A stretch of DNA of 31,908 nucleotides from an uncultured Bacteroidota bacterium (lineage in GTDB: Bacteria > Bacteroidota > Bacteroidia > UBA7662), in the NCBI GenBank assembly GCA_903908015.1, contig CAIVQI010000100.1, positions 1 through 31,908 on the forward strand, in the 5' to 3' direction. The position numbers and the translations under genes were made by a program. The notes beneath the pieces are model-generated. The model saw nothing but the letters and a program-made list of their open reading frames with translations, was not told where the DNA came from and ran no database searches. This document shows, in pieces, positions 1 to 31,908 of the stretch (its first letter is position 1; each line of letters begins with the position of its first letter).

Positions 1-1446
1 CAGTTGTTATTGGGGGCTTACTCCGCCCTCAATCGTCAGGTTGCCAGAAAGCAAGTTCAGATGTTTGCACGGCACGAGATGGTGGATGTGGTCGTGATCG
101 ACGGCAAGGCTCGGGGCATTATTGCGCGGGATTTGGTGACTGGCAAATTAGAACGACATGGTGCACATGCTGTTGTATTAGCGAGTGGGGGCTATGGCAA
201 TGTGTTTTATTTATCGACCAACGCCATGGGCTCAAATGTAACAGCAGCCTGGAAGGCCCATAAGAAGGGAGCGTTTTTTGGCAATCCGTGCTTTACCCAG
301 ATTCACCCCACTTGTTTGCCTCAATCAGGTGAATATCAGTCCAAGCTCACCCTCATGTCGGAGTCGCTGCGTAATGATGGAAGGGTTTGGGTTCCGTTGC
401 GACAAGAGGACGCCCAAGCCATACGAGAAGGGAAGCGCACAGCTGCGCAATTGAAAGAGGAGGACCGCGATTATTTCCTCGAAAGAAAATATCCGGCATT
501 TGGAAACCTGGTTCCGCGCGATGTGGCCAGTCGCGCCGCCAAAGAAGCTTGTGATGACGGGAGAGGGGTTAATCCTACTGGTTTGGCAGTTTTTCTGGAT
601 TTTAGAGATGCCATCCAGCGGTTGGGTAAAGACGTGATCAGTGCACGTTATGGCAACCTCTTTGAAATGTATGAAAAAATAACAGGGGATAATCCGTATG
701 AAGTTCCCATGAAGATTTACCCCGCTGTGCATTACACCATGGGCGGTTTATGGGTGGATTATGATTTGATGACTACAGTTCCGGGTTTGTATGCGATTGG
801 TGAAGCCAATTTTAGCGATCATGGAGCCAATCGCCTAGGGGCTTCTGCACTCATGCAAGGACTCGCAGATGGCTATTTTGTGTTGCCTTATACCATAGGT
901 AACTATTTGGCCGATGAAATTCATACCCCTTCAATACCCATCGACCACGAGGCTTTTGCTGCTGCAGAAGCGAGGGCATCTGAATTATATCATCAGTTCC
1001 TTTCAATTAAAGGTAGTCAATCACCTGAGCGTTTACACAGAAATCTCGGGAAAATTATGTGGGAATATTGTGGCATGGCGCGTTCTGAAGAAGGTTTAAA
1101 GAAGGCATTAGGTATGATTGAAGAATTGAAAAATTCTTTCTGGACGGATCTTCAGGTTGGAGGAAGTGTGAACGAGTTTAATCCTGAGTTGGATAAGGCC
1201 ATGCGGGTGGCAGACTTTATTGAGCTCGGTGCGCTGATGATTCGAGATGCCTTAGACCGCAGCGAGTCTTGTGGTGGGCATTTCCGTGTGGAAAGCCAAA
1301 CACCAGAAGGCGAAGCCCTCCGCGACGACCAGAATGGGAATTATGTGGCAGCTTGGGCTTACCAAGGAGATAACGTGGCACCGGAGTTGCACAAAGAACC
1401 TTTGAACTTTGAAATTGTTAAACCTACTCAAAGAAGTTATAAGTGA
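1..1446 (+). CDS. sdhA: Succinate dehydrogenase/fumarate reductase flavoprotein subunit (5' end lies outside the window)
   Basis: Frame is open from base 1. Catalytic motifs [19 protein letters not shown] and [11 protein letters not shown], and C-terminal ESCGGHFR. Followed directly by the Fe-S subunit. Confidence 0.96.
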
Positions 1447-2210
1447 TGGGAAAAGAAACGATTGCCTTAACGCTTAAGGTTTGGCGTCAGAGCGGCCCGA
1501 CCGATAAGGGTAAATTCCAAACCTATTCATTGAATCAGGTTCCTGTACATGCCTCCTTCCTTGAAATGATGGATTTGTTGAATGAGCAATTGGTGGGCAA
1601 GGGAGAATCACCTGTGGCTTTCGATCATGATTGTCGCGAGGGAATCTGTGGCTCTTGCAGCATGTACATCAACGGACGTGCACATGGCACCCAGTCGGGT
1701 ACAACCACTTGTCAACTCCACATGAGGCATTTTCATGATGGGGAAACCATCACCATTGAGCCTTGGCGTGCAGCACCTTTTCCTGTTATCCGGGATTTGG
1801 TCGTTGACCGCTCCGCGTTTGATACAATCATGCAGGCAGGTGGATATGTATCGGTGAACACAGGAAATGCACCTGATGGCAATGCTGTGCCTATCGCGAA
1901 AACGCATGCAGATGAGGCGTTTAATGCTGCGGCATGCATCGGATGCGGTGCTTGCGTTGCAGCCTGCAAGAATGCTTCAGCCATGTTGTTTGTATCGGCG
2001 AAGGTATCGCAATATGCGCTGCTGCCACAGGGACAGCCGGAGCGACGCGAGCGTGTACAGAAAATGGTATCGACCATGGATGAGCTGGGTTTTGGTGCCT
2101 GTACAAACACCGGGGCGTGCGAAGCTGAATGTCCAAAGGGTATCAGTGTAACCCATATAGCCCGTCTTAATCGTGAATATTTCGGTGCCCTATTGGGGCC
2201 TGGAGATTAA
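1446..2210 (+). CDS. sdhB: Succinate dehydrogenase/fumarate reductase iron-sulfur subunit
   Basis: CREGICGSC...[12 protein letters not shown] and [11 protein letters not shown] cluster motifs. ATG at 1446 overlaps the sdhA stop (TGATG). Confidence 0.96.
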
Positions 2211-2284
2211 TCATTTTTACCTCATCCGTAGGTCTAATTTTTTGAGGCCTGGATACGGAGAAGGGATTTTATTCGTTTTGATTT

Positions 2285-4966
2285 ATGCCGTTGCGCTCCC
2301 TGAATTTGGATCAGTTTTCATTAAGGCCAATCGGCAACCCGAATTTCATTATTCGGGTTTTGTCCTTGGTCCTGCCCTTTTGGAGCATGACTGCAGAGGC
2401 TACGCACAACAGGGGGGGCGAAATTACATTTCGGCAGTTGTCGGGACTCACATTCGAAATTACGGTCACGACCTACACCAAAGACCAGAATGCGGCGGAC
2501 CGACCCGATTTGCCTGTGTCGTTTAATTATGGCAATCCTGTTTTTATCGATACTGTACCCCGCCTGAGTAGGGTTTTCGTAGGTGCGGATATCGTGCGCA
2601 ATATTTATGTCACTACCCACACTTTTCCAGGGCCGTCAACCTACACCATCTCAGTGGCCGACCCAAACCGGGTGGCCAATGTCGTGAATATCCCCAATTC
2701 AGTGAATCTGATGTTTTACATTCAAACACAGCTCACTATTAGTCCGTTTTTGGGTGTAAACAGCTCTCCTGTATTGAATTTTCCGCCCATCGACTATGCC
2801 TGCATCAATCGGTTGTTTGTTCATAACCCGGGGGCAGTTGACCCCGATGGCGACTCGCTGTCTTATGAAATAACGCCATGCAGGGGCGACAACGGCCTTC
2901 CTGTGCCTGGTTTTTATTATCCGGCACCGCAAAATCAGCTCTATGTGGATGGCATTTATGGTGATTTTATTTGGAATACGCCCCAGCAGGCCGGTGAATT
3001 TAACTATGCCATGTTGATCAGGGAGTGGCGCAATGGGGTCAATATTTCATCGATCCTTCGCGACTTTCAAGTTACAGTAGCAGCTTGTAGCAATCGCCCC
3101 CCCAATTTGCAAGTACCTCCCGATACCTGCGTGGTAGCGGGTAGTCCGCTGTTGCGTTCCATTACGGCCACCGATAGTGATGGCCAGGTCATTAGTTTGA
3201 GCGCGGCCGGCATGCCCTTTGCTCCGCCACGTGGTGCCGTGAGTCAATCCCCCGCTACGTTCACCGACGTAACAGGCGTTGGTCCATTGTCATCGCCATT
3301 TGCTTGGAACACTACTTGTAGCCACATTCGTTTGGCGCCTTATCGGGTGGTTTTCAAAGCCATCGATAATGGAAGTCCACCCCTTACAGCCTATGGCGTG
3401 TGGAATATTCGCGTCATCGCACCGGCGGTCACGGGTGTTGTTGCCACGCCACAGCCCGCAGCCATTAGGGTCAATTTCAATCCCCATGCTTGCACCTCGG
3501 CCCTAGGATACCGCGTGTATCGCAAACAAGGCCCTGGTCCGTTCACTCCTGGATATTGCGAAACAGGGGTTCCAGCCTCCACGGGCTACGTTCTGATTGA
3601 TACACTGATGGGGCGAAATTCTACAGTCTATGTGGATGATAACGGCGGGCGTGGTTTGCCGCCGGGTGAGGAATTTTGCTACCGAATCACGGCATTTTTT
3701 AGTGAGAATGCCCTCAATCCACTCGCGGGATCAGAAAGTATTACTTCTGAGGAGGCTTGCGCACGGGTTCCGCTGAGTCTACCCGCTTTCACGCGCGTCA
3801 GTATTCGTACAACTGATCCTTTGAATGGATCTGTTTCTTTGGCATGGCTTGGGCCATCCGAATTGGACCAGGCTTTGTTTCCTCCGCCTTATCGTATCGA
3901 GTTGGTTCGGTCCTTGAGGCCAGATTTTCAAGCTTCTTCGACAGTTTTCATTAGAACATGGCCTGATTTTTCATCCTTGATGGCCGATACATCCCATATC
4001 GATACGCTGATCAATACCGTCCAAGGACCGCATTTTTACCGGATAAATCTGTATTCGGGTCCTGCATTCGGACTGGTTGGACGGAATACTTCCGCTTCTT
4101 CTGTCTTTCTGCAAGTACAAGCGCTCGATGCGCGGCTTCGATTGACCTGGACTTGGGATACGCCCTGGCAAAATGATTCTTTTTATGTTTATCGCGAGGG
4201 GCTTGCGGGTGTCCGACAATTAATTGGCGTTACCCCCCGCCCGGAATGGATTGATACTGCTTTGGTGAATGGTCGCAGCTATTGCTATTATGTGATGAGT
4301 CGCGGTGGTTATCGTGCTCTAGGCATGCCTGCGCTTTTATACAACGATGCCCAGCGGATGTGTGGTACCCCACGCGACTCAGTGCCTCCTTGTCCGCCTA
4401 CCCTCACCATAGCGACTGATTGCGATCGGTTCCAGAACCTATTAACATGGCAACAGAAACCTGAATGCGCTGCTGATTTATTGGAATGGAGAATATACTA
4501 CAGCGCAGGAGCGGGCTCACCTTTTACGCCTTTGACATCGGTTCCTGCGGACTCATTACCGGCTTGGTTGCATGGTGGATTGTCGTCGTCGGTAGCGGGC
4601 TGTTACCGAATAACGGCGGTGGACAGTGGAGGAAATGAAAGTGGGTTTGTGAACGAAGTATGCGCCGAGAATTGTTTGGAATATGAATTGCCGAATGTTT
4701 TTTCGCCAAATGCCGATGGAGTTAATGATGTATTTCGTCCGTTACCCGGTTGGCGATTTGTGCAATCTATTGATTTGTATGTCTATAACCGTTGGGGCCA
4801 GGTTGTATACCGAAGTATTGTACCTTCGATCGATTGGGATGGCACCAATATGCAAGGGGTGCCTGTTGAAGAAGGGACCTATTACTACAGGATCAGGATT
4901 AATTTCAGGGTTTTTGCGGGCATCGAGTCGGTCGACCGAGATGGAGTGGTTGGTATTTATAGATAG
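2285..4966 (+). CDS. Secreted surface protein with type IX secretion type-B (gliding motility-associated) C-terminal domain; cadherin-like and FN3-like repeats
   Basis: Signal peptide ending ...MTAEA then THNRGGEIT. C-terminal ELPNVFSPNADGVNDVF...VYNRWGQVVY...WDG...EGTYYY from base 4685. Internal AxDxD and AxDxGxPxL motifs and repeated CYRITA-type beta strands. Confidence 0.88.
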   Translation: MPLRSLNLDQFSLRPIGNPNFIIRVLSLVLPFWSMTAEATHNRGGEITFRQLSGLTFEITVTTYTKDQNAADRPDLPVSFNYGNPVFIDTVPRLSRVFVGADIVRNIYVTTHTFPGPSTYTISVADPNRVANVVNIPNSVNLMFYIQTQLTISPFLGVNSSPVLNFPPIDYACINRLFVHNPGAVDPDGDSLSYEITPCRGDNGLPVPGFYYPAPQNQLYVDGIYGDFIWNTPQQAGEFNYAMLIREWRNGVNISSILRDFQVTVAACSNRPPNLQVPPDTCVVAGSPLLRSITATDSDGQVISLSAAGMPFAPPRGAVSQSPATFTDVTGVGPLSSPFAWNTTCSHIRLAPYRVVFKAIDNGSPPLTAYGVWNIRVIAPAVTGVVATPQPAAIRVNFNPHACTSALGYRVYRKQGPGPFTPGYCETGVPASTGYVLIDTLMGRNSTVYVDDNGGRGLPPGEEFCYRITAFFSENALNPLAGSESITSEEACARVPLSLPAFTRVSIRTTDPLNGSVSLAWLGPSELDQALFPPPYRIELVRSLRPDFQASSTVFIRTWPDFSSLMADTSHIDTLINTVQGPHFYRINLYSGPAFGLVGRNTSASSVFLQVQALDARLRLTWTWDTPWQNDSFYVYREGLAGVRQLIGVTPRPEWIDTALVNGRSYCYYVMSRGGYRALGMPALLYNDAQRMCGTPRDSVPPCPPTLTIATDCDRFQNLLTWQQKPECAADLLEWRIYYSAGAGSPFTPLTSVPADSLPAWLHGGLSSSVAGCYRITAVDSGGNESGFVNEVCAENCLEYELPNVFSPNADGVNDVFRPLPGWRFVQSIDLYVYNRWGQVVYRSIVPSIDWDGTNMQGVPVEEGTYYYRIRINFRVFAGIESVDRDGVVGIYR

Positions 4967-4977
4967 GTCATTCAGGT

Positions 4978-5577
4978 ATGTTTACAGGCATAATTGAGAC
5001 GATGGGTGAGGTGGTATCGCGCGAGATACTGGGCACGAATATTGATTTGTGGATTCGGTCTGATTTAAGTGAATCGCTAAAGATTGATCAAAGTTTGGCG
5101 CACAATGGTGTATGCCTCACCGTGGTGGAGGTGGTTCATGGGATGCACAGGGTAACGGCCGTTGAAGAAACGATTCAACGCACCAATCTTGGGTTATGGA
5201 ATGAGCGCACCATAGTGAATCTTGAACGATGCGTACCAGCAGGTGGGCGATTGGATGGGCATATTGTTCAGGGTCATGTCGACCAGCTCCTCTATTGCGA
5301 ATCCGTTTCTGAGCGTAATGGAAGTTGGTGGATTGAATTTACTCTTCCTGAGTCCTACGCTCATTTGATCGTGGAAAAGGGTTCGGTTTGTTTGGATGGT
5401 ATTTCTTTAACGGTTGCCTCCCTCAGTGCGGGGTCGTTCGCTGTGGCCATCATTCCCTATACTTGGGCACATACCAACGTGCAATTCTGGAAGTCGGGTG
5501 CACAAGTTAATTTTGAAGCTGATATTTTAGGAAAATATGTTGCCAAGTGGATGGCACCGCATATTGGTGGGCGCTGA
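4978..5577 (+). CDS. ribC: Riboflavin synthase (alpha chain)
   Basis: Diagnostic N-terminus MFTGIIE, with SLAHNGVCLTV, GGRLDGHIVQGHVD, KGSVCLDGISLTV and VNFEADILGKYV. Confidence 0.96.
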   Translation: MFTGIIETMGEVVSREILGTNIDLWIRSDLSESLKIDQSLAHNGVCLTVVEVVHGMHRVTAVEETIQRTNLGLWNERTIVNLERCVPAGGRLDGHIVQGHVDQLLYCESVSERNGSWWIEFTLPESYAHLIVEKGSVCLDGISLTVASLSAGSFAVAIIPYTWAHTNVQFWKSGAQVNFEADILGKYVAKWMAPHIGGR

Positions 5578-5648
5578 GGAGTAGTGACGTAATCATTGGG
5601 TTACAGCAAGAACAACAACATCTTTCAAAAAAAAGTACTGTTCATGTC

Positions 5649-5681
5649 AAAAAAAAATACCGACCCAGTGGTCGGTATTTT
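5649..5681. terminator. Intrinsic terminator between convergent ribC and yceI, with the strongest U-tail on the minus strand
   Basis: Perfect 12-bp stem AAAATACCGACC-cagt-GGTCGGTATTTT. The A9 run at 5649-5657 reads as T9 after the stem on the minus strand. Confidence 0.85.
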
Positions 5682-5700
5682 CAATACTAAAATGGTAAAG

Positions 5701-5721
5701 TTTCGGTTCAAGTGACCGAAA
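5701..5721. other. Second hairpin immediately 3' of the yceI stop
   Basis: TTTCGGT-tcaagtg-ACCGAAA, a 7-bp perfect stem 3 nt from the yceI stop codon. Confidence 0.55.
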
Positions 5722-5724
5722 TGC

Positions 5725-6375
5725 TCACTTTGCAGTAGCCTGCAAATTGATATTAAGTGTGATGTTGTCGTTGATCATTTTGTCGCCCAGTCCTTTGAAG
5801 AACTTGCCTGAACCATAACGAATATTCCAGAGTGTGCGATCAATATCAAACTTTGCGTTTGCTTTCACGGATGCTGCGTCCATTTGTACCATGGCCGGAA
5901 ATTTAATTCCATTGGTAATGCCTTTGATGGTCAGGTTACCCGAAATGCTGTGGGTGTTGCCCTCTGCATCGGCAGCCGGTAGCGCTTCAACTGAGGTAAT
6001 GACAAAATTGGCTACTTTATGGCTGTCAACTGCAAAGAAATCAGGGGATTTCAAGTGACCAACCAAATCGCCATTTTGCTTGGCATCGGTAAGATCTTCC
6101 ACTTTGATGCTGCTCATATCCATGGTGAAACTACCACCTTTTAATGCGCCGGCATCAGCTTGAAGCGTGCCTTCGGTGATCGCCACAGTGCCGAAATGCT
6201 CTCCAGTAACTTTTTTACCAGTCCACTTTAATTCACCAGAAGTGAGCGAAAATTCTTGCGCACCCACAACTTCCGCTGCAGCTGCTACATCCACGTTTTC
6301 GGCCTCTTGGCCACTGTTGCCGCAGGAGAAGGTGATCAGACCAGCTGCGACTGCAATCATAAGTGTTTTTTTCAT
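5725..6375 (-). CDS. YceI-family (polyisoprenoid/lipid-binding) lipoprotein
   Basis: Lipoprotein signal MKKTLMIAVAAGLITFS-C. YceI motifs LKWTGKKVTGEHFG, LVGHLKSPDFFAV, ISGNLTIKGIT and FDIDRTLWNIRYGSG. Confidence 0.9.
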   Translation of the reverse strand: MKKTLMIAVAAGLITFSCGNSGQEAENVDVAAAAEVVGAQEFSLTSGELKWTGKKVTGEHFGTVAITEGTLQADAGALKGGSFTMDMSSIKVEDLTDAKQNGDLVGHLKSPDFFAVDSHKVANFVITSVEALPAADAEGNTHSISGNLTIKGITNGIKFPAMVQMDAASVKANAKFDIDRTLWNIRYGSGKFFKGLGDKMINDNITLNINLQATAK

Positions 6376-6387
6376 AAGTGTTTTTTT
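6358..6387 (-). repeat. Perfect 2 x 15-nt tandem repeat spanning the yceI start (AAAAAAACACTTATG twice on the minus strand)
   Basis: The + strand reads cataagtgttttttt at 6358-6372 and again at 6373-6387. Confidence 0.9.
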
Positions 6388-6481
6388 TATGTCACTTTAA
6401 ACGATTGAGTGAATGAAAAGTTCAATCAACCTCAAAAAAAAATATCTTGCGCTCAGAACAGACCAGATTAGAAAAGTCCAG

Positions 6482-7060
6482 ATGAATCACGATGAGTTGC
6501 AGCGCCTTCCTGTAGAGTTGAATAACCCATGGAGAACCCTTTCTTCCTCTAATGTATATGATAATCCGTGGATTACCTTAACGGAATTTCAAGTGCTGAA
6601 TCCAGCAGGAAATCCGGGTATTTATGGGAGGGTACATTTCAAAAATATGGCAATTGGAATTGTGGCACTCGATGACGATGGTTGGATCAGTTTGGTTGGT
6701 CAATACCGGTACACCATCGATCGCTATTCATGGGAGATTCCAGAAGGAGGAGGACATCACGATGTTGACCCCTTAACTTCTGCTCAAAGGGAATTGCTTG
6801 AAGAGACAGGTTTAAAAGCTGGTCAATGGGAGTTGTTGCTTCAAATGCATCTTTCCAATAGTGTTACTGATGAATTTTGCCAGGTATATTTGGCCACCGA
6901 GCTCCAGCAATTTGAAGCGGAACCCGAGGAGACGGAACAGTTGAAATACCTCAAGTTACCCTTATCGGAGGCTTGGCAAAGAGTAAAGTCGGGGGAGATT
7001 ACCGATGCCATCACTGTGGCATCCTTACAGGCCATGATGCTGCGACAGGCGGGACTATAG
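6482..7060 (+). CDS. NUDIX hydrolase (ADP-ribose pyrophosphatase-like)
   Basis: LVGQYRY...WEIPEGGG...AQRELLEETGL Nudix box. Start placed at ATG 6482 because the longer ORF from 6413 runs through AT-rich promoter-like sequence; the start is uncertain. Confidence 0.88.
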   Translation: MNHDELQRLPVELNNPWRTLSSSNVYDNPWITLTEFQVLNPAGNPGIYGRVHFKNMAIGIVALDDDGWISLVGQYRYTIDRYSWEIPEGGGHHDVDPLTSAQRELLEETGLKAGQWELLLQMHLSNSVTDEFCQVYLATELQQFEAEPEETEQLKYLKLPLSEAWQRVKSGEITDAITVASLQAMMLRQAGL

Positions 7061-7134
7061 GATGATTGCCTTAAAATAATTAAACCTGGGCAATAAGTTT
7101 CATCAATAATTTACGCTTCTGAATGTGCATCCCG

Positions 7135-7142
7135 TAGATTTG
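7135..7142 (+). promoter_or_regulatory. Bacteroidota -7 promoter element for alkaline phosphatase
   Basis: TAGATTTG is a perfect TAnnTTTG match, 4 nt before the ATG at 7147. Confidence 0.65.
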
Positions 7143-7146
7143 CTAT

Positions 7147-8376
7147 ATGAAAAAGACCTTTGAACGATCAGCCCGTATTGCTTTCTTTGCTCCATTGATT
7201 GTATCATCGATCATGTGCCTGGGTAGTGCGAAAGGGCAACCCGCACCGGGCAATAAAAAAACATCACCCTTCTTTAGAGCGCGTCAATTGGCCGAATCGG
7301 CTACACTGACGCAGCCCAGAAATATCATACTGATGATTGGCGATGGAATGGGTGCCAGCCAAATCTATGCAGGCATGGTAGCGGGCCGACAAGAGTTGAA
7401 CCTCGAACGATTTCGGCATTTGGGATTTAGTAAGACTTACGCCTTCGATGACCTCATCACCGATTCTGGAGCTGGCGCTACCGCCTTCAGCATTGGTAAA
7501 AAGGCTTTTAATGGAGCCATTGGCGTGGATTCCGATACCATGGCCTGCGAAACCATTTTGGAAACAGCGGCGCGCATGGGCAAAAAGACTGGATTGGTAG
7601 CCACTTCTTCAATCACGCACGCCACGCCTGCATCATTTGTGGCTCATGTACCGGACCGTGAGATGCATGAGGAAATTGCACGTCAAATTACAGGGAGTAG
7701 GGTTGACTTGTTGATTGGGGCGGGAAAAAAATATTTCGAACAACGAAAAGATGGACGGGCACTCACAGCCAATATGCGCGAACGGGGTTTTTATACGGTA
7801 TTCGATTCAATCACCCTCACCCAAATACCAAAAGGAAATCGTTTGGCGGCACTACTATGGGACAAAGATGCACCCAAAATGAGCGAGGGTCGGGGTGATT
7901 TTTTGCCCAACGCAACCCGCTTGGCAATAGATCATTTGAATGATACTGCTAAGGGTTTCTTTTTGATGGTTGAAGGATCCCAAATTGATTGGGGTGGTCA
8001 CGCTAATGATGCCGATTATATTGTCCAAGAGATGCTCGATTTTGATCGGGCCATTGGGGCAGCACTCGACTTTGCTCAGCGCGATGGGCAAACATTAGTG
8101 GTTGTGACGGCCGACCATGAAACTGGTGGGTTTGCCATTAATGGGGGTGATATGGCCTCGGGTCGGATCGAGGGTGCTTTCACCACCAAAAAGCATACGG
8201 GGGTGATGGTTCCCGTTTTTGCATATGGACCTGGTGCACATGCATTCACGGGCATCCAGGATAATACCTCGATGTACAAGCATATGATGAAATTGTGGGG
8301 TTATAAAGCAAATGCCCCATGGCCTTGGCGAAACAGTGCACCAGAGCAGCCACGACGCAGTGATGTTGTTCGGTAG
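7147..8376 (+). CDS. phoA: Alkaline phosphatase (PhoA family), secreted
   Basis: MIGDGMG, TDSGAGATA (catalytic Ser), THATPASF, VEGSQIDWGGHAND, TADHETGG and HTGVMVP metal ligands. N-terminal signal peptide. Confidence 0.93.
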   Translation: MKKTFERSARIAFFAPLIVSSIMCLGSAKGQPAPGNKKTSPFFRARQLAESATLTQPRNIILMIGDGMGASQIYAGMVAGRQELNLERFRHLGFSKTYAFDDLITDSGAGATAFSIGKKAFNGAIGVDSDTMACETILETAARMGKKTGLVATSSITHATPASFVAHVPDREMHEEIARQITGSRVDLLIGAGKKYFEQRKDGRALTANMRERGFYTVFDSITLTQIPKGNRLAALLWDKDAPKMSEGRGDFLPNATRLAIDHLNDTAKGFFLMVEGSQIDWGGHANDADYIVQEMLDFDRAIGAALDFAQRDGQTLVVVTADHETGGFAINGGDMASGRIEGAFTTKKHTGVMVPVFAYGPGAHAFTGIQDNTSMYKHMMKLWGYKANAPWPWRNSAPEQPRRSDVVR

Positions 8377-8459
8377 CGGGGTTTGTTCGCTTGGAAGTTC
8401 CGTTCTTCATCCCCAGCAAAGGCATCAGGTGGTGCGCGGTAGGAGTATGTTATGTGGCC

Positions 8460-8636
8460 CTAATGAGGCTTCGATCGCTTCCTACACGCATCACTGCAGT
8501 GGGTTACCTCATCCCAGCACCGCATCCACTTTTTGCGCCAGCTAAATGGTCTTCCGCACACACGACATTCCTTTTCGGGAAGATGCGGTTTTCGGTAGAT
8601 TGGTCCACTGTGGGAGACCCTACGTTTATTGGTCAT
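8460..8636 (-). CDS. DUF2256-family small Cys-rich protein (58 aa; below the ORF-track cutoff)
   Basis: Hand translation: MTNKRRVSHSGPIYRKPHLPEKECRVCGRPFSWRKKWMRCWDEVTHCSDACRKRSKPH*. It matches the LPxKxCxxCGRPFxWRKKW...WDEVxxCSxxCR pattern. Confidence 0.88.
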   Translation of the reverse strand: MTNKRRVSHSGPIYRKPHLPEKECRVCGRPFSWRKKWMRCWDEVTHCSDACRKRSKPH

Positions 8637-8876
8637 GACCTATTTCGGCTTCGGTTTCGAACTTTTTTCCATGTTTGCGCAAAATATGAACTGAATACGC
8701 CCGACATTCGGCACTTCCTTTGATCGCCCATCATTCTTTGCGCGCGTTTACCGCTTCAACATCAGGAACTACGATCGGATGGGGATCATCGACCCCGGAC
8801 TTACAAGCATATCGGAAAGGAGCAATTTTAGGTTCGTGTAGATGGCGGAGTTGAATAATGGCCAGGCATGAGTCGA

Positions 8877-9857
8877 CTATGTCCCAAATACTTCGGCAAG
8901 CATGCAGCGGGCCGAGCCGCCACCCATGCGTTCGATAAGGGGAATGTCGAGAATAATGGGCTTCAAGAGTCCAGAAATCAGTTGGCGCTGCTGTTCGGTG
9001 AATGCATTCCATGCTGTCCGCGAAACCACCAGATGTTGCCCTCCGTCTGTGTTTTGCACCTCCAAGACATTGGCGCAAAACGATCCCATTTGATCGTCAT
9101 TTATTTCTATGAGCGTTCTGTTGTGGCGCATGAGTTGGTTTCTGATTGTAGAAACCCCAGTTTGCTCGATTACATCAAGGCACGCAATGGCAAGGGTGGG
9201 CCCCACAGACAATACCACATTGGTGTGGTATGGGGGATCCCCAAATTTATCGTTGGTCAACATAAATATCAAATCATAATCGAGGTGCTTCGCCACCAAT
9301 TCGGCTGTGTTGCGGTGGGTGCGCGGCGAATCTGTGGCAAAAACTACATGGTGTTGGTGATCAAAAACCAGGCTGCCTGTGCCTTCCAGGAACTGATTGG
9401 CTTCAGCCTGGGATCGTAAATCCAAACCCATATTGAATCCCATTGATTCCAAAGCAGCCACATGGGTGGGGTCGATTTCAGCTCGGCGGTTTTCGGCCAT
9501 CATCGGATACAAAATGTATTGGCCACCCTGATGCGTACTGAACCAATTGTTCAGAAAAACAGCATCGGGTTTAGGTGGATGTGGATTGTCGTACCAAACA
9601 GTGACTTGAACGCCTGCGGATTGTATGCGCGCCACACTTTGGTCGAATTCAAGCATTGCGCGCTGTGCAATTTGGTCGTGGTTGGTTAATGGGTTCCTCA
9701 GGACTTCATCTGGATTTAAAAAAGGGGGATTTATGTCGGTTTGAAATGAATGAGGGGATAATTTCTTCTGAAATGCATTCGTAGCGCTTGTCTGTTCGTT
9801 GAAGCCAAACTGGGTCGGCCGGATCATCAATAGATGATTGGATATAACAGGATTCAT
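8877..9857 (-). CDS. ctlX: Amidinotransferase-superfamily hydrolase (CtlX-like citrulline-utilisation hydrolase)
   Basis: MIRPxxFxxNxQT, NNWFSTH, LYPMMAENRRAE, LEGTGSLVFD, YHTNVVL and IERMGGGSARCMLAEVF (catalytic Cys). Confidence 0.82.
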   Translation of the reverse strand: MNPVISNHLLMIRPTQFGFNEQTSATNAFQKKLSPHSFQTDINPPFLNPDEVLRNPLTNHDQIAQRAMLEFDQSVARIQSAGVQVTVWYDNPHPPKPDAVFLNNWFSTHQGGQYILYPMMAENRRAEIDPTHVAALESMGFNMGLDLRSQAEANQFLEGTGSLVFDHQHHVVFATDSPRTHRNTAELVAKHLDYDLIFMLTNDKFGDPPYHTNVVLSVGPTLAIACLDVIEQTGVSTIRNQLMRHNRTLIEINDDQMGSFCANVLEVQNTDGGQHLVVSRTAWNAFTEQQRQLISGLLKPIILDIPLIERMGGGSARCMLAEVFGT

Positions 9858-9937
9858 TCAGATGCTTTGGTCTAGATAGGCAAATAAAAGTCTGTTTTGA
9901 TCAGAAAACGCTCAAAATGGGGGAAAAGGGAGTCGGA

Positions 9938-11251
9938 TTATGGCTTAAGTGCAGCGCTGTAGGTGTCGAGTGCGCGTTGCCGGGCAAAGGAATGTTCCAC
10001 CATCGGAGCCGGATAGCGAGAAGTGCCCCATTCGGGTACCCATTTGCGGATATAAAGACTATTTGGATCGAACTTTCGTGCTTGTTCAGAAGGGTTGAAT
10101 ACCCTGAAATAAGGTGCTGCATCGCACCCACTCCCCGCGGCCCATTGCCAGCCACCATTGTTCGAGGCCAGATCAAAGTCCAATAAGTGTCGGGCAAACC
10201 ATGCTGCGCCCCAGCGCCAATCAATCAGTAAATGTTTCGTGAGGAAGCTGGCCGTCACCATACGCACCCTGTTGTGCATGAAGCCAGTATGGCGCAATTG
10301 ACGCATGCCTGCATCGACCAGCGGGTAGCCTGTAGTGCCGTGGCACCAACGTTCAAAGTCGGCTGGCGCATCCCTCCATGCGATTTGATCATAAGCCGGC
10401 TTAAAAGACCGTTCGGCTACGTACGGGAACTGAGCGAGGATCATTTGATAAAAATCACGCCAAATGAGCTCGTTCAGGAATGTGGCATTGAGGCGGCGCG
10501 CGCGTTGGGCGAGTAATCGGATGCTGATTGTGCCAAATCGAAGGTGAATGCCCAGCCTGGAAGTACCTTCAATATGTGGGAAATTCCGGCGAGCATCGTA
10601 ATGTGCGATGAGATCATCCTCAGTGTGGGTTGGCGGAATGCTGATGGCGGATGGTTTGAACCCAAGTTCTTGCAGGGTTGGCAGGGGTGTGCCGGGGTCT
10701 GTTACGAGTTGGCTGCTTTTAAGCAGTTCTGCACTGTTCCACTCCTGAACATGCTCCGCTTGGAGGGTGTTGAGCCATTTTCTGCTGTAGGGTGTATAAA
10801 CCGTGTATGGCTTGCCATCATCTTTCAATACTTCATGCGGTTCGCGCAGGACATGGTCTTTGTAGTCATGCCATGGGATACCATGCCGATGAAGCAGGGA
10901 TGCTATCTGGGCGTCGCGCTGTCGTGCATATGGCTCATAATCGCGGTTTGCATAAACCTCTGCTATTTTATGCTTTTGGAGTAACTCCGCCCAAATTTCT
11001 TCAGGCTTTCCATGCATGATACAAAGGCCGGCACCGGACTGCTGCAGGGTTTCATGGAGCGCCAACAAGGTATTATGTAGAAAATGCACACGGGCATCGT
11101 CATTTGATTCTAGACGATCCAGGATGTGTTTGTCGAAAATAAACAGAATCATCACCGGGCGCCCTGCTTTGAGTGCATGCCAAAGAGCGGTATTGTCCGA
11201 CAGCCGAAGGTCTCTTCGAAGCCAGCAAACACTTATAGGATAAACCGACAT
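9938..11251 (-). CDS. phr: Deoxyribodipyrimidine (CPD) photolyase
   Basis: WLRRDLRLSDN, TSRLGIHLRFGTIS, NELIWRDFY, TGYPLVDAGMRQL, MHNRVRMVTASFL and DFDLASNNGGWQW. The Trp triad (IAW, IDW, GGW) and the CPD-type Met and Asn are present. Confidence 0.95.
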   Translation of the reverse strand: MSVYPISVCWLRRDLRLSDNTALWHALKAGRPVMILFIFDKHILDRLESNDDARVHFLHNTLLALHETLQQSGAGLCIMHGKPEEIWAELLQKHKIAEVYANRDYEPYARQRDAQIASLLHRHGIPWHDYKDHVLREPHEVLKDDGKPYTVYTPYSRKWLNTLQAEHVQEWNSAELLKSSQLVTDPGTPLPTLQELGFKPSAISIPPTHTEDDLIAHYDARRNFPHIEGTSRLGIHLRFGTISIRLLAQRARRLNATFLNELIWRDFYQMILAQFPYVAERSFKPAYDQIAWRDAPADFERWCHGTTGYPLVDAGMRQLRHTGFMHNRVRMVTASFLTKHLLIDWRWGAAWFARHLLDFDLASNNGGWQWAAGSGCDAAPYFRVFNPSEQARKFDPNSLYIRKWVPEWGTSRYPAPMVEHSFARQRALDTYSAALKP

Positions 11252-11289
11252 GGTTGTTTGAAGGTTTTCTTGATTATTAAAATCCGTAA

Positions 11290-12000
11290 TCAGCCTCTGA
11301 GGCTTCCCATACCCCCATCTACCCCTATAATCTGACCAGTTATCCAGCCAGATTCGGGTGACAATAGAAATACTGCTGCCGAGGCCGTGTCATGGGGCTG
11401 ACCAACGCGTCCAAGTGGGTGCCTTTTGTCGCCCGCTAACCTTTTTTCATCGCTGTTCAGTAAGGGTGCAGCCAGAGGGGTATCGGTGAGAGAGGGCGCC
11501 AGGGCATTAACCCGTATGCTTGAGGAAGCAGACTCTGCGGCCAGCGAGCGGGTAAGTCCTTCCAATGCAGATTTAGCGGAAGCAATCGAGCTATGAAACG
11601 GCATGCCCGTTTGCGCGGCAACGGTACTGAAGAATACCACAGATGAATCCCCCGCTTTTTTGAGCCTTGAATAAGCGGAGCGAACAGCGCGTACCGCCCC
11701 CAAGAAATTGAGCTTCCATTCGTTGAGGTAGTCGGCGTCGGTTAACCGGGTAAAGGGTTTTAGGGTGATGCTGCCCGGTGCATATACCAATCCGTGCAGT
11801 TGCTCGGGCAGGTGATCAAGGGGTAAATCTACATCCCCAACGGCGTCCCAAAATGTCCAATGGTCTCCATAAGTATCCGGTTTTTGGCGACCAAATGTCC
11901 AAACATTTGCTCCCTCATGCCGAGACATTCGTGCAATCTCCGCACCTATGCCAGTGCGAGCGCCCACAATCAGGATGTTCCGTTGTACTAACCTGGCCAT
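11290..12000 (-). CDS. Short-chain dehydrogenase/reductase, atypical (IxxxK in place of YxxxK)
   Basis: VGARTGIG Rossmann motif, NFLG, catalytic-Ser region FFSTVAA, SIASAK, RVNALAPSLTDT and ITGQIIGVDGG. ATG overlaps the folE stop (TAATG). Confidence 0.9.
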   Translation of the reverse strand: MARLVQRNILIVGARTGIGAEIARMSRHEGANVWTFGRQKPDTYGDHWTFWDAVGDVDLPLDHLPEQLHGLVYAPGSITLKPFTRLTDADYLNEWKLNFLGAVRAVRSAYSRLKKAGDSSVVFFSTVAAQTGMPFHSSIASAKSALEGLTRSLAAESASSSIRVNALAPSLTDTPLAAPLLNSDEKRLAGDKRHPLGRVGQPHDTASAAVFLLSPESGWITGQIIGVDGGMGSLRG

Positions 12001-12650
12001 TATTGTGCTGGCATTTCAAGATAGCGGAGAAATTCGGATCTGGTGGCCTCATCCAGGAAGCGGCCGCTGTAATCGGATGTGATGGTTCTACTTTGACGGT
12101 CTTGCACCCCGCGCATGCTCACGCACATGTGGTGGGCGTCTATAACCACGGCCACGTCCTCTGTTTTAAGAACACTTCGGAGTTCATTGGCGATTTGCCG
12201 GGTGAGGCGTTCCTGCACCTGGGGTCTTCGTGCAAAATAATCGACGATCCGGTTTATCTTGCTCAAACCGATGACCTGTCCGTTGCTGATATAGGCTACA
12301 TGTGCTTTGCCCACGATGGGCACGAAATGGTGTTCACAATGGGAGTAGACGGCAATTTCCTTCTCAACCAGCATTTGCTTATACTGGTATTTGTTGTCAA
12401 ATAGCGCGACACGCGGTTTGTTATCAGGATTGAGGCCACTGAAAATCTCTTCGACATACATTTTGGCGACGCGATATGGAGTTCCTCTGAGGCTATCATC
12501 GCTCAGGTCCAGTCCCAAGACATGCATGATTTCTCGGAAATGCTTTTCGATCAATTCGATTTTGAGCTCGTTGTCGCGTTCAAACGCATCTTGGCGGAGC
12601 GGTGTATCCATTGATCCAGGTGCATGATGGTCGCCTAACTCTTCCATCAT
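12000..12650 (-). CDS. folE: GTP cyclohydrolase I
   Basis: [35 protein letters not shown] and HMCVSMRGV. Start placed at ATG 12650, 7 nt after the PTPS stop; the ORF-track start 12695 overlaps PTPS. Confidence 0.95.
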
Positions 12651-12657
12651 TCGGTGT

Positions 12658-13065
12658 TCATCCTTCACATTCAACATAATTTCGTTCGGTTTCATATAAG
12701 GTTACTTTTAAATCATGAGCAGGGTCAATTTCAGGGCGCAAAATGACCCAAATGACTTGTGCAATGTTCTCTGCAGTGGGGACAAGCGTTTTAAACTCCG
12801 CAGTATCCAGGTTGAGGTTTTGATGATCAAATCGTTCTACCACGCAACGGTCGATGAGCTCAGCCAACCACTTTAAGTCCACCACATAGCCTGTATCGGC
12901 GTCGACTTCGCCGCGCACGTGCACCAGTAGGTTGTAATTATGTCCGTGGTAATTGGCATTAGCGCATTTGCCATACACTGCATTGTTGCGCTGCTCATCC
13001 CAATCTGGCCTATACAGGCGGTGGGCGGCATTGAAATGGGATTTACGGGTTACGGTAATTTTCAC
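12658..13065 (-). CDS. 6-pyruvoyl-tetrahydropterin synthase family protein (COG0720), PTPS-II-type signature
   Basis: [19 protein letters not shown] (C-x5-HGH), [16 protein letters not shown] and LYETERN. GTG start. Confidence 0.92.
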
Positions 13066-13123
13066 GATGTAGATTAAACCCCTGAGCCCATCATTTGTTC
13101 GACTGAGGACAGATTTTATTAGC

Positions 13124-14152
13124 CTACCAGCGGATCAGCGCCGAAGCCCAGGTAAAACCACTGCCGAATGCTGCCAACATAAGAAGGTCGCCCCGTTGTA
13201 ACCTGCCCTCGGATACGGCCTCACTGAGGGCAATGGGAATCGAGGCAGCAGTGGTATTTCCATACCGCATAATGTTATTAAAAACCTGATCATCTCGAAG
13301 CCCCATTTTTTGCTGGATATACTGACTAATCCTCAGATTGGCCTGATGCGGGATCATCAGTTTGAGCTCGCTGGATTGTACGCCATTGGCCATTAAGGCC
13401 TCGTTGATGACTTCAGAAAACCGGTTGATGGCATGTTTAAAAACGAAATTCCCGTTCATGTAAGGATAGTATGACTCATCGTTGGGGTTGTTTTCGTTCA
13501 TAATGTGTGATACCCAATGTTGGGTGCTGGGACTAATCACAGCGAGCTCACGTGCATGTCTTCCTTCACTATGGAGATGCGTCGATAGTATCTTGCTCTT
13601 GCCCAATTCATTATCAGTGTGCTGTGGAGCAACCCCCACGACGACAGCACCAGCACCATCTCCAAAAATGACACTCACATTTCTCCCTCGGGTGGTCATG
13701 TCTAGTCCAGCACTGTGCACCTCAGAACCCACCACGAGAATTCGTCGGTACATGCCTGTGCGGATGAATTGATCCGCAACGGAAAGCGCATACACAAAGC
13801 CAGAGCATTGGTTGCGGATATCCAGTGCCCCGATGGTGTGGTCAGGAGCTAACATTTCTTGCAATTGAACCCCAGGTCCAGGGAAGTAGTAGTCTGGGCT
13901 CAAGGTCGCGAATATGATAAAGTCCAGTTCTTCAGCGGTAATTCCAGCGTTATTGAGCGCAATCAATGATGCTCGGTAGCCCATGGTGGCTGTGGTGTCA
14001 CCATGGCCCGGTACCACATGCCGGCGTTCCTCAATACCCGTGCGTTCTACAATCCACTCATGCGATGTGTCCATGAACTGGCTCAGATCGTTGTTGGTTA
14101 CCACATGGTCTGGCACAAAGTGCCCGACTCCTAAAATCATACTGCTCTTCAT
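13124..14152 (-). CDS. fabH: 3-oxoacyl-ACP synthase III (KAS III) family
   Basis: EWIVERTGIEERR, catalytic triad NQCSGF / IPHQAN / YGNTTAAS, IFGDGAGA and AFGSGFTW. Confidence 0.93.
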   Translation of the reverse strand: MKSSMILGVGHFVPDHVVTNNDLSQFMDTSHEWIVERTGIEERRHVVPGHGDTTATMGYRASLIALNNAGITAEELDFIIFATLSPDYYFPGPGVQLQEMLAPDHTIGALDIRNQCSGFVYALSVADQFIRTGMYRRILVVGSEVHSAGLDMTTRGRNVSVIFGDGAGAVVVGVAPQHTDNELGKSKILSTHLHSEGRHARELAVISPSTQHWVSHIMNENNPNDESYYPYMNGNFVFKHAINRFSEVINEALMANGVQSSELKLMIPHQANLRISQYIQQKMGLRDDQVFNNIMRYGNTTAASIPIALSEAVSEGRLQRGDLLMLAAFGSGFTWASALIRW

Positions 14153-14188
14153 GATTCAGATTTAAGGTGGAAAAATACTGACTAATGC

Positions 14189-14515
14189 CTACAAAAAACC
14201 AAGTTCAAGGCGAGCCTCTTCACTCATCAGGTCCTGCGACCAAGCGGGCTCGAAGGTGAGGGTAACAACCGCCTCACTGACTCCTGCGATTCCTCGAATT
14301 TTTGATTCAACCTCGCCGGGAAGGGTGCCCGCTACCGGGCAGGCAGGGGAGGTTAGGGTCATGATGACTTCTACTTTTCCTTCATGACCCACTTTGACTT
14401 CGTAGATCAACCCCAATTCATAAATGTCGACCGGTATTTCGGGATCATAAATGGTTTTGAGAACGGCAATAACGTCCTGTTGAAGTTCCACAAATGATTT
14501 ATTGGGCTGTGTCAT
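14189..14515 (-). CDS. sufT: DUF59 / SufT-like Fe-S assembly protein
   Basis: LKTIYDPEIPVDIYELGLIY, MTLTSPACPVAG and EPAWSQDLMSEEARLELG. ATG directly follows the sufE stop. Confidence 0.88.
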   Translation of the reverse strand: MTQPNKSFVELQQDVIAVLKTIYDPEIPVDIYELGLIYEVKVGHEGKVEVIMTLTSPACPVAGTLPGEVESKIRGIAGVSEAVVTLTFEPAWSQDLMSEEARLELGFL

Positions 14516-14959
14516 TCAGTTCCTGTTTTGTGTACCCAATGCAAGTGATGCATCATGACGGATGCGCGACAACATACCCGCTAAGCCGTTGGCCCTTCCG
14601 GGAGATAGATGCGCGGTGAGCCCGATGCGTTCAGGCAGATCAAAGTTTTCATTAAGAATATCGGATGGCGTTTGGCCGTTAAATACTTTCATCAACAAGG
14701 CGATGATGCCTCTTGCAATAAAGGCTTCAGAATCAGCGGACATCCATAATCGGTTGTTTTCATAGCGGGTGATCAGCCAGACACGACTCTGGCATCCTCT
14801 AATGAGGTTGTCGGAAGTTTTTTCTTCAGGGGATAGCCCCTGAACTTCCTTTCCTAAATCCATTAGATAAGCATATCGCTCCTCCCAATCGTCGAGGTAT
14901 TCGAAGTCGGCCGCCAATTGATCTTGAATGGACTTCATATTACTCGGTATGTTCATCAT
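14516..14959 (-). CDS. sufE: Cysteine desulfuration protein SufE
   Basis: WEERYAYLMDLG, IRGCQSRVWL (acceptor Cys), ADSEAFIARG and LSPGRANGL. Several candidate Met starts within the first 8 codons. Confidence 0.93.
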   Translation of the reverse strand: MMNIPSNMKSIQDQLAADFEYLDDWEERYAYLMDLGKEVQGLSPEEKTSDNLIRGCQSRVWLITRYENNRLWMSADSEAFIARGIIALLMKVFNGQTPSDILNENFDLPERIGLTAHLSPGRANGLAGMLSRIRHDASLALGTQNRN

Positions 14960-14983
14960 ATTCGATCTGCAAAAATTTCTGGT

Positions 14984-16255
14984 TTAATTGGATTGGGATA
15001 TTCCAAGCAACCGCAATGCCCGTTTGATGGCCCGGTCCAATTGGTCTATTTCTTCGAATGTATTATAAATTGCCAGAGAAACCCTGCAGGTCCCGGTGAT
15101 GCCAAAATGACGCATCAATGGCTGCGCGCAATGATGGCCTGTACGCAGTGCGATGCCTTGCTCATCAAGCAGGATGCCCAGATCATAGGGATGCACCCCA
15201 TCGACCACGAATGAAATGACTCCTGCGCGCTCTTTCGGGCTACCAATGAAGCGGATCTGTGGGATTTCGCTCAGTTTCTCAAGGGCATATTGCAGCAATT
15301 CCGACTCACGACGGCTAATATTTTGCCAGCCAATCGATTCCAAAAAGTCGATGGCTGCAGATAAGCCGATAACCCCTGCGATATTGGGGGTGCCCGCCTC
15401 CAAACGGTAGGGGAGATCGGCCCATGTGCTCTTTTCGTAAGTCACCTCATCAATCATATCCCCACCACCAAAAACGGGGTCCAGGGTCTCCAGAATCGAT
15501 TTTTTGCCGTAAAGGACCCCTAGTCCGGTTGGCCCCATCATTTTATGGGCTGAGAAGCATAGGAAATCGACCCCCAGGTGTTGAACATCTATGGGGTGGT
15601 GCGCAGCCACCTGGGCGGCATCAATGAGGGTGGTTATGCCCTTCTCACGGGCCAATTGTACCCAATCATGAGCCGGATTGATGGTTCCAAGGGCGTTACT
15701 GATCCAACTAAAGGCAAAAATCCGGGTTTTTGAATGGAGCATTTCGGCAACGGAATCGGTACTCACTTCACCGAATTCATTAACGGGCACAATTTTTAAT
15801 TGGGCTCCGGTCATGGCGCAGGCCATTTGCCAGGGCACAAGGTTGGCGTGGTGTTCGAGCCCCGTCACCAGCACTTCGTCGCCCGGTTTTAGATGGGCAC
15901 GCCCCCATGATAGGGCCACCACATTAACAGAGGCTGTAGTACCGGAAGTGAAAATAATTTCTGATGGGTCCTTGGCGCAGATGAAACGGGCTGTTTTTTG
16001 GCGCGCTTCTTCGTATGCTAAAGTGGCGCGTTGACTCAAAGAATGAACCCCACGATGAACATTTGCATTGTCAAACTCATAGTATCGTGTCATGGCATCG
16101 ATCACCTTCCGTGGCTTTTGTGCGGTTGCGGCGTGATCGAAATAAGCCAAGGGGTAGCCATTCACCTGTTGATGAAGGGCAGGGAATTCATCGCGAACTG
16201 CCTTCCAGTCAGTTTGATGGGTTTTACCCGATACAGATTGATCCGACTGTTTCAT
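14984..16255 (-). CDS. sufS: Cysteine desulfurase SufS
   Basis: YFDHAATAQKP, ANVHRGVH, SAHKMMGPTG (PLP Lys), EAGTPNIAG and RTGHHCAQP. Start moved to ATG 16255 (MKQSDQ), downstream of the sufD stop. Confidence 0.95.
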   Translation of the reverse strand: MKQSDQSVSGKTHQTDWKAVRDEFPALHQQVNGYPLAYFDHAATAQKPRKVIDAMTRYYEFDNANVHRGVHSLSQRATLAYEEARQKTARFICAKDPSEIIFTSGTTASVNVVALSWGRAHLKPGDEVLVTGLEHHANLVPWQMACAMTGAQLKIVPVNEFGEVSTDSVAEMLHSKTRIFAFSWISNALGTINPAHDWVQLAREKGITTLIDAAQVAAHHPIDVQHLGVDFLCFSAHKMMGPTGLGVLYGKKSILETLDPVFGGGDMIDEVTYEKSTWADLPYRLEAGTPNIAGVIGLSAAIDFLESIGWQNISRRESELLQYALEKLSEIPQIRFIGSPKERAGVISFVVDGVHPYDLGILLDEQGIALRTGHHCAQPLMRHFGITGTCRVSLAIYNTFEEIDQLDRAIKRALRLLGISQSN

Positions 16256-16317
16256 TGAGTTGCGTACTGCAAATGAGGGGCAAGAGGAAGAGATGAGCAG
16301 GATGGAGGCGGATGGGA

Positions 16318-17586
16318 TTAATCGGTCAATCGATTCAAATCGTGGAGTCGTTCCACACAATGGTTGAGGCACCAGGAGCGAAGTGATTCAACAGGTAGCG
16401 ATTCGAGCAGATCGCGCACAAAAGCTTCCTGCAGCATCAACCTTGCCTGAATTTCTGATAGTCCACGCGAACGCATGTAGTGCACCTCACCAGCATCCAA
16501 CATGCCTGTTGTGGCCCCATGTGAGCATTTCACGTCGTCGGCATAGATCTCCAGTTCGGGTTTGGCGTTTGAAACAGCCGATTCATGCATCAGGAGACTC
16601 GCATGATGCTGGTATGCATCTGTCTTCTGAGCAGCTGGATCAACATATACTTTGCCGTTGAACACTGATGTCCCTTCATGACCTACCAGAGAGCGGTAAC
16701 GCTGTCGGCTGCTGCAGTTGGGGGAGATGTGTCGCATCAAAGTCTGGTTATCGAGGTGCTCATTACGACCTGGAAGCACCAGTCCTGTGAGCTCTGTATG
16801 TGCCATTTGCCCTTCCTGTGAAACCGTCAATTGATTTCTGACCTTTTTTCCGCCCGAGCAGTAGGCAAAGTGCGCGTATTGGCTTTCTCTTTCTTGGGCA
16901 ACCAAAACCTGCTGAATGCACTCCTGGGAATTGGCCCACAATTGGAGTTGATTGTGTTTGAGATTTGCCCCGATACCTACGTGAATTTCATAAACGGATA
17001 GCGACATGCCCGCTCCATCGCCTTCCAAAATCTCAGAAAGCGTGAGGGATGAATGGGGTGCTAAGCGAACCACATGATGGCATGGTAGTACTTGTTTCGC
17101 CTCAGTGATTTCGTTGATGGTCTGAATCAATAGAGGCTTTTGGGCCACCACATCTTTTTTCACGTCTATGAAGAGGCCAGCTGCATGCTGTGCCATGGCC
17201 CACTGACTAAAATAATGGCCATGCTTCATAGCGAGCGCACCAAATGGCAAACCAGATTCCTCTGAATGTTGCACATCGGCCTCAGTTAGACTCCTGATCG
17301 AGATCCCTGAAGAAGGATCAGGGAGCTGGCTCAAATTGGGTTGAATCACCCCATTTTTCACCACCACAATCCAAGTGTCATCTCCCAAGGGGATTTTTGG
17401 GACTGATAAAGGAGTGCGATCGTCTTGGCTAAGTGCTGATGGAAGTTGTATTTTATACTGTTGGAACTGGGGAAAATGGGTATATTTCCAATCCTCGTGA
17501 CGAAAATCAGGGGGCTCATGGGTCAAATGCTTGTCGGAAGCCTGACCAAGATGCGGAAATTTGGTCATCATCTCTGTGTTTGTCAT
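16318..17586 (-). CDS. sufD: Fe-S cluster assembly protein SufD
   Basis: EDWKYT, VFNGKVYV..AQKTDAYQ, AKPELEIYADDVKCSHGATTG and YMRSRG. ATG at 17586 overlaps the sufC stop (TGATG). Confidence 0.92.
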   Translation of the reverse strand: MTNTEMMTKFPHLGQASDKHLTHEPPDFRHEDWKYTHFPQFQQYKIQLPSALSQDDRTPLSVPKIPLGDDTWIVVVKNGVIQPNLSQLPDPSSGISIRSLTEADVQHSEESGLPFGALAMKHGHYFSQWAMAQHAAGLFIDVKKDVVAQKPLLIQTINEITEAKQVLPCHHVVRLAPHSSLTLSEILEGDGAGMSLSVYEIHVGIGANLKHNQLQLWANSQECIQQVLVAQERESQYAHFAYCSGGKKVRNQLTVSQEGQMAHTELTGLVLPGRNEHLDNQTLMRHISPNCSSRQRYRSLVGHEGTSVFNGKVYVDPAAQKTDAYQHHASLLMHESAVSNAKPELEIYADDVKCSHGATTGMLDAGEVHYMRSRGLSEIQARLMLQEAFVRDLLESLPVESLRSWCLNHCVERLHDLNRLTD

Positions 17587-18344
17587 CACGATGAAACCTC
17601 CTGTTCTGCACGTATCCAATCGTAGCCTTTTTCCTCTAAGGTTAATGCGAGGGTACGGTCTCCACTCATCACAATAGCTCCGTCCATTAATACATGCACT
17701 CGATCTGGAATAATATACTCCAGAAGTCGCTGATAGTGGGTGATCACCAGCATAGAGCGCTGCGCATGCCTGAGTTTGTTGACACCTTCTGCCACGATAC
17801 GCAACGCGTCTATATCGAGACCCGAATCTGTTTCATCAAGTATGGCCATTCTGGGTTCGAGCATGGCCATCTGAAAAATCTCATTTCTCTTTTTCTCACC
17901 ACCTGAAAACCCCTGATTTACGGGTCTTCTTATAAGTTCTTGACTTAACTCAACCATGGCAGCCTTCTCCCGCATCAGGGCCAGAAACGCAGAAGCATCG
18001 AGCTCGGGCTCCCCCAGATATTTTCTTCTTTCATTCACGCAAGCCCTTAAAAAAGAACTAAGCCCAACACCCGGAAGCTCAACAGGGTATTGAAAGGCCA
18101 GAAAAATCCCCGCTCTCGATCGGATCTCTGGCTCCCAATCTAAAATCTCCTGCCCATCTAGCCTAATGCTACCCGAAATGTCGTAACCGTCTTTGCCCGC
18201 GATAATGGATGAAAGGGTTGACTTCCCCGATCCGTTGGGCCCCATAATCGCATGCACCTCGCCCGAAGGGATATTGAGATTTATACCTTTGAGGATTTCC
18301 TTGCCTTCGATAGAGGCCCTGAGGTTTTCAATTTCCAATAACAT
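17586..18344 (-). CDS. sufC: Fe-S cluster assembly ATPase SufC
   Basis: GPNGSGKST, FLAFQYPVE, FSGGEKKRNEI, ILDETDSGLDIDAL and ITHYQRLL. Confidence 0.96.
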   Translation of the reverse strand: MLLEIENLRASIEGKEILKGINLNIPSGEVHAIMGPNGSGKSTLSSIIAGKDGYDISGSIRLDGQEILDWEPEIRSRAGIFLAFQYPVELPGVGLSSFLRACVNERRKYLGEPELDASAFLALMREKAAMVELSQELIRRPVNQGFSGGEKKRNEIFQMAMLEPRMAILDETDSGLDIDALRIVAEGVNKLRHAQRSMLVITHYQRLLEYIIPDRVHVLMDGAIVMSGDRTLALTLEEKGYDWIRAEQEVSS

Positions 18345-18413
18345 ATTTGTTCGCTCTCGTTTTCTTTTTTGTTAGTTTGAAGACATGTTAATACTCCAAT
18401 TGTAGACAGATGC

Positions 18414-19862
18414 TTATCCCACCGAGCCCTCTAAAGAAATGGCCAATAGCTTTCGGGCTTCCACAGCGAATTCCATCGGAAGGTGATCCAGAACCTCTCG
18501 GGCGTAGCCATTTACGATCATGGCAATTGCCGATTCACGGCTCAAGCCCCGTTGGGTGCAGTAGAAGAGGATGTCCTCTGCAATTTTGGAGGTTGTCGCT
18601 TCATGTTCTACAATGGCTGTGGGTTGATGAATCTCAAAGTAAGGAAAGGTGTGTGCGCCGCAACGGTTGCCCATCAACAGGGAGTCGCATTGAGAATAAT
18701 TTCGGGCTTTAAAGGCTGATTTGCGAATTTTAACCAGACCACGATAACTGTTCTGACTCCGTCCGGCACTAATGCCTTTGCTTACAATTCTACTTTGGGT
18801 ATTCTTTCCGATGTGAATCATCTTGGTTCCAGTATCGGCTTGTTGCAGATGCGTGGTCATGGCGACTGAATAAAACGCTCCACGACTATCATCTCCTTGT
18901 AAAACCACGCTCGGATATTTCCATGTAATGGCGGATCCCGTCTCCACCTGTGTCCATGAGATTTTACTTGAAACGCCTTTACATAAACCTCTTTTTGTCA
19001 CAAAGTTATATATTCCACCCTTGCCATCTTTATCGCCCGGATACCAATTTTGTACGGTTGAATATTTTATCTCCCCTCGATCCATCGCCACCAGTTCAAC
19101 AACGGCAGCATGAAGTTGATTTTCGTCGCGTTTTGGGGCCGTACAACCCTCAAGGTAGCTTACATAACTATCCTCGGAGGCCACGATAAGGGTTCGTTCG
19201 AACTGTCCTGTTCCACGGGCGTTGATGCGGAAATATGTGCTCAATTCCATAGGGCAATGAACCCCGGGTGGAATAAATACGAAAGAACCATCGGTAAAAA
19301 CGGCGCTGTTCAAGGCCGCAAAAAAGTTGTCGGTAAAAGGAACCACTGTTCCGAGGTAGGCGCGCACCAATTCAGGGTAAAGATGAACGGCCTCACTGAT
19401 GGAACAAAAAATGACTCCCTTTTCGGCAAGTTTTTCTTTGAAGGTGGTGACTACAGATACAGAATCCAAAACGGCATCAACGGCGACGCCAGCCAGCATC
19501 ATTTGTTCCTCAAGTGGAATGCCCAATCGGTCGTAGGTCGACTTAATTTCAGGGTCGAGTTCGTCGAGGCTATTCAATACCGGAGCGGATTTTGGTGCTG
19601 CGTAATAGCTGATGTCTTGATAGTCTATTGGTGGATAGGTCAGTTTTGGCCATTTGGGCTCTTTTAAACCCAGCCAATGTTTGTAGGCTTTTAATCTCCA
19701 TTGGAGCAGCCACTCAGGTTCATTCTTCCGCTGAGAAATGAAACGAATGGTTTCCTCAGACAATCCTTTTGGGATAATCTCCTGTTCAATGTCGCTTTCA
19801 AATCCGTGTGGATATGCTCGTTCACTAAGTTGTTCCAGCAGCTCCTGTTCCGATTGGGCCAT
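18414..19862 (-). CDS. sufB: Fe-S cluster assembly scaffold SufB
   Basis: [57 protein letters not shown] and EHEATTSKI. No intein-sized insertion. Confidence 0.97.
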
Positions 19863-19912
19863 GAATGTGACGGGTTGTGATGAATGCTGTTAATAAAATC
19901 TAATATGAGTAA

Positions 19913-19920
19913 CAAAGGTA
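19913..19920 (-). promoter_or_regulatory. -7 promoter element of the suf operon
   Basis: Minus-strand TACCTTTG (perfect TAnnTTTG), about 50 nt upstream of the sufB ATG. A TTTG lies 23 nt further upstream. Confidence 0.7.
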
Positions 19921-19974
19921 CCGCTTTTCTGTTTGCGCTTCTTCAAAACAAACAGGGTGAGATGCGGAATGGGT

Positions 19975-20763
19975 TCACGATGGCTGCCAAACAATGGGCT
20001 CTTTATTCAGAAACAAGCCAATTCCCTTGCGGCATTCATCAGAAGATCTGGTCTCGGCATTGCGCAATGCGGCCAAATCAAGTGCGTCATTGAGTGATAA
20101 ATCCTGAACGTCTGCAAGTAGTTTTCGGGTTGCAGCCAAACTACCTGGTGCACATCGAGATGCAATGTTTTTTGCAAATGAATCTACAGTCGCCACAATG
20201 TCATCTGCCGCAACAACAAAACTGATGATACCGTATCTCAATGCCTCTCGAGCGTCGAGGGTATCGCCACTCAGCAGCAATTCCCGTGCTCGTGCATCGC
20301 CAATTTTTCTGACCAGGAATACGGAAACTAGCGCAGGTATAAAGCCAATGCGAACCTCCGTGTATCCAAATGTAGCGGAAGGAACGGCGAAACAGAAATC
20401 ACATAGAGTGGCCAAACCGCACCCTCCTGCCAAGGCTGGTCCCTCCACCCTTGCAATAAGGACTTTTGGACTGTCATACATCAATTTGTACAGTTCCATC
20501 AGGGCTCTGGAATCTGCCAGATTCTCTTCAAGAGAGTTGTTTTGTAGCGATTGCAAATAAGAAAGGTCTGCACCTGCACTAAAGGCAGGACCATGGCCAG
20601 CAAACACAATGATTCGGCAGGAAGCATCTTCGATGAAGATGTGCAATGCCATTTTCAATTCTGAAACCAACTGGTCATTAAAGGCATTCCTTTTATCGGG
20701 TCGGTTCAAGGTGATTCGACCTATTCCTTCTTCAATGAGCGCCTCGATGTATTGATATTCCAT
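19975..20763 (-). CDS. Enoyl-CoA hydratase/isomerase (crotonase) family, methylglutaconyl-CoA hydratase-like
   Basis: ITLNRPDKRNAF, AFSAGADL, ALAGGCGL, TEVRIGFIPA and ECRKGIGLFLNK. Start taken at MEYQYI (20763). Confidence 0.9.
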   Translation of the reverse strand: MEYQYIEALIEEGIGRITLNRPDKRNAFNDQLVSELKMALHIFIEDASCRIIVFAGHGPAFSAGADLSYLQSLQNNSLEENLADSRALMELYKLMYDSPKVLIARVEGPALAGGCGLATLCDFCFAVPSATFGYTEVRIGFIPALVSVFLVRKIGDARARELLLSGDTLDAREALRYGIISFVVAADDIVATVDSFAKNIASRCAPGSLAATRKLLADVQDLSLNDALDLAALRNAETRSSDECRKGIGLFLNKEPIVWQPS

Positions 20764-22805
20764 AGGTTGATGGCTCCTTTCTCGGAGACGCAATAGCAAG
20801 ATGTCTGTTTGCGCCCCACCATGAGCGTTTTAAGTTGGTTGCAAAAATACGGCTTATAACCCGATCCTAAAATGAGCGTCTGATATTTGTCAGCCAGCTT
20901 TAGGATCATGTCGTTTTTTAATTTGGCCTCCAAAATGAGAACATCCGCAGTGGGCATATCGATCATTCGCTCTTCATCCAATTGCGCTGCCCAAAGCGCT
21001 GTTTTGTCTTGCCAATGAATCCAGACAAGTCCATTGTTGGGTATAGGGGTGATGCGCCCAACACCCTCACTGTTGATGGGATCAATGGAAACAAACATCA
21101 TTGAATCGGATAAATTCTGCCAGGACCATGCTTGTTGACCTACCCTGATTGCTGCCGAACCCTGTCTGTAGCCTTCATACACATAAAACGCGCGGCTTTG
21201 GCTCATTTGTATCATCTGTACAAGGCTGATCACATACCAAACAATGGAAATCACCAAGGTGGCCAGTCGGGCCGATTTGCTTCGCATGAGCCATCCCAGT
21301 GGAATGCATGCAACCAGGGCAAAGGCCAGGATGAAATCTGTTCGTGTCCAATACCATCCAGTGCTCTGAGCGTGGGGTAGAGCGGCAATCAAAACGGTGA
21401 TTTCATTGATGCAATAGAGCAAAGCAAAAAGGGGATAAGCGAATAATTGAGCTAGTGGCGGCACAACTTGAAGGATTGTGAGCAAAAGGGCTCCTATCAA
21501 TGCTGGGGCGGATAGGGGAACCACCAATAGGTTGGCAGGAAGAAAATAGACCGGAAAAGAGTGGAAGAAATACAAAACCAATGGCAGGGTAAACCATTGT
21601 GCTGAAACCGACAAGGAGGAAAGTTCCCAGGCCTTATCGAGCCACTTATTTTTGGTCCAATACAGTGAAAACAAACGGGGATGAAGAAATAGTATGCCGA
21701 AAACGGCTGCATAAGACAATAGGAATCCTGGTTGTAAAGGAAGTCTCGGGTCAATCCAGATTTGGATCAAGGCAGAGGCCGACATCAGATTATAAGATGA
21801 AGCGTGTCTGCTCCATAGTTTGCCCATGGAAGCCAGGCTAAACATTCCGGAGGCGCGAACCACAGATGGAGAAAGTCCGGTGAGCAATGCATAGGACCAC
21901 AGCATCAGTAAGGTGCTCAAGATAGAAGGCCTTTTCGACAGCCGCAACAATTTGAACATAAGCCAGGTGCACATCACATAGAAGATACCTACGTGCATTC
22001 CCGAAACCGCCATCAAATGAATGAGTCCGCTTCCCGAAAACGCTTGTTCCATGTCTTCATTCATCCCTTGGCGTTCACCCAAGAGAATCGCGCAGGCCAA
22101 GGCAGCTTCACGCTCGGGGAGATAGGCATATATTGTTCGACAAACCTGAACGCTGAGTCTTTGTGCCCGGTGTCTCAGACTGATGGGCAGCATCGGTTTA
22201 CAATGAGCTATTTGGATTTGATCAGAAGCGGTCTTGAGACGACCTGACAGACCCTTGTTTTGGGCGTTCCCTTCGGAGTCAAACGCATTTGGGTTTCGTA
22301 AATTAACAAACCGACTCAAACGCGCGTTTTGAACAACAATAAATGTTCCGGGAGGCGGCGCGCGCCATTCGGTGTCGGTCTCTAGCCGAATGCGTGATTG
22401 AAAGCGGATGGCAGAATCGGATTTGCTTGAACCAATCCAACGGCAGACCATCCGTATGCGGTTACGGCTTGTATCGGCTACGCCATCTATCTGTAATAAG
22501 CAGGCCTCCACCGGGGATTCGGGTGGCAGACGGCTCTGGTAATTCGCATGTTGCAGGCTGCGGTTGAACCAAACCAATAAGAGAATACACAGGCCAGATG
22601 ATAGTCCTGTGATCCAGCGAAGGGTAAATCGCCCGGTGATCTGTGCCATCAACCCGATGTGTAGGGCTGGTAATAGGGGTATCGTCCACATCCAGCATGA
22701 ACTTTGGTCGATGTATAGAGGAGGGAGAAGCAGGGCAAAACCCATCCACAGTAAGACACGGAAAAAGGGGACTTCAGCCCATAAAAAAAAGACCGGACGA
22801 ACCAT
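20721..22805 (-). CDS. comEC: ComEC/Rec2-family competence membrane protein
   Basis: AILLGER, SGLIHLMAVSGMHVG, LTGLSPSVVRA, PGFLLSYAAVFGIL, AQWFTLPL and ANLLVVP, with multiple TM segments. Confidence 0.9.
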   Translation of the reverse strand: MVRPVFFLWAEVPFFRVLLWMGFALLLPPLYIDQSSCWMWTIPLLPALHIGLMAQITGRFTLRWITGLSSGLCILLLVWFNRSLQHANYQSRLPPESPVEACLLQIDGVADTSRNRIRMVCRWIGSSKSDSAIRFQSRIRLETDTEWRAPPPGTFIVVQNARLSRFVNLRNPNAFDSEGNAQNKGLSGRLKTASDQIQIAHCKPMLPISLRHRAQRLSVQVCRTIYAYLPEREAALACAILLGERQGMNEDMEQAFSGSGLIHLMAVSGMHVGIFYVMCTWLMFKLLRLSKRPSILSTLLMLWSYALLTGLSPSVVRASGMFSLASMGKLWSRHASSYNLMSASALIQIWIDPRLPLQPGFLLSYAAVFGILFLHPRLFSLYWTKNKWLDKAWELSSLSVSAQWFTLPLVLYFFHSFPVYFLPANLLVVPLSAPALIGALLLTILQVVPPLAQLFAYPLFALLYCINEITVLIAALPHAQSTGWYWTRTDFILAFALVACIPLGWLMRSKSARLATLVISIVWYVISLVQMIQMSQSRAFYVYEGYRQGSAAIRVGQQAWSWQNLSDSMMFVSIDPINSEGVGRITPIPNNGLVWIHWQDKTALWAAQLDEERMIDMPTADVLILEAKLKNDMILKLADKYQTLILGSGYKPYFCNQLKTLMVGRKQTSCYCVSEKGAINLWNINTSRRSLKKE

Positions 22806-22809
22806 GAGG

Positions 22810-22817
22810 CAAAAATC
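22810..22817 (-). promoter_or_regulatory. Possible -7 element for comEC
   Basis: Minus-strand GATTTTTG (one mismatch to TAnnTTTG), 4 nt before the ATG. Confidence 0.4.
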
Positions 22818-22872
22818 GCATGGTCATCAGGCACTAGTCGTGTGGCAAACGACTGTATCCGAAAGCAGGTGA

Positions 22873-23322
22873 TTATCTAATCAATTCGCATAAAAAATGA
22901 GGGATGTTGGCTTCAAAAAAGCGATTGCCTGTTGGACTAAATCCAGTTGATTCATAAAAGCCGAGGGCATGTTCCTGCGCATGCAAATAGACTTTTCGGC
23001 CGTCCTTGGGGAGCAGCAAAAGGGCCTCTTGAAGCATGGAACGACCAATCCCCAGTTTTCGAAAGTTTGCGAGCACGGCCATGCGTTCAATTTTCCAGCC
23101 TTTTTCGGTAGATCTAAATCGAGCCGTGCCTACGGCCTTCTGGTTCCAAAGCGCGATTAAATGGACAGCTGATGTTTCAAATTCATCGTACTCCTCTTCG
23201 GGGTCTACGCCTTGTTCCAATACAAAAACCTGTTTTCGGATGTCAAAAATTGTGGGTAAATCAGTTTCCTCAGCTGCTCTGATCAGCAGTGCTGTTGGTG
23301 CTTCGTTGGGGTTTGTCTTCAT
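22873..23322 (-). CDS. GNAT N-acetyltransferase (ElaA/YjcF-like)
   Basis: IRKQVFVLEQGV, AVGTARF, KIERMAVLANFRKLGIG, YLHAQEHALGFY and FFEANIPH. Confidence 0.9.
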   Translation of the reverse strand: MKTNPNEAPTALLIRAAEETDLPTIFDIRKQVFVLEQGVDPEEEYDEFETSAVHLIALWNQKAVGTARFRSTEKGWKIERMAVLANFRKLGIGRSMLQEALLLLPKDGRKVYLHAQEHALGFYESTGFSPTGNRFFEANIPHFLCELIR

Positions 23323-23340
23323 ATTCTGTCCGCAATTTCG

Positions 23341-23348
23341 TATTTTTG
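23341..23348 (+). promoter_or_regulatory. -7 promoter element for fbaB-accD
   Basis: TATTTTTG followed by CA, 23 nt upstream of the fbaB ATG. Confidence 0.7.
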
Positions 23349-23371
23349 CATTTTAGATTAGTACAATTTTT

Positions 23372-24430
23372 ATGAGCCAAACCCACATTCAGAACATTTT
23401 AGGTGACCAGGCCGCTTACTTGTTGGATCATCGTTGTCAAACCATCCCTGCTGCCCAGCTACATGTACCAGGTCCCGATTTTATCGACCGGGTTTGGTCA
23501 GATTCCAACCGCAACATCCCAACCTTGAGAAGTTTGCAGTCGCTCTACAAGCATGGAAGACTCGCAGGCAGCGGTTTTCTGAGCATTTTGCCAGTCGATC
23601 AGGGCATTGAACATTCGGCAGGCGCATCATTTGCCCCGAATCCCATCTATTTCGACCCTGCCAACATCGTAGAACTGGCCATTGAAGGCGGCTGTAATGC
23701 AGTTGCATCTACTTATGGCGTGTTATCGTCTGTGGCCCGACGCTATGCGCATAAAATTCCATTTGTGGTGAAAATTAACCACAATGAATTTCTGAGCTAC
23801 CCCAATCGATACGATCAGATTCTGTTTGGTACCATACAAGACGCATGGAATATGGGGGCAGTGGCTGTGGGTGCAACCATTTATTTCGGCTCTGAAGAGT
23901 CGGGTCGACAAATCGTGGAGATTGCAAAGGCCTTCGAACACGCCCATCAGTTGGGTATGGCTACGATTCTGTGGTGCTACACCCGAAATTCTGGTTTTAA
24001 GGTCGATGGGGTCGACTACCATGCATCCGCCGACCTCACTGGTCAGGCCAATCATTTGGGGGTAACGATTCAGGCCGATATCATCAAACAAAAATTGCCT
24101 GTGAACAATGGAGGTTACTTGGCTACCAAACATGGTAAAACTCATGCCAAGGTATATGATCAGCTCAGCAGCGCGCATCCCATCGATCTTTGTCGGTATC
24201 AGGTAGCCAACTGCTATATGGGCCGAGCAGGGTTGATTAATTCTGGAGGTGAATCCAAAGGCGCGAGCGACGTACAGGAAGCAGTCATTACTGCCGTGGT
24301 GAATAAGCGTGCGGGAGGAACTGGTCTCATTTTGGGTAGAAAGGCATTCCAGAAGCCGATGAAAGAGGGGGTGGCATTGCTGAACGCCGTCCAGGATGTT
24401 TACCTCGATTCCGAAATCAGCTTGGCTTAG
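23372..24430 (+). CDS. fbaB: Class I fructose-bisphosphate aldolase (DhnA/FbaB type)
   Basis: [42 protein letters not shown] (Schiff-base Lys) and [10 protein letters not shown]. Confidence 0.94.
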
Positions 24431-24439
24431 TTTCGCTGA

Positions 24440-25279
24440 ATGGCTTGGTTTAGAAGATCCACCACTGGTGTAACCAATCAACCCAAACTCGAGGTTCCCG
24501 AAGGTTTGTGGCATAAGTGTCCGTCGTGTAAGGCTGCATTGCTCACGAGCGAACTCAAAGACAACCAATACGTTTGCCCTAAATGCAACTATCATCTGCG
24601 AATTGGTTCTAAAGAGTATTTTGACATTCTTTTTGACGGACAGAAATTCACGGAGCGAGATCATGAATTAATATCGGCCGATCCCCTGGGCTTTGTTGAT
24701 ACCAAACGCTATCTTGATCGGGTGAAGGATGCAAGGGCCAAAAGTGGCCTAAACGATGCCATTCGTACAGCTATTGGTACAGTTGAGGGGGTGGATTTGG
24801 TGGTGACTTGCATGGATTTTGATTTTATCGGAGGTTCAATGGGCTCGGTCATGGGTGAAAAAATTGCACGTGCTGCCGATTATGCCGCCGCCACCCATAC
24901 ACCGCTCCTCATCATTTCCAAATCCGGTGGTGCGCGTATGATGGAGGCTGCTTTTTCGCTGATGCAACTTGCTAAAACATCAGCGCGTCTGGCCCTTTTG
25001 GCTGATGCAGGTGTTCCATATTTGTCATTGATGACAGATCCCACTACAGGTGGTGTTACAGCTTCTTTTGCTATGTTGGGCGATTTTAACCTCGCCGAGC
25101 CAGGTGCCTTGATCGGTTTCGCTGGCCCGCGTGTGATCAAGGAAACCATCGGCAAGGATCTTCCAAAGGGTTTCCAAACGTCTGAATTCCTGCTCGAACA
25201 TGGTTTTCTAGACCGGATTGTTGACCGCAAGGAACTTCGCAAGACCATCGCCCAGATTTTGAGACTACTAAAGGATTAA
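24440..25279 (+). CDS. accD: Acetyl-CoA carboxylase carboxyltransferase beta subunit
   Basis: LWHKCPSC...VCPKCNYH zinc finger, [32 protein letters not shown] and [11 protein letters not shown]. Confidence 0.96.
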
Positions 25280-25295
25280 ATTCTGTTTTTTTATC

Positions 25296-25303
25296 TATCT
25301 TTG
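25296..25303 (+). promoter_or_regulatory. -7 promoter element for rpsO-pnp
   Basis: TATCTTTG followed by CG, a canonical Bacteroidota -7 element about 50 nt upstream of rpsO. Confidence 0.8.
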
Positions 25304-25333
25304 CGCCCTCCAAGAACATTTGTCTACTTGGCG
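25304..25333 (+). promoter_or_regulatory. Hairpin in the rpsO 5' leader (candidate S15 autoregulatory element)
   Basis: CCAAG (25310-14) pairs with CTTGG (25327-31), with an inner AC/GT pair. CGCC offers an alternative pairing with GGCG. Confidence 0.4.
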
Positions 25334-25352
25334 ATTGATTAATTAAAACATT

Positions 25353-25622
25353 ATGCATTTAAATACCGCTGACAAGCAAAAAATTTACGCTCAATTTGGC
25401 TCGGGTTCCCAAGATACTGGTTCTGCAGAGAGCCAGATTGCACAATATTCAGTGCGCATTGCTCACCTGACTGAGCACTTGAAAAAGAACCGCAAAGACT
25501 ATTCGACACAGCAAGCCCTGATTAAAATGGTCGGCCGTCGGCGCGATTTGCTGAATTATTTACACCGCATTGACATCATGCGTTACCGCAGTATCGTCGA
25601 AAAGTTGAATCTGCGGAAATAG
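25353..25622 (+). CDS. rpsO: 30S ribosomal protein S15
   Basis: DTGSAESQIA...RIAHLTEHLKKNRKD...KMVGRRRDLLNYL...LNLRK; 89 aa. Confidence 0.97.
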   Translation: MHLNTADKQKIYAQFGSGSQDTGSAESQIAQYSVRIAHLTEHLKKNRKDYSTQQALIKMVGRRRDLLNYLHRIDIMRYRSIVEKLNLRK

Positions 25623-25658
25623 CAGCATTAAAGCGTATTAAATTTTTTACATTGATTA

Positions 25659-25685
25659 GGTCGCTATGTGAGTCGTAGCGTAACC
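25659..25685 (+). other. Stem-loop in the rpsO-pnp spacer without a U-tail
   Basis: GGT-CGCTATG-tgagt-CGTAGCG-(ta)-ACC. Confidence 0.55.
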
Positions 25686-25722
25686 CGCTGTTGGTCAGAG
25701 AACATTGAGAATTAAATTATTT

Positions 25723-27957
25723 ATGAAACCAAATCCCATCACTCAAACCATCGATTTAGGCGATGGGCGACAAATTATATTGGAAACAGGCCTTTTGGCC
25801 AAACAAGCCGACGGTGCAGTAGTCCTGAAAATGGGCGATACGATGTTGTTGGCCACCGTTGTTTCCGCCAAAGAAGCCAAGGAGGACGTCGATTTCATGC
25901 CTCTTACGGTAGATTACCAAGAGAAGTTTGCGTCTGCGGGTAAGATTCCGGGCGGTTTTCTGAAGCGTGAGGGTAGGTTGTCTGATTACGAGATTCTCAT
26001 CAGCCGGCTCATTGACCGCGCCCTGAGGCCTATGTTCCCAGAGGATTATCACGCCGATACACAAGTTCAAGTCACGCTCATCAGTGCGGATAAGGATATT
26101 CAGCCTGATGCATTGGCCGGACTTGCGGCTTCTGCTGCACTTGCCGTTTCTGACGTCCCTTTTAACGGGCCCATTTCAGAAGTTAGGGTAGCACGCATCA
26201 ATGGCCAGTTCATTGTCAACCCGAACATTTCACAGATGTCTCAGGCCGATATTGATATTATTGTGGCCGCCACCAAAGACAATGTAGTGATGGTGGAAGG
26301 AGAAGCTAAAGAATGTTCGGAAGAGGAATTGGCAGCGGCGATTCATATTGCGCATGAAGCTATTAAGGTACAGTGCCAAGCCCAACTCAATCTTCGGGCA
26401 GCAGTGGGTGCGCGCCCCAGAGATTATAGCCACGAGCGTAGCGATGAATCGCTACAACAGGCCATTGAATCATTTTGCTACGATAAAGTTTATGCTGTTG
26501 CGCGGTCAGGAGCCTCAAAGCAAGATCGATCAGCAGGTTTCAAACAGGTATTGCAAGAATTTATAGCCTCCCGTCCGGAAGGAGAAACACCCGATTCCTT
26601 TTTGACCCGCAAATACTTTCATGAGGTTGAGTATCGAGCCATGCGAAACATGATCCTCGACGAAGAACGTAGACTTGACGGACGGAAACTCGATGTGGTT
26701 CGTCCCATTTGGTGTGAAGTAGGATACCTCCCTTCACCACATGGTTCTGCAGTCTTCACCAGGGGTGAAACACAATCGCTAACTTCAGTGACGCTGGGTT
26801 CAAAAGATGACGAACAAATGCTGGACGGCGCCATGTTTGCCGGTTACAATAGGTTCATGCTTCACTATAACTTCCCGTCGTTTTCTACAGGCGAAACCCG
26901 CCCCAACCGGGGTCCTGGTCGACGAGAAATTGGTCATGGTAATCTTGCCATGCGTTCTTTGAAGCAAGTGCTTCCTCCTGTTGAGGAATGTCCATACACC
27001 ATTCGCATTGTGAGTGACATTTTAGAGTCGAATGGTTCCTCCTCAATGGCGACCGTTTGCGCAGGCTCGCTCGCTCTGATGGATGCTGGTGTTCAGATTA
27101 GTGGCCCAGTTTCTGGCATTGCCATGGGCCTCATTACAGATGGAAGCCGATTTAAAGTGCTTTCCGATATTTTGGGTGACGAAGATCACTTGGGTGATAT
27201 GGATTTCAAGGTAACCGGTACGGCTAAGGGTATAACGGCCTGCCAAATGGACATCAAAATCGATGGCTTGCCTGCAGAGGTTTTGTCGAAGGCCTTAGCC
27301 CAAGCGGCTGAGGGAAGGGCACATATTCTCAATGAAATGAATAAATCGCTGGCGGCACCGCGCGCGGATTATCGTCCGCAGGTACCCCGAATCACCCAGC
27401 TGAAGATTGACCGGGAATTCATTGGTGCGGTGATTGGGCCTGGAGGAAAGATTATTCAGGAAATTCAGCGCGAAACCAATTCCACCATCAGCATAGAAGA
27501 GGTCGGTGAATTTGGTATGGTGCAAATCTACACAGCCGATAAGACGGGAATGGATGCTGCTGTGCGCCGCATAACAGGCATTGCAGCAAAGGCTGAGGTT
27601 GGAGCCATTTATACGGGTAAGGTGAGATCGATTATGCCTTTCGGTGCGTTTGTCGAGTTTTTGCCCGGAAAAGATGGATTATTGCACATCAGCGAGATCC
27701 GTTGGGAGCGACTCGAAACGATGGATGGTATTTATAAGGAAGGCGATCAAATTCAGGTAAAGCTGGTGGAGGTCGACCCCAAAACCGGTAAGTTCCGCTT
27801 GTCTGCCAAGGCATTGTTGCCGAGGCCGGAGGGTATGCCAGAATCATCAGATCGCCCGCCTCGACGGGATGACCGTGGGGGTGATCGTAGAGATAGGGGC
27901 GAACGCAGGGATAGGGGAGAACGTGGCGAGAGGAAAGATCGTTCAGAACCCAATTGA
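25723..27957 (+). CDS. pnp: Polyribonucleotide nucleotidyltransferase (PNPase)
   Basis: [64 protein letters not shown] motif VIGPGGK and S1 domain. Start at ATG 25723. Confidence 0.97.
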
Positions 27958-27967
27958 ACATTGAATC

Positions 27968-28006
27968 ATTCATGGCAACATCATTGGTTGCATGGATTGT
28001 TTTTTT
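27968..28006 (+). terminator. Probable intrinsic terminator after pnp
   Basis: Bulged stem CATG(G)CAAC-atcattg-GTTGCATG followed by a T7 run at 28000-28006. Confidence 0.55.
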
Positions 28007-28109
28007 GTTCATTTTGGCTTGCGATTTTACAATAGCCTGATTTTAAGAGGTTAGAAACCGTTTCGGATACATTTTGATCGATTCTTCTTCAAAATATCAA
28101 CTATAGCCT

Positions 28110-28979
28110 ATGCGTCAGCTGAAAATCAGCAAGCAAATCACCAACCGGGAGAGCCAATCATTGGAGAAATATCTTCAGGAAATTGGTCGTGTCGATTTAA
28201 TTAGTCCCGACGAAGAGGTTGAGTTGGCCAAACGGATTAGGCTGGGCGACCAAAAAGCACTGGAGCGATTAACCACGGCAAATCTGCGGTTTGTGGTTTC
28301 TGTGGCCAAGCAATACCAGAATCAGGGCCTCACGCTGGGTGACTTGATTAATGAAGGAAATTTAGGATTAATTAAGGCCGCGCAAAGGTTTGACGAAACA
28401 AGGGGATTCAAATTCATTTCTTATGCTGTTTGGTGGATTCGTCAATCGATACTTCAGGCACTGGCTGAACAGTCACGCATCGTTCGGCTTCCACTCAATC
28501 AAGTCGGTACCCTCAATAAAATAGTAAAGGCCTTTTCCAAATTGGAACAGGAATTTGAGCGCGAACCAACAGCAGAGGAGTTGGCCAATATTTTGGAGAT
28601 GACGGTTAGTGAAGTGGAAAATAGTCTTAAGGTATCGGGCCGTCATATTTCAGTAGATGCTCCTTTGGCTGATGGTGAGGATAGTTCACTTCTCGATGTA
28701 TTGCGTGATGATGAGGCCGCCAAACCGGACAACGCACTCATTGATGAATCGTTAAGTAAGGAGGTCGAATATGCGCTCACGGTACTCACCACTCGGGAGG
28801 CGGATGTGCTCCGTTATTTTTTTGGATTGGGTGGCCGACAACCGCAATCCCTTGAGGAGATCGGTTCGAATTTGGGTTTAACCCGTGAGCGGGTGAGGCA
28901 GATTAAGGAGAAGTCTATTCGAAGGCTGCGGGCGACAACCAAAAGCCGGATTTTGAAAGCCTACCTGGGAGGCAATTGA
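28110..28979 (+). CDS. rpoD: Primary sigma-70 factor, short Bacteroidota type (no region 1.1)
   Basis: [14 protein letters not shown] start, [44 protein letters not shown] and region 4 [12 protein letters not shown]. Confidence 0.93.
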
Positions 28980-28995
28980 GGCGAAAGACGCCTCA
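28977..28995. other. GC-rich hairpin between convergent rpoD and prfC
   Basis: TGAGGCG-aaaga-CGCCTCA begins at the rpoD stop codon. There is no U-tail on either strand. Confidence 0.5.
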
Positions 28996-29019
28996 TGGGT
29001 CGTGTTGGAACAATCGCGA

Positions 29020-30621
29020 TTAGTCTACTGCTTCTTCTTCCTTGAGCATGACTTCAGCGGAAAATCGAAAATTTAATTTGGGGTAATCGGCGATGGCCCG
29101 TTCCAACATCCACAGACTGTCTGCTAAATAAACAGGCCTGTCGTCCTTGTCGAATGCCATCTGATCCCGTTTGAAGCGAAAGAATTCCTCTGCATCGCCC
29201 GGGTGTTCGCTTTCTACCCAGCAGGCTTTCAGGTATGAGAGCGGTCGGAAGGTCACTTTTGCGCCGTATTCCTGCAATAGCCTAAATTGAATGACATCAA
29301 ATTGCAGTTCACCTACCGTGCCTATGATTTTTCGGTTGCCGGGTTGTTGGGTGAACAATTGGGCCACACCCTCGTCGGTTAATTGCCTCAATCCCTTTTC
29401 AAATTGTTTGGCGCGAAAAGGGTCCTGGTTCTCCACGGCCCTAAAGATTTCCGGCGAAAAAGTTGGTATGCCCTTGAAGAAAAAGCTGGTGCCCTCTGTA
29501 AGCGAATCCCCTATTTTAAAATGGCCTGTATCGTAGAGCCCTACCACATCCCCTGGCCATGCCTCTTCTACCAAATTTCGCTCGTTGGCCTGAAACATGA
29601 CAGGCGAACTGAACCTTAATTTCTTGTGCAGTCGCGGATGGAAATAAAATTGATTTTTTTTGAATACGCCAGAGCATATCCTAAAGAATGCGATTCGATC
29701 ACGGTGGTTGGGATCGAGGTTGGCATGGATTTTAAAAACAAAGCCAGACAAGTTCTTGTCTATTGGATGAACAGTACCCCTGTTCGTTGTTCTGGACACC
29801 GGTGATGGAGCCAACTCCACGAAAGTGTCGAGAAGTTCCCGGATACCAAAATTATTTAGTGCGCTGCCAAAGAAAACGGGCGCCAGATCACCTGCTCGGT
29901 ATGCTTCCTTAGTGAATTTAGGCAAAACCGATGTCAATTCTACATCTTGCCTCAAGGCCTCGGCCGCACGACCCAAAATCGTGTCGATGGCAGGGTCTTG
30001 AAGCGATGTATACGAACGTACATCGTCGGAGATACCAGTTTTATTTGGAGAAAATAAGTTCAGTTCACTCCTGTGGAGGTTATAAACCCCTTTAAATGTA
30101 GCGCCCCCTGAAATGGGCCAGCTGAGCGGCGTCACCCGAATTTTCAGCTTATGTTCTAGTTCATCCAGTAAATCGAATGGGTCTTTACCGTCGCGATCCA
30201 ATTTGTTGACGAAAATCATGACCGGAATTTGGCGCATTCGGCATACAGCCATCAATTTGTCTGTCTGTTCTTCCACGCCACGGGCGATGTCGACCACCAA
30301 AATCACGGAGTCGACTGCAGTTAAAGTTCTGTAGGTATCCTCTGCGAAGTCTTTGTGACCGGGCGTATCGAGTATGTTCACGCGAAAGCCTTTGTAGTCG
30401 AATCCCATTACCGAGGTGGCCACCGAAATGCCACGCTGCTTCTCAATTTCCATAAAGTCTGAAGTGGCAGACTTACGGATTTTATTGCTTTTAACAGCAC
30501 CTGCGGTCTGAATGGCCCCGCCGAATAAAAGAAACTTTTCCGTTAGCGTGGTTTTGCCCGCATCTGGGTGAGATATAATGGCAAAGGTTCTGCGCCGCTC
30601 GATTTCCTGTTGTGGGTTCAC
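29020..30621 (-). CDS. prfC: Peptide chain release factor 3
   Basis: [51 protein letters not shown] and [13 protein letters not shown] start at 30621 gives the usual N-terminal length; the ORF-track TTG at 30630 sits inside the promoter motif. Confidence 0.96.
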
Positions 30622-30627
30622 GGGAGG

Positions 30628-30635
30628 CAAAAGTA
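30628..30635 (-). promoter_or_regulatory. -7 promoter element for prfC
   Basis: Minus-strand TACTTTTG (perfect match), 6 nt after the clpB stop and 6 nt before the GTG. Confidence 0.7.
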
Positions 30636-30641
30636 CGCGAA

Positions 30642-31908
30642 TTAATCGACCGTTTCTTCTATTGAATTGCGGAAAACGATGCCCGATTCCTCAAAGTAGT
30701 CGATCCAAATGGCTTGATCTGATTTTATTTCGCCCGACAGGAGTGCGCGCGAGAGGCGGTTGAGGATCTCTTTCTGAATAATTCTTTTCAGAGGCCTAGC
30801 GCCAAAAAGTGGATCAAATCCCGCCTCCGCAAGAAAACGCACCGCTGCATCAGAAGCGGCCACGCTGATGTTTTTGCTTTCGAGTTGCTTGCGCAGCTGG
30901 GCGATATGGAGTGACACGATCCGCCGAATTTCATCTTTTGTGAGGGGCTGGAAAACAACAATTTCATCGATTCTATTGAGGAATTCGGGACGGAGGCTGG
31001 CACGAAGCAAGTGCATCAATTCACTTTCGATTTCTGTCATCACCTGTTCCCGATTTCGTTCCTCAATGTCTTCCAAGCGTGATTGAATGATTGGAGCCCC
31101 AAGGTTGGACGTCATCACAATAAGGGTATTTCGAAAGTTCACCGTGCGTCCCTTACTGTCAGTGAGTCGGCCCTCGTCGAGTACCTGCAGCAAAAGATTG
31201 AATACGTCGGGATGCGCCTTTTCAATTTCGTCGAGCAGAATCACCGAATATGGGTGGGTACGCACGGCCTCCGTGAGTTGGCCTCCTTCATCATACCCCA
31301 CATAACCTGGAGGCGCGCCCACGAGCCGAGATACACTGTGTTTTTCTTGGTACTCACTCATGTCGATGCGCACCATGGCTTGTTCATCGTTGAATAAAAA
31401 AGCAGCAATGGCTTTGGCCAGCTCTGTTTTTCCTACGCCAGTTGAGCCGAGAAAAAGGAAACTGCCTATGGGGCGTTTTTCGTCGTGAAGACCAGAACGC
31501 GACCGCCTAACGGCGTCAGATACCACATTGATCGCTTGATCCTGACCAATCACCCGCTTGTGCAGCTCATCTTCCATGCGGAGGAGTTTCATGCGTTCGC
31601 CTTCCAGCATTTTCTGAACGGGGATCCCTGTCCATTTCGACACTACTTCTGCAATATCTTCTGCGGTAACCTCTTCCTTTAGCATTTTTTCACGCGTAGA
31701 ATCAGTTTTCGCTTGTTGTTGGTATTCGTTCAATTTGACCTCGGCTTCTTTCAGTCGACCGTACCGAATTTCTGCAACGCGACCATAATCGGCGGCTCGT
31801 TCGGCCTGTTCTGCTTCTAGTTTTAATCGCTCGATGTTTTCTTTTGTCGATTGTATTTTCTCCATAAGCTCCTTTTCTGAACGCCAGCGGCTCCTTAAAC
31901 CATCGGCA
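30642..31908 (-). CDS. clpB: ATP-dependent chaperone ClpB, 3' portion (end of M-domain and NBD2; 5' end outside the window)
   Basis: AAEIRYG-type M-domain segment (RVAEIRYG), [53 protein letters not shown] and FGARPLKR. Frame is open to the window edge. Confidence 0.96.

Follow-up and report, generated by a model that had tools for sequence, protein, structure and literature searches.

The PTPS-II, FolE, and atypical SDR genes that lie side by side in the genome of an uncultured Bacteroidota bacterium are, on balance, likely to represent a conserved Bacteroidota module for a biopterin-like pterin and to be part of a light and photo-oxidative-stress gene set. In the pathway that we propose, FolE would make dihydroneopterin triphosphate, the starting compound of the module, and PTPS-II would convert this compound to 6-pyruvoyl-tetrahydropterin. 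The SDR, using NADPH, would then produce an unconjugated biopterin- or sepiapterin-like pterin, with His136 possibly standing in for an absent Tyr in this last step. The pterin may act as an antioxidant, a UV-A screen, a cofactor, or a chromophore. The module would belong to an anti-sunlight set together with photolyases, Cry-DASH, carotenoid enzymes, and peroxidases, which we propose as the reason for its position immediately ahead of the class I-type CPD photolyase in this genome, an otherwise ordinary protein.

Locus layout and identity of the pterin genes

The window (the whole stretch of DNA analyzed, 31,908 nt) contains four co-oriented open reading frames on the minus strand, which encode PTPS, FolE, the SDR, and the photolyase. 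The features are as follows, in the direction of reading.

12658-13065, minus strand: PTPS, predicted PTPS-II type (135 aa, GTG start)
12940-12966, minus strand: PTPS active-site motif CANANYHGH, C34-x5-H40-G-H42 (read from the translation)
12000-12650, minus strand: FolE (ATG start taken at 12650)
11290-12000, minus strand: atypical NAD(P)-binding SDR (236 aa)
11572-11595, minus strand: SDR active-site segment H136-S-S-I139-A-S-A-K143 (from pairwise and PDB alignments)
11252-11289, minus strand: SDR-photolyase spacer of 38 nt (from reading the sequence)
9938-11251, minus strand: predicted class I-type CPD photolyase (437 aa)

The ORF listing and our reading of the sequence confirmed the arrangement given in a preliminary description of this DNA, namely, four co-oriented genes whose junctions are a gap of 7 nt, an overlap at TAATG, and a gap of 38 nt. 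The PTPS stop codon (TGA, 12660-12658) is followed after 7 nt by the FolE ATG at 12650, and the TAA of FolE and the ATG of the SDR overlap by 1 base (TAATG at 12002-11998). FolE has an alternative in-frame ATG upstream, at 12695, but starting there would make it overlap PTPS. All four belong to a longer series of genes in one direction, consisting of sufB-C-D-S-E-T, fabH, PTPS, folE, SDR, phr, and a ctlX-like gene. Their flanks in the window are housekeeping genes (suf operon, fabH), and we found neither a light regulator nor a crt gene in the window, both of which count against a light-related module. A terminator scan of the minus strand detected no terminator-like hairpin between the four genes, and the module genes may be co-transcribed. 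Sites detected by the sigma-70 and terminator scan were no more numerous than in shuffled sequence; because Bacteroidota promoters are outside its coverage, the scan says little about promoters.

The gene identities first proposed were borne out by matches to PF01242 for PTPS, NF006824 for FolE, adh_short_C2 for the SDR, and the two photolyase domains. FolE scored above the cutoffs of both the equivalog model NF006824 (281.6 bits, cutoff 202) and TIGR00063 (233.3 bits, cutoff 181.6). It is the only copy in the genome, with a single genome-wide match to PF01227. PTPS matches PF01242 with an E value of 2e-33, and the solved structures closest to it are those of rat and human PTPS (1B66 and 3I2B, E about 1e-28), with which it aligns over its full length without gaps. 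The residues aligned with rat Cys42, Asp88-His89, Glu133, and His23, His48, and His50 are all present; in the rat enzyme, the Cys, the Asp-His pair, and the Glu act in catalysis, and the three His residues bind Zn. Within COG0720, the signature C-x5-HGH marks PTPS-II, C-x3-HGH marks QueD, and E-x2-HGH marks PTPS-III (PMC5041015), and the sequence here reads C34-ANANY-H40-G-H42. Judged by this motif and by its likeness to the rat and human enzymes, the protein is an animal-type PTPS-II (biopterin type), as the preliminary description had held.

A different assignment would make PTPS the queuosine enzyme QueD and the PTPS-FolE pair a preQ0 pair. Tgt is present in the genome, PTPS weakly matches the NCBIfam QueD model TIGR03367 (67 bits, below the cutoff of 89), and animal PTPS can make some CPH4. 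However, the motif is C-x5-HGH and not C-x3-HGH, Escherichia coli QueD matches at an E value of only about 1e-7, far weaker than the 1e-28 of rat PTPS, and no QueC turned up in this genome, which is 97.7% complete, with QueC also nearly absent across its class (0/16 in family f2, 1/22 in f3, and 0/8 in f12). We rejected the QueD assignment on these grounds and regard it as hardly credible.

Folate synthesis does not account for the genes either. FolB and FolA are encoded elsewhere in the genome, and PTPS and the SDR are therefore dispensable for this pathway. We also rejected a PTPS-III-type bypass of FolB, since FolB is present and Ala occupies the Glu position of E-x2-HGH, and a role of the SDR as substitute dihydrofolate reductase, since FolA is present. 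With folate and queuosine both failing to explain PTPS and the SDR, the earlier suggestion of a non-folate pterin still stands.

An SDR family without the catalytic Tyr

The best Pfam model for the SDR is adh_short_C2 (E 4e-40), and no NCBIfam model reaches its cutoff. We retrieved 6743 homologues, the best of which share 55 to 86% identity and are all labeled just "SDR family oxidoreductase"; this public label and "3-oxoacyl-ACP reductase" are uninformative and probably wrong. The Gly-rich motif (TGxxxGxG) is represented by G13-x3-G17-x-G19, which is invariant or nearly so. The classical Asn-Ser-Tyr-Lys tetrad is incomplete: Asn98, Ser125, and Lys143 are kept, and in pairwise and PDB alignments the position of the catalytic Tyr of YxxxK is taken by Ile139. 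Throughout the Bacteroidota-wide family this Tyr is always Ile or Val, a His stands 7 residues ahead of the Lys (H-x6-K), and Y-x-P-G stands where the NNAG motif would be. His136, Ser125, Asn98, and Lys143 were invariant in 66 homologues, and the motif was kept in all 25 of the further loci that we read. The reductase is thus unusual, as first claimed, in having lost its catalytic Tyr to Ile. All characterized pterin-side-chain reductases use this Tyr, an observation that counts against the pterin step of the pathway.

The loss of the catalytic Tyr across the whole family and the replacement of NNAG would be consistent with a non-catalytic SDR, that is, an NADPH-binding redox sensor or regulator (an atypical SDR of the NmrA/HSCARG kind) that tunes pterin synthesis or photolyase activity. 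Against this stand the four invariant residues and two highly conserved substrate-side loops (KRHPLGRVG and PSLTDTPLA), which point to a working active site. The AlphaFold model (pLDDT 91), moreover, predicts a generic classical SDR fold and not an extended or atypical one. We consider a purely regulatory SDR very unlikely.

The model resembles NADPH-bound SDRs (TM 0.87 to 0.90), and a fold search of the PDB returned only generic ketoreductases (RasADH, noroxomaritidine reductase, and tropinone reductases), so the fold gives no clue to the substrate. Neither sequence nor fold revealed any likeness specific to sepiapterin reductase, PTR1, or DHPR, and sepiapterin reductase (e.g., TIGR01500) was absent from the 25 best NCBIfam models and the 60 best PDB chains for this protein. 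In the pathway proposed here, the SDR would act on a pterin. The genome also contains a second PTPS-II, which adjoins a classical YxxxK SDR, and that SDR is at least as good a candidate for a sepiapterin reductase.

Two known systems help to place the enzyme. As in the tetrahydrobiopterin pathway of animals, cyanobacteria, and Chlorobium, the gene string here combines FolE and a PTPS-II having the full catalytic set with a subsequent NAD(P)-binding SDR. The sepiapterin reductase of that pathway has the catalytic Tyr, whereas the SDR here has H-x6-K instead; also unlike that pathway, the module has links to clusters of photolyase and cryptochrome genes, and we found no pterin-dependent hydroxylase (aromatic amino acid hydroxylase) in the genome, a further point against a biopterin-like product. 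The "divergent" SDRs among enoyl-ACP reductases (Y-x6-K; FabI and InhA) likewise have their proton-donor candidate 7 residues before the Lys, and the best Pfam model of the SDR here, adh_short_C2, adds to this likeness. They differ in that the candidate residue here is His and not Tyr, and in that the sequence and fold here are nearest to classical ketoreductases.

Recurrent neighborhoods across Bacteroidota

Among the 70 informative loci (those with enough upstream DNA), PTPS, FolE, and the SDR are adjacent and co-directional in 40. These loci span Spirosomataceae, Cyclobacteriaceae, Marivirga, Roseivirga, Pelobium, and others. A photolyase-family gene occurs in the same locus as the SDR in 12 of 80 loci; on a rough estimate, assuming about 3 photolyase-family genes per roughly 5-Mb genome, chance would yield well under 1 such locus among 80. 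The SDR lies within 6.5 kb of the orthologue of the photolyase in 14 of 45 sampled genomes, including the genome analyzed here, and most SDR loci have no photolyase nearby. In our sample of 300 genomes, 39 of the 44 that are SDR positive have an orthologue of the photolyase, and the other five have none at an E value of ≤1e-60.

The exact four-gene order was found only in the nearest relatives (locus L009 and probably L030). What recurs in differing orders, as a synteny survey across Bacteroidota showed, is the tie to photolyase and other light genes. In family f3, the cluster reads TetR, ABC1 kinase, Cry-DASH, photolyase-like protein, DUF2805, SDR, and FolE, with a photolyase farther along, and an alternative string reads SDR, glutathione peroxidase, TspO, SRPBCC, and photolyase; the FolE of the f3 SDR clusters is a second, cluster-specific copy. 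One genome (G148) has the string ECF sigma, crtI, crtB, NUDIX, PTPS, photolyase, and peroxiredoxin, and its SDR adjoins another photolyase-like gene. We discounted the proximity of photolyase and PTPS in family f2 as support, given that mqnA and mqnB lie between them on the opposite strand. Taken together, these recurrent neighborhoods suggest a sunlight-related pterin pathway that is as yet undescribed; we found no description of a Bacteroidota PTPS/FolE/SDR module in the literature searched.

The proposed wiring to the photolyase holds as recurrent proximity and not as dependence. In family f2, 14 of 16 genomes have the photolyase orthologue and none of the 16 has the SDR; with orthologues so common where the SDR is missing, the photolyase does not depend on it. 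PTPS and FolE, for their part, are not dedicated to light: PF01242 is found in 300 of 301 genomes, and PTPS-FolE pairs (23 of 29 PTPS2-type loci) are spread over the whole phylum, also in lineages where photolyases are few.

It could be argued that the adjacency to the photolyase is incidental, with PTPS-FolE being a housekeeping pair and the SDR acting in oxidative-stress defense on a non-pterin substrate (a flavin, quinone, lipid, or carotenoid-related carbonyl). The near-universal pair, the housekeeping flanks in the window, the interrupted f2 arrangement, and the lack of a pterin-reductase signature in the SDR are consistent with such an account, as are the recurrent SDR neighbors, which include a flavin-reductase-like protein, glutathione peroxidase, and TspO. 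Yet the SDR directly follows FolE in the 40 of 70 loci noted above (with the 1-nt overlap in the window), and in family f3 the order is reversed, SDR before FolE, and involves the second FolE copy. A link between SDR and FolE in two orders would be difficult to account for if they had no pathway in common, and we think the incidental explanation unlikely.

Light-associated pterin genes have a precedent outside this phylum. The LitR regulon of Pseudomonas contains light-inducible folE-folX-folM (tetrahydromonapterin) and phrB-SDR clusters (PMC9758184), so that there, too, pterin-branch genes (a FolE copy and an SDR-type reductase) share a light response with a CPD photolyase. The Pseudomonas system belongs to another phylum, has the FolX epimerase where PTPS-II stands here, and uses FolM, a Tyr-containing SDR unlike the one described here; no LitR/CarH regulator is found in the window.

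The photolyase and its possible second chromophore

The photolyase has the domains PF00875 (DNA_photolyase, E 7e-49) and PF03441 (FAD_binding_7, E 5e-74). Its best solved relative is the 8-HDF photolyase of A. nidulans (1OWL/1QNF, E 3e-88), and other top PDB matches are A. tumefaciens PhrA, the T. thermophilus enzyme, and the E. coli enzyme (1DNP, E 2e-75). It scores below the NCBIfam equivalog cutoffs of both TIGR03556 (8-HDF type, 363.9 versus 884.6) and NF007955 (E. coli type, 322.6 versus 506). On sequence grounds, it is a class I-type CPD photolyase belonging to a wider family of undefined subtype, with orthologues of 430 to 450 aa across Bacteroidota.

Tyr108 and Ala109 align with E. coli Asn108 and Glu109, the residues that hold MTHF. 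In the 8-HDF pocket of A. nidulans, formed by Arg51, Asp101, and Lys248, both the Arg and the Asp are kept here (Arg54 and Asp104), and the Lys is replaced by Arg238. The protein appears to resemble the 8-HDF class more closely than the MTHF class. Neither this genome nor any of 151 sampled Bacteroidota gave a match to CofH (FO synthase) at the cutoff, and an 8-HDF antenna made in-house is accordingly not supported. Some families do have CofH-like matches of 290 to 330 bits, below the cutoff and two per genome, which are probably the menaquinone enzymes MqnC and MqnE.

These features raise the idea that the adjacent photolyase, and the Cry-DASH and photolyase-like proteins of Bacteroidota, take the pterin of the module as their second chromophore (for antenna or sensing purposes), with the Tyr-less SDR tailoring the pterin. 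The missing MTHF anchor, the resemblance to the 8-HDF class, and the sub-cutoff CofH scores all fit, and PTPS, FolE, and the SDR each directly adjoin photolyase-family genes in several arrangements. 8-HDF-type pockets, however, can hold FMN (as in Thermus) or stay empty, and unconjugated pterins in reduced form have their absorption at shorter wavelengths than MTHF or 8-HDF and are poorer antennas. Furthermore, orthologues of the photolyase are widespread where the SDR is absent, and the peroxidase, TspO, and carotenoid neighbors would fit a general stress regulon equally well. Among bacteria, it is chiefly cyanobacteria and green sulfur bacteria that are known to have biopterin-type pterins, and what these do there is still debated. 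For the pterin glycosides of cyanobacteria (biopterin glucoside and cyanopterin), roles as UV-A screens and as a chromophore of Cry-DASH have been proposed (PMC3546692), which favors the idea of a chromophore, is a second precedent for light-linked pterins, and resembles the present case in that an unconjugated pterin derived from GTP is tied to UV-A/blue light and to a protein of the cryptochrome/photolyase family. In cyanobacteria, physiology and inhibitors are the basis of the link, whereas the link here rests on gene clustering. Weighing these points, we find it quite improbable that the pterin is the second chromophore of these proteins, and our preferred reading remains that of a pterin module within a broader light and photo-oxidative-stress gene set.

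The PTPS-II/FolE/SDR module occurs widely among aerobic Bacteroidota, a group that abounds in sunlit waters and soils, and time and again it forms part of clusters with photolyase, cryptochrome, carotenoid, and peroxidase genes. It therefore offers a testable handle on the role of unconjugated pterins in light-exposed, non-phototrophic bacteria. The SDR family bears on how an SDR works with His replacing the textbook catalytic Tyr, and the module bears on the second chromophore of Bacteroidota photolyases, given that the E. coli MTHF site is missing and that no FO synthase match reached the cutoff. At the far end of what the data allow, and with small odds in our estimation, Bacteroidota, lacking FO synthase, might equip their class I photolyases and Cry-DASH proteins with an unconjugated pterin that derives from PTPS, is completed by the His-type SDR, and serves as the chromophore for harvesting or sensing light. 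If true, photolyase antennas would include a class new to them, and the SDR superfamily would gain a new catalytic variant.

Gene content of the module and type of its PTPS

On its minus strand, the window carries four open reading frames in tandem. Each was assigned from the ORF reading and its Pfam/NCBIfam family:

12658-13065, minus strand: PTPS
12000-12650, minus strand: FolE (alternative upstream ATG at 12695)
11290-12000, minus strand: SDR
9938-11251, minus strand: photolyase

Pfam and NCBIfam confirm the four identities given in the preliminary description, and the junctions it reported (a 7-nt gap, a TAATG overlap of one base, and a 38-nt gap) match the window sequence exactly. A long one-way run of genes closes with the module: sufB, sufC, sufD, sufS, sufE, sufT, fabH, PTPS, folE, SDR, phr, and a ctlX-like hydrolase. 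A scan of the window found no terminator-like hairpin on the minus strand between the genes of the module. The assembly of the window genome (2.2 Mb, 395 contigs) is rated 97.7% complete, and its relatives are Bacteroidota.

The gene that follows the photolyase (8877-9857, minus) encodes a DDAH/CtlX-like amidinohydrolase, whose 308 bits fall slightly short of the CtlX cutoff of 334; such a gene, 60% identical, also follows the photolyase in L009, the nearest relative. Some 3 kb away from the module, on its photolyase side and on the opposite strand, are a NUDIX hydrolase with a weak NudE-like match (6413-7060, plus) and an alkaline phosphatase (7147-8376, plus). In 11 of 80 loci, a related NUDIX gene recurs at a distance of up to about 6 kb from the SDR. 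A 110-aa ORF at 8391-8723 (plus) has no Pfam or NCBIfam match and may be no gene.

The best solved relatives of the window PTPS are the rat and human 6-pyruvoyl-tetrahydropterin synthases (E ~1e-28, full-length and gapless), compared to E ~1e-7 only for Escherichia coli QueD. Its motif is C-x5-HGH, the PTPS-II signature; QueD has C-x3-HGH and PTPS-III has E-x2-HGH (PMC5041015). The Zn-binding His residues of the rat enzyme and its catalytic Cys, Asp-His, and Glu all have equivalents. Judged by its sequence, the enzyme is thus of the biopterin type, as first proposed. A QueD identity was rejected on the motif, the two E values, and the window genome, in which QueC was not found. Among genomes of the same class, QueC was detected in 0 of 16 in family f2, 1 of 22 in f3, and 0 of 8 in f12. 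Because Tgt is present while QueC is missing, this lineage appears to salvage queuosine precursors rather than make preQ0. FolB and FolA are encoded elsewhere in the genome, so folate synthesis requires FolE but neither PTPS nor the SDR. The window FolE is the sole copy in the genome; therefore, it must supply both folate and the PTPS product.

An SDR family lacking the catalytic tyrosine

The SDR can be aligned with ordinary ketoreductases, and Ile139 occupies the position of the catalytic Tyr. Across 66 homologues this position is always Ile or Val, Asn98, Ser125, His136, and Lys143 are invariant, and Y-x-P-G stands in place of NNAG. The segment F-H-[AST]-S-[IV]-x-x-x-K is kept in 25 further loci at only 39 to 53% identity. 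The conserved His lies seven residues before the Lys, which is the spacing of Tyr in enoyl-ACP reductases. The confident AlphaFold model (pLDDT 91) shows the generic fold of a classical SDR; its fold matches single out no pterin reductase, and no NCBIfam model matches at cutoff. Public names are likewise generic, and the homologues are mainly from Bacteroidota. The expectation of an unusual reductase was borne out, and we regard these proteins, on their conserved residues, as a distinct family. The chemistry of the module is nearest to the GTP cyclohydrolase I/PTPS/sepiapterin reductase route, but the window SDR lacks the Tyr that defines the last step.

A second PTPS-II of the window genome, 47% identical and with the motif CANPNMHGH, is encoded between a classical SDR and FabD on another contig (locus L002, contig C317:5055-8450; positions within the locus):

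657-1442, plus strand: classical 261-aa SDR with intact YxxxK
1414-1941, plus strand: second PTPS-II
1938-2834, plus strand: FabD

For a step like that of sepiapterin reductase, this classical SDR is no weaker a candidate than the SDR of the module. Across the phylum, FolE follows the second PTPS type in 23 of 29 loci, and sometimes FabD or another SDR does.

Gene order and association with photolyases

We compared 80 loci with an SDR orthologue, 70 of which had enough upstream DNA. PTPS, FolE, and SDR are adjacent and co-directional in 40 of these 70, spanning Runella, Spirosoma, Fibrella, Aquirufa, Emticicia, Algoriphagus and other Cyclobacteriaceae, Marivirga, Roseivirga, and Pelobium. Because the flanking genes are highly variable, the three genes constitute a conserved unit. 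The full four-gene order was seen only in L009 (77 to 93% protein identity) and, probably, in L030, which is cut off upstream. These two loci (VHAX01000010.1 and VHAW01000043.1), the closest relatives of the window, come from MAGs labelled "Sphingomonadales bacterium"; the labels look wrong, as the genes they carry are those of Bacteroidota and all other homologues come from that phylum. Downstream of the SDR, a flavin-reductase-like gene (PF01613) is often found. At L016:7762-8202 (plus) and 14 other loci, of Cyclobacteriaceae and Marivirga type, a co-directional 146-aa protein without a family match lies just downstream of the SDR, often followed by flavin-reductase-like and metallo-beta-lactamase-fold genes.

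A photolyase-family gene is present in 12 of the 80 loci, against a rough chance expectation of well below one (assuming about three such genes per ~5-Mb genome; related genomes are non-independent). In eight of the 12, a class I photolyase orthologue has its start no more than 1.6 kb downstream of the SDR; most of these loci have no PTPS-FolE upstream. Of 300 genomes sampled evenly across the phylum, 44 have the SDR and 108 the photolyase orthologue, which is present in 39 of the 44. Counting the window genome, the distance between the two genes is at most 6.5 kb in 14 of 45 SDR genomes, from many genera.

In f3, the SDR belongs to a large cluster, in which it comes after a TetR_C_23 regulator, an ABC1/UbiB-like kinase, Cry-DASH, a second photolyase-like gene, and DUF2805/TIGR03643, in this order, with FolE after the SDR in three genomes, a second copy besides the housekeeping FolE. 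The cluster is kept in L099-L102, L104, and L106, where the SDR (then the second FolE in some) precedes a CPD photolyase. In other f3 genomes, the SDR is followed by glutathione peroxidase, TspO, an SRPBCC protein, and the photolyase, in that order. Genome G148 carries an ECF sigma factor, crtI, crtB, NUDIX, PTPS, photolyase, and peroxiredoxin in a string, and on a different contig its SDR adjoins another photolyase-like gene. These varied arrangements indicate that PTPS, FolE, and SDR each join light or photo-oxidative-stress clusters independently and in different orders. The second photolyase-family gene of the window genome, a DASH-type cryptochrome (TIGR02765, 348 bits, above cutoff), lies at 1495-2739 (minus) of L004 (contig C127:810-3548), adjoins proline dehydrogenase, and has lost its N-terminus at the contig end.

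Several observations weaken a specific role in photorepair. In f2, the photolyase orthologue is found in 14 of 16 genomes and the SDR in none; five SDR-positive genomes of the sample lack the orthologue at the threshold applied (E <= 1e-60). Proteins of PF01242 were found in 300 of 301 genomes, as a rule two in each. The second PTPS type with its FolE, and the classical SDR beside it in the window genome, point the same way. Neither a light regulator nor a carotenoid gene lies in the window. A search for aromatic amino acid hydroxylases was negative, although the genome encodes a pterin-4a-carbinolamine dehydratase. In f2, the tandem PTPS genes and the photolyase are 1.6 to 3.7 kb apart, but mqnA and mqnB intervene on the opposite strand, and we therefore did not count this as support.

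The photolyase antenna and the possible role of the pterin

The window photolyase has its best match in the A. nidulans 8-HDF photolyase (E 3e-88); A. tumefaciens PhrA and the enzyme of E. coli come next. Tyr108 and Ala109 align with E. coli Asn108 and Glu109, which hold MTHF. Of the A. nidulans residues that line the 8-HDF pocket, Arg51 and Asp101 are conserved, whereas Arg takes the place of Lys248. CofH (FO synthase) was not found in the window genome and has no match at cutoff in 151 sampled Bacteroidota, yet the class I photolyases of these Bacteroidota most resemble the 8-HDF class. The CofH-like matches below threshold, which come in pairs (290 to 330 bits), probably represent the futalosine-pathway enzymes MqnC and MqnE. 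The Thermus photolyase uses FMN as antenna, and some other photolyases have antennas of the flavin or lumazine type. A riboflavin synthase with two lumazine-binding domains (4978-5577, plus) lies about 4.4 kb from the window photolyase, probably by coincidence. The second chromophore of these photolyases may be FMN, none, scavenged FO, or something new. Of the roles first suggested for a non-folate pterin (photolyase antenna, UV screen, or antioxidant), that of direct antenna seems unlikely.

In its biology, the module most resembles two known cases. One is the Pseudomonas set of light-induced folE-folX-folM and phrB clusters (PMC9758184); the other is the cyanobacterial pterins linked to UV-A, with a pterin proposed as a Cry-DASH chromophore (PMC3546692). 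Our literature search found no published description of the Bacteroidota module. Overall, the preliminary description stands in its four genes, its PTPS-II, and its odd reductase; it is narrowed by the restriction of the four-gene order to nearest relatives and by a reductase without the sepiapterin-reductase Tyr. From these comparisons we infer the pterin product and its role: most likely, at moderate confidence, is a branch that makes a biopterin-like pterin and includes a new His-type SDR, which would belong to the sunlight-defense gene set of Bacteroidota.
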